DNA of 64,000 nt from Escherichia phage AV119. The stretch is taken from the sequence record OR352949.1. The stretch is one strand, 5' to 3'. Positions 1 to 64,000 of the stretch are shown in pieces (positions within the stretch are counted from its first letter, which is position 1; the number at the start of each line of letters is the position of its first letter). Both the position numbers and the translations under genes were made by a program. The notes under the pieces were generated by a model. That model saw only the letters and a list, made by a program, of their open reading frames with translations. It was not told where the DNA came from and made no database searches.

Positions 1-2314
<2,314 letters not shown>

Positions 2315-2342
2315 TATTAAAGCATATTAAAGAGGATTAAAA

Positions 2343-4322
2343 ATGACTTTATTATCTCCGGGCATTGAGCTCAAAGAAACTACGGTTCAAAGCACCGTGG
2401 TTAATAACTCTACTGGTACAGCAGCTTTGGCCGGTAAATTCCAGTGGGGTCCTGCTTTTCAGATTAAACAGGTTACAAACGAAGTAGATTTAGTTAATAC
2501 TTTTGGTCAACCTACAGCTGAAACTGCTGACTATTTTATGTCTGCAATGAATTTCTTACAATATGGAAATGATTTGCGAGTTGTGCGCGCTGTCGATAGA
2601 GATACCGCTAAAAACTCATCTCCGATTGCTGGTAATATTGAATACACAATTTCTACCCCAGGTAGTAACTACGCGGTTGGAGATAAAATCACGGTCAAAT
2701 ATGTTTCAGAAGATGTTGAAACAGAAGGTAAAATTACCGAAGTAGATGCTGATGGAAAAATTAAGAAAATTAATATTCCTACTGCAAAAATTATTGCTAA
2801 AGCTAAAGAAGTTGGCGAATACCCAACATTAGGTTCTAACTGGACTGCAGAAATTTCTTCATCTTCTTCCGGTTTAGCTGCAGTAATAACTCTTGGAAAA
2901 ATTATTACTGATTCCGGTATTTTATTAGCTGAAATCGAGAGCGCTGAAACTGCTATGACAGCAGTTGATTTTCAGGCAAATCTTGAAAAATATGGAATTC
3001 CAGGAGTAGTAGCTCTCTATCCAGGCGAATTAGGCGATAAAATTGAAATTGAAATCGTATCTAAAGCTGACTATGCGAAAGGCGCTTCTGCATTACTGCC
3101 AATTTATCCAGGTGGTGGTACTCGTGCATCTACTGCCAAGGCAGTATTTGGATATGGGCCGCAGACTGACTCACAGTACGCTATTATAGTTCGTCGAAAT
3201 GATGCTATTGTTCAAAGCGTTGTTCTTTCAACTAAGCGTGGTGAAAAAGATATTTACGATAGTAACATCTATATTGATGACTTTTTCGCAAAAGGTGGTT
3301 CAGAATATATTTTCGCAACTGCGCAAAACTGGCCAGAAGGCTTCTCTGGAATTTTAACTCTGTCTGGTGGATTATCATCAAATGCTGAAGTAACAGCAGG
3401 AGATTTGATGGAAGCTTGGGACTTCTTTGCTGACCGCGAATCTGTTGACGTTCAGTTGTTTATTGCGGGTTCTTGTGCCGGTGAATCTCTTGAAACAGCA
3501 TCTACTGTCCAAAAACATGTTGTTTCAATTGGTGATGCTCGTCAAGATTGCTTAGTATTGTGCTCACCTCCGCGTGAAACTGTAGTTGGAATTCCTGTAA
3601 CTCGTGCAGTAGATAATTTAGTTAACTGGAGAACTGCAGCAGGTTCATACACTGATAATAACTTTAATATCAGTTCAACCTACGCAGCAATTGATGGTAA
3701 CTACAAATATCAGTATGACAAATATAATGATGTGAATCGTTGGGTTCCATTAGCAGCTGATATTGCTGGTTTATGCGCAAGAACTGATAACGTATCTCAG
3801 ACTTGGATGTCTCCAGCTGGTTATAATCGTGGCCAGATTCTTAACGTTATTAAACTTGCTATTGAAACTCGCCAAGCTCAGCGCGACCGTTTATACCAAG
3901 AAGCTATTAATCCAGTAACTGGTACAGGTGGCGATGGTTACGTATTGTATGGTGATAAAACAGCTACTTCTGTTCCTTCTCCATTTGATCGTATTAACGT
4001 TCGTCGTCTGTTTAATATGTTGAAAACGAATATCGGACGTAGTTCAAAATATCGTTTGTTCGAATTAAACAACGCGTTTACTCGTTCATCATTCCGCACA
4101 GAAACTGCCCAATACTTACAGGGAATTAAAGCTCTCGGTGGAATTTATGAATATCGTGTAGTTTGCGATACAACAAATAACACTCCGTCAGTAATTGATA
4201 GAAATGAGTTTGTTGCAACATTCTACATCCAACCGGCTCGTAGTATAAATTATATCCAACTTAATTTCGTCGCAACTGCTACTGGTGCAGATTTTGATGA
4301 GTTAACTGGTCTTGCAGGTTAA
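2343..4322 (+). CDS. 18: contractile tail sheath protein gp18
   Basis: 659 aa, same as T4 gp18; SD plus late promoter upstream. Confidence 0.95.
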   Translation: MTLLSPGIELKETTVQSTVVNNSTGTAALAGKFQWGPAFQIKQVTNEVDLVNTFGQPTAETADYFMSAMNFLQYGNDLRVVRAVDRDTAKNSSPIAGNIEYTISTPGSNYAVGDKITVKYVSEDVETEGKITEVDADGKIKKINIPTAKIIAKAKEVGEYPTLGSNWTAEISSSSSGLAAVITLGKIITDSGILLAEIESAETAMTAVDFQANLEKYGIPGVVALYPGELGDKIEIEIVSKADYAKGASALLPIYPGGGTRASTAKAVFGYGPQTDSQYAIIVRRNDAIVQSVVLSTKRGEKDIYDSNIYIDDFFAKGGSEYIFATAQNWPEGFSGILTLSGGLSSNAEVTAGDLMEAWDFFADRESVDVQLFIAGSCAGESLETASTVQKHVVSIGDARQDCLVLCSPPRETVVGIPVTRAVDNLVNWRTAAGSYTDNNFNISSTYAAIDGNYKYQYDKYNDVNRWVPLAADIAGLCARTDNVSQTWMSPAGYNRGQILNVIKLAIETRQAQRDRLYQEAINPVTGTGGDGYVLYGDKTATSVPSPFDRINVRRLFNMLKTNIGRSSKYRLFELNNAFTRSSFRTETAQYLQGIKALGGIYEYRVVCDTTNNTPSVIDRNEFVATFYIQPARSINYIQLNFVATATGADFDELTGLAG

Positions 4323-4967
4323 TTGATTATGGGGCTTCGGCCCCTATTCTCGAGGAAACAAGTGATTATTTCTAAGTTTGTTACAATAAAACCAAGAAAT
4401 CATTCAAAAATGTGGTCGACAATTCTGGGATATAAAGTATCATATCATGATACAGTATCTGTTCCAATAGAATTAATGCCAAAGAATAGTAATAAAATAG
4501 TTGACGCTAAATGTGATTTGTGTGGTATTAAATTTAGTAGAAGCATTCAGCTTTTAAATAGAACACCCACGCATGCATGTAGAAAATGTAGCATTAAACA
4601 AGTTGCTATTAAAAATTCGGAAGTTCAATCTGGAATAAGTAGACCATGGCAAAGAGGTGATAAACATCCTCGATGGACTGGTAAAAGAAAAGAGTTTGCA
4701 TTATATGCTAGTAGAGTTCATTCTATAACTAAGTCAGCTAAAATAAGAAAAATCTGGTCAAAATGGCCAAATGCTGATAAAATAGGAGTGTGTGGTGTAG
4801 AAGGTGCTTACCAGCTTGATCATAAGGTATCTATCAAATATGGATTTGATAATTTAATTCCGCCGGAAATTATAGCAAGCGTAAAAAATTTAGAAATAAT
4901 CACTTGGGAATCTAACCGAGAAAAGTCAAAAAGAAATAGCGTAGATCTTTGGGATTTACTAGAATGA
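4323..4967 (+). CDS. HNH-family endonuclease (mob-like, putative homing endonuclease); true start probably internal (ATG near 4410)
   Basis: N-terminal Cys cluster CDLCG...CRKC; C-terminal HNH-like QLDHKVSIKYGFDN...NLEIITWESNREKSKRN; sits between 18 and 19. Confidence 0.7.
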   Translation: MIMGLRPLFSRKQVIISKFVTIKPRNHSKMWSTILGYKVSYHDTVSVPIELMPKNSNKIVDAKCDLCGIKFSRSIQLLNRTPTHACRKCSIKQVAIKNSEVQSGISRPWQRGDKHPRWTGKRKEFALYASRVHSITKSAKIRKIWSKWPNADKIGVCGVEGAYQLDHKVSIKYGFDNLIPPEIIASVKNLEIITWESNREKSKRNSVDLWDLLE

Positions 4968-4993
4968 TTCTAAAGGCCTGTTTCGGCAGGCCA

Positions 4994-5001
4994 TATAAAT
5001 A
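4994..5001 (+). promoter_or_regulatory. late promoter TATAAATA (distal copy upstream of gene 19)
   Basis: exact TATAAATA right after hairpin 4975-4992. Confidence 0.6.
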
Positions 5002-5052
5002 CACTATATCCTTAATTCTTTAATTCTATATGCCCTAGGTTAAACATAGGGA

Positions 5053-5060
5053 TATAAATA
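5053..5060 (+). promoter_or_regulatory. late promoter TATAAATA (proximal, gene 19)
   Basis: exact TATAAATA 15 nt before ATG 5075. Confidence 0.7.
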
Positions 5061-5074
5061 CTACAGAGGCTAAT

Positions 5075-5566
5075 ATGTTTGTAGATGATGTAACACGAGC
5101 GTTTGAATCTGGTGATTTTGCTCGACCTAACTTATTCCAAGTAGAAATTTCTTATCTTGGACAAAATTTTACATTCCAATGTAAAGCCACTGCTTTACCA
5201 GCTGGTATTGTAGAAAAAATTCCAGTCGGATTTATGAACCGTAAAATTAACGTAGCAGGCGATCGTACATTCGATGACTGGACTGTTACAGTAATGAACG
5301 ATGAAGCTCATGATGCTCGCCAGAAGTTTGTTGATTGGCAAAGCATTGCTGCTGGTCAAGGAAACGAAATTACTGGTGGAAAACCTGCAGAGTATAAAAA
5401 GAGCGCTATTGTTCGTCAATATGCTCGTGATGCTAAAACAGTAACAAAAGAAATTGAAATTAAAGGTCTGTGGCCTACTAACGTGGGTGAACTTCAATTA
5501 GATTGGGATTCAAACAATGAAATCCAAACCTTTGAAGTAACTCTTGCTCTCGATTATTGGGAATAA
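5075..5566 (+). CDS. 19: tail tube protein gp19
   Basis: 163 aa as T4 gp19; TATAAATA 15 nt upstream. Confidence 0.95.
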   Translation: MFVDDVTRAFESGDFARPNLFQVEISYLGQNFTFQCKATALPAGIVEKIPVGFMNRKINVAGDRTFDDWTVTVMNDEAHDARQKFVDWQSIAAGQGNEITGGKPAEYKKSAIVRQYARDAKTVTKEIEIKGLWPTNVGELQLDWDSNNEIQTFEVTLALDYWE

Positions 5567-5598
5567 AATGAATGGGGAGAAATCCCCATCCTGCTTAA

Positions 5599-7223
<1,625 letters not shown>

Positions 7224-7224
<1 letters not shown>

Positions 7225-7451
7225 TGGAAGGTTTAATTGAAGCTATTAAATCAAACGACCTCGTAGCCGCTCGTAAATTATTTGCTGAAGCCATGGCTGC
7301 AAGAACGACTGATTTAATCAAAGAAGAAAAAATCACTATCGCTCGTAATTTCTTAATCGAAGGTGAAGAACCTGAAGATGAAGATGAAGATAGCGATGAT
7401 AAAGACGACAAAAAAGACAAAGACTCTGACGAAGACGAGGATGATGAATAA
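7224..7451 (+). CDS. 67: prohead core protein gp67 (acidic C-terminus)
   Basis: 75 aa, poly-D/E tail; position between 20 and 68. Confidence 0.85.
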
Positions 7452-7876
7452 TGATTCTAATCCCTGAAACTCATGAATTAGTTCTCGAGAATGTCGAAGC
7501 ACTTATTCCTGAAGCACAGGGTCGCTTTGACGAATTGTCTTCTGCTTTAAATAAAGACGATATAAATACAATTGTCGAGAATATGCTTGATGATGAAACT
7601 GATTTAGCGGTTGCATTAGCTTCTATTAATGAAAATATGCCGTTAAATGAATTTATCGTTAAACATGTTTCTGCCCGTGGTGAAATTACTCGCACTAAAG
7701 ATCGCAAAACCCGCGAACGTAATGCATTTCAAACTACCGGGTTGTCTAAAGCAAAACGTAGACAAATTGCTCGTAAAGCTACCAAAACGAAGATTGCCAA
7801 TCCAGCAGGTCAATCTCGTGCTCAGCGTAAGCGTAAAAAAGCTCTTAAACGCCGTAAAGCATTAGGATTAAGCTAA
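7451..7876 (+). CDS. 68: prohead core protein gp68
   Basis: 141 aa as T4 gp68; basic C-terminus. Confidence 0.85.
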
Positions 7877-8514
7877 TGAATGAACCCCAATTGCTAATTG
7901 AAACTTGGGGTCAACCTGGCGAAATTATTGATGGTGTGCCAATGCTTGAATCCCATGATGGGAAAGACTTAGGTTTAAAACCTGGTTTATACATCGAAGG
8001 AATATTCATGCAAGCAGAAGTCGTCAATAGAAATAAACGTCTTTATCCAAAACGTATATTAGAAAAAGCGGTAAAAGACTATATTAATGAGCAAGTTTTA
8101 ACTAAACAAGCTCTCGGAGAATTAAATCATCCTCCACGCGCTAATGTTGACCCGATGCAAGCCGCTATCATTATAGAAGATATGTGGTGGAAAGGAAATG
8201 ACGTATACGGACGAGCTCGTGTTATTGAAGGTGACCATGGTCCTGGAGATAAATTAGCAGCTAATATTCGTGCCGGATGGATTCCAGGAGTTTCTTCTCG
8301 TGGATTAGGTTCATTGACTGACACAAATAAAGGTTATCGTATCGTAAACGAAGGATTCAAATTAACTGTAGGTGTTGATGCAGTATGGGGTCCAAGTGCT
8401 CCAGATGCATGGGTAACTCCTAAGGAAATTACCGAATCACAGACGGCGGAAGCCGATACAAGTGCCGATGACGCCTATATGGCTCTCGCAGAGGCCATGA
8501 AAAAAGCGTTATAA
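7876..8514 (+). CDS. 21: prohead core protease gp21
   Basis: 212 aa as T4 gp21; gene order. Confidence 0.9.
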   Translation: MNEPQLLIETWGQPGEIIDGVPMLESHDGKDLGLKPGLYIEGIFMQAEVVNRNKRLYPKRILEKAVKDYINEQVLTKQALGELNHPPRANVDPMQAAIIIEDMWWKGNDVYGRARVIEGDHGPGDKLAANIRAGWIPGVSSRGLGSLTDTNKGYRIVNEGFKLTVGVDAVWGPSAPDAWVTPKEITESQTAEADTSADDAYMALAEAMKKAL

Positions 8515-8517
8515 ATA
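8510..8517 (+). promoter_or_regulatory. late promoter for gene 22 (overlaps gene 21 stop)
   Basis: exact TATAAATA 28 nt before ATG. Confidence 0.75.
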
Positions 8518-8544
8518 TTATTATCTAAACAACAGGACTACAAA

Positions 8545-9354
8545 ATGCTTAAAGAACAACTGATTGCCGAAGCGCAGAAAATTGATGCTTCCGTTGCTCT
8601 TGATAGTATTTTCGAATCAGTTAATATTTCTCCGGAAGCAAAAGAAACTTTCGGCACTGTATTCGAAGCTACCGTCAAGCAGCACGCCGTTAAATTAGCT
8701 GAATCTCATATCGCTAAAATTGCCGAAAAAGCAGAAGAAGAAGTAGAAAAAAATAAAGAAGAAGCCGAAGAAAAAGCTGAGAAGAAAATCGCTGAGCAAG
8801 CTTCTAAATTCATTGACCATCTTGCAAAAGAATGGCTCGCTGAAAATAAATTAGCAGTTGATAAAGGCATCAAAGCCGAACTGTTTGAATCCATGCTTGG
8901 TGGATTAAAAGAGCTCTTTGTTGAACACAACGTTGTTGTTCCAGAAGAATCAGTTGATGTTGTAGCTGAAATGGAAGAAGAGCTGCAAGAACATAAAGAA
9001 GAATCAGCTCGTCTGTTCGAAGAACTCAATAAGCGTGACGCATATATCAATTATGTGCAGCGTGAAGTGGCATTGAGCGAAAGTACTAAAGATCTGACTG
9101 AGTCTCAAAAAGAAAAAGTCTCTGCTCTGGTCGAAGGTATGGATTATTCAGATGCATTCTCAAGTAAATTGAGTGCAATCGTAGAAATGGTGAAGAAATC
9201 TAATAAAGATGAAAGCACTATTACTGAGAGTATAAATACTCCTGATACTGAAGCAGCCGGACTGAATTTCGTCACTGAAGCTGTAGAAGATAAAGCTGCA
9301 CAAGGTGCAGAAGATATTGTAAGTGTATATGCGAAAGTCGCATCTCGTTTCTAA
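8545..9354 (+). CDS. 22: prohead core scaffold protein gp22
   Basis: 269 aa, coiled-coil E/K-rich; T4 gp22 length. Confidence 0.9.
   Translation: MLKEQLIAEAQKIDASVALDSIFESVNISPEAKETFGTVFEATVKQHAVKLAESHIAKIAEKAEEEVEKNKEEAEEKAEKKIAEQASKFIDHLAKEWLAENKLAVDKGIKAELFESMLGGLKELFVEHNVVVPEESVDVVAEMEEELQEHKEESARLFEELNKRDAYINYVQREVALSESTKDLTESQKEKVSALVEGMDYSDAFSSKLSAIVEMVKKSNKDESTITESINTPDTEAAGLNFVTEAVEDKAAQGAEDIVSVYAKVASRF
9231..9238 (+). promoter_or_regulatory. late promoter P23 inside 3-prime end of gene 22
   Basis: gagTATAAATActcctga; only exact box upstream of gene 23. Confidence 0.65.
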
Positions 9355-9372
9355 TTTTAAAGGTTAACACAA

Positions 9373-10938
9373 ATGACTATCAAAACTAAAGCTGAACTTT
9401 TGAACAAATGGAAGCCATTACTGGAAGGTGAAGGTTTACCGGAAATTGCTAATAGCAAACAAGCGATTATCGCTAAAATCTTTGAAAACCAGGAAAAAGA
9501 TTTCCAGACAGCTCCGGAATATAAAGACGAAAAAATTGCTCAGGCATTTGGTTCTTTCTTAACAGAAGCTGAAATCGGCGGTGACCATGGTTACAATGCT
9601 ACTAACATCGCTGCAGGTCAGACTTCTGGCGCAGTAACTCAGATTGGCCCAGCTGTTATGGGTATGGTACGTCGTGCTATTCCTAACCTGATTGCTTTCG
9701 ATATTTGTGGTGTTCAGCCGATGAACAGCCCGACTGGCCAGGTATTCGCATTGCGTGCAGTATATGGTAAAGACCCAGTGGCTGCCGGTGCTAAAGAAGC
9801 ATTCCACCCAATGTATGGTCCAGATGCAATGTTCTCTGGTCAGGGTGCTGCTAAGAAATTCCCAGCTCTGGCTGCTAGCACACAAACCGTTGTAGGTGAT
9901 ATCTATACTCACTTCTTCCAGGAAACTGGTACTGTGTATCTGCAAGCTTCCGCTGTAGTAACAATCGATGCTGGTGCGACTGATGCTGCTAAATTAGATG
10001 CTGAAATTAAGAAACAAATGGAAGCTGGTGCACTGGTAGAAATCGCTGAAGGTATGGCTACTTCTATCGCTGAACTCCAGGAAGGTTTCAACGGTTCTAC
10101 CGATAACCCATGGAATGAAATGGGCTTCCGTATCGATAAACAAGTTATCGAAGCTAAATCTCGTCAGCTGAAAGCTGCTTACTCTATCGAATTAGCACAA
10201 GACCTCCGCGCTGTTCACGGTATGGATGCTGATGCTGAACTGTCTGGTATTCTGGCTACAGAAATTATGCTGGAAATCAACCGTGAAGTTGTTGATTGGA
10301 TTAACTACTCAGCACAGGTTGGTAAATCTGGTATGACCCTGACTCCGGGTTCTAAAGCTGGTGTATTTGACTTCCAGGACCCAATCGATATTCGTGGTGC
10401 TCGCTGGGCAGGTGAATCCTTTAAAGCTCTGTTGTTCCAGATTGACAAAGAAGCAGTTGAAATTGCTCGTCAGACTGGTCGCGGCGAAGGTAACTTCATT
10501 ATCGCTTCCCGTAACGTAGTTAACGTTTTGGCTTCAGTTGATACCGGCATTTCTTATGCTGCACAGGGTCTGGCTACCGGCTTCAACACTGATACTACCA
10601 AGTCAGTATTTGCTGGTGTTCTGGGTGGTAAATACCGTGTATATATCGACCAGTATGCTAAGCAGGATTATTTCACTGTAGGTTATAAAGGTCCGAACGA
10701 AATGGATGCTGGTATTTACTATGCTCCATATGTAGCTCTGACTCCGCTGCGTGGTTCCGATCCGAAGAACTTCCAACCGGTAATGGGATTCAAAACTCGT
10801 TACGGTATCGGTATCAACCCATTTGCAGAATCCGCTGCTCAGGCTCCGGCTTCTCGCATCCAGAGCGGTATGCCTTCTATTCTGAATAGCCTTGGTAAAA
10901 ACGCTTACTTCCGCCGTGTATATGTTAAAGGTATCTAA
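9373..10938 (+). CDS. 23: major capsid protein gp23
   Basis: 521 aa; recognised as T4 gp23 (MTIKTKAELLNKWKPLLEGEG...). Confidence 0.98.
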   Translation: MTIKTKAELLNKWKPLLEGEGLPEIANSKQAIIAKIFENQEKDFQTAPEYKDEKIAQAFGSFLTEAEIGGDHGYNATNIAAGQTSGAVTQIGPAVMGMVRRAIPNLIAFDICGVQPMNSPTGQVFALRAVYGKDPVAAGAKEAFHPMYGPDAMFSGQGAAKKFPALAASTQTVVGDIYTHFFQETGTVYLQASAVVTIDAGATDAAKLDAEIKKQMEAGALVEIAEGMATSIAELQEGFNGSTDNPWNEMGFRIDKQVIEAKSRQLKAAYSIELAQDLRAVHGMDADAELSGILATEIMLEINREVVDWINYSAQVGKSGMTLTPGSKAGVFDFQDPIDIRGARWAGESFKALLFQIDKEAVEIARQTGRGEGNFIIASRNVVNVLASVDTGISYAAQGLATGFNTDTTKSVFAGVLGGKYRVYIDQYAKQDYFTVGYKGPNEMDAGIYYAPYVALTPLRGSDPKNFQPVMGFKTRYGIGINPFAESAAQAPASRIQSGMPSILNSLGKNAYFRRVYVKGI

Positions 10939-10953
10939 TCTTTGACGATTTAA

Positions 10954-10980
10954 GGGACCTTCGGGTCCCTTTAGTTGTTT
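10954..10980 (+). terminator. rho-independent terminator after gene 23
   Basis: gggaccTTCGggtccc followed by T-rich tract. Confidence 0.75.
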
Positions 10981-10986
10981 TTATGG

Positions 10987-10994
10987 TATAAATA
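10987..10994 (+). promoter_or_regulatory. late promoter for gene 24
   Basis: exact TATAAATA 28 nt before ATG. Confidence 0.75.
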
Positions 10995-11021
10995 AATCAT
11001 ATAAACCAAAAGGAAAGCGCA

Positions 11022-12305
11022 ATGGCTAAAATCAACGAACTTCTGCGCGAATCAACCACAACGAATAGCAACTCAATCGGTCGCCCAAATCTCGTTGCTT
11101 TGACTCGCGCTACCACTAAATTAATATATTCTGACATTGTAGCAACGCAAAGAACTAATCAACCTGTTGCTGCTTTTTATGGTATCAAATACCTTAACCC
11201 AGACAACGAATTTACATTTAAAACTGGTGCTACTTACGCTGGCGAAGCTGGATATGTAGACCGAGAACAAATCACAGAATTAACAGAAGAGTCTAAATTA
11301 ACTCTCAATAAAGGCGATTTATTCAAATATAATAACATCGTTTATAAAGTATTAGAAGATACTCCATTCGCTGATATTGAAGAAAGCGACTTAGAGTTAG
11401 CTCTTCAGATTGCAATTGTTCTTTTAAAGGTTCGTCTATTTTCTGACGCAGCGTCAACAAGCAAATTTGAAAGCTCTGATAGCGAAATTGCGGATGCTAG
11501 ATTTCAGATTAATAAATGGCAAACCGCGGTTAAATCTCGTAAACTTAAAACTGGTATCACAGTTGAATTAGCGCAAGATTTAGAAGCAAATGGATTCGAT
11601 GCTCCTAATTTCTTGGAAGATTTGCTTGCAACTGAAATGGCAGATGAAATCAATAAAGACATTCTGCAGTCTTTGATTACAGTGTCAAAACGCTATAAAG
11701 TTACAGGAATTACTGATAGTGGATTCATCGATTTGAGTTATGCATCTGCTCCTGAAGCTGGTCGTTCATTATACCGAATGGTATGTGAAATGGTTTCGCA
11801 TATCCAAAAAGAATCAACTTATACAGCAACGTTCTGTGTTGCTTCAGCTCGTGCCGCTGCGATTCTTGCTGCATCAGGTTGGTTAAAACATAAACCAGAA
11901 GATGATAAATATCTTTCACAAAATGCCTATGGGTTCTTAGCTAATGGTTTACCGCTTTATTGCGATACTAACAGCCCATTAGATTATGTAATCGTTGGCG
12001 TAGTAGAAAATATCGGTGAAAAAGAAATTGTTGGATCAATTTTCTATGCTCCGTATACAGAAGGTCTCGACTTAGATGACCCTGAACATGTAGGTGCATT
12101 TAAAGTTGTGGTTGATCCAGAAAGCTTACAACCGTCTATCGGTTTATTAGTTAGGTATGCTTTATCTGCAAATCCTTACACCGTAGCAAAAGATGAAAAA
12201 GAAGCAAGAGTAATTGATGGTGGAGACATGGATAAAATGGCGGGTCGTTCAGATTTGTCCGTTTTATTAGGTGTTAAGCTACCAAAAATTATCATTGATG
12301 AATAA
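11022..12305 (+). CDS. 24: capsid vertex protein gp24
   Basis: 427 aa as T4 gp24; gp23 paralog fold; late promoter upstream. Confidence 0.95.
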   Translation: MAKINELLRESTTTNSNSIGRPNLVALTRATTKLIYSDIVATQRTNQPVAAFYGIKYLNPDNEFTFKTGATYAGEAGYVDREQITELTEESKLTLNKGDLFKYNNIVYKVLEDTPFADIEESDLELALQIAIVLLKVRLFSDAASTSKFESSDSEIADARFQINKWQTAVKSRKLKTGITVELAQDLEANGFDAPNFLEDLLATEMADEINKDILQSLITVSKRYKVTGITDSGFIDLSYASAPEAGRSLYRMVCEMVSHIQKESTYTATFCVASARAAAILAASGWLKHKPEDDKYLSQNAYGFLANGLPLYCDTNSPLDYVIVGVVENIGEKEIVGSIFYAPYTEGLDLDDPEHVGAFKVVVDPESLQPSIGLLVRYALSANPYTVAKDEKEARVIDGGDMDKMAGRSDLSVLLGVKLPKIIIDE

Positions 12306-12336
12306 AACAAAGGGACCGAAAGGTCCTTTTTATTTA
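12305..12336. terminator. bidirectional terminator between convergent gene 24 and rnlB
   Basis: aaagggaccGAAAggtccttttt. Confidence 0.7.
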
Positions 12337-12386
12337 GCTCACCAACTCAATCCAAGCAGGACGAAGTACATCTTGTACCATTTTAA

Positions 12387-13337
12387 CTAATTCTTTTTAA
12401 CCAAAGAAGGATTATCCGCTTGAGTTAGAGTAATACCTTCACGAGAAGTTTCTTCCAAAATATCTTGAACAGTTAATCCCATCACCTTTCCAAAATCTTT
12501 TGGACCAATTTCGCCAATTTTGGAAATAACGTTATTTACTCGGTTCAATGTAACATAACAAGCTAAAATTCCAACCAATTTGTTATCAGCTTCTGACAAT
12601 TCAACTTTAGCTTTAATAGGCTTATCAGACTTTTTCTTTTCACTAAATTTAGAATTCTTGCATTTGATGGCCACACGATTGCGATTAGGCAGCCAAGAAG
12701 GATAACAAGGTTTCAATACATATCCTTCAGCAGTAAATACTTCGCCTTTTGCTTCGGCATTCCAAACGCATTTATTTGCATCAACTAATCCAGCATGGTC
12801 TACTGTAAAATTATAATCTTGGACGACAGAATCTAAATCATTTGGCAATTTAATAAGCTCTTCAAATTTACCGCGACCTAAAAGTGGAGCCATTTTAAAT
12901 TTAAATGTATTACAGAATGATTCCATCATATAATCATCGACATAAGTCACATCACCGCTTTCTGTAGTGACAATAATGTCAAATACATAAAAATCTTTAT
13001 CACCATAATCAACATTCTTCTGAATGCCAGGTCCAGCGAATTCGCCAAAGACTTGATAAGATACAACCGCTGAAGTTTCCATAATATCTTGTACTGCTTT
13101 AATGGAATCAGCGTAATTCTTTAGAATAATTTCATACCCAAAGAAATCTTCAGCAGGAAGAATAGGACCAGTACGTTTAGCGCAAGTTACTTTATCACGC
13201 TCAATAATCAATGAGAAATTTGTGCCGTGAATCTTTTCACGAGCTACCCATTCACCGCCAGTCAATCCCAAGCTATAAAGTTTTTCAATAAATTTAGAGT
13301 TGTAATGATTTTCAAGACTGCTATACTTTTTAAACAT
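12387..13337 (-). CDS. rnlB: RNA ligase 2 (Rnl2), 316-aa reading frame truncated by an apparent 1-nt deletion in an A-run near the 3-prime end
   Basis: N-terminal nucleotidyltransferase motif KIHGTNFS; alternate frame from 12393 continues [20 protein letters not shown] to a stop at 12334-12336 just before the terminator, restoring a 334-codon gene. Confidence 0.85.
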
Positions 13338-13346
13338 AATTAATCC

Positions 13347-13625
13347 TCAAAATGTAATTTCTAACCAATCACCATCACGCTGATCACTATTAACTTTAAA
13401 GCTGAATCCTTCTTTTCTCAACCAATCACCAATTTCTTCAGTAATCAATTTATCGCGAGCAGTACAATAATAACTAAAATATGTTTTACCTTGTTCAGCT
13501 GCTTTATTAGCAAGTTCCGAAAAATCTTTAATAAAACACTCTAGTTTAAACTGTTTGCTTTTAAGTGCTTTTTCGCGTAATTGATTAGCAAAAGATTCAT
13601 TTTCATAAAGATCATACTGTTCCAT
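13347..13625 (-). CDS. hypothetical protein (T4 24.2 position)
   Basis: 92-aa ORF, position conserved downstream of rnlB. Confidence 0.6.
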   Translation of the reverse strand: MEQYDLYENESFANQLREKALKSKQFKLECFIKDFSELANKAAEQGKTYFSYYCTARDKLITEEIGDWLRKEGFSFKVNSDQRDGDWLEITF

Positions 13626-13827
13626 TTTTCACCTTTTTATTAATATGTCTTTTTCTATAGACAACTTTTTCTCGAGTTTCAAATTTATTCTTAGCAGTCA
13701 TAGCTCGAGCCCATAATACAGCCACTTCTTTCGCCTGTAAGTTTAATTCACGAGCAATTTCAATGAATGACTTTCCAGACTCATGAAGAGTAAACACCAC
13801 AACCTCAGTTCTCATAATCAATCTCAT
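13612..13827 (-). CDS. small helix-turn-helix-like protein (T4 24.3 position)
   Basis: 71 aa; HTH-like ESGKSFIEIARELNLQAKEVAVLWAR; basic C-terminus. Confidence 0.55.
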   Translation of the reverse strand: MRLIMRTEVVVFTLHESGKSFIEIARELNLQAKEVAVLWARAMTAKNKFETREKVVYRKRHINKKVKNGTV

Positions 13828-13879
13828 GTTATCGAGTTGGTGCCATTATATACATCGTTTTCTGACTATGTTTTGTGTG

Positions 13880-13910
13880 CTTTCAAAATGAAGAAAGGGG
13901 CCGAAGCCCC
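13880..13910 (-). terminator. terminator after hoc
   Basis: ggggcTTCGgcccc followed by T-run on minus strand. Confidence 0.65.
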
Positions 13911-13916
13911 TTACGA

Positions 13917-15047
13917 TTATGGATAGGTATAGATGATACCAGTTTCTAAAGCAGTTTTATGAATGATGTATCCATTACGTGATTCTTGAACATCAACTTC
14001 TGGATAGTCTTTCATCATCTTCTGAAGAGTGTAACGATGCAGGTAATATTTACTATCTGGATCGTCAGTTTTCCAATCTTTACCTTCTTCAGTCATTTTT
14101 TGGATTTCATCCATAACCCACCAACCGCACCAGATGTAAGCTGAAGTACGGTGTGGAAGAGGATGAACATAAGGCAATTCACCTTCTGGTTCCGGAGCAA
14201 CTTTATCAGTCACTTGAACTTGACCTGTTGTTTTAACTGTTTTGCTATCATAATCAGTTGCTGCAACGACAGCAGTAACTTCAATAGTTTGACTTCCAAC
14301 AGATGAGGTATCGACAGTATATACGTTAGTTGACCCTTCTACAGGAGAAGAATCTTTCTTCCACGAGTAAGTAATTTGTGCTTCTTCTGGAGCATCCGTA
14401 ACATTAGCAGTAAATGTAGCCGAAGCATCTTGCTGAACGTTAATAGAAGGAGGAGTCAATGTAACCTGTGGATTCATTGTCTTCTTATTAACTGTCAATG
14501 ATACTTCATTAGAAGTAACTTCCTTTTCATTGTAATTTTCTGCTGTTACTTGGGCTACGCATTTAATTCTTTTTACTCCACTTGTAGTTGGAGTATAGCT
14601 AAATGTAGAGCTAGTTTCTCCACCAACTTGTGAATCATCTACATACCACTGATACGTAGCAGATGCTCCATCAGGTTGAGAAGCTAAGGCAGCAGTAAAT
14701 TGAACTGGGGTTCCAATTACTCCAGCTGAAGGACTAGCAGGAGTTACTGCCAATGTAGTTGTCTGAGTTTTGTTTTTGACTGTGATAGTTGTAGTAGCTT
14801 CTGCTGTTTCAGCTTCAGATTCTGGAACTGTATTTGTTGCAACAACTTTAATAGTCTTTTGACCAGCAGGACCTTTTAATACATAATCAAAAGTTGCTTC
14901 AGACCCATCTTGTGGAGCATTATCTACACTCCAAGCATAAGTAATAGTTCCACCTCCAGTTTCACCACTAGGTGCAGCAGTAAACTGCTTGGTTTCATCA
15001 ATAACTCCTGACGGTGTTTTAGGAGTTATATCAACTGTAAAAGCCAT
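13917..15047 (-). CDS. hoc: highly immunogenic outer capsid protein Hoc (Ig-like repeats)
   Basis: 376 aa as T4 Hoc; T/V-rich repeated beta-rich segments. Confidence 0.9.
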   Translation of the reverse strand: MAFTVDITPKTPSGVIDETKQFTAAPSGETGGGTITYAWSVDNAPQDGSEATFDYVLKGPAGQKTIKVVATNTVPESEAETAEATTTITVKNKTQTTTLAVTPASPSAGVIGTPVQFTAALASQPDGASATYQWYVDDSQVGGETSSTFSYTPTTSGVKRIKCVAQVTAENYNEKEVTSNEVSLTVNKKTMNPQVTLTPPSINVQQDASATFTANVTDAPEEAQITYSWKKDSSPVEGSTNVYTVDTSSVGSQTIEVTAVVAATDYDSKTVKTTGQVQVTDKVAPEPEGELPYVHPLPHRTSAYIWCGWWVMDEIQKMTEEGKDWKTDDPDSKYYLHRYTLQKMMKDYPEVDVQESRNGYIIHKTALETGIIYTYP

Positions 15048-15056
15048 AAGTTATCC

Positions 15057-15737
15057 TTATTTTAATGTTACGAAAGAAGAATTGCGTGTTTCACGAATTA
15101 AAACTGATCCGTCGCGATTAATGTAATAAATTAAGCTAAACAAAGTTTGGTGTGCTGACGCGTGTTCAAAACTAGTTGGATGAGATTTCCAATCAGGAGT
15201 TTCAGCGATCCATTGATAAATCCACCAAGGAACCGTACAGAATCCTGGATTTTTCCCCAATAATTGAAGATTCGGGCTAAAGTTTTCCGGAAGAGTAAAT
15301 ACAGACGGCTTTTCAGATTCAATAATCTCAGCTACAGCTTGTTCAAACTTTTCTTCAACAAAAGGAGTGTCTTCAATCAAAACGTCAGTATTTTCAGGAA
15401 TTTTATCCGTTTCTACCACTTCAATTTTAATATCAGATTTAACTGGAGAATCAATCAGAAGTGCTGCTTCTGGATTAACTTCTTCATCGTCATATTTTAA
15501 TCCCTCTGCAGCATCAGCAGCATCAATTAAGTCTTTAATAGATAACCCATCAGTCTCTGGCATAGGTTCACTAGCGAGCTTCTGGAGGGCTTCTTCAATA
15601 TCAACAACGATATTATCAAAAGATTTATTCTTTTTGACCTTTATACCAAACTGTTCAGCGTATTCAGCTAATTTAGCTTTAGCTTCTTTATTATCATCAA
15701 GAGCCTTCAGCTCTGCAATATAATCTTTATCTATCAT
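15057..15737 (-). CDS. inh: Inh, inhibitor of prohead protease
   Basis: 226 aa as T4 Inh; acidic N-terminal half; position next to hoc. Confidence 0.8.
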   Translation of the reverse strand: MIDKDYIAELKALDDNKEAKAKLAEYAEQFGIKVKKNKSFDNIVVDIEEALQKLASEPMPETDGLSIKDLIDAADAAEGLKYDDEEVNPEAALLIDSPVKSDIKIEVVETDKIPENTDVLIEDTPFVEEKFEQAVAEIIESEKPSVFTLPENFSPNLQLLGKNPGFCTVPWWIYQWIAETPDWKSHPTSFEHASAHQTLFSLIYYINRDGSVLIRETRNSSFVTLK

Positions 15738-15750
15738 AATATTTCCTCAG

Positions 15751-15758
15751 TATAAATA
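15751..15758 (+). promoter_or_regulatory. late-type promoter upstream of segE
   Basis: exact TATAAATA 35 nt before ATG 15793. Confidence 0.55.
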
Positions 15759-15792
15759 TAAATATAGATATATTTATTACTCGGAAAATAGT

Positions 15793-16410
15793 ATGTACCA
15801 CTTTGTATATGAAACAACAAATCTAATAAATGGTAAAAAGTATATAGGAAAACACTCTACTGATGACTTGAATGATGGTTACCTTGGTTCCGGTAAGGCA
15901 ATTCAGCAGGCTATAAAGAAATATGGTGAAAACAATTTCTCTAGAACAATACTAAAAGAGTTTAAAACTTCCGAAGAAGCGTACATGTATGAAGAAGAAA
16001 TTATAACTCCTGAAATAATAAAAAGCAAAAATTATTATAATATGAAACCTGGCGGAATTGGTGGAATTGTTATGACTACAGAGGTTATAGCAAAGATGAA
16101 AGAATCTTCCGCTAAGAGATTTGAAAACTCACCGGGCACGGTATTAGGTACAACTTGTTACACTAATGGAACTAAAAATATTTTTATTAAGCCTGGAGAA
16201 CTTGTTCCAGAAGGATTTGTAAAAGGGATGGTTCATCCTAATAGAAAGTCCAGAAAAGGATGTAAAGTCAAACCGACTACCACAGGAACTTTTTGGGTCA
16301 ATAATGGTGCAATAAATAAATTAATACAACCAGACGGTATTATTCCCGACGGATTTATTAAAGGTCGTCTCATGAAAAGAGATTCTAAAGGCAAATTTAG
16401 TAAGGCATAA
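15793..16410 (+). CDS. segE: GIY-YIG homing endonuclease SegE-like
   Basis: 205 aa; GIY-YIG motif YHFVYETTN...KKYIGKH; between inh and uvsW as T4 segE. Confidence 0.85.
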   Translation: MYHFVYETTNLINGKKYIGKHSTDDLNDGYLGSGKAIQQAIKKYGENNFSRTILKEFKTSEEAYMYEEEIITPEIIKSKNYYNMKPGGIGGIVMTTEVIAKMKESSAKRFENSPGTVLGTTCYTNGTKNIFIKPGELVPEGFVKGMVHPNRKSRKGCKVKPTTTGTFWVNNGAINKLIQPDGIIPDGFIKGRLMKRDSKGKFSKA

Positions 16411-16412
16411 TT

Positions 16413-17921
16413 ATGGATATTAAAGTACATTTTCACGACTTCAGTCATGTACGCATCGATTGTGAAGAGAGCACGTTCCACGAATTAAGAGATTTCTTTT
16501 CGTTTGAGGCCGATGGATATAGATTTAACCCTCGCTTCAGATATGGCAACTGGGATGGACGAATCCGTCTTTTAGATTATAATCGTCTTCTTCCATTCGG
16601 CTTAGTCGGGCAAATTAAAAAGTTCTGTGATAACTTTGGCTATAAAGCCTGGATTGACCCGCAAATTAACGAAAAAGAAGAATTATCAAGAAAAGATTTT
16701 GATGAATGGCTTTCTAAATTAGAAATCTATTCAGGAAATAAAAGAATTGAACCGCATTGGTATCAAAAAGATGCAGTGTTCGAAGGATTAGTTAATCGTC
16801 GTAGAATTCTTAATCTTCCAACATCCGCTGGTAAATCGTTAATTCAAGCTTTGCTTGCGCGATATTATTTGGAAAATTATGAAGGTAAAATTCTTATCAT
16901 TGTTCCAACAACTGCTCTAACAACTCAGATGGCTGATGACTTCGTTGACTATCGTTTATTCAGTCATGCAATGATAAAGAAAATTGGTGGCGGAGCATCA
17001 AAAGATGATAAATATAAAAATGATGCACCAGTCGTTGTTGGTACATGGCAAACTGTAGTAAAACAACCGAAAGAATGGTTCTCACAGTTTGGAATGATGA
17101 TGAATGATGAATGCCATCTTGCTACAGGAAAAAGTATTTCATCTATCATATCAGGTTTAAATAACTGCATGTTCAAATTTGGTCTATCTGGTTCATTACG
17201 TGATGGCAAAGCCAATATCATGCAGTATGTTGGAATGTTTGGTGAAATATTTAAGCCAGTAACGACTTCTAAGTTAATGGAAGATGGACAAGTAACTGAG
17301 CTAAAAATTAATAGTATTTTTCTTCGCTATCCCGATGAGTTCACTACTAAATTAAAGGGAAAAACTTATCAAGAAGAAATAAAAATTATTACGGGGCTTA
17401 GTAAAAGAAATAAATGGATCGCTAAATTGGCTATTAAGCTTGCACAAAAAGATGAAAACGCTTTTGTCATGTTTAAACATGTATCGCATGGTAAAGCTAT
17501 TTTCGATTTAATTAAAAATGAATACGATAAAGTTTATTACGTATCAGGGGAAGTTGATACCGAAACCCGCAATATAATGAAAACCTTAGCTGAAAATGGT
17601 AAAGGAATAATTATAGTAGCTAGTTATGGTGTATTTTCTACTGGTATTTCAGTTAAAAATCTGCATCACGTTGTTTTAGCGCACGGTGTTAAATCAAAAA
17701 TCATTGTATTACAAACAATCGGTCGTGTATTACGTAAGCATGGTTCTAAAACAATCGCAACAGTCTGGGACCTCATAGATGACTGTGGTGTCAAGCCAAA
17801 ATCTGCTAATACTAAAAAGAAATATGTTCACTTGAACTATCTTTTAAAACACGGCATTGATCGTATTCAGCGCTACGCAGATGAAAAATTTAATTACGTA
17901 ATGAAAACAGTTAATTTATAA
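16413..17921 (+). CDS. uvsW: UvsW SF2 DNA helicase
   Basis: 502 aa; Walker A PTSAGKS, DECH box. Confidence 0.92.
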   Translation: MDIKVHFHDFSHVRIDCEESTFHELRDFFSFEADGYRFNPRFRYGNWDGRIRLLDYNRLLPFGLVGQIKKFCDNFGYKAWIDPQINEKEELSRKDFDEWLSKLEIYSGNKRIEPHWYQKDAVFEGLVNRRRILNLPTSAGKSLIQALLARYYLENYEGKILIIVPTTALTTQMADDFVDYRLFSHAMIKKIGGGASKDDKYKNDAPVVVGTWQTVVKQPKEWFSQFGMMMNDECHLATGKSISSIISGLNNCMFKFGLSGSLRDGKANIMQYVGMFGEIFKPVTTSKLMEDGQVTELKINSIFLRYPDEFTTKLKGKTYQEEIKIITGLSKRNKWIAKLAIKLAQKDENAFVMFKHVSHGKAIFDLIKNEYDKVYYVSGEVDTETRNIMKTLAENGKGIIIVASYGVFSTGISVKNLHHVVLAHGVKSKIIVLQTIGRVLRKHGSKTIATVWDLIDDCGVKPKSANTKKKYVHLNYLLKHGIDRIQRYADEKFNYVMKTVNL

Positions 17922-17934
17922 GGGCTTCGGCCCT

Positions 17935-18177
17935 TTGGAGAAAAAGATGTTACTAGAATTTAAACAATTTCTTTATGAAGCTTCTATTGATGAATTTATG
18001 GGTAAAATTGCCTCTTGTCAAACATTAGAAGGTTTAGAAGAACTTGAAGCTTATTATAAGAAAAGAGTTAAAGAAACTGAATTAAAAGATACTGATGACA
18101 TCTCAGTCAGAGATGCTTTGGCAGGAAAAAGAGCTGAATTAGAAGATTCAGACGATGAAGTAGAAGAAAGCTTTTAA
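17935..18177 (+). CDS. UvsW.1-like small acidic protein
   Basis: 80-aa ORF immediately after uvsW. Confidence 0.6.
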   Translation: MEKKMLLEFKQFLYEASIDEFMGKIASCQTLEGLEELEAYYKKRVKETELKDTDDISVRDALAGKRAELEDSDDEVEESF

Positions 18178-18232
18178 ATTAAAAAAGGCCCAACCAAAAA
18201 GGAAGGGCCAAAACTATAGACTAAAGGTCACA

Positions 18233-18400
18233 CTATAGCAAAAGTTGCGTTTCATTTAATTGTTCTTCCGAACTTTCTGAAACTGGTAGTTCTTTAATGT
18301 AATTATAGCAAGGCCCAGGATGTACAGGACCTTTGTCTGTTTCAACAACCAATGCAGAATCGATTGGAGTTTTACAGACAACACAAATCTTATCTGACAT
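18233..18400 (-). CDS. small Cys-rich (zinc-ribbon-like) protein, 55 aa, absent from the ORF track (below length cutoff)
   Basis: ATG 18400 with SD gaggaga 7 nt upstream; MSDKICVVCKTPIDS...GPCYNY; stop 18233. Confidence 0.5.
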   Translation of the reverse strand: MSDKICVVCKTPIDSALVVETDKGPVHPGPCYNYIKELPVSESSEEQLNETQLLL

Positions 18401-18428
18401 GATTGTCTCCTCTGAATTATATATCTAT

Positions 18429-18653
18429 TTATACAACTCTCATATGCATATCAATGCCCATATCTTTAGAATAAAAATATTCATCAAGATATCCGGCAAA
18501 TTTTCCTTTAATATAAAGAACATCTTCACCGCACGGGTGGTCGGCCAGGATACGAATATCCTGACGCTTAAGATTATGCTTTTTCATTAAGAATTGAATT
18601 TCCGTTTCAAATTCTTCTTCATAATTAAAAGCATCATCAATGTTATATCTCAT
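18429..18653 (-). CDS. hypothetical protein upstream of uvsY (uvsY.-1/-2 position)
   Basis: 74-aa ORF abutting uvsY. Confidence 0.6.
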   Translation of the reverse strand: MRYNIDDAFNYEEEFETEIQFLMKKHNLKRQDIRILADHPCGEDVLYIKGKFAGYLDEYFYSKDMGIDMHMRVV

Positions 18654-19066
18654 TATTTTCCAGCCTCAAATGCTCGCATGTCTTGAATATGCTTAATAGC
18701 AAATCCACGTGATTTAATAGCATCAAGAGCTCCGCTACAGAAATCTAATAAAATCCCCCAATACTGTAACGAGGTATCAACCTTTAAAACATCCTTATCA
18801 GCTGATAGAACTGTCTTCATTTCTGATTTCTCGTAACGATCCATACTAAATTCATCACCATCTCCTCGTCCCGAGTAGTAGTCTAATTTAGCTTTAAGAG
18901 CAACTTTTTTCTGTGCTTCAATTCTAAGCATTTCCTTTTTAATACTTGAATGCTTATTAAGCCATTTACTATATAACATCACATTATTAGCTGCTTCATA
19001 CTGTAATTTAGTCGAATCTATAAACACATCTTTCTTCAATTCTTCTTGAAGATCTTCTAATCTCAT
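18653..19066 (-). CDS. uvsY: UvsY recombination mediator
   Basis: 137 aa as T4 UvsY; gene order. Confidence 0.9.
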   Translation of the reverse strand: MRLEDLQEELKKDVFIDSTKLQYEAANNVMLYSKWLNKHSSIKKEMLRIEAQKKVALKAKLDYYSGRGDGDEFSMDRYEKSEMKTVLSADKDVLKVDTSLQYWGILLDFCSGALDAIKSRGFAIKHIQDMRAFEAGK

Positions 19067-19104
19067 ATTGTTCTCTATTCAATTGTTATTGGATGGACTT
19101 AGAT

Positions 19105-19135
19105 TCATTATACCACGTTTATACGTGAAGCATTA
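19105..19135 (-). promoter_or_regulatory. putative MotA-dependent middle promoter for uvsY
   Basis: minus strand aaTGCTTCA centred near -30 and TATAAT at -12 to -7. Confidence 0.4.
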
Positions 19136-19531
19136 TACTCTATTACTGGAAGCCAGTTGTAGTTTTATCTGCTCAATATCATCAGGGTTATCGATGACTG
19201 AAAAGCGTATTTCTACTATCAAAGTATAATCATCATAAACCGGTATTACATTAACTGCTAATTTATCAATACGTGGCTCATAGTTTCTTACTGCGCTTTC
19301 GATATTACGCTCAACCGTGTCAGCAGTAAGAGGAGTCATATTCTCAAAAAGTTGGTCAGATAAATCGCATCCAAATTCAGGGTCAAACGGTCTTGAACCT
19401 TTTCTTGTTGTAATAATTCCTAAAAGACTATTTTTAATTGACCTTAATCCAAGTGATCTTGAAACGTCTTTGTTCCAATCCATTTTCATCTCTGGGTCAA
19501 TATCAGAATAAAGCTTATTAATATTTGCCAT
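19133..19531 (-). CDS. 25: baseplate wedge protein gp25
   Basis: 132 aa as T4 gp25. Confidence 0.9.
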   Translation of the reverse strand: MANINKLYSDIDPEMKMDWNKDVSRSLGLRSIKNSLLGIITTRKGSRPFDPEFGCDLSDQLFENMTPLTADTVERNIESAVRNYEPRIDKLAVNVIPVYDDYTLIVEIRFSVIDNPDDIEQIKLQLASSNRV

Positions 19532-20157
19532 TACAATAGCTCAAAGAATTCTTTGAGTCCTCTTATTACATGAGCGTGAGTTTTTCCACACTCTGGACAT
19601 TTAATTGGAACAGCCAAATAAACAGTAGGCTTTAAAAGCATATCTTTTATAGCTACAATATCTGACTCTGTGATGATAGAATATAAATCTTCTAGTTCCT
19701 TTTCATTTAAGTCTTCAACTGGAATGCTTTCCCCGTTAGCATGAATCGTTTCTATACATGATACTATCATGTGGGCTATATTTTTATCATCAAAAATTTT
19801 AGGGTATCGGAATTTAATTTTAATGTCACCCAGTGTATACCAAAGGTCTTCTGGTGCATCTATTTGTGTATGTAATAGATTTATATGGGTTGGTATTTCA
19901 GTTCCGCAGGTGCACTTCCAGGAGTTTTCGTGATTAACTTCTCCAAGAGAATGCGCCCATAAATGAATCAACAATAGTTCTGATTCTTGGCGATTTAAAT
20001 CTTTTGCATTTGTGCAGTCTTTGATTAGCTTTTTAACAATTACTTCTACAGAACCATTATTTTTGGCAGTAATAAGTTCTAGATATTCTTTAAGAGTAAA
20101 TGCGCGACAGTTGATTATTTTAGAACCAACTCTCACATCAAATTTGTATTCATACAT
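19531..20157 (-). CDS. 26: baseplate hub protein gp26
   Basis: 208 aa as T4 gp26; divergent from gene 51. Confidence 0.85.
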
Positions 20158-20178
20158 ATTTAGCTCCTTTATTTATCA

Positions 20179-20186
20179 TATTTATA
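20179..20186 (-). promoter_or_regulatory. late promoter for genes 26-25, overlapping the gene 51 promoter on the opposite strand
   Basis: reverse complement reads TATAAATA, 22 nt before ATG 20157. Confidence 0.7.
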
Positions 20187-20190
20187 AATA
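20183..20190 (+). promoter_or_regulatory. late promoter for gene 51
   Basis: exact TATAAATA 18 nt before ATG 20208. Confidence 0.7.
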
Positions 20191-20207
20191 GAATAAAAGG
20201 AGCATCT

Positions 20208-20957
20208 ATGGCAAACATTATTCGTTGTAAATTACCAGATGGTGTTCATCGTTTTAAACCATTTACGGTAGAAGATTATCGAGATTTTTTGTTAGTTCGA
20301 AACGATATAGAGCATCGGTCACCACAAGAACAAAAAGAAATAATTACTGATTTAATTGATGATTATTTTGGAGACTATCCGAAGACTTGGCAACCATTTA
20401 TATTTTTGCAGGTATTTGTAGGTTCAATAGGTAAAACTAAAGTACCAGTCACATTTGTATGTCCAAAATGTAAAAAAGAAAAGACAGTTCCATTTGAAAT
20501 ATATCAAAAAGAATTAAAGGAACCTATTTTTGATGTAGCTAATGTTAAAATTAAATTAAATTTTCCTTCTGAGTTTTATGAAAATAAAGCAAAGATGATT
20601 ACTGAAAATATTCATTCTGTTCAAGTAGATGAAATGTGGTATGATTGGAAGGAAATTAGTGAATCGAGTCAAATAGAACTTGTTGACGCCATCGAGATAG
20701 AAACATTAGAAAAAATTCTCGATGCAATGAATCCTATTAATTTAACATTGCACATGTCGTGTTGTGATAAGTACATTAAAAAATACACTGATATAGTAGA
20801 TGTGTTTAAGCTATTAGTTAATCCAGATGAGATATTTACTTTTTATCAAATTAATCACACGCTTGTAAAAAGTAATTATAGCTTAAATTCAATAATGAAA
20901 ATGATTCCTGCCGAGCGCGGATTCGTATTAAAACTGATTGAGAAGGATAAACAATAA
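20208..20957 (+). CDS. 51: baseplate hub assembly catalyst gp51
   Basis: 249 aa as T4 gp51. Confidence 0.85.
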
Positions 20958-22129
20958 TGAGTATGTTGCAACGCCCCGGATATCCAAATCTCAGCGTTAA
21001 ATTATTTGAGAGTTATGACGCTTGGAGTAATAATAGATTTGTTGAATTAGCTGCTACTATTACCACATTAACTATGCGGGATTCTCTTTATGGTCGAAAT
21101 GAAGGAATGCTACAATTTTATGATTCTAAAAATATCCATACAAAAATGGATGGAAATGAAATAATTCAGATTTCTGTAGCTAATGCAAACGATATTAATA
21201 ATGTTAAAACAAGAATTTATGGATGTAAGCATTTTTCTGTATCTGTAGATTCAAAAGGTGATAACATCATTGCTATTGAATTGGGAACTATTCATTCTAT
21301 AGAAAATCTTAAATTTGGTAGACCATTTTTCCCTGATGCAGGTGAATCTATAAAAGAAATGCTTGGTGTCATTTATCAAGACCGCACATTATTAACTCCA
21401 GCAATAAATGCTATAAATGCTTATGTTCCTGATATTCCATGGACTAGCACATTTGAAAACTATTTGTCATATGTAAGAGAAGTTGCTCTAGCGGTAGGAA
21501 GCGATAAGTTCGTATTTGTATGGCAAGACATCATGGGAGTTAACATGATGGACTATGATATGATGATAAATCAAGAACCATATCCAATGATTGTAGGTGA
21601 GCCAACTTTAATAGGTCAATTCGTCCAAGAATTGAAATATCCATTAGCATATGATTTTGTTTGGTTGACTAAATCAAACCCGCATAAACGTGATCCAATG
21701 AAAAATGCTACTATCTATGCTCATTCATTTTTAGATTCTTCATTACCAATGATTACTACAGGAAAGGGTGAAAACTCTATTGTAGTGTCAAGGTCAGGTG
21801 CTTATTCTGAAATGACTTATAGAAATGGATATGAAGAAGCTATTCGTCTTCAGACTATGGCGCAATATGACGGCTATGCTAAATGTTCTACTGTCGGTAA
21901 TTTTAACTTGACTCCTGGCGTTAAAATTATTTTTAATGATAGTAAAAACCAATTTAAAACAGAATTTTACGTTGATGAAGTTATTCACGAATTATCAAAT
22001 AATAATTCCGTAACTCATCTATATATGTTCACTAATGCAACGAAACTGGAAACAATCGACCCAGTTAAGGTTAAAAATGAATTTAAAACTGATACTACCA
22101 CTGAAGAAAGTAGTTCTTCCGATAAGTAA
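20957..22129 (+). CDS. 27: baseplate hub protein gp27
   Basis: 390 aa (T4 391). Confidence 0.9.
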
Positions 22130-22610
22130 TAAAGAAGTTTCTATTCCTAAGATGGGTCTTAAACATTATAACATTTTAAAAGATGTTAAAGGTCCTGATG
22201 AAAATTTAAAGCTTCTTATTGATTCTATTTGTCCAAATTTATCACCGGCAGAAGTTGATTTCGTTTCTATTCATTTATTGGAATTTAATGGAAAGATTAA
22301 ATCTCGTAAAGAAATAGATGGCTATACTTATGACATTAATGATGTTTATGTATGCCAAAGATTAGAATTTCAATACCAAGGAAATACATTTTATTTTAGA
22401 CCTCCTGGAAAATTTGAACAATTTTTAACGGTGAGCGATATGTTATCTAAATGCTTGCTTAAGGTCAACGATGAAGTTAAAGAAATTAATTTTCTTGAGA
22501 TGCCAGCATTCGTTTTAAAATGGGCAAATGATATTTTTACAACTTTAGCAATTCCTGGCCCTAATGGTCCAATAACTGGAATTGGCAATATTATTGGATT
22601 ATTTGAATGA
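22077..22610 (+). CDS. 28: baseplate hub distal subunit gp28 (start overlapping gene 27 end)
   Basis: 177 aa from ATG 22077; ORF track gives longer 191-aa frame from 22035. Confidence 0.8.
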
Positions 22611-24379
22611 AAAAGCCACAAGAAATGCAAACGATGCGTAGAAAAGTTATTTCAGATAATAAACCAACACAGGAAGCGGCTAAATCCGCTTCCAATACTT
22701 TATCTGGACTTAATGACATTTCTACAAAATTGGATGATGCTCAAGCTGCTTCTGAATTAATAGCTCAAACCGTTGAAGAAAAATCGAATGAAATAATTGG
22801 AGCAATTGACAATGTAGAAAGCGCAGTGAGTGATACTACTGCTGGTTCTGAGTTAATTGCTGAAACTGTCGAAATTGGCAATAATATTAATAAAGAAATC
22901 GGTGAATCGCTCGGAAGTAAATTAGATAAATTAACGAGTTTACTCGAGCAAAAAATCCAGACAGCCGGAATTCAACAAACAGGAACTAGTTTAGCTACGG
23001 TTGAAAGCGCTATTCCTGTTAAAGTTGTTGAGGACGATACAGCTGAATCCGTGGGTCCTTTATTACCAGCTCCTGAAGCAGTTAATAATGATCCTGACGC
23101 TGATTTTTTCCCTGCCCCTCAACCAGTTGAACCTAAGCGAGAGTCACCGGAAGAAAAACAGAAAAAAGAAGCATTTAATTTAAAATTATCTCAAGCTTTA
23201 GATAAATTAACAAAGACTGTTGATTTTGGATTTAAAAAATCCATTTCAATTACTGATAAAATATCAAGCATGCTATTTAAGTATACTGTCAGTGCTGCTA
23301 TTGAAGCTGCTAAAATGGTTGCATTAATAATGGCTGTTGTTATTGGAATAGACCTACTGATGGTTCATTTTAAATATTGGTCAGATAAATTTTCAAAAGC
23401 CTGGGATTTGTTTAGCACTGATTTTAAAACTTTTTCAAGCGAAACCGGAACTTGGGGTCCTTTATTACAGAGCATCTTTGAATCTATTGATGAAATTAAA
23501 AAGTTCTGGGAAGCGGGAGATTGGGGCGGTTTGACGGTAGCTATTGTAGAAGGGCTTGGAAAGGTTCTTTATAATTTAGGAGAACTTATTCAGCTTGGAA
23601 TGGCTAAATTATCAGCAGCAATTCTTCGAGTTATTCCTGGTATGAAAGATACTGCTGACGAAGTAGAAGGAAGAGCACTGGAAAATTTCCAAAATTCTAC
23701 TGGAGCATCTCTCAATAAAGAAGACCAGGAAAAAGTTGCGAATTATCAAGATAAACGAATGAATGGAGACCTTGGTCCGATAGCAGAAGGACTAGACAAA
23801 ATTGCGAACTGGAAAACTCGTGCATCTAACTGGATTCGTGGTGTTGATAATAAAGAAGCATTGACAACTGATGAAGAACGCGCAGCAGAAGAAGAAAAAT
23901 TAAAGCAGCTTTCACCAGAAGAAAGAAAAAATGCTTTAATGAAGGCTAATGAAGCCCGTGCCGCGATGATTCGTTTTGAAAAATATGCTGATTCAGCTGA
24001 TATGAGTAAAGACTCAACGGTTAAATCAGTTGAAGCTGCCTATGAAGACCTTAAAAAACGAATGGATGACCCGGATTTAAATAATTCACCGGCAGTTAAA
24101 AAAGAACTTGCTGCTAGATTTTCTAAAATTGATGCTACTTATCAAGAGCTCAAGAAAAATCAGCCTAATGCCAAACCTCAAACTTCTGCTAAATCGCCAG
24201 AAGCAAAACAAGTCCAGGTAATAGAAAAGAACAAAGCACAGCAAGCTCCTATTCAACAAGCATCTCCTTCAATCAATAATACTAATAATGTTATTAAGAA
24301 AAATACTGTCGTTCATAATATGACACCCGTAACGAGCACGACTGCTCCTGGTGTATTTGATGCGACTGGAGTTAATTAA
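22607..24379 (+). CDS. 29: tail tube length tape-measure / hub protein gp29
   Basis: 590 aa as T4 gp29. Confidence 0.9.
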   Translation: MKKPQEMQTMRRKVISDNKPTQEAAKSASNTLSGLNDISTKLDDAQAASELIAQTVEEKSNEIIGAIDNVESAVSDTTAGSELIAETVEIGNNINKEIGESLGSKLDKLTSLLEQKIQTAGIQQTGTSLATVESAIPVKVVEDDTAESVGPLLPAPEAVNNDPDADFFPAPQPVEPKRESPEEKQKKEAFNLKLSQALDKLTKTVDFGFKKSISITDKISSMLFKYTVSAAIEAAKMVALIMAVVIGIDLLMVHFKYWSDKFSKAWDLFSTDFKTFSSETGTWGPLLQSIFESIDEIKKFWEAGDWGGLTVAIVEGLGKVLYNLGELIQLGMAKLSAAILRVIPGMKDTADEVEGRALENFQNSTGASLNKEDQEKVANYQDKRMNGDLGPIAEGLDKIANWKTRASNWIRGVDNKEALTTDEERAAEEEKLKQLSPEERKNALMKANEARAAMIRFEKYADSADMSKDSTVKSVEAAYEDLKKRMDDPDLNNSPAVKKELAARFSKIDATYQELKKNQPNAKPQTSAKSPEAKQVQVIEKNKAQQAPIQQASPSINNTNNVIKKNTVVHNMTPVTSTTAPGVFDATGVN

Positions 24380-24387
24380 GGAATAAT

Positions 24388-25482
24388 ATGGCAATTGTTA
24401 AAGAAATAACTGCTGATTTAATTAAAAAGTCCGGTGAGAAAATTTCAGCCGGACAGAGTACTAAATCAGAAGTAGCAACTAAAACATACACTGCCCAGTT
24501 TCCAACTGGGCGTGCTAGTGGTAATGACACTACAGGGGACTTCCAGGTAACAGATCTATATAAGAATGGATTATTATTTACTGCATACAATATGTCATCT
24601 AGGGATTCTGGAAGTCTTAGAACGATGAGATCTAACTACTCTTCTTCATCTTCGAGTATTTTACGTACAGCCAGAAACACTATCAGTAATACAGTATCAA
24701 AACTATCAAATGGACTAATATCAGATAATAATTCAGGAACAATAAGTAAAGTTCCTGTTGCAAATATTCTTTTACCTAGATCTAAATCTGACGTCGATAC
24801 GTCATCACATAGATTTAATGATGTTCAAGATAGTCTTATTACAAAAGGTGGAGGTACTGCTACTGGTGTGCTAAGCAATATGGCTTCAACCGCAGTATTT
24901 GGAGCGCTGGAAAGTATAACACAAGGTATAATGGCTGATAATAATGAACAGATTTATACGACAGCCAGAAGCATGTACGGCGGTGCTGAAAATAGAACTA
25001 AAGTGTTCACTTGGGATTTGACTCCGCGCTCAACAGAAGATTTAATGGCTATTATTAATATCTATCAGTATTTTAACTATTTTTCTTACGGTGAAACTGG
25101 TAAATCTCAATATGCTGCTGAAATAAAAGGATATCTAGATGAGTGGTACCGTTCTACTTTTATTGAGCCGTTAACTCCAGAAGATGCAGTTAAAAATAAG
25201 ACGTTATTTGAGAAAATGACATCGAGTTTAACTAACGTTCTTGTAGTTTCAAACCCGACAATTTGGATGGTGAAAAACTTTGGTGCAACATCTAAGTTTG
25301 ATGGAAAAACGGAAATATTTGGCCCATGTCAAATCCAGAGTATCAGATTTGACAAAACACCTAATGGTAACTTTAACGGATTAGCTATTGCTCCAAACCT
25401 CCCTAGTACATTTACTCTCGAGATTACTATGAGAGAAATTATCACGTTAAACCGTGCTTCTTTATATGCGGGGACTTTTTAA
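24388..25482 (+). CDS. 48: baseplate-tail tube junction protein gp48
   Basis: 364 aa as T4 gp48. Confidence 0.9.
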   Translation: MAIVKEITADLIKKSGEKISAGQSTKSEVATKTYTAQFPTGRASGNDTTGDFQVTDLYKNGLLFTAYNMSSRDSGSLRTMRSNYSSSSSSILRTARNTISNTVSKLSNGLISDNNSGTISKVPVANILLPRSKSDVDTSSHRFNDVQDSLITKGGGTATGVLSNMASTAVFGALESITQGIMADNNEQIYTTARSMYGGAENRTKVFTWDLTPRSTEDLMAIINIYQYFNYFSYGETGKSQYAAEIKGYLDEWYRSTFIEPLTPEDAVKNKTLFEKMTSSLTNVLVVSNPTIWMVKNFGATSKFDGKTEIFGPCQIQSIRFDKTPNGNFNGLAIAPNLPSTFTLEITMREIITLNRASLYAGTF

Positions 25483-26447
25483 TGTATTCTTTAGAGGAAT
25501 TTAATAATCAAGCAATAAACGCAGATTTCCAACGTAATAATATGTTTAGCTGCGTTTTTGCAACAACTCCATCAACTAAAAGCTCTTCGTTGATAAGTTC
25601 AATTAGCAACTTTTCTTATAATAACTTGGGCCTAAATTCAGATTGGCTAGGATTAACTCAAGGTGATATTAATCAGGGAATTACCACGCTAATTACAGCT
25701 GGCACACAAAAACTGATAAGAAAATCAGGGGTTAGTAAATATCTTATTGGTGCCATGAGTCAACGTACAGTTCAAAGTTTATTAGGCTCATTTACAGTTG
25801 GTACATATTTAATTGACTTCTTTAACATGGCATATAACTCATCTGGATTGATGATATACTCTGTAAAAATGCCAGAGAATAGATTATCCTATGAAACTGA
25901 CTGGAACTACAACTCTCCTAATATTCGTATAACTGGGAGAGAATTAGACCCTTTGGTTATTTCATTTAGAATGGATTCAGAAGCTTGTAACTATCGTGCA
26001 ATGCAAGACTGGGTTAACGCTGTTCAAGACCCAGTAACTGGACTGCGTGCTTTGCCACAAGATGTCGAGGCAGATATTCAGGTTAATCTTCATTCTCGCA
26101 ATGGATTACCTCATACTGCGGTAATGTTCACCGGATGCATTCCAATGTCAGTGAGCGCTCCTGAATTATCATATGATGGAGATAACCAAATAACTACATT
26201 TGATGTTACTTTTGCGTATAGAGTCATGCAGGCTGGAGCAGTTGATAGGCAAGCTGCGCTTGAATGGCTTGAATCTGCTGCTATAAATGGTATTCAAAGC
26301 GTTCTCGGAAATAGTGGAGGTGTTACTGGACTATCTAATTCGCTTTCACGACTCAGTAGATTAGGTGGAACTGCAGGAAGCATTTCAAACATTAATACTA
26401 TGACAGGAATTGTCAATTCGCAAAGTAAAATATTAGGAGCAATATAA
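25482..26447 (+). CDS. 54: baseplate-tail tube initiator gp54
   Basis: 321 aa (T4 320). Confidence 0.9.
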   Translation: MYSLEEFNNQAINADFQRNNMFSCVFATTPSTKSSSLISSISNFSYNNLGLNSDWLGLTQGDINQGITTLITAGTQKLIRKSGVSKYLIGAMSQRTVQSLLGSFTVGTYLIDFFNMAYNSSGLMIYSVKMPENRLSYETDWNYNSPNIRITGRELDPLVISFRMDSEACNYRAMQDWVNAVQDPVTGLRALPQDVEADIQVNLHSRNGLPHTAVMFTGCIPMSVSAPELSYDGDNQITTFDVTFAYRVMQAGAVDRQAALEWLESAAINGIQSVLGNSGGVTGLSNSLSRLSRLGGTAGSISNINTMTGIVNSQSKILGAI

Positions 26448-26451
26448 CAAT

Positions 26452-26480
26452 GGGGACCTTTCGGTCCCCATATTTTTATT
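26452..26480 (+). terminator. terminator after gene 54
   Basis: ggggaccTTTCGGtcccc then tatttttattt. Confidence 0.75.
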
Positions 26481-26766
26481 TACGGAATGAAATGAAAGCA
26501 GCAACTGAAGCAACTAAACTGTCTTCAATATAAACTTCAATTTTTACCGGAGCTTCTGACTCAAATTTACCTGTTACTACACCCTGAAAAATACTTTCAG
26601 TCTGTTTTGGCTTTGAAAAATTTTCAGAAGGAAAAATTCCGAACTTTTTATCTGTTCCGAAAATTTTGATAAATTCATCGTAAACTGCTTCATTAAAAGC
26701 GTTATCAGCAGGAATAACGCCTTCAACTACAAGTTCTTGACCTAAAAAGCGCAAAGAAGATTTCAT
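26476..26766 (-). CDS. hypothetical protein (alt.-3 position)
   Basis: 96-aa ORF preceded by GTTTAC-type early promoter. Confidence 0.6.
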   Translation of the reverse strand: MKSSLRFLGQELVVEGVIPADNAFNEAVYDEFIKIFGTDKKFGIFPSENFSKPKQTESIFQGVVTGKFESEAPVKIEVYIEDSLVASVAAFISFRK

Positions 26767-26774
26767 TCTGTGTT

Positions 26775-26827
26775 CCTCATGTTATGTCAGTAAGACTACT
26801 ATAACACAACACGAGGGACTTGTAAAC
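26775..26827 (-). promoter_or_regulatory. early promoter plus leader (GTTTAC -35, TATAGT-like -10), 53-bp copy 1
   Basis: minus strand GTTTACaagtccctcgtgttgtgtTATAGTag...; identical to 40072-40124. Confidence 0.65.
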
Positions 26828-27185
26828 TACATTTTGAACTTTTTAGTACGCGGAATAGGCATGCGTCAATTTTATACTGCTTCATTGTTTGAAGAGCAGT
26901 ATCAAAAACAGCATTAATGACGCCAATTGGATTTCCACCCAAGTTTCTAAGCTTAACCAGTGATAATTTCTCATTAACACCTATCATTACGATATGCATC
27001 ATTTTATCGCCCGGCTTAACGTTTTTATTCGTATCACCGCCAGAGGTGTATGTACAAAATCTAAATCCAGGAAGCACACTTTCTTCGCCGGCTTGAATAG
27101 CAAAAATTTGTGGTATTTTATGCTTAGGATTTAAGTTAACAACCGGCGCCGAAGCGCCGTCAAATAATTATGTAATAAGTTCCAT
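26799..27185 (-). pseudogene. truncated paralog of the alt N-terminal region; in-frame TAA after codon 5 (MELIT*), distal 92 codons (GTG start 27077) remain open
   Basis: minus-strand translation MELIT*LFDGASAPVVNLNPKHKIPQIF...PGFRFCTYTSGGDT aligns with Alt N-terminus MELITELFDEDTTLPITNLNPKKKIPQIF...PGFRLCTYTSGGDT. Confidence 0.75.
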
Positions 27186-27188
27186 GAT

Positions 27189-29279
27189 TTATCCTTGAAC
27201 GAACTTGTAAGGCATGTTTGCAATATCTATGCAAGACGCAATAATTCCAAGAGATGATTCTACTTTCTGTTTAACATTTGATGAAACAAATGATGCAAAG
27301 TCAACTCTGTCTTCTATATCACCTGTCATTGTAACCAATTCACCAGTTTCCATTAAATGGTCTCCGTCATAGATTACCGATTCGGTGAGTTCTTCTGTGG
27401 TCATAACTTCAGCTTGAATGAGTTTTGTATTATTAGATGTTGTTCCGTCATTATTAGAAGCATCAGTTATTTTATTAACTTTGACCATCAATCCACGCGG
27501 TAGAATAACTTCAGCTTCTGTTGCTATTCCGAGACTTCCTGGATATACAACATTAACTTTATGAGCTCCATCAATTGCCCATCCTATTTGAACTTTAACG
27601 TATTCAGGATTTTCTTTATACGCTCTTATTTCGTTTGGATTAATAGTTATTCCTTCTTCATTTTTATCAACTGTTAATTCATTGCGAGCTTCTGGTTCTA
27701 AAAGACCAATACCAGCATGTGTGATTCCAAAACGTCCAAAAATGATAGGAGTTAAAGAAGTAGATACAAAATTTCTGAAGTAGAACACTTTATTTTTAAC
27801 TAACGCTTCATATATAGGAGCAGTCATACTTTGAGCACGATAAACTGTAATGCCTTCTGGTATACGGTCACCATTTTCAAAAGCTGAATCTAAGTTATTT
27901 ATAGCAGATTCAATTTCTTTTTCACTCATTACATCATATCGTTCTGGATTGTAACGACCTAAAAGAAGATTATTGATGTCAGTATATCCTGAACCGCAAT
28001 ATTCTCTAATGCCACGCTTTTGTGATGGAGTATATTTAGAACCATCACGGGCAATAGTAATATCAATCATTGGACCAGCACCAATTCCAGAAAAACTGTA
28101 AATCATTCGTTTGAGGAATTTAGTTTTTGCTGCGTTCCAGGAATTTTTAGTTATTTCTTCCCAGACTTCATCTGGTTGTCCTTTACGATTTTTATTATGA
28201 TTAGCAAGCCATTTATCTTTATAATCTTCAAAGAATTGATTTACAGCTGCTGCGTATTTCTCTAAACATTTTATTGAAGTAGTTGGTTCATTTTTAATTG
28301 CATTAAAAATTACTTCTTTAATTTTTTCTGAAACTTCACCGACTTGACTCATTGGAAAGAATTTATAATCATAGTGAAGTTCATCTGCCGTTCCTTCAGC
28401 AATAATTTTTGCTGCCTTTGTTTTAGAAGCTAATGAATTAATTCCAATTTTCATTTCTTCTGCTTCGGGAATTAAAGGTGCAGTAGCTGGTTTATTAAAA
28501 TTAGCTGCTGTAGATTCATACTTCTGGAATAATTCACTTTCAAATCTAGAAGATTCCAATGACTGGCTTTGTGCAATTGCTCTACGGGAAATTTTAACTT
28601 TAACGATTACAGCTTGGTCAGAACGTTTATCATTTTCTTGTGCAATAGATGCTGCAATTGCCTCATTTTTGGTTACTTGAGCTCCGGTATCTTTATTGAT
28701 ATAAACATCACCGACCTTCGATTCAACTTTAGTAAAGAGCTCGGTGCTAATTTCCGGAACTCCTGGAATGTCTTCTAGTGATACATTTTTGCGATGTATA
28801 AGAATATATGCATACTTTTTATCGTAATCCCAGAGTTCCTTAAGAAGGACGTATCTGCCACCCGAACGACTACGGATAAGTCTATCAGCAATAACTTGAA
28901 TTTGTCGAGCTTGACCAGCAGTTTTAGACTTAAGAATACGGAGCATACAGGCATCAATTTTATACTGACGCATCGTCTGCATCGCAACAGTAAAAACTGA
29001 ATTGATGTAATTAATTGGGCTTGGACCGAGACCTTTTAATTTAGCAATTGAACCTTTAGCAGTTAATGTAAAAGGAACAATATGCATCATTTTATCGCCC
29101 ATCTTTAGATCACGGTTAGTATCACCTCCAGATGTATAGGTACATAAACGAAAGCCTGGTTGTTCAATTGCGTCATCAACATGAACTGAAAAAATTTGTG
29201 GTATTTTCTTCTTTGGATTTAAGTTTGTAATCGGAAGAGTAGTATCTTCGTCAAATAATTCTGTAATGAGTTCCATCAT
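27189..29279 (-). CDS. alt: Alt ADP-ribosyltransferase (virion-packaged)
   Basis: 696-aa ORF (T4 Alt ~682); N-terminal MELITE; late promoter upstream. Confidence 0.9.
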   Translation of the reverse strand: MMELITELFDEDTTLPITNLNPKKKIPQIFSVHVDDAIEQPGFRLCTYTSGGDTNRDLKMGDKMMHIVPFTLTAKGSIAKLKGLGPSPINYINSVFTVAMQTMRQYKIDACMLRILKSKTAGQARQIQVIADRLIRSRSGGRYVLLKELWDYDKKYAYILIHRKNVSLEDIPGVPEISTELFTKVESKVGDVYINKDTGAQVTKNEAIAASIAQENDKRSDQAVIVKVKISRRAIAQSQSLESSRFESELFQKYESTAANFNKPATAPLIPEAEEMKIGINSLASKTKAAKIIAEGTADELHYDYKFFPMSQVGEVSEKIKEVIFNAIKNEPTTSIKCLEKYAAAVNQFFEDYKDKWLANHNKNRKGQPDEVWEEITKNSWNAAKTKFLKRMIYSFSGIGAGPMIDITIARDGSKYTPSQKRGIREYCGSGYTDINNLLLGRYNPERYDVMSEKEIESAINNLDSAFENGDRIPEGITVYRAQSMTAPIYEALVKNKVFYFRNFVSTSLTPIIFGRFGITHAGIGLLEPEARNELTVDKNEEGITINPNEIRAYKENPEYVKVQIGWAIDGAHKVNVVYPGSLGIATEAEVILPRGLMVKVNKITDASNNDGTTSNNTKLIQAEVMTTEELTESVIYDGDHLMETGELVTMTGDIEDRVDFASFVSSNVKQKVESSLGIIASCIDIANMPYKFVQG

Positions 29280-29299
29280 ATCCTCTCTAGTGTTTATTC

Positions 29300-29307
29300 T
29301 ATTTATA
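29300..29307 (-). promoter_or_regulatory. late promoter for alt
   Basis: minus-strand TATAAATA 21 nt upstream of alt start. Confidence 0.7.
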
Positions 29308-29328
29308 AAATTAAAGGCCCGAAGGCCT

Positions 29329-29517
29329 TTAATAATCTATTGGTAAGAGAGTACGGTATATTTCAAACTTTGGACCTTTTTCATAGGCATCAAATGTTTC
29401 TGTGAATTTATTATAAGCATATGCATCTATAAATTCAATCATAATTTGTGATACAGAAGTAGAAACATCTCCACCTTCTTTTTGAGCAACGACAATTGTT
29501 TCTAAGTAAGCTTTCAT
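29329..29517 (-). CDS. hypothetical small protein between genes 30 and alt
   Basis: 62-aa ORF overlapping gene 30 stop. Confidence 0.55.
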   Translation of the reverse strand: MKAYLETIVVAQKEGGDVSTSVSQIMIEFIDAYAYNKFTETFDAYEKGPKFEIYRTLLPIDY

Positions 29518-30977
29518 AGACCAGTTACCTCATGAAAATCACCAAATACATCTTCGAATGTATTAGCTTTAGTTTTATCTTCACGCAAACGAATCGCAAT
29601 CGGAAGAAATAATTTAACGTAATCAGTGCGGCCATCAGATTTTAACCAACCGTTGCATTCGCACTCTAGAATTTTTCCAATATAATAATTTTGGTTTTCC
29701 ATAATGCGAGTACGGTCAAGTTCATGCGATTTTACACCGGCTTTATCTTTTAAGCCTGAACCTGCATTTACTTTAATTTTTCCACACTCTGATTCAAGAA
29801 TAAATCCACCAGCTTTAGTAGGGTCTTTACGGTGAGGATAAATTCCTACAATTTTTAAATCAACATCAATTACTTCTTTAAATTTATAGAGATTTTTTGA
29901 ACGAGCATTTTCCCACAATCCGTCGGTATTTTTGAGAATAATACCTTCAAAACCTTGGTCAATATATTTTTTATAAATTACCTTAGCTTCATCTAGGTTA
30001 TTTACTACTTGGTTTTCAATTAAAATTACTTTATCATATCCTGATGTCATTTGTTCTAGTTTAGAAAAACGTACATCATATTTTAAACGAAACGCCGGAA
30101 GACCGTATATTTCTACCAACGGGACATAATCCCAGACCTGAAACTTCATACATTGAGCTTCTTTTTCAGAAATGGTTCCTTTTAAGGATTTATTGGCGAT
30201 TCCATTAGAAGTAGTACGAGATTCCGCTACTTCGGCGAATTCTTTAGCTTTACTAATTTCAGGATAAGCATCAAAAAGAAAATCTAGGCCTTCTGGTTCC
30301 TTTTTAACTTGCTCATGGTATACCAATTCGCCATCAATTAACACACCTTCTGGATGAATCTGGCGGGCTTCAGCAGTCATTTTGATTAACTCTTCCTTAA
30401 GAAGATCTAATCCTAGATATTCATTACCAGCTCGTGATAAAAGACGAACATCATCTAATTCATCACCTCTAACTTCAGCAAAACATCGAGCTCCATCTGC
30501 TTTTAACTGCGCAAAGGCTGGAAATTTGATATTCTTACTAATGCCCTTTTCATCATAAGAACTTGCCAGCATTTGAGGTTGTTCAGGAATTAAACCTGGC
30601 CAAACTTTGTTTGCAATAGATACTGAAGCACCGCATTCAAGGTCTCGCATCATCACTCGACGCAAAACTTCAACATCATCCTTTTTACCATCGGTGATAT
30701 ATCCAGTTAATTCCTCAATTGCAGCATTTCCAGTCAATTTCCGAGTAGCTAACGTGAATTCAATGAAGTCAAGCATATCGGTAATGGTCAGCATTCCAAA
30801 ACTCTGGGTAGCAATACCAGGTTTAGGCCATTTCTTGATATAATACTGTAACCCACGAGAATAAGTCAGACGATATACTCGTTTAAGCAATTCATTATCT
30901 TTATTCTTTTCAAGAATTGCTTGCTTCTGCTTAGTTGATCCAATAGATGCTATTTCATTCAGAATTTTAAGAATCAT
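29514..30977 (-). CDS. 30: ATP-dependent DNA ligase gp30
   Basis: 487 aa as T4 DNA ligase; adenylation motif KADGARC. Confidence 0.95.
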   Translation of the reverse strand: MILKILNEIASIGSTKQKQAILEKNKDNELLKRVYRLTYSRGLQYYIKKWPKPGIATQSFGMLTITDMLDFIEFTLATRKLTGNAAIEELTGYITDGKKDDVEVLRRVMMRDLECGASVSIANKVWPGLIPEQPQMLASSYDEKGISKNIKFPAFAQLKADGARCFAEVRGDELDDVRLLSRAGNEYLGLDLLKEELIKMTAEARQIHPEGVLIDGELVYHEQVKKEPEGLDFLFDAYPEISKAKEFAEVAESRTTSNGIANKSLKGTISEKEAQCMKFQVWDYVPLVEIYGLPAFRLKYDVRFSKLEQMTSGYDKVILIENQVVNNLDEAKVIYKKYIDQGFEGIILKNTDGLWENARSKNLYKFKEVIDVDLKIVGIYPHRKDPTKAGGFILESECGKIKVNAGSGLKDKAGVKSHELDRTRIMENQNYYIGKILECECNGWLKSDGRTDYVKLFLPIAIRLREDKTKANTFEDVFGDFHEVTGL

Positions 30978-31243
30978 TGTTCATCCTTCAGAGTTTGATT
31001 TACAGCTCTATTATAAATCAATTCATCATTAAGCTCAGTCAAAGACCTATGATATGTAGTTCTAACTTTATTTCCTTGCATCCAGTGCTTGACGTAAATG
31101 AAACCTTGCTCTACACATTTTTTAAAAATTCGTTCGTCTTTTTGAGCTCGGAATTCTGGATTGCATCTAAAGAATTGATTTACGTGACCGTAATCACGTG
31201 TAGTATTACCTTCATTTTCATAAATAGTGTGAACGACAAACAT
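30974..31243 (-). CDS. hypothetical protein (30.1 position)
   Basis: 89-aa ORF translationally coupled to neighbours. Confidence 0.6.
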   Translation of the reverse strand: MFVVHTIYENEGNTTRDYGHVNQFFRCNPEFRAQKDERIFKKCVEQGFIYVKHWMQGNKVRTTYHRSLTELNDELIYNRAVNQTLKDEQ

Positions 31244-32106
31244 TAGAATGCTCCTTGGAAAATATTATCACCACTAGTAAATCTATTAAAATACCCTGCA
31301 TCACCAGGCTTAGTATAACTCCACGTATGGAATGGATTCATATGATACGGGTGTGTATAATATGGATTATATGGATGTGTATAATATGGATTATACGGAT
31401 TAAATCCAGGAGTTCTCCAGGTAGTGTTCCAACGAAAAGAATCATTTTTAATCATCTTTTCAATTACATCTTTTATAGCTTTTTCACTATCAAAACTTTC
31501 TTTATTTTCCTTCGGTGAAAAAAGCTTATTTTCTACATCATTCCATGTATAAACTCGCTGAGCGGTTTTTGGAATATTGTCACGCTCTCCTCGCGCCATC
31601 CAATAAACAGGAACATTTAATATTTCACTCGCATGATCGCAATGGTGAGCGAGATCGTCAATGTAACAAATTACGTTATATTTCTCTTTTGCCTTTTTGA
31701 ACAACTCTTCTTTTGAAGAATCATGACCACACATCATTACTTCTGAGAAGGCACCAGGAAAAAGAGCATTCAAATTAAATTGACGATTCAGCAGAGCGTC
31801 AATAGAATCACCCAGTGCTGTAACAGCTACAAAATTATAATCTTCTTTTAATTTGTTAATTACACACAGAGCATCTTTATATGGAGACAAGTAACGAATA
31901 AAATCCGAACGATTGTATTTTTCAATTAACTTGACGCCAAGTTCTTCATCACAATTAAAAAGTTTACCTGGAGAAATAAATTTCTCATCTTGGATCATTT
32001 TTAAAATATGTTCCAACGGAAGGTTATATTTCTGGGCAAAATAAGGAAGGCCTGATTGCCAGCTTAAACATACTCCATCAATATCAGTTAAAATAGTAGG
32101 CTTCAT
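31243..32106 (-). CDS. HAD-like hydrolase-type protein with C-terminal NPY(Y)THPY repeats (30.2 position)
   Basis: 287 aa; N-terminal DxD-type motif LTDIDGV; tandem repeat near C-terminus. Confidence 0.65.
   Translation of the reverse strand: MKPTILTDIDGVCLSWQSGLPYFAQKYNLPLEHILKMIQDEKFISPGKLFNCDEELGVKLIEKYNRSDFIRYLSPYKDALCVINKLKEDYNFVAVTALGDSIDALLNRQFNLNALFPGAFSEVMMCGHDSSKEELFKKAKEKYNVICYIDDLAHHCDHASEILNVPVYWMARGERDNIPKTAQRVYTWNDVENKLFSPKENKESFDSEKAIKDVIEKMIKNDSFRWNTTWRTPGFNPYNPYYTHPYNPYYTHPYHMNPFHTWSYTKPGDAGYFNRFTSGDNIFQGAF
31353..31400. repeat. 24-bp tandem direct repeat x2 (one mismatch) inside the 30.2-position ORF
   Basis: gtgtataatatggattatatggat / gtgtataatatggattatacggat; encodes NPYYTHPY twice. 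Confidence 0.8.
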
Positions 32107-32567
32107 AGAGAGTCTCTTAATAGGTTTAACACATCAATAAATTCAGCTTCGGTTAGTATTGTATCATCCTTTGTTAGACCACTAGCCATGCTGTGCTTCA
32201 AAACTTTTCCTTTCGAGGCTTGTAATGCATCGCGAAAGCCCCTATTTTGGATCGCTGCTTCAAAATATGCATTTGTGTATAATTCTTTCCACGCTGGGGA
32301 GTATCTTGAAAATGGAACTCCAAGCCAGAAGAGGGTCCCACGGTCCTGAGCTCTAGCATAAGACCTTCCAGCTTGTTGGGCGGCAAGCCCAGATAACCCA
32401 AATATACGACGTTGTTGTTCAACGTTTTTCACCTTGCATCCTTGGAGGAATCCTTCAAGACCTCCAAATTGAATACCATCCATAACGAAAGGCCAATGGG
32501 CGAAATTACTTAATGCGCATGATGGCCATCTAAAATTGCTTCTAATCTCTAACTCAGACATTTTCAA
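32103..32567 (-). CDS. NADAR (YbiA-like, DUF1768) domain protein (30.3 position)
   Basis: 154 aa; LSNFAHWPFVMDGIQF matches the YbiA FSNFAAWPIKVDGKTW signature. Confidence 0.75.
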   Translation of the reverse strand: MKMSELEIRSNFRWPSCALSNFAHWPFVMDGIQFGGLEGFLQGCKVKNVEQQRRIFGLSGLAAQQAGRSYARAQDRGTLFWLGVPFSRYSPAWKELYTNAYFEAAIQNRGFRDALQASKGKVLKHSMASGLTKDDTILTEAEFIDVLNLLRDSL

Positions 32568-32760
32568 TACTTATAATTTCAACATCAGCCCAATGACCAT
32601 AGCAAGGAAGACGAAATTCAACTGGCCAGTTAGGGTCCTTTTCTAATATAATAGACTTAACTTGTGGTTCTTCATGTTCATCAGTATATGGATTTTTATC
32701 TGTTACTTTATATGTGACCTTAATGTACTGAATTCCAAAAATCTTATTAATTATATTCAT
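32554..32760 (-). CDS. hypothetical protein
   Basis: 68-aa ORF, overlapping starts and stops. Confidence 0.5.
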   Translation of the reverse strand: MNIINKIFGIQYIKVTYKVTDKNPYTDEHEEPQVKSIILEKDPNWPVEFRLPCYGHWADVEIISIENV

Positions 32761-32954
32761 ACTAATTCCTTTAATCCGTAAATAGGAGATAATTCATCAC
32801 CCATACGAAGGTCTTCATTTCCATCTACCCAGGAAACAATATAAGCCTCTTTTATTTGAACACCACTCCATTTAAATGGAGGTAGAACCTTAGAAATTAA
32901 TCCAGGTATACCAACTCCCTTTAATTCAACAGTTTGACCTAAAAAGAATTTCAT
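32757..32954 (-). CDS. hypothetical protein
   Basis: 65-aa ORF in coupled array. Confidence 0.5.
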   Translation of the reverse strand: MKFFLGQTVELKGVGIPGLISKVLPPFKWSGVQIKEAYIVSWVDGNEDLRMGDELSPIYGLKELV

Positions 32955-33241
32955 TAGAACCTCATCTGAAAACCGTGCGATTTAACATTACCACCGCCAA
33001 TATCAGAAATGTTAATTTCACTCGCAATTGAAGGGTCAATGTCAATTTCGCGATTGAGTTTAGTGATAGCTAAAGTATCACGCCCATTTACTGTACGGAA
33101 TTCTAAAGGACAAACTACATCAACGTAATTTTTAATCGATTCACTGGTAGGTTGCAAATGAGCAGGAAGATCTTTGGGCGCCTTTGAGAAAACCACTTCA
33201 CAGAAATTTTTACGGGTATCAAAATAAGTAGTCATAAACAT
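32954..33241 (-). CDS. hypothetical protein
   Basis: 95-aa ORF in coupled array. Confidence 0.55.
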   Translation of the reverse strand: MFMTTYFDTRKNFCEVVFSKAPKDLPAHLQPTSESIKNYVDVVCPLEFRTVNGRDTLAITKLNREIDIDPSIASEINISDIGGGNVKSHGFQMRF

Positions 33242-33250
33242 GGTATTTTC

Positions 33251-33282
33251 CTCAGTAAGGGGCCGAAGCCCCTCATTTTATT
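33251..33282 (+). terminator. plus-strand hairpin plus T-tract inside the minus-strand early cluster
   Basis: aaggggccGAAGcccctcattttatttt. Confidence 0.4.
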
Positions 33283-33648
33283 TTAAATATCAAATTCATT
33301 AAGAACTACATCAAAGATTGCTTCGAGATGTTCAGGTTTAGCTCTGTTACTCAGAATATGACGAATCCAAGTTTTAACCAAAAGCTTGCGATTAACGCCA
33401 TTCCAGCAAGGATGAGTCCCTAAATCGCGTTGACGAAAATCATCATCCAGAGCGATTTTAAAGTTGGAACCTTCCATTGTGATTGAAACCGTGATGCCAT
33501 TTTCAAATCGCATATAAACGTAATTAGGAGTCATATACTGCTCAATTTCGCATACTGATCCATTTTGATGTTTCCAAAGGCAAATAGTATCAATAGAACC
33601 TGCAATACCATTAGAAACATATTTACGTTCAAAGTTGATGTAGTTCAT
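33283..33648 (-). CDS. hypothetical protein
   Basis: 121-aa ORF with early promoter upstream. Confidence 0.55.
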   Translation of the reverse strand: MNYINFERKYVSNGIAGSIDTICLWKHQNGSVCEIEQYMTPNYVYMRFENGITVSITMEGSNFKIALDDDFRQRDLGTHPCWNGVNRKLLVKTWIRHILSNRAKPEHLEAIFDVVLNEFDI

Positions 33649-33679
33649 TTTTGTTCTCCGAGATGTTTAATTGCGGTAC

Positions 33680-33714
33680 AGGTATATAATATCATATCCT
33701 GTACCAAAGTAAAC
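33680..33714 (-). promoter_or_regulatory. putative early promoter
   Basis: minus strand GTTTAC-N17-TATTATAT; flanked by inverted repeat GGTACAGG/CCTGTACC. Confidence 0.5.
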
Positions 33715-33716
33715 AA

Positions 33717-34049
33717 TTATTTTACTACTTTCCAATGCTGCATGTCAAGTTTACCAACTTTTTTCATCTTCTCAATTAAGCGTTCGGCACGTTGGCGAGC
33801 TGTAACATAATGCCATTCGCCTAATTCATTTTGTTCAATTTTTCCAACGATTACTGTATTCAATTCATAAATCCAACCAGTAAAGAAATTATGAACTTGA
33901 ATTGTAAAGGTGAAATCTGTTCCCATACCTTCTGTTGTTTCTACTTCAATAATATCACCTTCAACTGCCATTAAGAACCACATAGTTTCATCATATTTAC
34001 CATTGAAGCATTTAGTTTTAACTGCAGCGTTCAGATTAATCGTTTTCAT
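33717..34049 (-). CDS. hypothetical protein
   Basis: 110-aa ORF with early promoter upstream. Confidence 0.55.
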   Translation of the reverse strand: MKTINLNAAVKTKCFNGKYDETMWFLMAVEGDIIEVETTEGMGTDFTFTIQVHNFFTGWIYELNTVIVGKIEQNELGEWHYVTARQRAERLIEKMKKVGKLDMQHWKVVK

Positions 34050-34076
34050 TTTATTCTCCTTTGTTTGTGTAAGATA

Positions 34077-34106
34077 ATACTATCACAAAGGAACCATACT
34101 GTAAAC
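34077..34106 (-). promoter_or_regulatory. putative early promoter
   Basis: minus strand GTTTAC then TAGTAT about 18 nt later. Confidence 0.45.
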
Positions 34107-34128
34107 AACTTTGTGCAATCTTTGGAAA

Positions 34129-34157
34129 ATAAAAAAGGACTCCCGAAGGAGTCCTCA
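34129..34157 (-). terminator. terminator after the small basic ORF
   Basis: ggactccTTCGggagtcc then T-run on minus strand. Confidence 0.65.
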
Positions 34158-34159
34158 AC

Positions 34160-34336
34160 TTATGCTTTCTGCTTACCAAAACGAGAAGCATCATCTCGAA
34201 GAACCGCACGTGCTCGGCGCATGATCTTCTCAACAGTTTGATTGATACGAGAGTTCGACCCACGCTTGTAGCCAGCGCGTTTAGAATCACCAACTTTCTT
34301 TTCAACTGCTTTCTTTGCTTTAACTTGTTTTGCCAT
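34160..34336 (-). CDS. small highly basic protein (58 aa from MAKQVKAKK...)
   Basis: K/R-rich ORF followed by hairpin terminator; alternative upstream ATG at 34378. Confidence 0.5.
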   Translation of the reverse strand: MAKQVKAKKAVEKKVGDSKRAGYKRGSNSRINQTVEKIMRRARAVLRDDASRFGKQKA

Positions 34337-34580
34337 TATAAATTCTCTTTTAAATGAAAATGCAGGACTTATTGGCATTGCCTGCGCAAGCCCTCAAGGG
34401 AACATAGGTTTTTGGATATTTAACGACCAGGATAACCATAAACCCGTCATCATTCACATTCAAGAGGTACACCATAAAACTGCCGGGGTCTTAAAACTAT
34501 AATGATTCGCAAATCATTAATCAGACAGTTCGATGGCTCCTCGATTTTAGCTCACACTAAGGCAGTGAATCTCCAATAAA

Positions 34581-34829
34581 TTACTTCAATGTTACCACAA
34601 AGTGACGAACTGCTTTTCGTGCAGCAGAAGCCAGAGGCTTAGCATACTTAAGTTCATCTTTTTCCTGGAGCTCAGCAGCTAATGCAGTTTGAGCAGGATT
34701 CAGATGTTTGAAATAACGCAGGATTTCAAGAGCTTCGGCTTCAACATCAATAGATGCGCCATAGTTTTCGTGACCATTATTCCATGCGTTTCGTTGCAGT
34801 TCAAGAGCGTGTTGTAATTGTTTAATCAT
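34581..34829 (-). CDS. rIII: rIII lysis-inhibition accessory protein
   Basis: 82 aa as T4 rIII; position next to gene 31. Confidence 0.8.
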   Translation of the reverse strand: MIKQLQHALELQRNAWNNGHENYGASIDVEAEALEILRYFKHLNPAQTALAAELQEKDELKYAKPLASAARKAVRHFVVTLK

Positions 34830-34968
34830 TTAAAAATTCTCGTTAGAGATTAAAACTCGGTAGTCACGTTCTTCTGAATTTCATCTTCTTTCGACAGATC
34901 TCTCAGTTGTAGACTACCACATAGAATTGTTCGGTTAACTTATTATTCCGACACCCAATTCATATTAT

Positions 34969-34976
34969 TATTTATA
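34969..34976 (-). promoter_or_regulatory. late-type promoter upstream of rIII (long leader)
   Basis: minus-strand TATAAATA just after gene 31 stop. Confidence 0.5.
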
Positions 34977-35312
34977 TCACTTATAAAGACACGGAATAGC
35001 TTTATAGTGACAGGTAACGAATTTTTGTTTAATTTCTTTTGGCTGCTTAAGACCCAGAGCTACAAAAGGATGCGGAACGTTTCGAATTTGACCAACTGGA
35101 AGAGAAGTCAAATCACCAACTTCACAAAAACCTTCAGGAACATCAGGACCGACAGAGTGAATTACACACAGTTCAGGAACTTCACCTTGGACACGTTTAC
35201 CGATAATAAGTCCTGATTCTGTAACTTCTTCATCACCGGCTTGTGCAGGTTCAGAAACTAAAATAACATATTCACCGACAGCACGAATTGGTAGCTGTTG
35301 TACTTCAGACAT
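34977..35312 (-). CDS. 31: gp31 co-chaperonin (GroES-like) for capsid folding
   Basis: 111 aa as T4 gp31. Confidence 0.9.
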
Positions 35313-35368
35313 CGTTTTTCCTTTTTGTTAACAGATGAATTAATAATAACAAATAATTCTTAAAGCAT

Positions 35369-35677
35369 TTATTTACCAATAAATTGAAGCAAATGCTCAA
35401 CTTTCATACCATTAACAGAAATCAATTTGTCAATAGAAAAACCTCGCCATGCGCCAAGTTCAACATCAAATATTGGAATCATGTCAGTAGATTCTTTCCG
35501 AGTAGATTCAGTCAATTTACCAGTTTGCATGGTTGGCATAAAGTCTGCATCACGCGTACCTTTCATAGTACGAATAGTACCATCAGACTTTTCAAAAACT
35601 ACGTTTGAAACACCCATGGACAGTTTAGTTTTCAAAATTTCACGAATTGCTACTTTCTGCTCAGTTGTCAGTTTCAT
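35369..35677 (-). CDS. hypothetical protein (31.1 position)
   Basis: 102-aa ORF. Confidence 0.55.
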   Translation of the reverse strand: MKLTTEQKVAIREILKTKLSMGVSNVVFEKSDGTIRTMKGTRDADFMPTMQTGKLTESTRKESTDMIPIFDVELGAWRGFSIDKLISVNGMKVEHLLQFIGK

Positions 35678-35914
35678 TTATTTACCTATCACAGTTTTAA
35701 TATGAGTTGTTCCACGTTCTTTAAGGGTGGAAAGTAATTTTTGGCATTTTTCTAAATCAGATTTCCAACTATATGGTCTATCAATACTAGTCCAATCAGT
35801 TTTATAATACTGTTTCCATTTAGAGAAAAAATATTTCTTATACTCTACAGCAAATGAGATGTTCTCGTTAGAATAAGAACTAATTGCTGTGAGCTTTACC
35901 AAACGAAATTTCAT
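35678..35914 (-). CDS. hypothetical protein (31.2 position)
   Basis: 78-aa ORF. Confidence 0.5.
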   Translation of the reverse strand: MKFRLVKLTAISSYSNENISFAVEYKKYFFSKWKQYYKTDWTSIDRPYSWKSDLEKCQKLLSTLKERGTTHIKTVIGK

Positions 35915-36495
35915 TATTCACCGCAGAATTCGTTGATATTTTCCCAGTTTAACTTATTCAAGTTTTTCTTAGGAACATTAAACACTTCAATACCTGCATT
36001 TCGCAGAATATCATCCCAACCAGGTTTATTTTTGTCGTATGTTTCACAATAAACCAGCTTTTTAATACCAGATTGAGCTATCGCTTTTGCGCAATCTGGG
36101 CAAGGAGAAAGTGTTACATACATAGTAGCACCTTCAATAGAAGAACCATTTCGTGCAGCAAACAAAATTGCATTTAGTTCAGCATGAATTTCATTTTTAG
36201 ATGACCATTCCGAGTGAGCACTACGATGTTCTTTCGCCAAAACAAAACGATCAGTTGAACCAAATGATACGCATTCAGGCTTATGACCTTGAATGATAGT
36301 ATGTTTAGGCTTATTCAACAACCAACCTTGCTCAGCAGCATAATCACAACAGTTCACACCCCCTGCGGGGGAACCATTATACCCAGTAGAAATAATACGT
36401 CCATTCTTTTCAATTACTGCTCCTACCTTCCAGGAGCAACATTTTGATTCCTGCGATACTAAATATGCAATTTGAAGTACTGTACTCGCTTTCAT
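35914..36495 (-). CDS. cd: dCMP deaminase
   Basis: 193 aa; zinc motifs HAE...PCPDC. Confidence 0.95.
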   Translation of the reverse strand: MKASTVLQIAYLVSQESKCCSWKVGAVIEKNGRIISTGYNGSPAGGVNCCDYAAEQGWLLNKPKHTIIQGHKPECVSFGSTDRFVLAKEHRSAHSEWSSKNEIHAELNAILFAARNGSSIEGATMYVTLSPCPDCAKAIAQSGIKKLVYCETYDKNKPGWDDILRNAGIEVFNVPKKNLNKLNWENINEFCGE

Positions 36496-36830
36496 TTCAT
36501 AATCACCAGATAAGCAGATTTAGCAGTTTCAACACGATAAATTTCGTGACGAAGTTTAGTTATACTTTTAATAACAGAACTAATTATATTCTGTCCGTCT
36601 TTAAAGCGGTTTTTCTTATCAATAAAAATTGCACCAGTCATCTTTTTGTGAAGCTCAACTGGATACTTCGTCACAATAATAGCATCATACACAGAAGGAT
36701 GAATACTATTCACCAGAGTATCATTCATTAAAGTTATTCTAATGAACTTTGCTGTTTCAGAGTCAAGCGCTCTATGATCACCAGTATCGTTTTCAAGACA
36801 ATTATCAATTATATCAGTTAAATTCATCAT
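36492..36830 (-). CDS. hypothetical protein
   Basis: 112-aa ORF. Confidence 0.5.
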   Translation of the reverse strand: MMNLTDIIDNCLENDTGDHRALDSETAKFIRITLMNDTLVNSIHPSVYDAIIVTKYPVELHKKMTGAIFIDKKNRFKDGQNIISSVIKSITKLRHEIYRVETAKSAYLVIMK

Positions 36831-37063
36831 AGTACGCCATACACCCTTTGTGCTTCAACTAATCCATCAAAATCCAATTTGAGATGTGTTATTTGGTCAC
36901 CATCACCTGGATTCACAATTACTAATACTGAACGAGGAGTTTCGGTAATAACACGAACCGATGTTTCTGGAAATCGTTCAGAAACCTTATTTACCAATTC
37001 CTGAGCAAATAGTTTAACTTTTTCTTGGAATTCTTTAACAGTAATTGGTTTTTCACTTAGCAT
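36827..37063 (-). CDS. hypothetical protein
   Basis: 78-aa ORF. Confidence 0.5.
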   Translation of the reverse strand: MLSEKPITVKEFQEKVKLFAQELVNKVSERFPETSVRVITETPRSVLVIVNPGDGDQITHLKLDFDGLVEAQRVYGVL

Positions 37064-37093
37064 TTTGTTTTCCTCATTTGTTTGGTAGAGCTA

Positions 37094-37122
37094 TAATATC
37101 ACAACTCTACCATAAAGTAAAC
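37094..37122 (-). promoter_or_regulatory. putative early promoter
   Basis: minus strand GTTTAC-N17-ATATTATAG; flanked by GGTAGAG/CTCTACC. Confidence 0.5.
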
Positions 37123-37124
37123 CA

Positions 37125-37406
37125 TTAAATTGCTTTGAATTCTGATGTCTGTGATTCAAAGCGAATATCGCCTTTGATGACTAGCTCAGCATCAAGACCG
37201 AATACGACAATGATATGCGCGGAACCCGGATACAGTTGAATAACAACAGAATCTACTTGATCAGGAAGCAAAGTGTTCAATACATGAGTCACTTGAGCAT
37301 GAATTCGAAGCTCGGCTGCGTTATCAAGCTTTTCAAACATATTATTAGCGATAATTTGACTAAACACTACTTCTACGATTTTAGAATAAGTCGGAAACAT
37401 ATTCAC
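37125..37406 (-). CDS. hypothetical protein
   Basis: 93-aa ORF. Confidence 0.5.
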   Translation of the reverse strand: MNMFPTYSKIVEVVFSQIIANNMFEKLDNAAELRIHAQVTHVLNTLLPDQVDSVVIQLYPGSAHIIVVFGLDAELVIKGDIRFESQTSEFKAI

Positions 37407-37595
37407 CCCACATAATTTTCTTCAAGCCAATTAATAACATCCAACGCATTATCAAAAGTTGAACCATCTACTATGTCTTCTGTTTCATAATCAAGAATAT
37501 CTAAGTCTATTCTTCCATCAACAATAGGCCATAAACAAAATAGATATTTCTTTTCTTTTTCAATTTTATCGCAAAGTTGATAAATCTTTTCTATG

Positions 37596-37603
<8 letters not shown>
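37403..37603 (-). CDS. hypothetical protein
   Basis: 66-aa ORF. Confidence 0.5.
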
Positions 37604-38695
<1,092 letters not shown>

Positions 38696-38923
38696 TTATT
38701 TTTTCTCAACTAATGATTGAATATAATCATGCAGATCTTTAGATGCTTTGCCCCACTTATTTTGGTATTCATTTTTAAGATTAGCACGTGATTGAGCTAA
38801 TAAAACATCATTAGTTGGAGGTAAAGATTCTAATCGCTGAATCTGGCGTCCATAAATCATTGCAGCCATCTCGGATTCATAAATCAATCCTTTGAGATGT
38901 TCAAATTGATGCCATGAAATCAT
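38696..38923 (-). CDS. hypothetical protein (pseT.1 position)
   Basis: 75-aa ORF. Confidence 0.5.
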   Translation of the reverse strand: MISWHQFEHLKGLIYESEMAAMIYGRQIQRLESLPPTNDVLLAQSRANLKNEYQNKWGKASKDLHDYIQSLVEKK

Positions 38924-39219
38924 TTACATTTATCCTCTTTTAACTCTTGACGATAATAACATATCATAGTTTTCTGGTCGTGTACATATCGTTTTACATC
39001 ATTAAGCCAAATACGAAATTCCTGAGAATCTTCAAATGGCATACCGACCCAAGCTTTACCATCAATAACTTTAACTTGCCAAGATAATTTAGCTTCGTCA
39101 TATGACTTTATTTGTACAGGCCAATTAGGATGAACTGTTTCTTTCTTTACTTCTAGAGGCTTTGTCGAACAACCAACTAGAAGACCAATAGATAATATTA
39201 CTGCTGATAGTTTAATCAT
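38920..39219 (-). CDS. outer-membrane lipoprotein, o-spanin-like (pseT.2 position)
   Basis: signal peptide with lipobox LLVGC. Confidence 0.7.
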   Translation of the reverse strand: MIKLSAVILSIGLLVGCSTKPLEVKKETVHPNWPVQIKSYDEAKLSWQVKVIDGKAWVGMPFEDSQEFRIWLNDVKRYVHDQKTMICYYRQELKEDKCK

Positions 39220-39569
39220 TTAGAAAGGTCCTGGATGTCTTCTGCGAACTTGTTGAAGGAGTTGTTGATTTGTTTTTCAACCAATCCTGGCTTATGAGCC
39301 ACCACATCCGCCTTCTTTGCATCTTTGCGCAGTTTTTCATTTTCACGCTCAATAGCAGCAATTGCCTCACGATTTTTATTATTCATCGCATCAATATAAT
39401 TATACTGAATTCGCAAATTATTTAATGCTAAGGCGTTTTCATTGGCCGTTTTTGTAATTTCAGTAACTGATGTTTCTAATCTTTCTACCTTATTTTTTAA
39501 AATAATAGATGTTCCGCCAAATGCTATTACAAGTAATAGCAATCCAGCTGTAAAATTACTTACATGCAT
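39216..39569 (-). CDS. inner-membrane anchored coiled-coil protein, i-spanin-like (pseT.3 position)
   Basis: N-terminal TM helix then coiled coil; adjacent to lipoprotein. Confidence 0.7.
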   Translation of the reverse strand: MHVSNFTAGLLLLVIAFGGTSIILKNKVERLETSVTEITKTANENALALNNLRIQYNYIDAMNNKNREAIAAIERENEKLRKDAKKADVVAHKPGLVEKQINNSFNKFAEDIQDLSK

Positions 39570-40066
39570 AAAGTTTTAATAACCTCTATAATATCGTCTT
39601 GAGAAAGACCGTTAATTAAAATATGATGTTCAGCTGGAGATTTAGAAATTTTAAAGCATGCCTCAACATCTTCTGCCATATCCGATGCACTACGATTTGG
39701 ATTACTAATTCCAAGACGATGCTTTCCAGTCAAAGGATTAACGATGATATAGCATTTACAACTATTGATATGAACATTAGGTTGAGTCTGATTAATAAAT
39801 ACATCACAATCATATTTCGCAAGCTGATTTTCTAAAAAGACTTTCATCTCTTCAACCGCATCAGGAAGCATATCACGGGCTTGCTCAAGACGACGATTTC
39901 GATATTCTTTAATGGTCGTTTTCCGCTTGACTTGCTTAGCTAAATCTTTCTTAAGATCGGTGATATATCCAACTCGACGGTTTCCTTTAAATACAGAAAT
40001 CCCATCTGTAGTATCACCGTATGCTTCAACGACCATTTCAGTAGTAATTAGCTGCAAATCCATCAT
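39560..40066 (-). CDS. alc: Alc, inhibitor of host transcription on cytosine DNA
   Basis: 168 aa (T4 167); position; early promoter upstream. Confidence 0.8.
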   Translation of the reverse strand: MMDLQLITTEMVVEAYGDTTDGISVFKGNRRVGYITDLKKDLAKQVKRKTTIKEYRNRRLEQARDMLPDAVEEMKVFLENQLAKYDCDVFINQTQPNVHINSCKCYIIVNPLTGKHRLGISNPNRSASDMAEDVEACFKISKSPAEHHILINGLSQDDIIEVIKTLCM

Positions 40067-40071
40067 AAAGT

Positions 40072-40124
40072 CCTCATGTTATGTCAGTAAGACTACTATA
40101 ACACAACACGAGGGACTTGTAAAC
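40072..40124 (-). promoter_or_regulatory. early promoter plus leader for alc, 53-bp copy 2
   Basis: 53/53 identity with 26775-26827. Confidence 0.65.
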
Positions 40125-40127
40125 AGC

Positions 40128-41715
<1,588 letters not shown>

Positions 41716-41742
41716 AATAAAATGGGCCTTGCGGCCCACTCC

Positions 41743-42245
41743 TTAAAAATATTTTTTAAAACTCATCATAACTTTATCATCAACATCATTATCAATCTGT
41801 GCTACAAGGTAAGATGACAGTTCTACTTCTTGCGGTGCAGATTGAACATTATCAGAATTAAGATATTCACGAATCCAAGGATACGGATGTTTAACCGGAG
41901 CATCGGTAATTGGGCATGGAAGACCACATTGTTTCATACGAGATACAGTTAAGTAATCAATAAAGCTCCACATGCTATTTGTATTTAATCCAGGAACATC
42001 GCCGTCTTTAAATAAATGAACTGCCCAATCTTTTTCTTGGCGGTTAACTTCCATGAAAATATCAACTGCTTCTTGTTCACACTCTTGAGCAATTTTAACC
42101 CATTCATCGCCATCAGTACCGGATTGAAGTTGACGAATAATATATTGAGTGCCTTTAAGGTGAAGCTGCTCATCACGTGCAATGAACTTCATAATCTTGG
42201 CATTACCTTCCATGATTTCCATGTTCTTATGGAAGTTAAAGGTAC
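41743..42245 (-). CDS. nrdB: ribonucleotide reductase small subunit NrdB, exon 2
   Basis: splice junction completes Cys codon (t + gt) giving SFAC-TFNFHKNMEIMEGNAK...RDEQLH, matching class Ia R2 spacing. Confidence 0.85.
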
Positions 42246-42380
42246 CGTATGTTCGATTGAGCTCGCTAATTCTCAACCCGTTCTCTTATGAACTGCTGCA
42301 TGTTACCATGCAGTCCAGACTATATCACAATCCCGGAGGGATTCTCCCCATTTCGAGTCGCTTGACCCTACGTCCGAAGA

Positions 42381-43190
42381 CTAGTCGTTGAACCTTGTTT
42401 TGCAATTGTCGCCGTGCCATCGTTTATATGTTGATGGTGATAAATCTTTCTTACCACAATATGGACAATTCAATTGAATTCTATTTGGATTTAATTTACA
42501 TCTGTCATTATGTTTTAGATAAAATCCAGGACCTTTACCAATGTGACCACAGAAATCACATGTGATTTCTTTTTGTGCAGGATGGGTCCCGTTCTTAACC
42601 ATTTCTAATGTTTTTGCTGATGTTCTTTTCTTATGGTCTTCTGATAAGAAATGATGTGAACCGTCATTTACCCGTTTTGATTGAGTTTCTGACTGCATTT
42701 TACCACCGCAAAATACATGAGTACCTTCTTTTATAGCTGCAATATTGCGTTCTTTAACTTTTGCAATATGCTCAGCTTGTTGAAAATTATGTATACCTAA
42801 TGCAACTCTATTTAAATTAGATTTACGCTGTATTTCACCATCTAAAAGATGAAATGTACCATTTTCTATCTTAGATTTAATAGAGGCAATATTTTTAGCT
42901 CGTACTTCAGGGATATTAAAAATCTGGATTTCTCTAGATTTTGCGGCTTTAGAAGCTAATTCAGAAATTTCTTCAGGAGAATATTTCATTCTAAGCTTTA
43001 TAGCATGACAAGCCTGATAATCTTTTTGAGCTAAATGTATATCATAATGTTCCTGTATAGAAAGGCACATCAAATTATCTAAATCATTATTTTCACGGTT
43101 ACCGTCTTTATGATGGATTTCGTATGTTCTTCCATCAGAATCTTTAGGTATAGGTCCGTTAGCATCTATCCAAATTTTTCTATAGTTCAA
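42381..43190 (-). CDS. intron-encoded HNH homing endonuclease (I-TevIII-like, 269 aa)
   Basis: inside intron; EIHHKDGNRENNDLDNL HNH motif; TATAAATA 28 nt upstream. Confidence 0.85.
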   Translation of the reverse strand: MNYRKIWIDANGPIPKDSDGRTYEIHHKDGNRENNDLDNLMCLSIQEHYDIHLAQKDYQACHAIKLRMKYSPEEISELASKAAKSREIQIFNIPEVRAKNIASIKSKIENGTFHLLDGEIQRKSNLNRVALGIHNFQQAEHIAKVKERNIAAIKEGTHVFCGGKMQSETQSKRVNDGSHHFLSEDHKKRTSAKTLEMVKNGTHPAQKEITCDFCGHIGKGPGFYLKHNDRCKLNPNRIQLNCPYCGKKDLSPSTYKRWHGDNCKTRFND

Positions 43191-43217
43191 TTGTGCATCC
43201 TCTTAAAAGTATAATCA

Positions 43218-43225
43218 TATTTATA
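43218..43225 (-). promoter_or_regulatory. late promoter inside the nrdB intron driving the HNH ORF
   Basis: minus-strand TATAAATA 28 nt before ATG 43190. Confidence 0.65.
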
Positions 43226-43335
43226 TTATACTAATTAAAGGTGCAAGCAAAACCTTGGCTGCTAGTTTTCCTATAAAGGACTTTCCAGCAATTAAAGGAG
43301 TTTTCGATAAACGTTACCGTTTAAAGGCGCATTTT

Positions 43336-44011
43336 ACGCAAAAGATACATAAAAACGAATAGCTTCCAATGCGTTGATTACATGGAGGCAAAGGTAAAGA
43401 GATTTCATTAAAGCACGTTTAGCTTCGGCTTCTTGTTTAATAGCTCGGTTTAAACGAAAGACGGCATCAGGAGATTCTTTAGCTAGTTCTACAAATTCTT
43501 TAGCATTTTCCCATTCACGGGTTTTAATCAGAACATCATCATAATAACGTCCAATGGATTCAGCACGTTTCATAATAGCTTCATCTAATACAATTTCATC
43601 AAATACCTTCGATGGATCAGTATAAAGATTTCGCATGATATGAGTATATGAACGACTGTGAATAGTTTCACTAAAAGTCCATGTAGCAACCCATGTATCA
43701 AGGCTTGGGTCTGAAATTAATGGCATAAGTACAGCAGACGGCGCACGACCTTGAATACTATCAAGTAATGATTGATACTTCAGATTATTAGTAAAAATAT
43801 TTTGTTGATACTGAGGAAGCTTATTAAATTGAGTAGCATCCATCATTAAGTTTACTTCTTCAGGACGCCAGAAAAATGACAACTGCTTTTCGGTTAAATC
43901 TTCAAAAACTTTATGACGTTGAATATCATAACGCGCAATACCAAGACCTGAACCAAAAAACATAGGTTCTTTTAAAACATCAACTGGATTTGTATTAAAA
44001 ACTGTGCTCAT
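43336..44011 (-). CDS. nrdB: ribonucleotide reductase small subunit NrdB, exon 1
   Basis: 225 codons ending ...LEAIRFYVSFA; R2 signature. Confidence 0.9.
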
Positions 44012-44062
44012 AAATTTTCCGCTTAGTTAATAGTTGGTGACTCGTCCGTGAGTCAAATTATA

Positions 44063-46327
44063 TCATAATTTACAGGATGAACAATCTTCAGCTTTTGGAG
44101 TTTCTATTTCATAATCATCAGTACCAGAACCATCACGGGTATTATGATAATAGAAATTTTTTCCGCCAAAATACCAAAAATACAAAAGGTCATCAATCAT
44201 TATTGACATTGGAACCTTTCCTTTTGGAAAAATCTGCGGGTCATAATATGTATTCGCTGAAGCTGATTGACATACCCATTTCAGCATAATAGCTACCTGC
44301 GTAAGATAAGGTTTATTACCTTTCTTAGCTAATTTCCATGTATAATCATATAGGTCTATGTTATGTTCAATATTGGGCACGACTTGATTAAAGGAACCCT
44401 CTTTTGATTCTTTAACAGAGACTGGTCCACGTGGAGGCTCGATACCGTTTGTACTGTTAGAAACTTGGGAAGATGACTCACATGGCATAAGTGCTGATAG
44501 TGTGCTATTACGGATGCCAAAGAGCTTAAGGTCTTCCCGCAGCGACGACCAGTCACAAACGTATTTTGGAGCTGCGATTTGGTCAATCTTTTTATTGTAC
44601 CAGTCGATAGGTAATTCGCCTCGAGACCAACGAGTGTCTGAATAATATTCGCAAGGTCCTTTTTCTTTGGCGAGCTTAATGGATGCTTTAATGAGTCCAT
44701 ACTGTAATCTCTCAAATAGTTCATGTGTTAAATCGTTAGCATCTTCATAAGAAGCAAAGTTACTTGCCAACCAAGCTGCATAGTTAGTAACACCTACACC
44801 GAGGTTACGACGCTTTTTAGCTTTTTCTGCTTCAGGAACTGGATATCCTTGGTAATCCAAAAGATTATCAAGAGCGCGAACTTGAACTTCTGCCAATTCA
44901 TTAATTTTATCTTGGTCTTGCCAATCGAAGTTATCCAACACAAATGCAGATAACGTGCACAAGCCAATTTCCGCATCAGGACTATTCACATCATTTGTTG
45001 GAATAGCAATTTCACAGCACAAGTTACTCTGACGAATAGGTGCCTTTTCACGAATAAACGGAGTGTAGTTATTCGTATTATCAATGAACTGCACATAAAT
45101 CCTTGCTGTTCCTGAACGTTCAGTCATGAGCAATTCAAATAGTTCACGAGCTTTAATACGCTTTTTACGAATATTAGGGTCTTTTTCTGCTGCTTCGTAT
45201 AATTCACGGAAACGGTCTTGGTCTTTAAAATAAGAATAATAAAGCTCTCCACCCATTTCATGCGGACTAAACAAAGTAATGTAATCGTTCTTTCCGAATC
45301 GTTCCATCATCAAATCATTCAGCTGAACACCATAATCCATATGACGAATGCGGTTTTCTTCTACGCCTTTGTTATTTTTCAAAACGAGAAGATTTTCAAC
45401 TTCCAAATGCCAAATAGGATAATAAGCAGTAGCAGCGCCGCCACGAATTCCACCCTGTGAACATGATTTAACTGCAGTCTGAAAATGTTTCCAAAAAGGA
45501 ATAACACCAGTATGACGTACTTCACCCATGCCAATCTTAGAACCTTCGGCACGAATCATACCAACGTTAATACCAATTCCAGCACGTTTAGAGATATATT
45601 CAACAATTGAAGCGGAAGCCTTATTGATAGACTTCAGCGAATCACCTGCCTCAATAACAACACATGAACTGAACTGACGAGTCGGAGTACGACAACCAGC
45701 CATAATAGGAGTTGGCAATGAAATCTGTCGGGTTGATACTGCTTCATAAAAACGGATAACATGTTTTAATCTATCAACAGGTTCATCTTGATGCAATGCC
45801 ATTCCAATAGCCATAAATGCAAACTGTGGAGTTTCATAAATTTGACCAGTGGTTTTATCTTTAACTAGATATTTTTCTTTTAATTGCATCGCCCCGGAAT
45901 AAGTAAATTCCATATCCCGCTCGTGCTTAATTTTTGATTCTAAAAATGTAATTTCTTCTGCTGAATATTTTGACAATAATTCAGGGTCATATTTACCTGC
46001 ATTTACACAATAAGAAATATGGTCAATAAATGAACGTGGTTCATACTGCCCATAAACATGCTTACGAAGAGCGAACATTAAACAACGTGCAGCTACATAT
46101 TGATAATCAGGTTCTTCAACCGAAATAGAATTCGCAGCAGCCTTAATGACAATAGTCTGAATGTCATCAGTTGTCATTCCATCACGGAGATATGATTTAA
46201 TATTTTCATATAATTCATAAGGATCTACTGATGTTCCCTCAGCTGCCCAAGATAAAACTTTAATAATTTTTTGCGGGTCAAAGCTCTGAGAAACACCACT
46301 ACTTTTGATAACATTAATTAATTGCAT
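44063..46327 (-). CDS. nrdA: ribonucleotide reductase large subunit NrdA
   Basis: 754 aa as T4 NrdA; ATP-cone N-terminus. Confidence 0.95.
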   Translation of the reverse strand: MQLINVIKSSGVSQSFDPQKIIKVLSWAAEGTSVDPYELYENIKSYLRDGMTTDDIQTIVIKAAANSISVEEPDYQYVAARCLMFALRKHVYGQYEPRSFIDHISYCVNAGKYDPELLSKYSAEEITFLESKIKHERDMEFTYSGAMQLKEKYLVKDKTTGQIYETPQFAFMAIGMALHQDEPVDRLKHVIRFYEAVSTRQISLPTPIMAGCRTPTRQFSSCVVIEAGDSLKSINKASASIVEYISKRAGIGINVGMIRAEGSKIGMGEVRHTGVIPFWKHFQTAVKSCSQGGIRGGAATAYYPIWHLEVENLLVLKNNKGVEENRIRHMDYGVQLNDLMMERFGKNDYITLFSPHEMGGELYYSYFKDQDRFRELYEAAEKDPNIRKKRIKARELFELLMTERSGTARIYVQFIDNTNNYTPFIREKAPIRQSNLCCEIAIPTNDVNSPDAEIGLCTLSAFVLDNFDWQDQDKINELAEVQVRALDNLLDYQGYPVPEAEKAKKRRNLGVGVTNYAAWLASNFASYEDANDLTHELFERLQYGLIKASIKLAKEKGPCEYYSDTRWSRGELPIDWYNKKIDQIAAPKYVCDWSSLREDLKLFGIRNSTLSALMPCESSSQVSNSTNGIEPPRGPVSVKESKEGSFNQVVPNIEHNIDLYDYTWKLAKKGNKPYLTQVAIMLKWVCQSASANTYYDPQIFPKGKVPMSIMIDDLLYFWYFGGKNFYYHNTRDGSGTDDYEIETPKAEDCSSCKL

Positions 46328-46644
46328 AAGTCCTCAACTTGAAAATCGTCTTTAAACAATCGGTTAACTATATGAGCTATTATATCACCATGACACGGCT
46401 TTGGTTTACATGTGCATCCTAGCCTCATTCCACGTAAAGGCTCTAAATGTGCTTTAGTTATTTCTCCGGATTTAATTCGACGTATAAAATCTTTTTTGAA
46501 TAATTCAATGGCAGCCTCCCGGCTGCCAGCATCTTTACCGACGTAATTTCCCCAAAATGTACCGCGGTGAATATTGACATCAAAGTCGGATTTATATTTA
46601 TTCACTACCTGGCATAGACGGCCCGCGCGGTGATAATTCGTCAT
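46318..46644 (-). CDS. hypothetical Cys/His-containing protein (nrdA.1 position)
   Basis: 108-aa ORF; [12 protein letters not shown]. Confidence 0.55.
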
Positions 46645-46873
46645 ATTGTTTTTCCGTTAAAACAGTAATATCATAGTAACAATCAGAAGAAGTTTTAACT
46701 GTAGAAATTTTATTATCAAAATACTCACGAGTCATTTTATGAGTATAATATTTTTTGCCATAAATGATAATAGGCTGATTTGGTCCTGGAACTTCTAGCT
46801 CACTTGGATTAGGAAGTGTAAAAAGAACTGCACCAGAAGTATCTTTAAATCGTAAAATCATATATCCTCGCAA
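46598..46873 (-). CDS. hypothetical protein (nrdA.2 position)
   Basis: 91-aa ORF. Confidence 0.5.
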
Positions 46874-46884
46874 TTAAATTGAAA

Positions 46885-47745
46885 TTACACCGCCATCTTT
46901 CCTTTAATTGGCGGGTGAGATACATAGTTGTTAAGAACAAAATTATGCGGCTTTGCGAATTGACTCAACCAAAATACCTGTGATTCTGTACCCCATTCAT
47001 CGAATTCATCTGGAAATTTTAATTGCAATTCGCATAAATCCATAGATTCACGACGCAAAATTTCTTTACATTGTTCTACGTGATTCATATAGATATGAGT
47101 ATTACCACCAGAAAATATCAAATCTCCCGGAATAAGATTACACATCTTAGCTACAATATGAACTAACGCAGCGTATGATGCAATGTTGAATGGCAAGCCC
47201 AAGAACACGTCAACACTTCTTTGATACCACTGTAAATCCAAATAGCCATTACGCACATTAAACTGATAGAACATATGACAAGGAGGTAATGCCATTTGCT
47301 TAAGTTCTGCCGGATTCCATGCTGAAACAATTTGACGCCTATCATTTGGCAGTTTTTTAATACGATCAATAACTTCTATAATTTGGTCTACACCGCCAAA
47401 ATCACGCCATTGTTTTCCATAAATTGGACCAAGTTCACCGCTATGGTATCCTAAATCTTTTGCTTGATTTTCGTAATTTTCATCCCAGACTGTTTTGCCT
47501 TGAATTAATGAATTATGTTGAATTAATCGCAAATCATTTACGTTAGTACTTCCTGATAAGAACCACAATAACTCAGAAATACATGCATTCCAGGCGAGCT
47601 TCTTAGTTGTTACTGCAGGAAAACCTTTAGTTAAATCCCAGCGTAATTTAGTACCGAACAAAGCAATTGTTCCTGTGCCCGTTCGGTCATCAGTTTCATA
47701 GCCATTTTCAAAAATGTCTTTAATTAAATCTTGGTATTGTTTCAT
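46885..47745 (-). CDS. td: thymidylate synthase, uninterrupted (no intron)
   Basis: 286 aa continuous ORF; T4 td carries an intron at this gene. Confidence 0.95.
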   Translation of the reverse strand: MKQYQDLIKDIFENGYETDDRTGTGTIALFGTKLRWDLTKGFPAVTTKKLAWNACISELLWFLSGSTNVNDLRLIQHNSLIQGKTVWDENYENQAKDLGYHSGELGPIYGKQWRDFGGVDQIIEVIDRIKKLPNDRRQIVSAWNPAELKQMALPPCHMFYQFNVRNGYLDLQWYQRSVDVFLGLPFNIASYAALVHIVAKMCNLIPGDLIFSGGNTHIYMNHVEQCKEILRRESMDLCELQLKFPDEFDEWGTESQVFWLSQFAKPHNFVLNNYVSHPPIKGKMAV

Positions 47746-47790
47746 TTAGTACCTTATATAAATTATAATACATTTTATGAAGCTAAATAA

Positions 47791-48138
47791 TCAATACGGT
47801 TTAGCATCAAATTTTCTCTCAATTTCAGGCGTGAAATATAATTCTTTACCGCGTTTGGAAAAGCGACCAATAATATGATAATTATTCTCATCAAACGTGA
47901 TATTACCAATATCCATAGCTTTCAACCAAATATCGATATTTCTATCCAGCTTTATGTCAAAATTCCAATACGGAGAACTATTACCGAAAATACTGCAAGC
48001 GGATTCAGTGAAACAACTGCTATAAATCTTGTCTTTAGGAACTACTAATTGATAGACACCTTTAATAAACTGAGGACCCTGCCACTTTGGCTGTTTCGCG
48101 TCTTCTTCTAATAGAATAGGGTAATAATTAAAATTCAT
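47791..48138 (-). CDS. hypothetical protein inserted between frd and td
   Basis: 115 aa from ATG 48138 (GTG at 48150 gives 119); no recognisable motif. Confidence 0.55.
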   Translation of the reverse strand: MNFNYYPILLEEDAKQPKWQGPQFIKGVYQLVVPKDKIYSSCFTESACSIFGNSSPYWNFDIKLDRNIDIWLKAMDIGNITFDENNYHIIGRFSKRGKELYFTPEIERKFDAKPY

Positions 48139-48158
48139 ATTTTCCGCCACGTGTTATT

Positions 48159-48985
<827 letters not shown>

Positions 48986-48996
48986 ATTGCCTCCTA

Positions 48997-49329
48997 TTAA
49001 AAAGGATCAGTAACATATCCGCTAGCTTTAATCATTTTAATTAACGTTAACATTCCTTTGTTAACTGCTCGTGAGATTTCATCAAAAACTTCATCACTAA
49101 AAAGTTCTAACACGCCCTTCTGAACTTTTAATTTACAGCCAACAATTTCGTCATCTCCTATAGTAAATTCGCTTCCGCCAATTCCGCCGAAAAACTTAAT
49201 TACGCCAGTTAACTGTCTTCCACGAGAATATGGGTCGTGTGATAAAGTAATATGAGTCACCCCAGGTACAGTTTTAAATTGGCAGCGGATGTTTACTTGA
49301 GCAATTCCAGTTACATGAATGTCAGACAT
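48997..49329 (-). CDS. hypothetical protein (frd.2 position)
   Basis: 110-aa ORF. Confidence 0.5.
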   Translation of the reverse strand: MSDIHVTGIAQVNIRCQFKTVPGVTHITLSHDPYSRGRQLTGVIKFFGGIGGSEFTIGDDEIVGCKLKVQKGVLELFSDEVFDEISRAVNKGMLTLIKMIKASGYVTDPF

Positions 49330-49339
49330 ATTATTTTCC

Positions 49340-49582
49340 TCAAACAGACTTTTTCACAATTTTCCAATCAGCTTTAAACTGATCAACATCAGAATGATAA
49401 ATCCAGAATCCTGCGCTTTCTCCGTCTTCATAAAGAGGACATCCATCACATTCATCTTCCCACCCCATATCGCGTAAAAGATGTTCAGCTTTTTCAACAA
49501 GCCCAGAATCTTTACCGATGATATTAAAATACCATTTACCTTTAACTTCTGAATCTTTGATGCTCTGGCGTTGTAATCTCAT
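49340..49582 (-). CDS. hypothetical protein (frd.3 position)
   Basis: 80-aa ORF. Confidence 0.5.
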   Translation of the reverse strand: MRLQRQSIKDSEVKGKWYFNIIGKDSGLVEKAEHLLRDMGWEDECDGCPLYEDGESAGFWIYHSDVDQFKADWKIVKKSV

Positions 49583-49591
49583 TTTATTCTC

Positions 49592-49660
49592 CTTAGCAAG
49601 CTTTAATCAAAAGATATAAACAGACCAACATAACTGCTGCCATAATATAAGGTGCGAACA
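49592..49660 (-). CDS. candidate 22-aa hydrophobic peptide (MFAPYIMAAVMLVCLYLLIKAC)
   Basis: ATG 49660 with ggaga SD 7 nt upstream; single TM-like helix; below ORF-track cutoff. Confidence 0.35.
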
Positions 49661-49692
49661 TTTTCTTTTCTCCATTAGTTTTGATAGGGTAA

Positions 49693-49721
49693 TAGTATCA
49701 CACTACTACCCTGTTGTAAAC
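49693..49721 (-). promoter_or_regulatory. putative early promoter
   Basis: minus strand GTTTAC-N17-TGATACTAT; flanked by AGGGTA/TACCCT. Confidence 0.45.
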
Positions 49722-50086
49722 TACTTTTTGAAAGTTTTTCGCAAAAGTTCAATGATTTCATCTACATTATTTTCGTCAACAATGCAGTGAATTTTTGTTA
49801 CGCCAGAAACCTTGTCTTTAACTTCATCCTCTTCAGAAGTAGGTTCTTTATATTCGCGGAAACAATGAAATTCGTCTTCACAAACGTTAAAGTAAAAATG
49901 CTTTCCATTTGCGCATTCAATGTGTTTTATTACTCTAAATCCATCAACAAAGAAAGCTTCTTTAACTTCAAACCATCCACCATTTTCTTGAATAATTTTA
50001 ACTATTGATGAATTAGAACGTGGGCGATAATTAATAAATGTATCAATAAGTCTTGGAACAAGCTCATACTTTTTGCCAATATACAT
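49721..50086 (-). CDS. hypothetical protein
   Basis: 121-aa ORF; early promoter upstream. Confidence 0.55.
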   Translation of the reverse strand: MYIGKKYELVPRLIDTFINYRPRSNSSIVKIIQENGGWFEVKEAFFVDGFRVIKHIECANGKHFYFNVCEDEFHCFREYKEPTSEEDEVKDKVSGVTKIHCIVDENNVDEIIELLRKTFKK

Positions 50087-50131
50087 TACGTTTTCCTCAT
50101 TTTAACGGGGCTTGTAATAGCCCCTTGATAA

Positions 50132-50362
50132 TTATTGTTCAATCAATCCCATGTAAAATTCTGCGTCTTCAGAATCCATACCATCACAATATTCATTATC
50201 CATAAAGCGGGTGAGGTCTTCAAGAGGACCTTCAATGACAATAGAAAAATTGCAATAATTGGGATCATCGTGAATACTTGTGATACTAAGTTCAGGATAA
50301 CGATTACGAATAATTTCTTCGATATATTCAAAATCAACGATGTCAATATCAACTTTAGCCAT
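50132..50362 (-). CDS. small acidic protein (76 aa from [13 protein letters not shown])
   Basis: ATG 50362 with aagagg SD; upstream track extension runs through a terminator hairpin. Confidence 0.55.
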
Positions 50363-50399
50363 ATTATTTTCCTCTTTAATCATCAGCAGTATTGCCGAT

Positions 50400-50435
50400 A
50401 GTTGTATAGTACCATGGAAGGACAAGGATGTAAAC
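50400..50435 (-). promoter_or_regulatory. putative early promoter for the 76-aa ORF
   Basis: minus strand GTTTAC then TACTATACA about 18 nt later. Confidence 0.4.
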
Positions 50436-50460
50436 CGTTTTGTGAAAAAAATTTTTGAAA

Positions 50461-50487
50461 TAAAAAAGGGGACCTCTAGGGTCCCCA
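50461..50487 (-). terminator. terminator after gene 32
   Basis: ggggacccTAGAggtcccc then tttttt on minus strand. Confidence 0.7.
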
Positions 50488-50508
50488 ATTAATTAGTAAT
50501 ATAATCTA

Positions 50509-51417
50509 TTAAAGGTCATTCAAAAGGTCATCTAGGTCCGTGTCATCAGCACTAGATGAACTGCCAGAGCTTGAGCTCATAAAATCATCTTCAGTTTTTG
50601 TTTTGAAGTCATCAACATTGAATGCATCCAAATCATCAGCAACTTTATCAGCTTTCTTAGCGGCAGTTGCAGCGGCACCACCCATTGCAGCAGTTCCCAT
50701 AACTTGACTGAACTTAGTGCTCAGTTCTTCAAATGATTTGAATTTATCTTTAGAAGTCATTTCAGAAAGGTCAACCATTTGTTCGAACAGTTCTTTCTGG
50801 AAAGATTCATCGTCAATGTTTGGAATCGCAGATTGATTCAGGAATTTAGATTCGTCGTAGTTACTAAAACCAGAAACTTGTTTAACTTTCAGTACAAAGT
50901 TAGCACCTTCCCACGGGCAAGTTACATCAACCGGAGTTTCACCCATTTCAACATCAACTGCAATCATTGCATTGATTTTATCCCAGATTTTCTTACCAAA
51001 ACGATATTTAAATACTTTACCTTCGTTTTCTGGAGCAGCTGGGTCTTTTACAACAAGAATGTTAGCCCAGTAAGAAGTTTTACGTTTAACAAGACTGTAC
51101 TCTTTATTGTCAGTGTTGTACAGATCATTTTTACTGATGTATTGACATACTGGGCAAGAATCGTAATCACCGTGGGTAGATGAACATGTTTCAATATACC
51201 ATTTACCATTTTTCTTGAAACCGTGATTTACAAGAATTGCGAACGGTGCTTGTTCATCATTTTTAGACGGAAGAAAACGAATTACTGCTTGACCGTTACC
51301 CGCATTGTCGAGTTTCAGTTTCCACTCGCCTTTATCTTCAGAAGAAAAACCACCTTTATTTCCAGCCAGTTTAGCCATTTGTGCAGCGAGTTCAGCAGTA
51401 GATTTACGTTTAAACAT
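50509..51417 (-). CDS. 32: single-stranded DNA-binding protein gp32
   Basis: 302 aa; zinc ligands H..C..CPVC; acidic C-terminus. Confidence 0.97.
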
Positions 51418-51500
51418 TTTTATTTCCTTTTTAATTTAATTAACAGTTGGTGCTATGACGATGTATGACCTCATAGCTGGTCAGTGAGATAATTATAATC
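51418..51500 (-). promoter_or_regulatory. gene 32 translational operator: pseudoknot plus A/U-rich unstructured leader
   Basis: mRNA tgaccAGCTATGAggtcatacatcgTCATAGC (stems tgacc/ggtca and gctatga/tcatagc), then aattaaattaaaaaggaaataaaa before ATG. Confidence 0.7.
51490..51497 (-). promoter_or_regulatory. late promoter for gene 32
   Basis: minus-strand TATAAATA upstream of operator leader. Confidence 0.6.
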
Positions 51501-51516
51501 TATTTATAATAAGCAA

Positions 51517-52170
51517 TTAATACTTACAAGATTTCACAGTTTCAATGAAAACATTTTTAGCTTTCTGTGAATCAATATTTAAAATTTTTCTATAAGCCTT
51601 TAACTTTATAGAATAATTATTCCAGACTAAATTATCAGTCTGTTCATCATGTTTATCAATTATATTTAAAAATGAATCAAGCAAGATAAACGTCTCAAAC
51701 GAAATTATGTTCGATTGCAGAAGTTTAAAAATATAACTTGACTGAACCTTTGAATTATATTCAAAGATTTCTTTAAAAGCAGAAACTTCAACTTTTTTAC
51801 TAAAATAATAAATGTTGCGAATATCTTCTTCAAACTTAAATTTAATTTGCTTTAAGCGTCCGATATATTCACGATAAAACACAAGTGCATCAGCGTCAGA
51901 GATGTCACCAATCCAAGCATCTTGGTTAGCAACCAAATTACTTATAAAAATTAAAGCAAGTTCCTTTAATTTATATTTTTCTGATAACTTCTGGAAAAAA
52001 TACTTATCCCTTCGCTTTTGATAAGCGGCATCAGACACCCGCATGCACCAATTATACTTAATAACATCATACTTTCCATTCATATGTTGTTTTATCATTA
52101 AGTATAATTTATAAACTGATTTACCATCAATGTATCTTTCACCACCAGCAGGCATGCGGAGTTTAATCAT
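51517..52170 (-). CDS. 59: gp59 helicase loader
   Basis: 217 aa as T4 gp59. Confidence 0.9.
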   Translation of the reverse strand: MIKLRMPAGGERYIDGKSVYKLYLMIKQHMNGKYDVIKYNWCMRVSDAAYQKRRDKYFFQKLSEKYKLKELALIFISNLVANQDAWIGDISDADALVFYREYIGRLKQIKFKFEEDIRNIYYFSKKVEVSAFKEIFEYNSKVQSSYIFKLLQSNIISFETFILLDSFLNIIDKHDEQTDNLVWNNYSIKLKAYRKILNIDSQKAKNVFIETVKSCKY

Positions 52171-52505
52171 AGTAGAAAATCTAATGTATTAGTTTTTTCA
52201 CAACGAACAACAGAAGGACGTAAAAGATTTTCGTCGATAGCTTCTGACTGAATTTTTTCAATTATACCAGAAGGAATAAATTTAGCAAATTGAGTTTCAG
52301 GAATAGAATTTTCTTCCAAGAATGCTGTCGTAGCTTCAAGATAACTCATTCCAAACTCTTCTACCATTTTTTCAATAATAAATCCATTTTCTTGACGATC
52401 AAGAAGCTTTGCTATTTCATCCTTTTCTTTCTTAATTGAAAGTTCTTTTTCTGAAAGACCGGTCTCATCGACCGGACGAATATCATTTAGAGAAAACTGT
52501 GTCAT
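52167..52505 (-). CDS. 33: gp33 late transcription co-activator
   Basis: 112 aa from MTQFSLNDIR; overlaps dsbA. Confidence 0.85.
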   Translation of the reverse strand: MTQFSLNDIRPVDETGLSEKELSIKKEKDEIAKLLDRQENGFIIEKMVEEFGMSYLEATTAFLEENSIPETQFAKFIPSGIIEKIQSEAIDENLLRPSVVRCEKTNTLDFLL

Positions 52506-52752
52506 AAAGTTCAACTACCTCTTCAGTTTCAGCTTCAAACACATCACGATTATCTTTATGATACAAAGCTAATAGACGATTAAACATCTTACCATCAACA
52601 CCAAGTTCATCTTTGGCACGAATTCGAATATCTTTAATCAGTTCATTATAACCGGAAATTTTCAGTTTATGATCAGATGCTTCTTTAATAAATTTAGCCA
52701 AGTCTTCGCCATGGATAGCTTCATCAAATTCAACCATTTCTTTTTTAGCCAT
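52483..52752 (-). CDS. dsbA: DsbA double-stranded DNA-binding protein
   Basis: 89 aa as T4 DsbA. Confidence 0.8.
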   Translation of the reverse strand: MAKKEMVEFDEAIHGEDLAKFIKEASDHKLKISGYNELIKDIRIRAKDELGVDGKMFNRLLALYHKDNRDVFEAETEEVVELYDTVFSK

Positions 52753-52760
52753 TATTCACC

Positions 52761-53678
52761 TCAAAATTCATTAATGCTATTAGTTAATTTAGAAAGACCC
52801 GCTTTTACAAAATATGAATAAATTTTGCCACGCGGTGGTAATTTATATGAATTATAGTAATTCACAATGTTTGAAGCAATATTATCAGGAATATAATCAA
52901 AATCAATTAGAACTAAATTTTCTTTATAACGATTATATTCAGATTCTGTGAGAAGCACCTTAGCTTGCTCACGGTCATTAGCAATAGCTTCAACGATTGA
53001 AGTTTTCATTGAAGGAGTTCGTTCACCTTCAACTCTGGTAAACCAAAAGTCAGATCGTACTTTAACTGAAGCAACGTTATCCTTTTTGTCGCCTTTAAGG
53101 ATTTTAGTCATACAGTCAATTTCAGCAGAACCGCTTTTAATTTTAACCCATTTCTTATGCATCGGTGACCATTGCTTAACATTTGGGTATTTGTGAAGCT
53201 GTGTAAAGTCACCATCCGATGAAATGATTAAAATCTTGTGTCCTTCTAAAGAGAACTTTTTAACAAGAACAGCAATGTGGTCATCTGCTTCATACTTATC
53301 AATATCCATAACAATGTATGGCATATAAGCTTTCAATTCATCTATAACTTTATGACTGGATTCAAAATAACCTTCCCAGTCCCAAGTCGATTCTTCTCGT
53401 GCTTTTCCACGGTTTTTCTTATAATAATAAGCAAAATCACGGCGCCAGTATCCAGATTTCGCGTTATCAATACACAGTACAATTTTAGTGTATCCAAGCG
53501 TTTTTGCTTTTTTGACATTAAACTTAATTGAGTTCAATATCAAATGACGAACCATTGATAAATTAATTTTTTCTTTATCTGGGAAGTTTACTAAAGCAGT
53601 TGAAAGCGCAATTTGACTAAAGTCAATAAAGCAAATTCCTTCTTTGTAATCTTCATCCAGCATCATTTCTAAATCCAT
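52761..53678 (-). CDS. rnh: RNase H (5-prime to 3-prime exonuclease, FEN family)
   Basis: 305 aa from MDLEMMLDEDYKEG. Confidence 0.9.
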   Translation of the reverse strand: MDLEMMLDEDYKEGICFIDFSQIALSTALVNFPDKEKINLSMVRHLILNSIKFNVKKAKTLGYTKIVLCIDNAKSGYWRRDFAYYYKKNRGKAREESTWDWEGYFESSHKVIDELKAYMPYIVMDIDKYEADDHIAVLVKKFSLEGHKILIISSDGDFTQLHKYPNVKQWSPMHKKWVKIKSGSAEIDCMTKILKGDKKDNVASVKVRSDFWFTRVEGERTPSMKTSIVEAIANDREQAKVLLTESEYNRYKENLVLIDFDYIPDNIASNIVNYYNSYKLPPRGKIYSYFVKAGLSKLTNSINEF

Positions 53679-53740
53679 ATGAACCTCGTTCAATTAGTGA
53701 GATTTCTATTATATACTATCCAAATCTTAAAGTAAACAAG

Positions 53741-53748
53741 TATAAATA
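53741..53748 (+). promoter_or_regulatory. late promoter for gene 34
   Basis: exact TATAAATA 35 nt before ATG. Confidence 0.75.
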
Positions 53749-53782
53749 CTTATTATTGAAAACACAATAGGAGCCCGGGAGA

Positions 53783-56700
53783 ATGGCCGAGATTAAAAGA
53801 AAGTTCAGAGCAGAAGACGGTCTGGACGCAGGTGGTGATAAAATAATCAACGTAGCTTTAGCTGATCGTACCGTAGGAACTGACGGTGTTAACGTTGATT
53901 ACTTAATTCAAGAAAACACAGTTCAGCAATATGATCCAACTCGTGGATATTTAAAAGATTTTGTAATCATTTATGATAACCGCTTTTGGGCTGCTATAAA
54001 TGATATTCCAAAACCAGCAGGAGCTTTTAATAGCGTACGATGGAGAGCGTTACGTACTGATGCAAACTGGACAACTGTTTCGTCAGGACCTTATCAATTA
54101 AAATCAGGCGAATCGATTTCAGTTAACACCGCAGCTGGTAATGATATTACATTTACTTTACCATCTACCCCAATTGATGGTGATACTATCGTTCTCCAAG
54201 ATATTGGAGGAAAACCTGGAGTTAATCAGGTTTTAATTACAGCTCCGGTACAAAGCATTGTAAACTTTAGAGGTCAACAAGTACGCTCAGTACTAATGAC
54301 TCATCCAAAATCACAGATAGTTTTAATTTTTAGTAATCGTCTGTGGCAAATGTATGTTGCTGATTATAGTAGAGAAGCTGTAGTTGTAACTCCTGCGAGT
54401 CTCTATCAGGCACAATCAAACGATTTTATCGTACGTAGATTTACTTCTGCTTCAGCAATTAATATTAAACTTCCAAGATTTGCCAATCATGGCGATATTA
54501 TTAATTTCGTTGATTTGGATAAATTAAATCCTCTTTATCACACAATTGTTACTACATATGATGAAACAACTTCAGTACAAGAAGTTGGAACTCATTCCAT
54601 TGAAGGCCGTACATCGATTGACGGTTTCTTGATGTTTGATGATAATGAGAAATTGTGGAGATTGTTTGACGGGGATAGTAAAGCACGTTTACGCATTATA
54701 ACAACTAATTCTAATATTCGTCCAAACGAAGAAGTCATGGTATTTGGCGCGAATAATGGAACAACCCAAACAATTGAACTTCAGCTTCCGACTGATATTT
54801 CTGTTGGTGATACTGTCAAAATTTCCATGAATTACATGAGAAAAGGACAAACGGTTAAAATCAAAGCTGCAGGTGAAGATAAAATTGCTTCTTCAGTTCA
54901 ATTGCTGCAATTCCCAAAACGCTCAGAATATCCACCTGAAGCTGAGTGGGTTACAGTTCAAGAATTAGTTTTTAACGGTGAAACTAATTATGTTCCAGTT
55001 TTAGAGCTTGCTTATATAGAAGATTCTGACGGAAAATATTGGGTTGTACAGCAAAATGTTCCAACCGTAGAAAGAGTAGATTCTTTAAATGATTCTACTA
55101 GAGCAAGATTAGGTGTAATTGCTTTAGCTACACAAGCTCAAGCTAATGCTGATTTAGAAAATTCTCCACAAAAAGAATTGGCAATTACTCCAGAAACGTT
55201 AGCTAATCGTACTGCTACAGAAACTCGTAGAGGTATTGCAAGAATAGCAACTACTGCTCAAGTGAATCAGAACACCACATTCTCTTTTGCAGATGACCTT
55301 ATCATTACTCCTAAAAAGCTGAATGAAAGAACTGCTACAGAAACTCGTAGAGGTGTCGCAGAAATTGCTACGCAGCAAGAAACTAATGCAGGAACCGATG
55401 ATACTACAATCATTACTCCTAAAAAGCTTCAAGCTCGTCAAGGTTCTGAATCATTATCTGGTATTGTAACTTTTGTATCTACTGCAGGTGCTACTCCAGC
55501 TTCTAGCCGTGAATTAAATGGTACGAATGTTTATAATAAAAACACTAATAATTTAGTTGTTTCACCTAAAGCTTTGGATCAGTATAAAGCTACTCCAACA
55601 CAACAAGGTGCGGTAATTTTAGCAGTTGAAAGTGAAGTAATTGCTGGACAAAGTCAGGAAGGATGGGCAAATGCGGTTGTAACGCCAGAAACGTTACATA
55701 AAAAGACATCAACTGATGGAAGAATTGGTTTAATTGAAATTGCTACGCAAAGTGAAGTTAATACAGGAACTGATTATACTCGTGCAGTCACTCCTAAAAC
55801 TTTAAATGACCGTAGAGCAACTGAAAGTTTAAGTGGTATAGCTGAAATTGCTACACAGGTTGAATTCGACGCAGGCGTCGACGATACTCGTATCTCTACA
55901 CCATTAAAAATTAAAACCAGATTTAATAGTACTGATCGTACTTCTGTTGTTGCTCTATCTGGATTAGTTGAATCAGGAACTCTCTGGGACCATTATACCC
56001 TTAATATTCTTGAAGCAAATGAGACACAGCGTGGTACACTTCGTGTAGCTACACAGGTTGAAGCTGCTGCAGGAACATTAGATAATGTTTTAATAACTCC
56101 TAAAAAGCTTTTAGGTACTAAATCTACCGAATCGCAAGAAGGTGTTATTAAAGTTGCAACTCAGTCTGAAACTGTGACTGGAACGTCAGCAAATACTGCT
56201 GTATCTCCAAAAAATTTAAAATGGATTGTGCAGAGTGAACCTACTTGGGCAGCGACTACTGCGATAAGAGGTTTTGTTAAAACTTCGTCTGGTTCAATTA
56301 CATTCGTTGGTAATGATACAGCTGGTTCAACACAGCCATTAGAATCATATGAGAAAAATGGTTATGCAGTATCACCATATGAATTAAATCGCGTATTAGC
56401 AAATTATTTGCCGTTAAAAGCAAAAGCCGTAGATAGTAATTTATTAGATGGTCTAGATTCGCTCCAGTTCATTCGTAGGGACATTGCACAAACAGTTAAT
56501 GGTTCACTAACCTTAACCCAACAAACGAATCTGAGTGCCCCTCTTGTATCATCTAGTACTGCTACATTCGGTGGATCAGTTTCAGCAAATAGTACATTAA
56601 CTATTTCTAATACTGGAACGGCAACTCGTCTGATTTTTGAGAAAGGACCTCAAACTGGAACTAACCCAGCACAGACGATGACTATTAGAGTTTGGGGAAA

Positions 56701-57652
56701 TCAGTTTGGCGGCGGTTCAGATACAACACGTTCTACTGTATTTGAAGTTGGTGATGAAACGTCTAATCACTTTTATTCTCAACGTAATAAAGCTGGGAAT
56801 ATAACGTTTAGTATCAATGGTACTGTAATGCCAATAAACATTAATGCTTCGGGTTCTTTAAATGCGAATGGCGTTGCAACATTTGGTAGTTCAGTTACTG
56901 CTAATGGCGAATTCATCAGCAAGTCTGCAAATGCTTTTAGAGCAATAAACGGTGATTATGGATTCTTTATTCGCAATGATGCTGCCAACACATATTTTAT
57001 GCTTACTGCATCGGGTGATCAGACTGGCGGATTTAATGGATTACGTCCTTTAGCTATTAATAATGCATCTGGCCAAGTAACGATTGGTGAAAGCTTAATC
57101 ATTGCCAAAGGTGCTACTATAAATTCAGATGGTTTGACTGTTAACTCGAGAATTCGTTCTCAGGGTACTAAAACATCTGATTTATATACCCGCGCACCAA
57201 CATCTGATACTGTAGGATTCTGGTCAATCGATATTAACGATTCAGCCACTTATAACCAGTTCCCGGGTTATTTTAAAATGGTTGAAAAAACTAATGAAGT
57301 GACTGGACTTCCATACTTAGAACGTGGCGAAGAAGTTAAATCTCCTGGTACACTGACTCAGTTTGGTAACACACTTGATTCGCTTTACCAAGATTGGATT
57401 ACTTATCCAACAACACCAGAAGCGCGTACCACTCGCTGGACACGTACATGGCAGAAAACCAAAAACTCTTGGTCAAGTTTTGTTCAGGTATTTGATGGAG
57501 GTAACCCTCCTCAGCCGTCTGATATCGGTGCTTTACCATCTGATAATGCCACAATGGGTAATCTTACTATTCGTGATTTCTTACGAATTGGTAATGTTCG
57601 CATTATTCCTGACCCAGTGAATAAAACTGTTAAATTTGAATGGGTTGAATAA
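53783..57652 (+). CDS. 34: long tail fibre proximal subunit gp34
   Basis: 1289 aa as T4 gp34; internal repeats; late promoter upstream. Confidence 0.95.
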   Translation: MAEIKRKFRAEDGLDAGGDKIINVALADRTVGTDGVNVDYLIQENTVQQYDPTRGYLKDFVIIYDNRFWAAINDIPKPAGAFNSVRWRALRTDANWTTVSSGPYQLKSGESISVNTAAGNDITFTLPSTPIDGDTIVLQDIGGKPGVNQVLITAPVQSIVNFRGQQVRSVLMTHPKSQIVLIFSNRLWQMYVADYSREAVVVTPASLYQAQSNDFIVRRFTSASAINIKLPRFANHGDIINFVDLDKLNPLYHTIVTTYDETTSVQEVGTHSIEGRTSIDGFLMFDDNEKLWRLFDGDSKARLRIITTNSNIRPNEEVMVFGANNGTTQTIELQLPTDISVGDTVKISMNYMRKGQTVKIKAAGEDKIASSVQLLQFPKRSEYPPEAEWVTVQELVFNGETNYVPVLELAYIEDSDGKYWVVQQNVPTVERVDSLNDSTRARLGVIALATQAQANADLENSPQKELAITPETLANRTATETRRGIARIATTAQVNQNTTFSFADDLIITPKKLNERTATETRRGVAEIATQQETNAGTDDTTIITPKKLQARQGSESLSGIVTFVSTAGATPASSRELNGTNVYNKNTNNLVVSPKALDQYKATPTQQGAVILAVESEVIAGQSQEGWANAVVTPETLHKKTSTDGRIGLIEIATQSEVNTGTDYTRAVTPKTLNDRRATESLSGIAEIATQVEFDAGVDDTRISTPLKIKTRFNSTDRTSVVALSGLVESGTLWDHYTLNILEANETQRGTLRVATQVEAAAGTLDNVLITPKKLLGTKSTESQEGVIKVATQSETVTGTSANTAVSPKNLKWIVQSEPTWAATTAIRGFVKTSSGSITFVGNDTAGSTQPLESYEKNGYAVSPYELNRVLANYLPLKAKAVDSNLLDGLDSLQFIRRDIAQTVNGSLTLTQQTNLSAPLVSSSTATFGGSVSANSTLTISNTGTATRLIFEKGPQTGTNPAQTMTIRVWGNQFGGGSDTTRSTVFEVGDETSNHFYSQRNKAGNITFSINGTVMPININASGSLNANGVATFGSSVTANGEFISKSANAFRAINGDYGFFIRNDAANTYFMLTASGDQTGGFNGLRPLAINNASGQVTIGESLIIAKGATINSDGLTVNSRIRSQGTKTSDLYTRAPTSDTVGFWSIDINDSATYNQFPGYFKMVEKTNEVTGLPYLERGEEVKSPGTLTQFGNTLDSLYQDWITYPTTPEARTTRWTRTWQKTKNSWSSFVQVFDGGNPPQPSDIGALPSDNATMGNLTIRDFLRIGNVRIIPDPVNKTVKFEWVE

Positions 57653-57660
57653 GAGGTATT

Positions 57661-58776
57661 ATGGAAAAATTTATGGCAGAGTTTGGACAAGGATATGTCC
57701 AAACGCCATTTTTATCGGAAAGTAATTCAGTAAGATACAAAATAAGTATAGCGGGTTCTTGCCCGCTTTCTACAGCAGGACCATACGTTAAATTTCAGGA
57801 TAATCCTATAGGAAATCAAACATTTAGCGCAGGTCTTCATTTAAGAGTTTTTGACCCTTCCACGGGAGCATTAGTTGATAGTAAGTCATATGCTTTTTCT
57901 ACTTCAAATGATACTACATCAGCTGCTTTTGTTAGTTTCATGAATTCTTTGACGAATAATAGAATTGTTGCTATATTAACTAACGGAAAGGTTAATTTTC
58001 CTCCTGAAGTAGTATCTTGGTTAAGAACAGCTGGAACGTCTGCTTTTCCATCTGATTCTATATTGTCAAGATTCGACGTATCATATGCTGCTTTTTACAC
58101 TTCTTCTAAAAGAGCTATCGCATTAGAGCATGTTAAACTGAGCAACAGAAAAAGCACGGATGATTATCAAACTATTTTAGATGTTGTATTTGACAGTTTA
58201 GAAGATGTCGGAGCTACCGGGTTTCCAAGAAGAACGTATGAAAGCGTTGAGCAATTTATGTCAGCGGTTGGTGGAACTAATAACGAAATTGCGAGATTGC
58301 CAACTTCAGCTGCTATAAGTAAATTATCTGATTATAATTTAATTCCTGGAGATGTTCTTTATCTTAAAGCCCAGTTATATGCTGATGCCGATTTACTTGC
58401 TCTTGGAACTACGAATATATCCATTCGATTTTATAATGCATCAAATGGATATATTTCCTCAACACAGGCTGAATTTACCGGGCAAGCTGGATCTTGGGAA
58501 TTAAAGGAAGATTATGTAGTTGTTCCAGAAAACGCTGTAGGATTTACGATATATGCACAAAGAACTGCACAAGCTGGTCAAGGCGGCATGAGAAATTTAA
58601 GCTTTTCTGAAGTATCAAGAAATGGCGGCATTTCAAAACCTGCTGAATTTGGCGTCAACGGTATTCGCGTTAATTATGTCTGTGAATCTGCTTCACCTCC
58701 GGATATAATGGTACTTCCTACGCAAGCATCGTCTAAAACTGGTAAAGTGTTTGGACAAGAATTTAGAGAAGTTTAA
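57661..58776 (+). CDS. 35: long tail fibre hinge protein gp35
   Basis: 371 aa (T4 372). Confidence 0.9.
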   Translation: MEKFMAEFGQGYVQTPFLSESNSVRYKISIAGSCPLSTAGPYVKFQDNPIGNQTFSAGLHLRVFDPSTGALVDSKSYAFSTSNDTTSAAFVSFMNSLTNNRIVAILTNGKVNFPPEVVSWLRTAGTSAFPSDSILSRFDVSYAAFYTSSKRAIALEHVKLSNRKSTDDYQTILDVVFDSLEDVGATGFPRRTYESVEQFMSAVGGTNNEIARLPTSAAISKLSDYNLIPGDVLYLKAQLYADADLLALGTTNISIRFYNASNGYISSTQAEFTGQAGSWELKEDYVVVPENAVGFTIYAQRTAQAGQGGMRNLSFSEVSRNGGISKPAEFGVNGIRVNYVCESASPPDIMVLPTQASSKTGKVFGQEFREV

Positions 58777-58780
58777 ATTG

Positions 58781-58806
58781 AGGGAGCCTTCGGGTTCCCT
58801 TTTTCT
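58781..58806 (+). terminator. terminator after gene 35
   Basis: gggagccTTCGggttccc then ctttttcttt. Confidence 0.7.
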
Positions 58807-58807
58807 T

Positions 58808-58815
58808 TATAAATA
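58808..58815 (+). promoter_or_regulatory. late promoter for gene 36
   Basis: exact TATAAATA 24 nt before ATG. Confidence 0.75.
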
Positions 58816-58838
58816 CTATTAAAATAAAGGGGCATACA

Positions 58839-59495
58839 ATGGCTGATTTAAAAGTAGGTTCAACAACCGGAGGCTCTGTCATTTGGCATCAAGGAAATTT
58901 TCCATTGAATCCAGCCGGTGACGATGTACTCTATAAATCATTTAAAATATATTCAGAATATAATAAACCACAAGCTGCAGATAACGATTTCGTTTCTAAA
59001 GCTAATGGTGGTACTTATTTAAATAAAGTAATTTTTAATAAAGGAATGACTGTTCCTGGCGCAGGGTCAGGTGATAATGGTATTTTTGCTGGTCCTGGTG
59101 ATAGTGCCACGTATGATACTACAAATATGGATATTGTTTCGTGGTATGGTATTGGTTTTAAATCATCACAAGGAACAGCAGGTAGAACTGTAGTAATTAA
59201 CACGCGAAATGGAGATATTAGCTCAAAGGGTGTAATTGAAGCATCACAAATCCGTGTAACTTCGTTATCACCAGTAAATAATTATGACCTTACGCGGAAA
59301 GATTATGTTGATGGAGCAATAAATATTGTTACAGCAAACGCAAACTCTAGGGTATTACGCTCTGGAGACACTATGACAGGAAATTTAACTGCGCCAAACC
59401 TTTTTTCACAGAATCCTGCATCTCAACCCTCACATGTTCCACGATTTGATCAAATTGTTATTAAGGATTCTGTTCAAGATTTCGGCTATTATTAA
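58839..59495 (+). CDS. 36: long tail fibre proximal-distal connector gp36
   Basis: 218 aa (T4 221); late promoter upstream. Confidence 0.9.
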   Translation: MADLKVGSTTGGSVIWHQGNFPLNPAGDDVLYKSFKIYSEYNKPQAADNDFVSKANGGTYLNKVIFNKGMTVPGAGSGDNGIFAGPGDSATYDTTNMDIVSWYGIGFKSSQGTAGRTVVINTRNGDISSKGVIEASQIRVTSLSPVNNYDLTRKDYVDGAINIVTANANSRVLRSGDTMTGNLTAPNLFSQNPASQPSHVPRFDQIVIKDSVQDFGYY

Positions 59496-59503
59496 GAGGA
59501 CTT

Positions 59504-62500
59504 ATGGCTACTTTAAAACAAATACAATTTAAAAGAAGCAAAACTGCAGGAGCACGTCCTGCCGCTTCAGTATTAGCCGAAGGTGAATTGGCTATAAACT
59601 TAAAAGACCGTGTACTTTTTACTAAAGATGACCAAGGAAATATTATTGATCTGGGTTTTGCTAAAGGCGGTAATATTGACGGGAATGTTATTCATACAGG
59701 CAATTATAACCAAACTGGCGATTATACTTTAAATGGCGTCTTCACTCAGACTGGTAATTTTAATTTAACTGGTATTGCTCGAGTAACTCGCGATATTATT
59801 GCCGCTGGGCAGATTATGACTGAAGGCGGAGAACTTATTACAAAAAGTTCAGGTACAGCGCATGTTAGTTTTTTCGATAACAATAGTCGCGAACGCGGAA
59901 TCATTTATGCCCCGGCTAATGATGGTTTAACTACACAAGTACTTAATATCAGGGTTCAAGACTACGCCGCTGGTAGCGAAAGCATTTATGCATTTTCAGG
60001 CAGTGGACTATTTACTTCACCTGAAGTATCAGCATGGAAATCTATTTCGTCTCCACAAATTCTAACCAACAAAGTCATTACTAATAATAAATCTACGGGT
60101 GATTATGACATCTATTCGATGGCAGACAATGTTCCATTGTCTGAAAGCACTACTGCTATTAATCATCTTCGTGTCATGCGTAATGCCGTTGGTTCTGGTA
60201 TTTTCCATGAAGTTAAAGATAATGATGGAATAACTTGGTATGCAGGTGATGGACTTGACACCTATCTTTGGTCATTTACTTGGAGCGGCGGAATTAAATC
60301 AAGTCACTCAATTTCTATTGGTTTAACACCTGGTAATAAAGATTATTCAATATTAGGACCATCTAGTATTGCTTTAGGAGATAATGATACTGGATTTAAA
60401 TGGCATCAAGATGGATATTATTTTAGCGTTAATAATGGAACAAAAACGTTTTTATTTAGTCCTAGCGAAACAACTAGCCTAAGAAAATTTGTAGCTGGAT
60501 ATTCTACTAACGGAACCGATTTAACTACTCCTCCAACTGAAAATTATGCTCTTGCTACTGTCGTGACATACCATGATAATAACGCGTTTGGGGATGGTCA
60601 GACTCTTTTAGGATATTATCAAGGCGGTAACTATCATCATTATTTCCGCGGCAAGGGCACTACAAACATTAATACTCACGGCGGTTTGTTAGTTACTCCA
60701 GGCAATATTGACGTTATTGGTGGTTCTGTTAATATCGATGGTAGAAATAATGCTTCTACAGCGCTGTTTAAAGGTAACACAACAGGTAGTAGTTCTGTGG
60801 ATAACATGACAATTTCTGTGTGGGGTAATACATTTACTAATCCTAGCGAAGGTAATCGCAAAAATGTCATGGAAATTTCCGATGCAACTAGCTGGATGAG
60901 CTATATTCAAAGACTTACAACAGGTGAAGTAGAAATGAACGTTAACGGTTCATTTGAATCATCTGGTGTTACTGCTGGAAATAGAGGAGTTCACACAACA
61001 GGCGAAATTTCATCTGGAGCAGTGAATGCGCTTCGCATTTGGAACGCAGATTATGGAGCTATTTTTAGACGTTCAGAAGGCAGTCTTCATATTATTCCAA
61101 CTGCTTACGGTGAAGGTAAACACGGCGATATCGGTCCACTTCGCCCGTTTAGTATGGCTTTAGATACTGGTAAAGTTACTATTCCAGATTTACAATCAAG
61201 TTACAATACGTTCGCTGCTAACGGTTATATTAAATTTGTTGGTCATGGCGCAGGCGCTGGCGGTTATGATATTCAATATGCTCAAGCGGCTCCTATTTTC
61301 CAGGAAATCGATGATGATGCTGTAAGCAAATATTATCCTATTGTTAAACAGAAGTTTCTAAACGGTAAATCCGTTTGGTCTTTAGGTACTGAAATTAATT
61401 CAGGTACATTCGTTATTCATCATCTGAAAGAAGATGGTTCACAAGGCCATACGTCTCGTTTTAATCAAGACGGTACTGTTAACTTCCCAGATAACGTTCA
61501 GGTCGGCGGCGGTGAAGCTACTATTGCTCGTAATGGTAATATTTTCTCAGATATTTGGAAATCGTTTACTTCTGCAGGAGACACTACAAATATTCGTGAC
61601 GCAATAGCTACTCGTGTTGCTAAAGAAGGCGATACGATGACCGGTAAGTTGATTATTAGAAGAGATTCTGACGCTATTAACTTAGCTGCGCCTTCGACAA
61701 CTGATGCAAGTTACCTTCTTTCTACGGGCGCTGGTGAAAATCTATGGTATATTGGTAAAGGCGGCGCTGATAATACTGTATCATTCTACAACTATAAAAC
61801 CAGTGGGGCTGTGCAAATTAACTCTATTGGTGAAATTGCGCTGATTCCACAAGGTGCTGCAACATTTAACTTTAACCGCGATCGTCTCCATATAAATGGG
61901 ACTCAATGGACTGCACATCAAGCTGGTGACTGGGGTAACCAATGGCGTCAAGAAGCTCCTATATTTGTGGATTTTGGTAGTGTCGGCAATGACTGCTATT
62001 ATCCTATTATTAAAGGAAAATCTGTTATTACGAATGAAGGATACGTATCTGGTGTTGATTTCGGTATGCGACGCATTACTAATAACTGGGCACAAGGTAT
62101 TATCCGTGTAGGTAATCAGGAAAACGGTTCCGACCCACAAGCTATCTTCGAATTCCACCATAATGGAAACATGTACGTTCCTGACATGGTTAAAGCTGGA
62201 GTAAGAATATCAGCTGGTGGAGGTGACCCTGTATGGACAGGCGCATGCGTTGTTATTGGTGATAATGATACCGGATTAGTTCATGGCGGTGACGGTCGTA
62301 TTAACATGGTTGCAAATGGAACGCATATTGCATCATGGGGCACGATGTATCAATCTCATCCAGGCCTTTGGGATTCAAATGGAGCTTTTTGGACAGAAGT
62401 TGGCAAAGCAATTATTTCTCATGGCCATTTAGTTCAGGCGAATGACAGTTATTCCACATATGTCCGCGATGTTTATGTCCGCTCTGATATTCGTGTTAAA

Positions 62501-62818
62501 AAGAACCTAGTTAAATTTGAAAATGCTTCTGAGAAGCTTTCAAAAATTAATGGTTACACTTATATGCAGAAGCGAGGCCTAGATGAAGAAGGTAATCAAA
62601 AATGGGAACCTAATGCCGGTTTAATTGCCCAAGAAGTTCAAGCTATTTTACCTGAATTAGTTGAAGGCGATCAGGATAGTGAAGCTTTACTTCGTTTGAA
62701 CTATAACGGTGTAATTGGTTTAAATACAGCTGCAATCAATGAGCATACTGCAGAAATTGCAGAACTTAAGTCAGAGATTGAAGAGCTTAAAAAATTAGTT
62801 AAATCATTGTTAAAATAA
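59504..62818 (+). CDS. 37: long tail fibre distal subunit gp37, T2-type with C-terminal intramolecular-chaperone (S74-like) domain
   Basis: 1104 aa; N-terminus MATLKQIQFKRSK as gp37; C-terminal RSDIRVKKN...NYNGVIGLNTAAINEHTAEIAELK. Confidence 0.9.
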   Translation: MATLKQIQFKRSKTAGARPAASVLAEGELAINLKDRVLFTKDDQGNIIDLGFAKGGNIDGNVIHTGNYNQTGDYTLNGVFTQTGNFNLTGIARVTRDIIAAGQIMTEGGELITKSSGTAHVSFFDNNSRERGIIYAPANDGLTTQVLNIRVQDYAAGSESIYAFSGSGLFTSPEVSAWKSISSPQILTNKVITNNKSTGDYDIYSMADNVPLSESTTAINHLRVMRNAVGSGIFHEVKDNDGITWYAGDGLDTYLWSFTWSGGIKSSHSISIGLTPGNKDYSILGPSSIALGDNDTGFKWHQDGYYFSVNNGTKTFLFSPSETTSLRKFVAGYSTNGTDLTTPPTENYALATVVTYHDNNAFGDGQTLLGYYQGGNYHHYFRGKGTTNINTHGGLLVTPGNIDVIGGSVNIDGRNNASTALFKGNTTGSSSVDNMTISVWGNTFTNPSEGNRKNVMEISDATSWMSYIQRLTTGEVEMNVNGSFESSGVTAGNRGVHTTGEISSGAVNALRIWNADYGAIFRRSEGSLHIIPTAYGEGKHGDIGPLRPFSMALDTGKVTIPDLQSSYNTFAANGYIKFVGHGAGAGGYDIQYAQAAPIFQEIDDDAVSKYYPIVKQKFLNGKSVWSLGTEINSGTFVIHHLKEDGSQGHTSRFNQDGTVNFPDNVQVGGGEATIARNGNIFSDIWKSFTSAGDTTNIRDAIATRVAKEGDTMTGKLIIRRDSDAINLAAPSTTDASYLLSTGAGENLWYIGKGGADNTVSFYNYKTSGAVQINSIGEIALIPQGAATFNFNRDRLHINGTQWTAHQAGDWGNQWRQEAPIFVDFGSVGNDCYYPIIKGKSVITNEGYVSGVDFGMRRITNNWAQGIIRVGNQENGSDPQAIFEFHHNGNMYVPDMVKAGVRISAGGGDPVWTGACVVIGDNDTGLVHGGDGRINMVANGTHIASWGTMYQSHPGLWDSNGAFWTEVGKAIISHGHLVQANDSYSTYVRDVYVRSDIRVKKNLVKFENASEKLSKINGYTYMQKRGLDEEGNQKWEPNAGLIAQEVQAILPELVEGDQDSEALLRLNYNGVIGLNTAAINEHTAEIAELKSEIEELKKLVKSLLK

Positions 62819-62848
62819 TAAGAGGGGCTTCGGCCCTTGGAGGTTTAT

Positions 62849-63640
62849 ATGGCAGTTGAAGGACCGTGGGTAGGATGGTCTGCGAGGGTACAAACTGGAG
62901 ACCCTTGGATGGGTGGTGCCGCACAGAGATTGAGAATGGGAATTCCGTTTTGGATGAGTAATATGATAGGTCGATCTGTTGAAGTAATTCACACGCTTGG
63001 AGCAGACCATAACTTCAATGGTCAATGGTTCCGAGATAGATGTTTTGAGGCAGGTAATGCACCTATAGTGTTTAATATTACAGGTGATTTAGTATCATAT
63101 TCTAAAGATGTTCCTTTATTCTTCATGTACGGAGATACACCAAATGAATATGTTCAGTTAAATATTATTGGCGCTCATATGTGGGGTAGAGGTGGACAAG
63201 GTGGATGGACTCATTCCGGTGGAGATGGTAATGGACAACAAGGCGGGCATTGTATTCAAAACGACATTGGTGGACGATTAAGAATTAACAATGGTGGAGT
63301 AATCTGTGGTGGCGGAGGCGGTGGTGGCGGCATTGCTTACCGTGTTCACTCAGGGGCAAACTGGCAAGATATTGGTGGTGGCGGCGGAAGACCATTTGGC
63401 CCAGGTGGTGGCGGTGGTTACTCAGGTGGCGCAGCTTCATACGTCGCCCCAGGAGGTGGTTACCAATACGGAAATGCTCACTCTGGCCAGGGCGGCGATG
63501 CCGGAGGAAATGGACAAAATGCCTGGTCTGATGGTGGTAAAGTTCTAAAGGTTGGTGCAGGAGGAGCAGCAGGTTATGCTGTCATAGGATCTGCTCCAAC
63601 TTGGCAAAATGTTGGAGTAATATATGGTCCAAGAGTATAA
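62849..63640 (+). CDS. 38: gp38 receptor-binding adhesin, T2-type with glycine-rich motifs
   Basis: 263 aa from ATG 62849 (SD ggagg); poly-Gly runs GGGGGGG, GGGGG, GGGGG. Confidence 0.85.
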
Positions 63641-63671
63641 TTTTGAATAAATACCCCTAAAAGGAGGGTCT

Positions 63672-64000
63672 ATGGCAGCACCTAGAATATCATTTTCGCC
63701 CTCTGATATTCTATTTGGTGTTCTAGATCGCTTGTTCAAAGATAACGCTACCGGGAAAGTTCTTGCTTCCCGGGTAGCTGTCGTAATTCTTTTGTTTATG
63801 ATGGCGATTGTTTGGTATAGGGGAGATAGTTTCTTTGAGTACTATAAGCAATCAAAGTATGAAACATACAGTGAAATTATTGAAAAGGAAAGAAATGCAC
63901 GCTTTGAATCTGTCGCCCTGGAACAACTCCAGATAGTTCATATATCATCTGAGGCAGACTTTAGTGCGGTGTATTCTTTCCGCCCTAAAAACTTAAACTA
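63672..64000 (+). CDS. t: holin T (N-terminal part; runs off the window end)
   Basis: MAAPRISFSPSDILFGVLDRLFKDNATGKVLASRVAVVILLF; SD aaggaggg. Confidence 0.9.
   Translation, partial: MAAPRISFSPSDILFGVLDRLFKDNATGKVLASRVAVVILLFMMAIVWYRGDSFFEYYKQSKYETYSEIIEKERNARFESVALEQLQIVHISSEADFSAVYSFRPKNLN

Follow-up and report, generated by a model that had tools for sequence, protein, structure and literature searches.

The window analysed here is the whole 64,000-nucleotide stretch from Escherichia phage AV119 (OR352949.1). It holds, in order, gene 17 (terminase), gene 18 (sheath, 2343-4322), an extra open reading frame (ORF), gene 19 (tube, 5075-5566), and gene 20 (portal). The segment from 3800 to 5600 is 100% identical to that of Escherichia phage AV120 (OR352950.1), a Tequatrovirus from pig waste, and 98-99.7% identical to that of many other relatives, including T6. 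Between the end of gene 18 at 4322 and the start of gene 19 at 5075 lies a spacer of 752 bp, compared with 116 bp in T4, which agrees with the statement in a first-pass annotation of this DNA that the T4 spacer is short. The ORF, a hairpin, and two exact TATAAATA late promoter boxes that had been described there are all in place, and the sheath and tube genes that flank the ORF are both intact. The ORF lies between genes, outside any intron or intein.

The limits of the extra DNA were set by aligning the junctions of AV120, T6, and T4, followed by those of RB3 and five Tequatroviruses from IMG/VR. The alignment delimits an optional cassette at 4323-4966 (+ strand, as for the features within it), where 644 bp stand in place of the 8-bp TACGGTGC of the empty site; a single shared T leaves some ambiguity at the left boundary. 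The cassette is present in T6 and absent from T4 and T2, and its edges between the two essential late genes are sharp and identical. In RB3 it measures 655 bp. The eight-base filler is found in all six of the empty sites that were aligned.

Three elements come with the cassette: the GGGGCTTCGGCCCC hairpin, a ribosome site (GAGG), and an ORF of 201 amino acids that starts with GTG. The hairpin is a stem-loop (GGGGC-UUCG-GCCCC, 4331-4344), recognized from the sequence and from RNA folding, that sits directly 3' of the gene 18 stop codon. It had been overlooked in the first reading of the sequence and is conserved in T6 and RB3. The terminator scan did not call it because no T-run follows the stem-loop, and its likely role would be that of an mRNA 3' stabiliser or of a partial terminator that curbs read-through into the putative nuclease ORF. 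The Shine-Dalgarno GAGG is at 4352-4355 and the GTG start codon at 4362-4364, so that the ORF, known in T6 as ORF19.1 and elsewhere as gp19.1, spans 4362-4967. Counted from the first TTG, the longest version would run from 4323 to 4967; the likely start is the GTG at 4362, as annotated in AV120 and T6. The predicted product has an N-terminal four-Cys zinc-finger domain and a putative C-terminal His-Me/HNH-like domain.

Presence, absence, and alleles of the cassette

Presence of the cassette was read from a junction probe consisting of 100 nt of gene 18 and 30 nt of the insert. The probe is fully covered in 117 records, and the others, among them T2, RB32, and RB33, match its gene 18 part only. 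Because about 501 records have a gp19 that is at least 95% identical, these 117 carriers correspond to ~23% of Tequatrovirus records. T6, RB3, and PST are carriers, and T4, T2, RB32, and RB33 lack the cassette. Tequatrovirus genomes with flanks that are about 96-98% identical can nevertheless differ in whether they have it.

The carriers fall into more than one version. The T6-type allele is found in 73 records at 80% or more DNA coverage of the insert. The proteins of the T6 and RB3 types are 50% identical overall; conservation is poor in the first ~125 residues and almost complete in the last ~75. In DNA, the two types are ~97% identical at the left junction and 47-77% identical over 4373-4762 (~390 bp), and past 4762 the identity is mostly 83-100%, with one stretch at 63%. 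Judged from these alignments, Tequatroviruses hold two alleles at one site, with their N-terminal halves swapped.

The gene itself is maintained. ORF19.1 of AV120 and that of T6 differ by eight synonymous codons and one non-synonymous codon, which indicates purifying selection, and in tblastn searches 232 of the 238 records with a homologue cover at least 80% of the protein; it is on this selection and on the near-full-length homologues that the conclusion rests. The 238 records compare with 2422 that contain a gp19 homologue, so that about 90% of phages with gp19 lack the gene. Where the homologue occurs, its position is strikingly constant. It lies directly 3' of the sheath gene in Gaprivervirus VR7 and DK-13, Krischvirus phiS, Dhakavirus vB_EcoM_005 and Bp7, Klebsiella phage Roth21, Shewanella phage Thanatos-2, Aeromonas phage AS-zj, two metagenomic T4-like contigs, and Sinorhizobium phage phiM12 (in which a gene other than gp19 comes next). 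This post-sheath position thus holds in at least nine distant T4-type lineages, with one exception among the genomes inspected, a metagenomic phage that has its family member in the tube-portal spacer and a Pfam-confirmed SegE-type GIY-YIG endonuclease in the sheath-tube slot. Bp7 carries a Seg-like gene between tube and portal. The presence of SegE-type and Seg-like genes in these spacers marks them as landing sites of known homing endonucleases. Of three phages in the L017-L019 lineage, one has a homologue, which is 33% identical and has junctions unlike those of the window.

For the question of homing, the distribution can be read in two directions. The sharp presence/absence polymorphism among near-identical genomes, the existence of two alleles, and the SegE-type neighbour in the adjoining slot speak for it; the constant post-sheath position in very distant phages also fits an old resident gene that is often lost.

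The latter is the alternative that survives best. ORF19.1 could be an old resident accessory gene of the tail module, encoding a nuclease or DNA-binding protein that serves the phage, for example by excluding competitors or in DNA processing, and often lost by deletion (in T4 and T2 among others), with no homing involved. Occupation of one position directly 3' of the sheath gene from Tequatrovirus to Sinorhizobium phiM12 would be expected under this model, as would purifying selection and homologues that are nearly always intact. In distant relatives, the ORF starts 1-3 bases from the sheath stop codon, and such abutting starts suggest co-expression with gene 18. The identical 8-bp filler in all empty Tequatrovirus sites would be explained by a single deletion allele spread by recombination. 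However, a resident gene does not readily account for closely similar genomes that differ in the cassette, for a site common to two alleles with swapped N-terminal halves, or for a phage with a GIY-YIG homing endonuclease in its sheath-tube slot and the family member one spacer further on, between tube and portal, and its absence from most phages with gp19 also speaks against it. We therefore regard a resident gene as unlikely and favor a mobile homing endonuclease cassette as the explanation of this distribution.

The end of gene 18, immediately upstream, was also compared between carriers and empty-site phages. A dense patch of mostly synonymous differences lies in the last 100 nt of the gene (4239-4271, + strand; codons R-S-I-N-Y-I-Q/T-L-N-F-V), where the window differs from T4 at 12 of 33 nt with one amino-acid change, and a TATAAATT box occupies 4244-4251. 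The window's haplotype over these 100 nt recurs at 95.5% or more identity in other T6-type carriers, and the exact haplotype is in no empty-site record of the phage collection (97% at best, 85-93% in most). A near-identical patch is found in two empty-site phages, and divergence is not uniquely peaked at the gene 18 3' end, as an equal 100-nt peak lies mid-gene at 2779-2878. The patch is a candidate target or co-conversion region, and its divergence would fit short co-conversion tracts or target-site variation but is only suggestive. The sequence on the downstream side of the cassette hardly varies and shows no linkage to cassette state.

A zinc finger joined to a putative nuclease core

ORF19.1 matches PHROG 5104 (E = 5e-82), a family labelled "unknown function." A profile built from 42 homologues retrieved 6,928 cluster representatives at E <= 1e-3, which puts the family at about 6,900 clusters in metagenomes clustered at 50% identity. 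A second database yielded 537 family proteins, none of which has a Pfam domain over the nuclease part. A paralogue search within the window found none.

The N-terminal half contains the zinc-finger region (4494-4601), defined from the alignment of the 42 homologues as CxxC-x18-CxxC, in which C51, C54, and C73 are invariant and C76 is present in at least 90% of sequences. This region gives weak matches to DUF4379 treble clefs in 15 of the 42 members and to PHROGs annotated as "homing endonuclease" and "HNH endonuclease," and the N-terminal domain weakly matches the mS66 zinc ribbon in the PDB (E = 0.0055). The four-Cys finger is presumably a DNA-binding module.

Outside the finger, the 42 homologues conserve G99, W105, Q151, D153, H154, S157, G161, N176, L177, W182, N185, R186, and K188. 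D153, H154, N176, and N185 are invariant both in the 42 full-length sequences and in 20 divergent C-terminal domains, and the D-H, N-L, W, N, and K columns are all invariant in the latter. In HNH active sites, a catalytic His, usually with an Asp in front of it, closes strand 1; a structural Asn comes ahead of strand 2, and the helix that follows supplies an Asn or a His for metal binding. In the AlphaFold model (mean pLDDT of 90 and pTM of 0.53 for the full, two-domain protein; pLDDT of 86 and pTM of 0.75 for the C-terminal domain alone), D153-H154 close strand 150-154, N176 precedes strand 177-181, and N185, R186, and K188 lie in helix 182-188, with two extra short helices between the two strands of the core. 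We accordingly mark 4791-4931, which encodes D153-H154, N176, and N185/R186/K188, as a putative beta-beta-alpha-metal nuclease core.

The first-pass annotation had described the ORF as a zinc finger plus an HNH domain. The finger, with its invariant cysteines, and the HNH-like D-H/N/N core are there; the curated HNH profiles fail. None of the Pfam HNH families PF01844, PF13392, PF13395, and PF14279 reached threshold in ORF19.1, in the 42 homologues, or in 10 longer relatives, the sole trace of HNH in the Pfam scans being one HNH_4 match at E = 0.078, and an NCBIfam search gave no match to ORF19.1. Sequence profile searches of the PDB with the full-length and C-domain alignments returned zinc ribbons and noise and no nuclease. 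With Foldseek, Cas9 HNH domains or 4h9d came out on top for both the full model and the separately predicted C-terminal domain, with nonsignificant scores (E of 0.2-0.6, TM of about 0.45); HNH enzymes thus rank first in two independent fold searches, with marginal matches. The divergent C-terminal domains come closer to known families. Eleven of the 20 match the "endonuclease VII" PHROG 1035 (best E = 2e-6) and six match the "HNH endonuclease" PHROG 6050 (best E = 2e-5), all weakly, and others match another six HNH PHROGs, with most of the domain covered. The ORF19.1 of the window does not itself reach PHROG 1035 or 6050. One homologue carries the JGI name McrA.

A second alternative is suggested by these profile results, namely that ORF19.1 is a zinc-finger regulator that binds nucleic acid (for example, late tail-gene mRNA) and has a C-terminal domain that is HNH-like without being a nuclease. 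The failure of every curated HNH HMM, the marginal fold matches, and the fact that zinc ribbons are the only PDB matches at the sequence level would all suit such a protein. We consider it improbable, however, since the residues that stay invariant across hundreds of divergent sequences are exactly the HNH catalytic set, with D-H at a strand end, an Asn, and a helix Asn, since PHROGs for endonuclease VII and HNH enzymes are matched again and again by divergent members along the entire domain, and since HNH enzymes come first in both fold searches. ORF19.1 is probably a divergent His-Me-finger nuclease equipped with a zinc-finger DNA-binding module.

Comparison with known phage endonucleases

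The gene has been on record for a long time. T6 ORF19.1 is the same gene: the proteins are 99.5% identical, the GTG start and the junctions coincide, and nothing structural differs. Its "ORF19.1" entry has been in GenBank since the 1990s with no function given, and gp19.1 is the annotation used in AV120, VR7, and DK-13. Elsewhere, records of homologues conflict, giving hypothetical protein, HNH endonuclease, homing endonuclease, type II restriction endonuclease, holin, head morphogenesis protein, and tail fibre neighbours. A search for functional or experimental literature on T-even ORF19.1 or gp19.1 found none, the matches being to Candida orf19 genes and SPP1 gp19.1, and ORF19.1 does not figure in two reviews from 2010 that cover T4-related genomes and mobile elements.

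Free-standing T-even HNH homing endonucleases act by nicking or cutting an allele without their gene, which then spreads by recombination repair (PMC2988022, PMC2790892). Like MobA-E, Hef, and I-TevIII, ORF19.1 is a small intergenic ORF between conserved genes that is optional among close relatives, and it joins a zinc finger to a His-Me nuclease, here a putative one. Unlike in the Mob/I-TevIII type, the domain order is reversed, with the putative nuclease C-terminal in ORF19.1 and N-terminal in the I-TevIII-type protein of the window, and the ORF19.1 model has two extra short helices in the inter-strand loop. The I-TevIII-type protein also matches Pfam HNH_3 (E = 6e-13), which ORF19.1 does not, and hhalign between the two gave a probability of 0.7%, i.e., no relation. 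Membership of ORF19.1 in the HNH_3 (Mob/I-TevIII) group is ruled out by these two results. A degenerate intein HNH_3 segment was likewise rejected as a relative, as hhalign with the family profile showed no relation.

The DHHRN family, which has the motif of F-CphI and T4 endonuclease VII, is characterized by DHDH flanked by CX2-4C and CX2C together with a conserved Arg and Asn (PMC6083498). ORF19.1 resembles these enzymes in being a small free-standing phage protein with a C-terminal domain of (putative) His-Me type. It differs in its core, LDHKVS, which has no second His and no flanking Cys pairs, its four Cys residues being in a separate N-terminal domain. The missing DHDH and the missing flanking CxxC pairs rule out assignment to the DHHRN/endonuclease VII-motif group. 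Seg-type GIY-YIG genes (SegE-like) use the same kind of slot, between sheath and tube in the metagenomic phage and between tube and portal in Bp7, but their catalytic fold is unrelated to that predicted for ORF19.1 and their nuclease domain is N-terminal. The gene in the 19-20 spacer of Bp7, tried as a relative of ORF19.1, was rejected on a negative hhalign result; it is Seg-like and not HNH.

Late promoters upstream of gene 19

The remainder of the spacer (4967-5074, + strand) is the ancestral 18-19 spacer, 100% identical to that of T4 and other empty-site phages. It contains a hairpin (GGCCTG-TTTCGG-CAGGCC, 4975-4992), the two TATAAATA boxes at 4994-5001 and 5053-5060, which are 59 bp apart and downstream of the ORF, and another small inverted repeat at 5033-5051. 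Its GAGG at 5066-5069 is the Shine-Dalgarno sequence of gene 19. The TATAAATA octamer occurs 21 times in the window, compared with 8.9 +/- 3.1 times in shuffled sequences, and precedes gene 18 (2307), gene 19, and gene 20 (5614). Placement before genes 18, 19, and 20 is what is expected of T4 late promoters. This enrichment and this placement together indicate that the copies in front of these genes are genuine sites of the late-promoter type. The cassette has no TATAAATA of its own, as no copy lies between 2307 and 4994. A sigma-70 scan found seven promoter-like sites, compared with 4.7 in shuffles, which is no better than chance, and a terminator scan of the region called none. Folding of the spacer elements as RNA gave stabilities not significantly above those of shuffled sequences (z of about -1.1 to -1.5), and for this reason we do not rely on the longer predicted RNA structures.

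T4 and five other phages without the insert share an identical 116-bp 18-19 spacer, in which the hairpin and both TATAAATA boxes match the window at every base. From 4967 to gene 19, the sequence is the same with or without the ORF, including the hairpin, both boxes, and the gene 19 ribosome site. The hairpin and both late promoters (4975-5060) thus predate the insertion and are native T4 architecture rather than insertion scars. The first-pass annotation had suggested that the second promoter might restore the expression of gene 19, and this part of it has to be given up, since the insertion lies upstream of both promoters. A recent endonuclease landing that cut gene 19 off from its promoter and was compensated by gain or duplication of a box, as two exact copies 59 bp apart 3' of the ORF might at first suggest, is refuted, because both boxes and the hairpin are present unchanged in uninterrupted spacers and gene 19 was never without a promoter. 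This negative result, that the hairpin and late promoter units paired in front of gene 19 are ancestral, has some value of its own.

Discussion

The optional cassette at the sheath-tube junction is best explained, with a probability that we put at roughly 0.6, as a free-standing homing endonuclease gene of the T6-type ORF19.1/gp19.1 allele, encoding a two-domain protein with a zinc finger and a predicted His-Me nuclease. Of the first-pass proposal of a free-standing mobile endonuclease, the optional cassette is seen directly, and the nuclease is called from a motif, marginal fold matches, and weak PHROG matches only. The kind of element is an ordinary one for T-even phages, and the family to which it belongs is unannotated.

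If this reading is correct, late transcripts of ORF19.1 would start at the gene 18 promoter (TATAAATA at 2307) and read through the GGGGCUUCGGCCCC hairpin of the cassette, and translation from the GTG would be weak. In a mixed infection with a relative that has the empty spacer of the T4/T2 type, the enzyme would nick or cut that genome near the end of gene 18. Recombination-dependent repair of the T4 type would then copy the cassette, along with a short flank, from the carrier genome, and the cassette would spread and drag the 3' end of gene 18 along with it. Gene 19 would be driven by its two ancestral TATAAATA promoters whether the cassette is present or not.

What is new here is mild in degree: a large family that Pfam and NCBIfam do not see, its fidelity to the 3' end of the sheath gene across the T4 superfamily, and two domain-swapped alleles in Tequatrovirus. 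A broader and more tentative proposal, which we would not yet expect to hold in full, is that ORF19.1 represents a large clade of His-Me-finger homing endonucleases, unannotated in Pfam, that has followed the 3' end of the sheath gene throughout the T4 superfamily, and that the T6 and RB3 alleles are competing versions with different target specificities, re-targeted by domain exchange.

When T-even phages co-infect a cell, free-standing homing endonucleases influence which essential-gene alleles prevail, and they create boundaries in mosaic genomes. For annotation, one consistent label could supersede the conflicting product names now carried by ORF19.1 homologues. If gp19.1 is active, it would represent a catalytic family that domain libraries have missed, and surveys based on Pfam would undercount such genes. 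Its activity would also account for a local bias of markers near genes 18 and 19 when T6 is crossed with T4 or T2, and the T6 and RB3 alleles would form a natural pair in which to study the exchange of DNA-binding modules on a fixed nuclease core.

Late promoter elements around ORF19.1 and gene 19

The haplotype of gene 18 (tail sheath) that is found in the window gives rise to the octamer TATAAATT at positions 4244-4251, which falls one matching base short of the late-promoter octamer. TATAAATT lies 118 nt upstream of the start of ORF19.1, the 201-aa putative nuclease gene between gene 18 and gene 19 (tail tube), and it might serve ORF19.1 as a weak late promoter. The gene 18 haplotype with TATAAATT is present in the phages bearing the ORF19.1 insert and in two empty-site phages, and T4-type gene 18 haplotypes do not have the octamer.

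Both late-promoter boxes of gene 19 share the same order of elements (window 4975-5060), namely, a small inverted repeat, an A, and TATAAATAC. The box of gene 20 (5614; region 5569-5621) is likewise preceded by hairpins, GGGGAGAAATCCCC and CTGCTTAAAGCAG. A stem-loop followed by a late promoter appears to be a recurring standard unit of the gene 19/20 module. Fold energies of the stem-loops did not differ significantly from those of shuffled sequences.

Probable endonuclease genes in the window and in relatives

GenBank product names for ORF19.1 conflict between phage records and include hypothetical protein, HNH endonuclease, homing endonuclease, type II restriction endonuclease, holin, and putative head morphogenesis protein. 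Even the tube gene of AV120 bears the label "tail fibers protein." Between its tube and portal genes, Bp7 has a gene annotated "HNH endonuclease" (L030 4269-4850) that instead gives weak matches to SegE_GIY-YIG and NUMOD3 and so is probably misnamed. The annotation of Bp7 divides the portal gene into two pieces. For an ORF in the same slot of vB_EcoM_005 (L027 3267-3848), the annotation notes similarity to a hypothetical protein of Bp7.

Elsewhere in the window, a 205-aa free-standing GIY-YIG endonuclease gene (15793-16410, + strand; SegE_GIY-YIG, E = 3e-9) is flanked by inh on one side and an annotated DNA helicase gene (16413-17921) on the other and is a second optional homing-type gene. The nrdB gene is annotated in two pieces (41743-42213 and 43334-44011) split by a 269-aa ORF (42381-43190, - strand; Pfam HNH_3, E = 6e-13). 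This ORF appears to encode a full-length intron endonuclease of the I-TevIII type, such as RB3 has. The I-TevIII of T4 is defunct (PMC2790892).

Two metagenomic T4-like contigs carry ORF19.1-family genes in the tail/portal module. In L033, such a gene lies in the sheath-tube spacer, adjoining a portal (gp20) gene (5388-7550) whose intein includes a degenerate-looking HNH_3 segment. In L031, a SegE-type GIY-YIG gene (2565-3374) occupies the sheath-tube spacer and an ORF19.1-family gene (4001-4630) the tube-portal spacer, the end of the latter gene overlapping the start of the portal gene by 14 nt. Two unrelated endonuclease families are thereby found in neighboring spacers of a single tail/portal module.

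Follow-up and report, generated by a model that had tools for sequence, protein, structure and literature searches.

A probable one-nucleotide deletion truncates the RNA ligase 2 gene (rnlB) of Escherichia phages AV119 and AV120

Introduction

RNA ligase 2 (Rnl2) of bacteriophage T4 is the product of rnlB (24.1), a gene that is held to be non-essential. The N-terminal domain of the enzyme alone carries out step 1 (ligase adenylylation) and step 3 (phosphodiester formation at a pre-adenylylated nick), and the C-terminal domain (residues 244-329) is required for step 2, the transfer of AMP to the 5'-phosphate, as well as for the binding of nicked duplexes (PMC3884662, PMC3149579). Internal contacts, R266-D292 among them, keep the C-terminal domain intact (PMC4599027).

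Shifts of reading frame during translation have been described in detail in E. coli, where A_AAG is the most shift-prone tetramer and A_AAA_AAG is the site of dnaX (PMC5009743). Without a stimulator, tetramers shift at about 0.15% against a background of 0.11%, and heptamers reach at most about 10 times a background of 0.055% (PMC4066793). In E. coli, mutants with a 1-nt deletion are rescued by the C_AAA_AAA sequence of pDEST17 (PMC1851650).

Here we analyse rnlB in a stretch of 64,000 nucleotides from Escherichia phage AV119 (OR352949.1), referred to as a whole as the window. A first-pass annotation, made from the sequence alone, had seen a one-base frameshift close to the 3' end of the gene and had offered three explanations for it: a real truncation, a homopolymer sequencing error, or slippage-dependent expression.

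Results

The rnlB locus

By megablast, the window matched Escherichia phage AV120 (OR352950.1) at the same coordinates. AV120 is a Tequatrovirus that originates from Danish pig waste and was isolated on E. coli ESBL197. The features of the region are collected in Table 1. The gene under study corresponds to the one encoding T4 Rnl2 (rnlB/24.1; PDB 1s68, 2hvq, 2hvr and 2hvs): it is the same gene, at the same genomic position and convergent with gene 24, and the genes lying upstream of it (24.2, 24.3 and hoc) follow in the same order as in T4. Its 316-aa product is annotated in OR352950.1 as 'RNA ligase' (WPK36502.1).

Some other differences between the window and its relatives were recorded. 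The hoc gene encodes 376 aa, as in T4; in G4507, the closest relative, it encodes 472 aa with an additional N-terminal segment, a length polymorphism of this decoration protein. A gene for a prohead core protein shows an in-frame deletion of 12 nt in an acidic GAT/GAA-rich repeat when compared with G4507 and UTI-E4. The nrdB gene is split by an insert of about 1.1 kb that is absent from G4507 and UTI-E4 and that carries an ORF of 269 aa with an HNH_3 endonuclease domain (PF13392). We take this insert to resemble the group I intron found in nrdB of T4, with a homing endonuclease of the I-TevIII type in full length; an Rfam scan of positions 11000-45000 at the gathering threshold gave no match, and thus no group I intron, the nrdB insert included.

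Table 1. Coordinates of the features of the rnlB region and of other features of the window
Feature	Coordinates	Strand	Remarks
Gene 24	11022..12305	+	Capsid vertex protein, 427 aa; intact; convergent with rnlB, common terminator
Terminator hairpin	12312..12326	.	Bidirectional intrinsic terminator between gene 24 and rnlB; annotated as a terminator in G4507
Second deletion (terminator stem)	12325/12326		One G lost
Orphaned 3' coding remnant	12334..12393	-	-1 frame; 19-residue tail and ancestral TAA (12336-12334)
Premature TAG stop	12387..12389	-	Produced by the frameshift
Truncated rnlB ORF	12387..13337	-	316 aa: residues 1-315 native, then a frameshift-encoded Asn
rnlB deletion site	12393..12398	-	A5 run (12398-12394) and one remaining G (12393); GG in relatives
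rnlB codons 217-219	12681..12689	-	P217 and R219
hoc	13917..15047	-	376 aa
Prohead core protein gene, 12-nt deletion	~7373..7388		In-frame
nrdB	~41746..44011	-	Split by an insert
nrdB insert	~42244..43336		About 1.1 kb
ORF of the nrdB insert	42381..43190		269 aa

Probable loss of one G in rnlB

The 3' end of the gene was aligned with T4 and the closest relatives. T4 reads ATT AAA AAG GAA TTA and the closest relatives GTT AAA AAG GAA TTA; the window reads GTT AAA AAG AAT TAG. T4 and the 7-8 aligned relatives thus have either A5-GG or AAGAAGG at the site, where the window has A5-G, and the indel falls at nucleotide 945 of T4 rnlB, in codon 315 (at the boundary between codons 315 and 316). The missing base had initially been taken for an A of the A-run, with an alignment to T4 rnlB proposed as the check. 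This alignment ruled out the loss of an A and showed that a G is missing after the A5 run: adding an A would indeed restore a 334-aa protein, as had been stated, but the base actually lost is a G. The remainder of the initial reading held, since the 316-aa ORF does end in ...NPSLVKKN before a TAG stop, and the 3' end of rnlB is truncated by a one-base frameshift relative to an intact form that has 334 aa as in T4. Loss of one G of the GG doublet brings the TAG into frame two codons further on and gives rise to a 316-aa Rnl2.

The coding sequence beyond the stop was also recovered. As the first-pass annotation had proposed, the tail continues in the -1 frame up to a TAA near the terminator hairpin; in tblastn comparisons with intact relatives, residues 315-334 mapped to 12396..12337 in the adjacent frame with 100% identity. 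Because the protein encoded by this orphaned remnant is still fully identical to the tail of the intact relatives, the lesion would, judging from the sequence, be either very recent or an artefact. When all ORFs of two close relatives that reach 80 aa or more were compared with the window by tblastn, rnlB was the sole gene of the 64 kb whose halves lie in adjacent frames, and the split is therefore no chance ORF artefact. The split of nrdB was set aside in this screen, as it results from the insertion described above and involves no frameshift.

A second deletion in the terminator

A further private 1-nt G deletion, missed in the first-pass annotation, was found in the stem of the terminator shared by gene 24 and rnlB, where AAAAAGGGACC is changed into AAAAAGGACC (GGGACC to GGACC). 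It lies 68 nt from the rnlB deletion, and both occur in a T-AAAAA-G[G] context. Within the phage collection this terminator variant was present in AV120 only. With the G lost, the predicted energy of the stem on the rnlB strand is -10.4 kcal/mol instead of -15.0, and on the gene 24 strand -14.0 instead of -17.7. This costs the hairpin about 4 kcal/mol compared with its ancestral form; it still folds (z = -3.2 and -4.8), and the element retains the hallmarks of an intrinsic terminator, namely a hairpin flanked by A5 on one side and by a T-rich run on the other. Candidate explanations for two clustered private G deletions are a single local event of mutation or repair and local trouble with the reads close to the hairpin.

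What remains of the Rnl2 protein and what is lost

Residues 1-315 of the window protein differ from crystallised T4 Rnl2 (2hvq/1s68) just by R217P, G219R and I313V (E = 2e-212). Residues 1-216 are identical to the T4 Rnl2 crystal chains and include motif I (E34-K35-I-H-G, with K35 in KxxG). The PF09414 match extends over residues 29-226 (E = 6.5e-23), the motif V lysines K225 and K227 are present, and all the nucleotidyltransferase motifs are retained. Just upstream of motif V, the window carries P217 and R219. Gly219 is invariant in 34 divergent Rnl2 cluster representatives, and R219 occurs widely among T4-like phages whose rnlB is intact (ECP52, G4507, AV121 and a G8-like contig). We considered R217P and G219R as possible errors and rejected this idea, since many intact T4-like genes, and IMG/VR contigs too, carry the P217/R219 allele; a CCG-to-CCT change was likewise rejected as an error, as this third-position site is polymorphic.

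At the other end of the protein, the window Rnl2 stops at residue 315 followed by an Asn, whereas T4 Rnl2 continues to residue 334, and most of the last helix of the C-terminal domain is absent. The complete four-helix domain (244-329, with the end at about 334) is thus not present, the stop coming after residue 315. The PF18043 profile (T4_Rnl2_C) matches residues 246-316 over profile positions 2-75 of 82, compared with positions 2-81 for the intact protein. In an AlphaFold model built with an alignment of 34 homologs (mean pLDDT 85.8, about 90 for the C-terminal domain; best PDB matches 2hvr, 2hvq and 1s68), the helices of this domain span residues 249-259, 264-274, 279-299 and 310-333. From the fourth helix, the last of the domain, the frameshift hence deletes 18 of 24 residues, R326 and W329 included, and it leaves the first three helices in place. 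R326 and W329 are invariant across the 34 homologs (55-91% identity), all of which end within three residues of S334, and the last 19 residues show a conserved amphipathic pattern in these same homologs.

Rarity of the short form

The distribution of the lesion was studied in several collections. Of 514 similar records in the phage collection, 513 are set apart from the window by an indel within the 221-nt 3' region. When a query spanning the junction was used, AV120 gave the only ungapped match, and the 27 other records with the GTT AAA AAG allele were intact. The deleted allele did not turn up in IMG/VR, JGI metagenomes or GTDB genomes when these were scanned for the exact pattern; for IMG/VR this negative result is weak, as a widened pattern yields just four contigs with the intact allele there.

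The short form is also exceptional at the protein level. The 90% protein cluster has 625 members, and most of the 15 that are listed have 334 aa. According to the first-pass annotation, a set of homologs all ending at the short form would have spoken against a lesion. This is not what we observed: of the best 120 homolog clusters, 112 are 330-341 aa long, with two longer and six shorter, and PF09414 and PF18043 occur together in 119 of these 120. By tblastn, at least 80% of T4 Rnl2 is covered in 1301 of 1306 records, and homologs with identities as low as 37% (37-45%) align as far as residues 329-334.

Discussion

We think it quite likely that AV119 and AV120 share a genuine, recent and lineage-specific 1-nt deletion in the dispensable rnlB gene. 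The two phages (hosts ESBL146 and ESBL197, respectively) are distinct isolates, each of 169,342 bp (PMC10844046). An exact-sequence look-up linked two accessions to the 316-aa protein, WPK36226.1 from AV119 and WPK36502.1 from AV120, so that the truncation was obtained twice. The AV phages were sequenced by Illumina MiSeq (2x250) from Nextera XT libraries and assembled de novo with CLC (PMC10844046). Private differences at G:C pairs had led us to suspect nanopore errors at modified bases (glucosyl-hmC), an explanation ruled out by the use of MiSeq.

The opposite reading, which we hold to be unlikely, is that the phage really has GG in rnlB and GGG in the terminator, that its rnlB is intact and encodes 334 aa, and that the consensus lost a G at two neighbouring sites. 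The proximity of the two 1-nt deletions, in the same A5-G[G] context and next to a GC-rich hairpin, speaks for it: two private deletions so close to each other would be expected by chance in about 0.2% of cases if independent, which may point to a read or assembly problem. However, the indel rate of Illumina is low, and the runs concerned are just G2/G3 and A5. An artefact would also account for an orphaned tail that has suffered no further damage and in which the ancestral peptide is perfectly encoded. Furthermore, the allele is known from one study, with one laboratory, one pipeline and one sample type, which makes a shared systematic or procedural error possible, and we infer that tagmentation of glucosyl-hydroxymethylcytosine DNA may cover it unevenly. 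Against an artefact, the same 316-aa product came from two phages that were isolated and sequenced separately, and in AV121, which passed through the pipeline of the same laboratory, rnlB is intact with 334 aa and the identical terminator context (AAAAAGGGACC) was correctly read. The rest of the window bears on the same question. When indels were compared over the 64 kb, with G4507 and UTI-E4 as the closest relatives available in full length, the rnlB and terminator deletions were the only private 1-nt indels of the first 25 kb. No other frame-breaking indel was seen within the 64 kb, 21 other AAAAAGG/CCTTTTT sites are kept, and among the AAAAAGG-type sites of the relatives the terminator one was the sole length change. 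Taken together, two isolates, Illumina data, the lack of another frame break, 21 intact sites and the correct reading of AV121 make a random sequencing error very unlikely and a context-specific systematic error unlikely. With the duplicate in AV119, these points leave a real truncation as the best supported of the three explanations offered initially, and a homopolymer sequencing error as less likely.

The third of these, slippage-dependent expression, would combine a real deletion with a meaningful -1 shift at U_AAA_AAG, so that truncated and ancestral full-length Rnl2 would both be made in a compensatory or regulated manner. On the mRNA GUU AAA AAG AAU UAG, a slip of tRNA-Lys from AAG to AAA would put GAA next and restore the ancestral ...VKKELVKM..., and the shifted product would give the tryptic peptide MVQDVLRPAWIELVS. 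We regard this as very improbable. It is true that the shift needed is exactly -1, that the zero-frame stop lies two codons on and that the shifted product would be wild-type; the site also holds A_AAG and six of the seven bases of the dnaX heptamer A_AAA_AAG, but its first position prevents full re-pairing in the P site. Stimulators of the dnaX/IS type, such as an SD-like element some 10 nt upstream or a stable structure 5-8 nt downstream, are lacking: no SD-like element was found in the upstream sequence GCGGATAATCCTTCTTTGGTT, the nearest hairpin, 14 nt downstream, is weak (6 bp), and the regional fold has an ordinary energy (z = -1.14). Moreover, the AAA AAG codons are ancestral rather than a product of recent selection, a slip of this kind in the intact relatives would be abortive, and the two frames occur in this arrangement in AV119/AV120 only, so that it is not conserved. 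As there are no stimulators, no conservation of the arrangement and measured efficiencies well under 1%, frameshift rescue probably concerns less than 1% of ribosomes and would be at best a trace by-product and no programmed device. Slippage at the level of transcription was ruled out, an A5 run being too short for it to be appreciable. When compared with dnaX-type -1 sites and with compensatory frameshifting at A_AAG, the window resembles them in that the one tRNA-Lys of E. coli decodes AAA AAG and in that the shift required is -1. It differs in that the dnaX heptamer starts with A and the window site with U, and in that the window has neither a correctly spaced SD-like or hairpin stimulator nor conservation. 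A related scenario has, in our estimate, slightly less chance still of being right: mostly Rnl2tr-like Rnl2 (see below) with a small but sufficient full-length share made through a compensatory -1 shift, the terminator deletion possibly belonging to the same adaptation. If true, an RNA-repair gene of a phage would here offer a naturally occurring indel accompanied by compensatory frameshifting.

Taken as genuine, the deletion is an unremarkable lesion of one lineage in a dispensable gene, and no new mechanism is involved. AV119 and AV120 both plaque on many hosts. The phage would tolerate the truncation as it can do without rnlB under the conditions in which it was isolated, which we infer because the isolates plaque widely and because other T4-like records carry a broken rnlB. 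The lesion thus adds one more case of a T4-like phage viable without an intact rnlB. It also calls for caution with annotation, as WPK36502.1 and WPK36226.1 are called 'RNA ligase' despite missing a conserved C-terminal helix.

The consequences for the enzyme may be compared with those known for the engineered Rnl2(1-249), commercially 'Rnl2tr'. Like the window protein, Rnl2(1-249) is defective at the C terminus and has a whole adenylyltransferase domain; it performs steps 1 and 3, and neither step 2 nor nick sealing. Loss of most of the last helix would destabilise or disable the four-helix C-terminal domain, and the protein would then behave like Rnl2(1-249). The 316-aa Rnl2 is thus predicted to adenylylate itself (step 1) and to seal a pre-adenylylated nick (step 3). 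Because of the Rnl2(1-249) data and of the conservation of the lost part, we expect it to be defective in step 2, nick binding and overall nick sealing; as regards the sealing of RNA nicks, the allele would be null or a strong hypomorph. Unlike Rnl2(1-249), the natural allele retains three of the four helices of the C-terminal domain (249-299), and its product may misfold rather than act as a clean deletion of the domain. Characterisation of the 316-aa enzyme would tell whether step 2 depends on the last helix and its R326 and W329, a result of use mainly to those who study RNA ligases or produce ligase reagents.

Other T4-like phages provide the closest parallels for the gene itself. In ECO4 (MF001360), residue 212 of rnlB is replaced by a nonsense codon; in UTI-E4 (OL870317), the gene has an additional T in a T-run at codon 97, and in T2 (MH751506) it shows two 2-nt deletions, in codons 5-6 and 321-322; the RnlB of SV76 has 200 aa. 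This pattern suggests a recurrent loss of rnlB or recurrent errors in the records, and some of these lesions may be errors. Still, it is consistent with a gene that laboratory hosts allow the phage to lose without harm to growth, which agrees with rnlB being regarded as non-essential. As in AV119 and AV120, the lesions of ECO4, UTI-E4, T2 (MH751506) and SV76 are lineage-specific and found in viable phages, each of a different site and type. The lesion of AV119/AV120 is the most distal of them all, and 94% of the protein is kept.

Follow-up and report, generated by a model that had tools for sequence, protein, structure and literature searches.

What lies between the genes alt and alt.-3 of Escherichia phage AV119, where the DNA looks like a second beginning of alt and where a stop codon interrupts the frame almost at once? 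We analyzed a window of 64,000 nucleotides (record OR352949.1) and consider it very probable that a second alt gene, Alt2, once followed alt in tandem and that its 5′ end survives here as a decaying pseudogene. Its status as a pseudogene was already known: the T4 GenBank note takes the equivalent alt.-1/alt.-2 for an ancient copy of the beginning of alt, the record of phage fPS-2 marks the region as a putative pseudogene (the paper on the fPS phages is silent about it), and Nolan et al. 2006 (PMC1524935) also described it. What we add is a proposed origin by deletion, for which our literature search on "Alt2" and on alt duplication or pseudogenes found no earlier paper. The locus is composed as follows.

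29300 to 29307, minus strand: T4-type late promoter motif TATAAATA, immediately 5′ of alt (pattern search)
27189 to 29276, minus strand: alt, Alt ADP-ribosyltransferase, 695 aa (open reading frame list; Alt in the annotation of OR352950.1)
26799 to 27185, minus strand: whole Alt2 remnant, equivalent of T4 alt.-1 plus alt.-2 (BLASTP against Alt, alignment with T4, PHROG matches)
26798 to 26827, minus strand: probable early promoter of alt.-3, GTTTACA, a 17-nt spacer with TG, and TATAGT (promoter scan, 10 of 12 matches)
26476 to 26766, minus strand: alt.-3, 96 aa, DUF5498, the first genuine gene 3′ of the remnant (Pfam E 6e-64; T4 annotation)

The alt frame has a further in-frame ATG at 29279, and its product matches Pfam ADPrib_exo_Tox over residues 379-628 (E 1e-37). 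Judging by the T4 late promoter consensus, the motif upstream of alt is the likely source of transcripts running into the remnant. Only 3 nt separate the alt stop from the remnant start (TAA at 27191..27189, ATC, ATG at 27185..27183), and this ATG is preceded by an AAGGA ribosome-binding site at 27196..27192 with a Shine-Dalgarno pairing of -5.2 kcal/mol. The remnant consists of 128 codons and a stop, with an internal TAA as codon 6; its final TAG sits within the -10 hexamer of the probable alt.-3 promoter. GTTTAC is the T4 early -35 consensus (PMC1524935), and both the RNA and the protein of T4 alt.-3 are classed as early (PMC9697503 Table S2).

A first-pass annotation of this DNA had described a copy of the alt N-terminal region, near 390 bp long, at the DNA and protein levels, and formal alignments bear it out. 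The conceptual translation from ATG 27185 to TAG 26799 (minus strand) matched Alt residues 2-118 with 60% identity over 117 aa (74% positives, E 2e-47, BLASTP), while the DNA had 72% similarity to the adjoining alt over 200 nt (E 4e-29). Among PHROG families the remnant matched phrog_802 (Alt) at positions 2-120 (E 5e-51), phrog_23015 (alt.-1 family, E 1.7e-41), and phrog_15247 (alt.-2 family, E 2e-48). Thus the Alt-type N-terminal region is present, and it includes the MELIT(E) start shared with the Alt of T4, a virion-packaged ADP-ribosyltransferase injected with the DNA. The catalytic domain (PF03496, R-S-E ART) is absent and falls inside the deleted 1699 bp discussed below.

Other searches gave little. 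The 128-aa conceptual product had no Pfam match at E <= 0.1 in a Pfam copy lacking a model of the Alt N-terminus, and the PDB offered no structure spanning this region, only distant ART-domain matches. A large protein search with this product returned three proteins, a 92-aa cluster (precomputed label PF26846) and two fragments, its word index having evidently missed the Alt families; homologues were found instead by tblastn on the phage collection. The IMG/VR search, anchored on alt.-3, returned five loci.

Full-length Alt2 and the proposed 1699-bp deletion

At the same position AR1, RB7, Bas41 (annotated "Alt2"), and SHBML-50-1 have a full-length second alt gene of 685 aa with an ART domain. 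It is the majority state, present in about 400 of about 494 Tequatrovirus records, and the remnant is present in 90 of 494. Since Alt2 is homologous to Alt along the entire length (41% identity, E 5e-166), the full-length state would go back to duplication of a whole gene, and the stump would be derived from Alt2.

BLASTN of the window against AR1 gave two collinear blocks, with 97% and 96% identity, which are 1699 bp apart in AR1 and overlap by exactly 9 bases, the repeat CTAAAAAGT. Two features of the window follow from this comparison.

26838 to 26846, minus strand: deletion junction, with one copy of the 9-bp repeat CTAAAAAGT, of which full-length Alt2 has two (BLASTN against AR1)
26799 to 26837, minus strand: out-of-frame tail, S-K-C-S-L-Q-V-P-R-V-V-L and then a stop (AR1 alignment and the reading frames derived from it)

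The repeat pair is spaced by 1699 bp in five of the seven full-length copies studied, and all 20 sampled remnants, T4 among them, have a single copy at the equivalent position. A junction-spanning query was contiguous in the same 90 records (the window phage, T4, and 88 more), while the others match only from the repeat onward. The tail is composed of the last 11 nt of Alt2 and the Alt2/alt.-3 intergenic spacer. Here, the frame is shifted and the natural TAG (26829..26827) is bypassed, because 1699 = 3 × 566 + 1.

Upstream of the junction the first 116 codons are those of the same gene in the Alt2 of AR1, RB7, T2, Bas41, and SHBML-50-1, including an identical start context 3 nt after alt and an identical hairpin; relative to AR1 there is no amino acid difference in these residues except for the stop. 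In contrast to Alt2, the window copy has lost codons 117-682 and with them the ART domain, the catalytic R-S-E residues, and the C-terminal propeptide, and its frame is broken at codon 6. T4 has its alt.-1/alt.-2 (NP_049810, NP_049809; PHROG 23015, 15247) at the same place between alt and alt.-3, with the same 9-bp junction, hairpin, and out-of-frame tail, and with about 96% amino acid identity of the conceptual product.

Could the copy be, as the T4 GenBank note and Nolan et al. put it, a partial duplication of the first part of alt that never was a full gene? We regard this as highly improbable, because DNA identity of the copy reaches 97% with the 5′ end of AR1 Alt2 against about 72% with the neighbouring alt, its tail is the exact 3′ end of Alt2 with the downstream spacer, its breakpoint is a repeat occurring twice in Alt2, and the full-length gene is the majority state. 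The first-pass suggestion of a decaying duplicate is therefore right as to the decay, which the comparative evidence supports, and has to be changed as to the duplicate: not the alt N-terminus alone, but a full-length tandem paralog cut down by 1699 bp.

The history which we infer is as follows. The ancestor would have had two adjacent full-length alt paralogs with 3 nt between them, as AR1, RB7, Bas41, and SHBML-50-1 still do. A deletion between the 9-bp direct repeats, of the kind expected from slipped replication or illegitimate recombination, would then have removed codons 117-682, including the whole ADP-ribosyltransferase domain. The remaining 116 codons would now run, in a shifted frame, into the 3′ end of the gene and the alt.-3 promoter, so that 12 unrelated codons are read. 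Released from selection, the stump would have acquired its knock-outs, namely GAA to TAA at codon 6 (the window phage and relatives), loss of an A from an A-run (T4), or, in many phages, both. When a tree was built from the 5′ 348 nt, remnants and full-length copies were interleaved, which suggests that the deletion recurred or was spread by recombination and that the history was more complicated than one clean event.

The hairpin and the probable alt.-3 promoter

27144 to 27159, minus strand: GC hairpin CGGCGC-UUCG-GCGCCG of 6 bp, in codons 9-14 (D-G-A-S-A-P) (minimum-energy and centroid folds)

This hairpin has a dG of -12.8 kcal/mol and lies 27 nt 3′ of the alt stop; on the plus strand it reads ccggcgccgaagcgccgT, and the perfect palindrome is 16 nt long. 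The 18-mer given earlier had one wrong end base. That a GC hairpin is present was noticed correctly, but it cannot be said to replace the corresponding alt segment, since intact Alt2 has it too. Its peptide is G-A-S-A-P, and the alt counterpart, E-D-T-T-L-P, has one codon more. When the 116-nt region was folded whole, z was -0.09, and only the local hairpin stands out. Rfam gave no match at the hairpin and two chance-level matches elsewhere in 26300-29500 (E about 0.6). As an intrinsic terminator of alt the hairpin was rejected: the GC stem-loop is there, but the stem is followed by GUUGUUAACUU with no U-run, the terminator scan was negative, and no annotated genome has a terminator marked at this place.

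The hairpin and the alt.-3 promoter are inherited pieces of the Alt2 locus, and one may ask whether the stump has been kept for these cis elements, the hairpin serving as a stabiliser of the alt mRNA 3′ end or as an attenuator. Such a role is compatible with a dead frame, and we hold it to be possible, if rather unlikely. Across the 27 copies sampled, remnant and full-length, the stable stem does not vary (phage sb1 alone differs, in the loop); diversity is too low for this invariance to mean much, however, and there is no covariation. Where wobble positions leave a choice, both pairs are G:C despite a genomic G+C content of about 35%, yet the peptide G-A-x-A-P already forces four of the six stem pairs. 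UUCG-loop GC hairpins do recur at gene ends within the window, but the absent T-run means that this one is not a canonical terminator, and KAW1E185, a phage with a single alt, has no such hairpin after it. The promoter-like site in the tail, with its 10 of 12 matches and TG, fits the GTTTAC early consensus; a promoter requires about 30 bp, however, and not about 390 bp.

Lesions of the reading frame and the question of a product

27168 to 27185, minus strand: five-codon open reading frame, MELIT and then TAA (sequence)
27021 to 27029, minus strand: A-run AAT AAA AAC, codons 53-55, intact in the window (alignments)
26799 to 27077, minus strand: 92-codon open reading frame from a GTG, remnant codon 37 (open reading frame list)

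Codon 6 is TAA (27170..27168), exactly as first noted, whereas it is GAA, the Glu of MELITE, in alt, T4 alt.-1, AR1, FL23, and 7/7 full-length copies. In the Alt of T4 MELIT(E) is a propeptide, and the prohead protease gp21 cleaves at ITE-6 (PMC5694885). The I-T-E cleavage motif of residues 4-6 is not kept in the window, where its Glu is the stop. A sequencing error does not explain this, because the TAA-bearing 69-mer is identical in 43 of 489 phage records from many laboratories. The idea that a stop at the protease-site Glu has a special meaning found no support: TAA is a single G-to-T change, six of its 12 sampled carriers are also frameshifted, and it occurs in remnant-type phages only where this could be checked (all of the 28 cross-checked among 42 listed carriers, and none of the seven full-length copies).

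The lesion of T4 is a different one. There codon 6 is GAA and one A is missing from the run at codons 53-55, as in many relatives, which splits the frame into alt.-1 and alt.-2 of 61 aa and 67 aa; in the window the A-run is whole. The 20 sampled remnants, a set skewed toward relatives of AV120, included two intact frames, six with TAA only, six with the frameshift only, and six with both. Two of the 18 disrupted frames have further indels as well, F1 a 9-bp deletion and HY03 a 7-bp insertion. Of the full-length copies one of seven is disrupted. The two intact remnants, FL23 and AV121, have an uninterrupted 128-codon frame, so that a transient function of the stump is conceivable.

How much constraint is left on the stump? 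Variants present in full-length copies (n = 7) comprised 2 nonsynonymous and 28 synonymous changes (p = 8.5e-17 against neutral). Variants private to remnants, some of which may occur in unsampled intact genes, comprised 11 nonsynonymous or stop changes and 7 synonymous ones, a ratio that does not depart from the 78% nonsynonymous expected under neutrality (p = 0.09). The two classes differ (Fisher p = 7.5e-5), which indicates relaxed constraint on the lineage-specific changes.

Decay need not have been wholly passive. Without an enzyme but with the Alt targeting N-terminus, a stump could take up some of the approximately 40 packaging slots per head at the expense of Alt, and selection would then favour early silencing; a separate idea is that alt/Alt2 expression could be set by the UUCG hairpin, acting as a functional RNA element. 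Both ideas are unlikely in our estimation. Selected silencing would account for the dominance of two early lesions, TAA at codon 6 and the frameshift at codon 54, in all combinations, and for the fact that the sole intact stumps, FL23 and AV121, adjoin full-length alleles in the tree.

The 92-codon stretch open from GTG, also reported in the first-pass annotation, is present as described (27077..26799, minus strand), and the records of AV120, fPS-2, fPS-90, EC128, and SG1 list it as a CDS. Could it, or a shorter product from the ATG at codon 62 (compare T4 alt.-2), be a real gene for a truncated Alt-like fragment with its own function? We think this very unlikely. The region is transcribed in T4, but the Alt.-1 and Alt.-2 proteins were not detected by T4 proteomics (PMC9697503 Table S2), a result that concerns T4 and not AV120 and a method that often misses small proteins. 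Differences between the window and T4 are mostly synonymous, but this excess stems from variants shared with intact Alt2, and the remnant-private ones look neutral. The Shine-Dalgarno pairing of the internal start candidates is weak, -2.4 kcal/mol at the GTG and -3.6 at the other, against -5.2 to -6.4 at real starts nearby. Moreover, a frameshift breaks the frame in 12 of the 20 sampled remnants, with the additional indels of F1 and HY03 breaking it too, and its final 12 codons come from the promoter and the intergenic spacer, read in the wrong frame. Most likely the 92-codon frame is not a real gene, and the expressed N-terminally truncated fragment envisaged earlier is not supported. The remnant is no enzyme, and it probably yields no protein: ribosomes leaving alt could initiate at the kept ATG and would terminate after five codons, and the 92 codons would be the remaining open part of a dead frame.

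Readthrough or recoding of the TAA to give a full 128-residue protein with the Alt targeting N-terminus is hardly credible, for although the ribosome-binding site and ATG are intact, the remaining frame is open in the window, and a stable hairpin lies 8 nt 3′ of the TAA, UAA followed by U, as here, is the context in which E. coli terminates most efficiently, no tRNA gene and hence no suppressor tRNA was found in the window, half of the sampled TAA carriers also have the frameshift, no sampled intact Alt2 has the allele, and the substitution pattern is neutral.

The alt locus as a tandem array

The main worth of the remnant is for annotation, and it opens no long-standing question. The 92-aa CDS named "RNA polymerase-ADP-ribosyltransferase" in AV120, fPS-90, SG1, and others should read pseudogene fragment, and "deletion remnant of Alt2" would describe the T4 entry better than its present "duplication of the first part of alt".

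In the sequences the locus resembles the tandem paralog arrays of viruses that expand and contract, with a number of alt paralogs that ranges in Tevenvirinae from one (the mosaic gene of KAW1E185) through two (AR1) to three (Dhakavirus UGJNEcP3). Paralog loss via recombination between short or long repeats would be another common trait. The alt locus can be seen as a short tandem series of genes for injected effectors, whose members are gained, lost, and reshuffled, and the remnant as a clean, datable case of loss by 9-bp microhomology followed by neutral decay.

The remnant between alt and alt.-3

The 881 nt around the interrupted alt copy are 100% identical, at identical coordinates, in the window and in Escherichia phage AV120 (OR352950.1), a Tequatrovirus isolated from pig waste. 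Here, the minus strand carries DNA ligase (gene 30), alt.1, alt, the remnant of the copy and alt.-3, followed by the converging plus-strand genes 54, 48 and 29; T4 has the same local gene order. The features considered are:

27189..29276, minus strand: alt, the Alt ADP-ribosyltransferase gene
26799..27185, minus strand: remnant, a frame of 128 codons
27159..27144, minus strand: hairpin CGGCGC-UUCG-GCGCCG, dG -12.8 kcal/mol
26827..26798, minus strand: promoter-like site upstream of alt.-3, from a promoter scan (GTTTACA-17-TATAGT, 17-nt spacer with TG)
26476-26766, minus strand: alt.-3, DUF5498, 96 aa

After the alt stop codon TAA (27191..27189) come ATC and the ATG at 27185, which opens the remnant frame ending at TAG 26801..26799. 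The first-pass annotation had taken this region for a paralog of the alt N-terminus, and its translation is indeed 60% identical to Alt residues 2-118 (E 2e-47), with DNA identity of about 72%. Codon 6 is TAA (27170..27168), as had been claimed, where T4, AR1, FL23 and all intact homologs have the glutamate codon GAA. The remark that this glutamate belongs to a prohead-protease site was also correct, since ITE-6 is the position at which that protease cuts Alt (PMC5694885). The proposed 92-codon ORF starting from GTG is present at 27077..26799 (minus strand). The alt gene itself opens with two adjoining in-frame ATGs (MMELITE..., window 29276-29281, minus strand); the AV120 annotation starts at the second, and the choice varies among other genomes.

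The remnant was known before as the T4 alt.-1/alt.-2 locus; here it has a nonsense codon early in the frame. The T4 RefSeq record names the equivalent ORFs alt.-1 and alt.-2 and explains the pair as an old duplicate of the start of alt that acquired a stop codon; Nolan et al. 2006 likewise list the two as paralogs of alt that arose by duplication (PMC1524935). In fPS-2 the identical 92-aa ORF is labelled "similar to N-terminal of Alt, putative pseudogene", and PHROGs has one family for each fragment.

Probable origin from a full-length second alt gene

With tblastn against the phage collection, the first 116 residues of the conceptual translation gave 99-100% matches inside the annotated second alt gene of many Tequatroviruses. 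In AR1, RB7, Bas41 and SHBML-50-1 this gene, named Alt2 in the Bas41 annotation, encodes 685 aa, starts 3 nt past alt and ends 60 nt ahead of alt.-3. Alt2 is homologous to Alt over its whole length (41% identity) and carries an ART domain of its own, in which STS and ExE motifs occur.

The alignment of AV120 with AR1 consists of two collinear blocks (97% and 96% identity) which share a nine-base overlap, CTAAAAAGT, and are separated in AR1 by 1699 bp. The repeat pair occurs in five of the seven full-length copies and as a single copy in every remnant; judged from these sequences, the junction is what a deletion between short direct repeats leaves behind. A loss of 1699 bp (3 x 566 + 1) changes the reading frame at the junction (26846..26838), so that Alt2's own TAG (26829..26827) is bypassed and 12 unrelated codons lead up to a TAG within the -10 hexamer of the promoter-like site. 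The remnant is very probably a pseudogene, left behind when microhomology-mediated deletion removed most of a full-length tandem Alt2, and then subject to neutral decay.

The alt locus is a tandem array whose size varies among phages. The Dhakavirus UGJNEcP3 has three full-length paralogs (L030 3910-10173) and AR1 two (L010 2940-7058), neighbouring members lying exactly 3 nt apart in both. The single alt gene of vB_EcoM_KAW1E185 (L029 3201-5258) is a mosaic of three parts, about 100% Alt1-type in residues 1-240, a third, divergent variant in the middle, and 97-100% Alt2-type over the last ~85 residues, continued by an Alt2-type spacer up to alt.-3. This arrangement points to recombination among members of the array.

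A 74-nt query across the junction hit 494 records, 90 of them contiguously; the same 90 were contiguous with an 881-nt query. The remaining records align only from the repeat onward and therefore have full-length Alt2. The TAA-bearing AV120 69-mer is exact in 43 of 489 records. All carriers cross-checked (28 of the 42 listed), by contiguous 881-nt matches or by locus inspection, are of remnant type, and TAA was not found in the seven full-length copies examined.

Lesions and constraint

The decaying duplicate proposed in the first pass is borne out by comparison across phages, with lesions in 18 of the 20 remnant-type phages inspected and neutral-like private variants. The 128-codon ORF is uninterrupted only in FL23 and AV121. 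TAA alone occurs in six (AV120, fPS-2, fPS-90, EC128, SG1, FL12), loss of one A from the A-run of codons 53-55 without TAA in six (T4, G8, e11/2, Lv5cm, HMD-9 and one IMG/VR contig), and both together in six (slur14, JEP6, F1, ACG-C40, HY03, SP21535). F1 has an additional 9-bp deletion and HY03 a 7-bp insertion. The HY03 insertion lies ~55 nt downstream of the -1 frameshift and restores the original frame distally, while the codon-6 TAA and intervening stops persist. The Shigella phage sb1 (L023 2601-4658) is an independent Alt2 inactivation without the 1699-bp deletion: there the full-length gene, annotated as two ORFs, is interrupted after codon 177.

Single-base variants in codons 1-116 were sorted by where they were found. 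Those private to remnants comprise 11 nonsynonymous or stop versus 7 synonymous changes, a ratio compatible with the 78% nonsynonymous expected under neutrality (p = 0.09), whereas those seen in any full-length copy comprise 2 nonsynonymous versus 28 synonymous (p = 8.5e-17 against neutral; Fisher p = 7.5e-5 for the contrast). Changes arising in remnants thus look unconstrained, and the apparent conservation of the remnants comes from functional Alt2 alleles, by descent or by exchange. The 5' 348 nt give a neighbour-joining tree in which remnants and full-length copies are intermixed and the two uninterrupted remnants adjoin AR1 and RB7; so either the deletion happened more than once at these repeats, or recombination spread it.

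Hairpins, expression and the probable alt.-3 promoter

The GC hairpin reported in the first pass exists (the 18-mer quoted was right except for one terminal base), but it does not replace an alt segment in the copy, as it lies in codons 9-14 of every sampled Alt2 gene and remnant, the only variant being a loop change in sb1. Of its six pairs, four are fixed by the peptide G-A-x-A-P; the other two, at wobble positions, are G:C as well, a mildly suggestive point for an AT-rich genome. No covariation among sampled copies, no U-run in the terminator scan and no Rfam match was found, and the single-alt phage KAW1E185 lacks such a hairpin. UUCG-loop GC hairpins recur in the 64-kb window, 11 having stems of at least 5 bp. 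One of these, the 10-bp ATTAAAGGCC-TTCG-GGCCTTTAAT (~29312-29335, minus strand), lies between alt.1 and alt, just upstream of the alt late-promoter motif.

That motif stands directly upstream of alt (29307..29300, minus strand), and the search found none directly ahead of the remnant, so transcription of the remnant probably comes from read-through. The ATG at 27185 still has a good ribosome-binding site (pairing -5.2 kcal/mol), from which translation would stop after five codons. Pairing is weak at GTG codon 37 (-2.4) and ATG codon 62 (-3.6), compared with -5.2 to -6.4 kcal/mol for alt, alt.-3 and the remnant's own ATG. Time-course omics of T4 bear on AV120 indirectly and can easily overlook small proteins; there, the transcripts of alt.-1 and alt.-2 fell into the middle class and their proteins were not detected, while Alt.-3 was found as both transcript and protein (PMC9697503 Table S2).

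The annotated 92-aa ORF ends, with its stop codon, inside the -10 hexamer of the promoter-like site. Since the T4 early -35 consensus is GTTTAC (PMC1524935) and alt.-3 belongs to the early genes of T4 (PMC9697503 Table S2), the tail of this "92-aa protein" most likely corresponds to the promoter of alt.-3. T4 mutants that escape the CmdTAC defence system have an alt.-3 protein extended at its C-terminus (PMC11618068). A bidirectional terminator hairpin (26450-26471) directly follows the alt.-3 stop codon.

The prior annotation is refined by the origin from Alt2, the exact position of the junction, the tail derived from promoter sequence, the census of lesions and the test for relaxed constraint; with all of them the remnant keeps its ordinary character.

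Follow-up and report, generated by a model that had tools for sequence, protein, structure and literature searches.

A conserved small gene, td.1, separates frd and td in Escherichia phage AV119 and has most likely been lost from phage T4

Phage T4 is the model in which the machinery of dNTP synthesis was defined. In its genome (NC_000866) the dihydrofolate reductase gene frd (145109-145690) and the thymidylate synthase gene td (start at 145112) share a 4-nt ATGA overlap, the td gene carries an intron with I-TevI, and mobE and segG lie nearby. The corresponding locus of Escherichia phage AV119 raises the question of what the DNA standing between frd and td is, and of whether it was gained there or lost from T4. 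A first-pass annotation of the window (the whole stretch of 64,000 nucleotides of OR352949.1 that was analysed) had described the two genes as about 410 bp apart with an ORF of 115-119 aa between them, and had compared them with the overlap and the intron of T4. This description is accurate: the gap measures 413 bp, the ORF spans 47791-48138 (to 48150 from an alternative start), both T4 features are present in NC_000866, and T4 has no such ORF at the frd-td position. The interpretation that had been attached to it, an accessory insertion at a locus of intron and endonuclease traffic, is inverted on the main point by the comparisons reported here, which indicate that the ORF, known elsewhere as td.1, is the norm and T4 the exception.

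The window sequence is identical to that of Escherichia phage AV120 (OR352950.1, Tequatrovirus), with the same coordinates. According to the ORF listing all genes of the region, a block devoted to nucleotide metabolism, lie on the minus strand, in the order gp32 - frd.3 - frd.2 - frd.1 - DUF7247 - small ORF - frd - td.1 - td - nrdA.2 - nrdA.1 - nrdA:

44063-46327, minus strand: nrdA
46318-46644, minus strand: nrdA.1 (DUF4326)
46598-46861, minus strand: nrdA.2 (DUF5496)
46885-47745, minus strand: td, thymidylate synthase, 286 aa (Pfam Thymidylat_synt 1-266/266, E=2.8e-94)
47791-48138, minus strand: td.1, 115 aa (ATG at 48138, stop at 47791; phrog_1928, E=9.3e-36)
48159-48740, minus strand: frd, dihydrofolate reductase, 193 aa (Pfam DHFR_1 PF00186, E=3.6e-19)
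48740-48985, minus strand: 81-aa ORF (PHROG 3183), its stop overlapping the start of frd
48997-49329, minus strand: DUF7247 protein, 110 aa
49340-49582, minus strand: frd.1, with frd.2 and frd.3 beyond
50509-51417, minus strand: gene 32

Positions 47746-48158 are exactly the 413 bp from the td start to the frd stop, a TGA at 48161-48159 within ...TATAAATGA..., where the T4 sequence is identical.

Were the ORF a chance or decaying reading frame within a non-coding spacer, the lack of a known domain, and of any motif visible to the earlier reader, would be explained. Its pattern of substitution speaks against this. Pairwise Nei-Gojobori comparisons among AV120, T2H, T6, one BASEL phage and two Mosigvirus-type copies gave a dN/dS of 0.035-0.065 in every case with dS above 0.1, and of about 0.04 at dS 0.7-0.97, which indicates strongly purifying selection. 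Full-length homologues have been detected at approximately 20-66% identity across many genera, the predicted fold of the protein is confident, and no Rfam family was found above threshold in the interval. Considering the dN/dS of about 0.04 together with the distant homologues, the interval appears to encode a real gene, and the chance-frame reading, which deserves hardly any credence, is refuted by conservation. Three ORFs on the opposite (plus) strand, at 47777-47878, 47875-48048 and 47897-48025, were set aside as shadows of td.1, the substitutions fitting the minus-strand frame. Regarding the start codon, an in-frame GTG at 48150 would extend the product to 119 aa (47791-48150). This codon reads CTG in the Mosigvirus copy, 348 nt are annotated for td.1 in all records, and the nearest metagenomic homologues begin with MNFNYYP, and translation thus probably begins at the ATG at 48138.

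The gene had in fact already been annotated, and is widely conserved among hundreds of phage genomes, so that it is no peculiarity of this one. Td.1 of T2H (ABI48932.1, AY262132.2) is the same gene, with 97-100% amino acid identity, the same position and the same 348 nt, and further names are RB32ORF229c (T6/RB32), ar1_242 (AR1) and Shfl2p237. The AV120 protein has E12 where T2 and T6 have K12, and otherwise nothing material differs. A tblastn search has revealed full-length copies in 554 phage records, 362 of them at 90% identity or more and 192 below 60%, and amino acid identity across Tequatrovirus is 93-100%. The match to the PHROG 1928 profile joins td.1 residues 8-115 to positions 2-125 of 126. 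The 90% cluster to which td.1 belongs contains 154 sequences, the named members of which are all called "hypothetical protein". In the literature searched, no paper mentioning the gene was found, and that on the T4 dNTP synthetase complex gave nothing relevant.

The wider distribution of the family bears on its history. The family is small and restricted to the Straboviridae. A profile search among 1.84 billion proteins gave 43 clusters at 50% identity, nearly all of 95-140 aa; a word-indexed homologue search returned close relatives only, until phage-derived homologues were used as seeds. Two long matches, P0038 (899 aa) and P0053 (742 aa), were disregarded as apparent compositional artefacts. 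Outside the T4-like E. coli phages, every locus with both flanks readable has PHROG 1928 genes straight after frd and ahead of td, and the family holds this slot in at least ten genera of the Straboviridae. Kanagawavirus, Jiaodavirus, Moonvirus, Roskildevirus, Gelderlandvirus, Tegunavirus, Karamvirus and Gualtarvirus, as well as uncultured relatives, have the family in the frd slot, Gualtarvirus being a genus outside the Tevenvirinae. In 12 of the 14 loci examined, the first downstream family gene begins 1-23 nt before frd has ended, and in most loci td likewise starts, typically as ATGA, within the end of the gene before it, which is usually a family member. A distant member, P0036, has been found on a short contig beside NMN-transporter and NadR-like genes, with no frd within 4 kb upstream.

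In many genera the slot contains two tandem paralogues (hhalign probability 97.5%, E=5e-12), both of which match PHROG 1928. In Kanagawavirus, Moonvirus, Gelderlandvirus, Karamvirus and uncultured relatives the second of these follows td.1 and precedes td; it is lacking in Tequatrovirus. It shares with td.1 a Q-K-K-W near the N-terminus, an HG-Y and a C-terminal GRF-x-K-x-G-x-x-x-F; it differs in having some 20 additional residues inserted (PTI-x-EYKRNP...) and in a stop codon that overlaps the start of td. A fusion-like protein of 195 aa from an NCBI source, P0015, joins the C-terminal portion of a nucleotidyltransferase from phage (PHROG 388) to the last 35 residues of a Klebsiella-phage td.1, and probably records an insertion or rearrangement that took place within the td.1 of a Jiaodavirus-like phage.

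The order seen in the window, FRD3, FRD2, DUF5417, DUF7247, small ORF, DHFR, td.1, TS, also recurs in other genera. T4 is without the DUF7247 gene, the 81-aa ORF and td.1. Since other genera do have DUF7247 and, in the same position, a small ORF, T4 appears to be reduced as a reference for the frd region as a whole, and a gene that is extra relative to T4 is not for that reason an inserted one. Across genera, amino acid divergence is 21-63% for td.1 and 28-49% for frd, that is, of the same order, with td.1 roughly tracking frd. Taking into account the shared slot, the overlapping codons, the shared wider gene order and the similar divergence of td.1 and frd, it is most likely that the PHROG 1928 family is ancestral at the frd-td slot, of which many genera would have kept two paralogues and Tequatrovirus one, and that T4 and RB69 represent reduced states.

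Comparison of the junction across T-even genomes, which the first-pass annotation had pointed to as a check, has revealed three alleles among T4-like E. coli phages: no ORF, td.1, and an unrelated ORF of 68 aa. Of the 35 records with the T4-type ATGA overlap, roughly half are T4 itself or its laboratory derivatives, and the RB69 junction is the same; td.1 occupies the slot in 362 records (at least 90% identity). The 68-aa ORF (PHROG 9550) overlaps both frd and td, and about 135 records have it at 90% identity or more. Phage fFiEco06 is an example (L011:854-1060), as are SHFML-26, JS98 and others. The possibility that this ORF is a truncated td.1 was dismissed, since it has no sequence similarity to td.1 and belongs to a different PHROG. 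Its homologues in Phapecoctavirus phages, at about 43% identity, suggest that the gene moves between phage families.

In the window, td.1 and its spacer are bracketed by a direct repeat, 9 nt of which are exact (TAAATGAAA) and 15 nt of which match at 13/15:

48151-48165, minus strand: left repeat copy TAAATGAAATAACAC, with a vestigial mini-ORF, ATG-AAA-TAA, and the frd stop
47734-47748, minus strand: right repeat copy TAAATGAAACAATAC, with the start codon of td

Read along the coding strand, the left junction is TATA-TAAATGAAATAACAC-GTGGCGGAAAAT-ATG(td.1) and the right junction GGTAC-TAAATGAAACAATAC-CAAG(td). The mini-ORF of the left copy mirrors the td start ATGAAACAA. In T4 and RB69 the flanks are the same as here, frd ending ...GTATATAAATGA and td beginning ATGAAACAATACCAAG, and the junction reads TATAAATGAAACAATACCAAG; the sequence TATAAATGAAACAATACC of these two phages is the exact collapse of both repeat copies. 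With nothing between the two genes, td translation can couple directly to frd in T4 and RB69, whereas here td.1 and a 45-nt spacer intervene (417 bp) and the ATG of the ATGA opens only Met-Lys-stop. The collapsed repeat in T4 fits a deletion between short repeats. The reverse event is no less compatible with it, given that the ATG at the end of frd opens a Met-Lys-stop that resembles a dead td start. Since the junction sequence by itself does not prove the polarity, loss within Tequatrovirus is treated as probable rather than proven; the ATGA overlap of T4 and RB69 would then have arisen by precise collapse of the repeat.

The same junction can be read the other way, and this is the main rival to ancestry and loss. 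In this alternative td.1 is a moron-like accessory cassette, for instance of anti-defence or host-takeover function, which was inserted in Tequatrovirus into an ancestral T4/RB69-like ATGA junction and now spreads by recombination, the frd/td neighbourhood being a merely permissive site with no functional link to it. Several features of the slot agree with such a history. It is polymorphic, with its three alleles among E. coli T-evens; it accepts foreign genes, as the Phapecoctavirus homologues of its 68-aa occupant imply; and T4 and RB69 share the ATGA junction. The junction itself is cassette-like, with the repeat flanking td.1, a vestigial td start, ATGAAATAA, where frd stops, a ribosome-binding site belonging to td.1 and a promoter-like spacer. 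Recombination has also left its mark in Mosigvirus phage Shf125875, which has a Tequatrovirus-like td.1 at 94% amino acid identity. Relative to AV120, dS in this phage rises from 0.19 at the frd 3' end to 0.70 in td.1 and 1.63 in td, a gradient indicating that the frd 3' end and td.1 form a laterally acquired mosaic tract, which would likewise suit a cassette. In the same phage the frd TGA stop has been lost (L017, 290-330), and frd reads 10 codons on and ends inside the td.1 start.

A cassette accounts poorly for the depth of the synteny, the same family being found in the same slot in at least ten genera and usually tied to frd and td by overlapping codons. A dN/dS of about 0.04 and 93-100% amino acid identity across Tequatrovirus are also atypical of arms-race genes, and td.1 has no PADLOC match, in a library of defence systems rather than anti-defence proteins. 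The cassette reading is on this evidence unlikely, though it has enough in its favour to be kept in view. What remains of the accessory-insertion claim is that td.1 is absent from T4 and that its slot is polymorphic; its status as an addition is not supported, td.1 being the majority state in Tequatrovirus (362 records, against 35 of the T4 type). On a minor point the earlier reading was right, as the frd-td slot appears variable and recombinogenic. Under ancestry and loss, the slot in E. coli T-evens would now be a presence/absence polymorphism reshuffled by recombination.

The spacer between td.1 and td carries candidate signals for expression:

47746-47790, minus strand: td.1-td spacer, 45 nt, with a MotA-box-like sequence, a -10-like sequence and a ribosome-binding site
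47787-47778, minus strand: MotA-box-like TTTAGCTTCA, a consensus match only
47767-47762, minus strand: -10-like TATAAT
47755-47752, minus strand: AAGG ribosome-binding site (before td)

The pattern GCTTYA-N10-13-TANNNT, a crude MotA-box/-10 proxy built on the T4 middle-promoter consensus, has 23 matches on both strands of the window against 9.0 +/- 3.2 in shuffles, one of them at 47783-47760. This excess is consistent with many middle promoters in an early/middle region. The spacer is present in T6 and only 13 nt long in Mosigvirus Shf125875. Its content suggests that td may be served by a middle promoter of its own in this phage, which would replace the translational coupling seen elsewhere. 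A terminator scan returned no terminator-like site between frd and td, and in the scan for sigma-70 promoters and terminators neither was enriched over shuffles. It is plausible that td.1 is co-transcribed with frd and td, and in most genera the overlapping stop and start codons would couple translation, so that similar amounts of the products might be expected.

The td.1 protein has a mass of 13.65 kDa and a pI of 6.6. The first-pass annotation had seen no recognisable motif in it, and wider searches bear this out: neither td.1 in Pfam, NCBIfam and PADLOC nor the single protein and a 58-sequence profile in a PDB sequence search gave a match, and Pfam run on all 58 family members returned scattered noise only. 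Within the family W19, G91, K95 and G97 are invariant and Q16, G27, Y29, F93 and F102 nearly so, and the window protein has them all. Across the family alignment no acidic, His, Cys or Ser residue is conserved, for which reason td.1 is unlikely to be an enzyme or nuclease.

Structure prediction with AlphaFold2 reached a pLDDT of 78.5 with 15 sequences, and of 92.4 with a pTM of 0.85 with 49 sequences. Both models share E6-12, E27-34, E62-64, H68-76, E80-82, E86-96 and E99-104, and the predicted fold is compact, with six strands and one helix. The weak structural matches listed for the 15-sequence model are dominated by OB folds (RPA14/32, Teb1, the RecO N-terminal domain, HIN and S1), which resemble the prediction in their small size and in the order of their elements (strand, strand, strand, helix, strands). 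The likeness of the modelled fold to OB folds is a weak one.

These properties would suit a protein that acts by binding, with a protein or a nucleic acid as ligand, and that serves the DHFR/thymidylate-synthase step as an accessory partner which the phage can do without. The constraint on td.1 is of a housekeeping-like kind. Since T4 and RB69 do well without it, td.1 is not needed for DHFR or TS activity. We tentatively regard it, with low confidence, as a non-enzymatic binding partner expressed with DHFR and TS. That the partner role lies specifically at the DHFR/TS step is doubtful, the conserved gene neighbourhood being the one basis for it. A more elaborate version, in which td.1 and its paralogues are a non-catalytic partner that tethers or regulates the DHFR-TS pair or their mRNA throughout the Straboviridae and was lost in T4, is improbable. 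The joint explanation, by which td.1 is a genuine gene of a family ancestral at the slot and lost in T4 and RB69, and its product a non-enzymatic partner at the DHFR/TS step, falls slightly on the probable side.

In protozoa and plants, DHFR and TS occur as a bifunctional protein, in which linkage fixes the DHFR:TS ratio and an extra segment lies between the enzymes. The likeness to the phage arrangement is a functional analogy only, and in the phage there are three separate polypeptides. If td.1 does bind DHFR or TS, it would be an extra component of the phage dNTP-synthesis complex. Classical T4 genetics missed the gene because T4 lacks it. The td.1 family is strongly constrained, is fixed beside frd, in most cases with td on its other side, in at least ten genera, and has no known structural relative.

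The neighbouring td gene differs from that of T4 in ways of its own. As had been noted at first reading, it is a continuous ORF of 286 codons; it aligns end to end with the spliced T4 td, with nothing inserted at the intron site. Three features were located within it:

between 47197 and 47196, minus strand: empty td intron insertion site
47169-47233, minus strand: silent-substitution patch, td nt 513-577, with 18 substitutions relative to T4 in 65 nt
46936-47055, minus strand: variable C-terminal TS segment, td nt 691-810, replaced (RRESMDLCELQLKFPDEFDEWGTESQVFWLSQFAKPHNF against RREPKELCELVISGLPYKFRYLSTKEQLKYVLKLRPKDF in T4 and T2)

The td group I intron (about 1 kb, at td nt 549/550) is absent, as no Rfam intron family was detected in 46500-49500, where the scan gave one sub-threshold chance match only (Yar_1, E=0.32). 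An intronless td is common, being found in T2H, RB32 and many others. The silent patch is centred on the insertion site, leaves the protein across the homing site unchanged and is flanked by nearly identical DNA. It presumably covers the recognition and cleavage site of I-TevI homing. The same allele was found in 28 records (RB32, RB33, HY01 and others), and td is uninterrupted in 28/28; the patch may be a recoded, I-TevI-resistant target. Over the replaced C-terminal segment nucleotide identity is approximately 40-45%, as opposed to 92% in the rest of td, which indicates that the gene is mosaic.

Endonuclease traffic around td and nrd could be taken to extend to td.1 itself, as a free-standing homing endonuclease. 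Several BASEL-collection records (among them MZ501106, MZ501065 and MZ501089) carry the label "putative homing endonuclease", and the mobile elements around T4 td, I-TevI in the intron together with mobE and segG, would give it a fitting neighbourhood. The protein offers nothing to sustain the label: neither td.1 nor any of the 58 family members matches Pfam or NCBIfam, none of the invariant positions is an Asp, Glu, His, Tyr or Cys that would suit a nuclease motif, the predicted model does not show a nuclease fold, and the syntenic distribution across genera argues against seg/mob-type mobility. A homing endonuclease of the GIY-YIG, HNH, LAGLIDADG or PD-(D/E)XK type is thus effectively refuted, by the missing catalytic domain or motif and nuclease fold, and we consider such an identity very improbable. 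The link that the first-pass annotation had drawn from the ORF to intron and endonuclease traffic likewise found no evidence. Another label attached to the gene, glucose-1-phosphate adenylyltransferase (OR125554, MN580668), is an annotation error, as there is no NTP_transferase match and 115 aa are too short. In Yersinia phage phiR1-RT (L021:3114-3842), an intronless td is followed directly by a free-standing gene of the opposite strand that is annotated as an I-TevI homing endonuclease, an instance of such traffic around td in another genus and unrelated to td.1.
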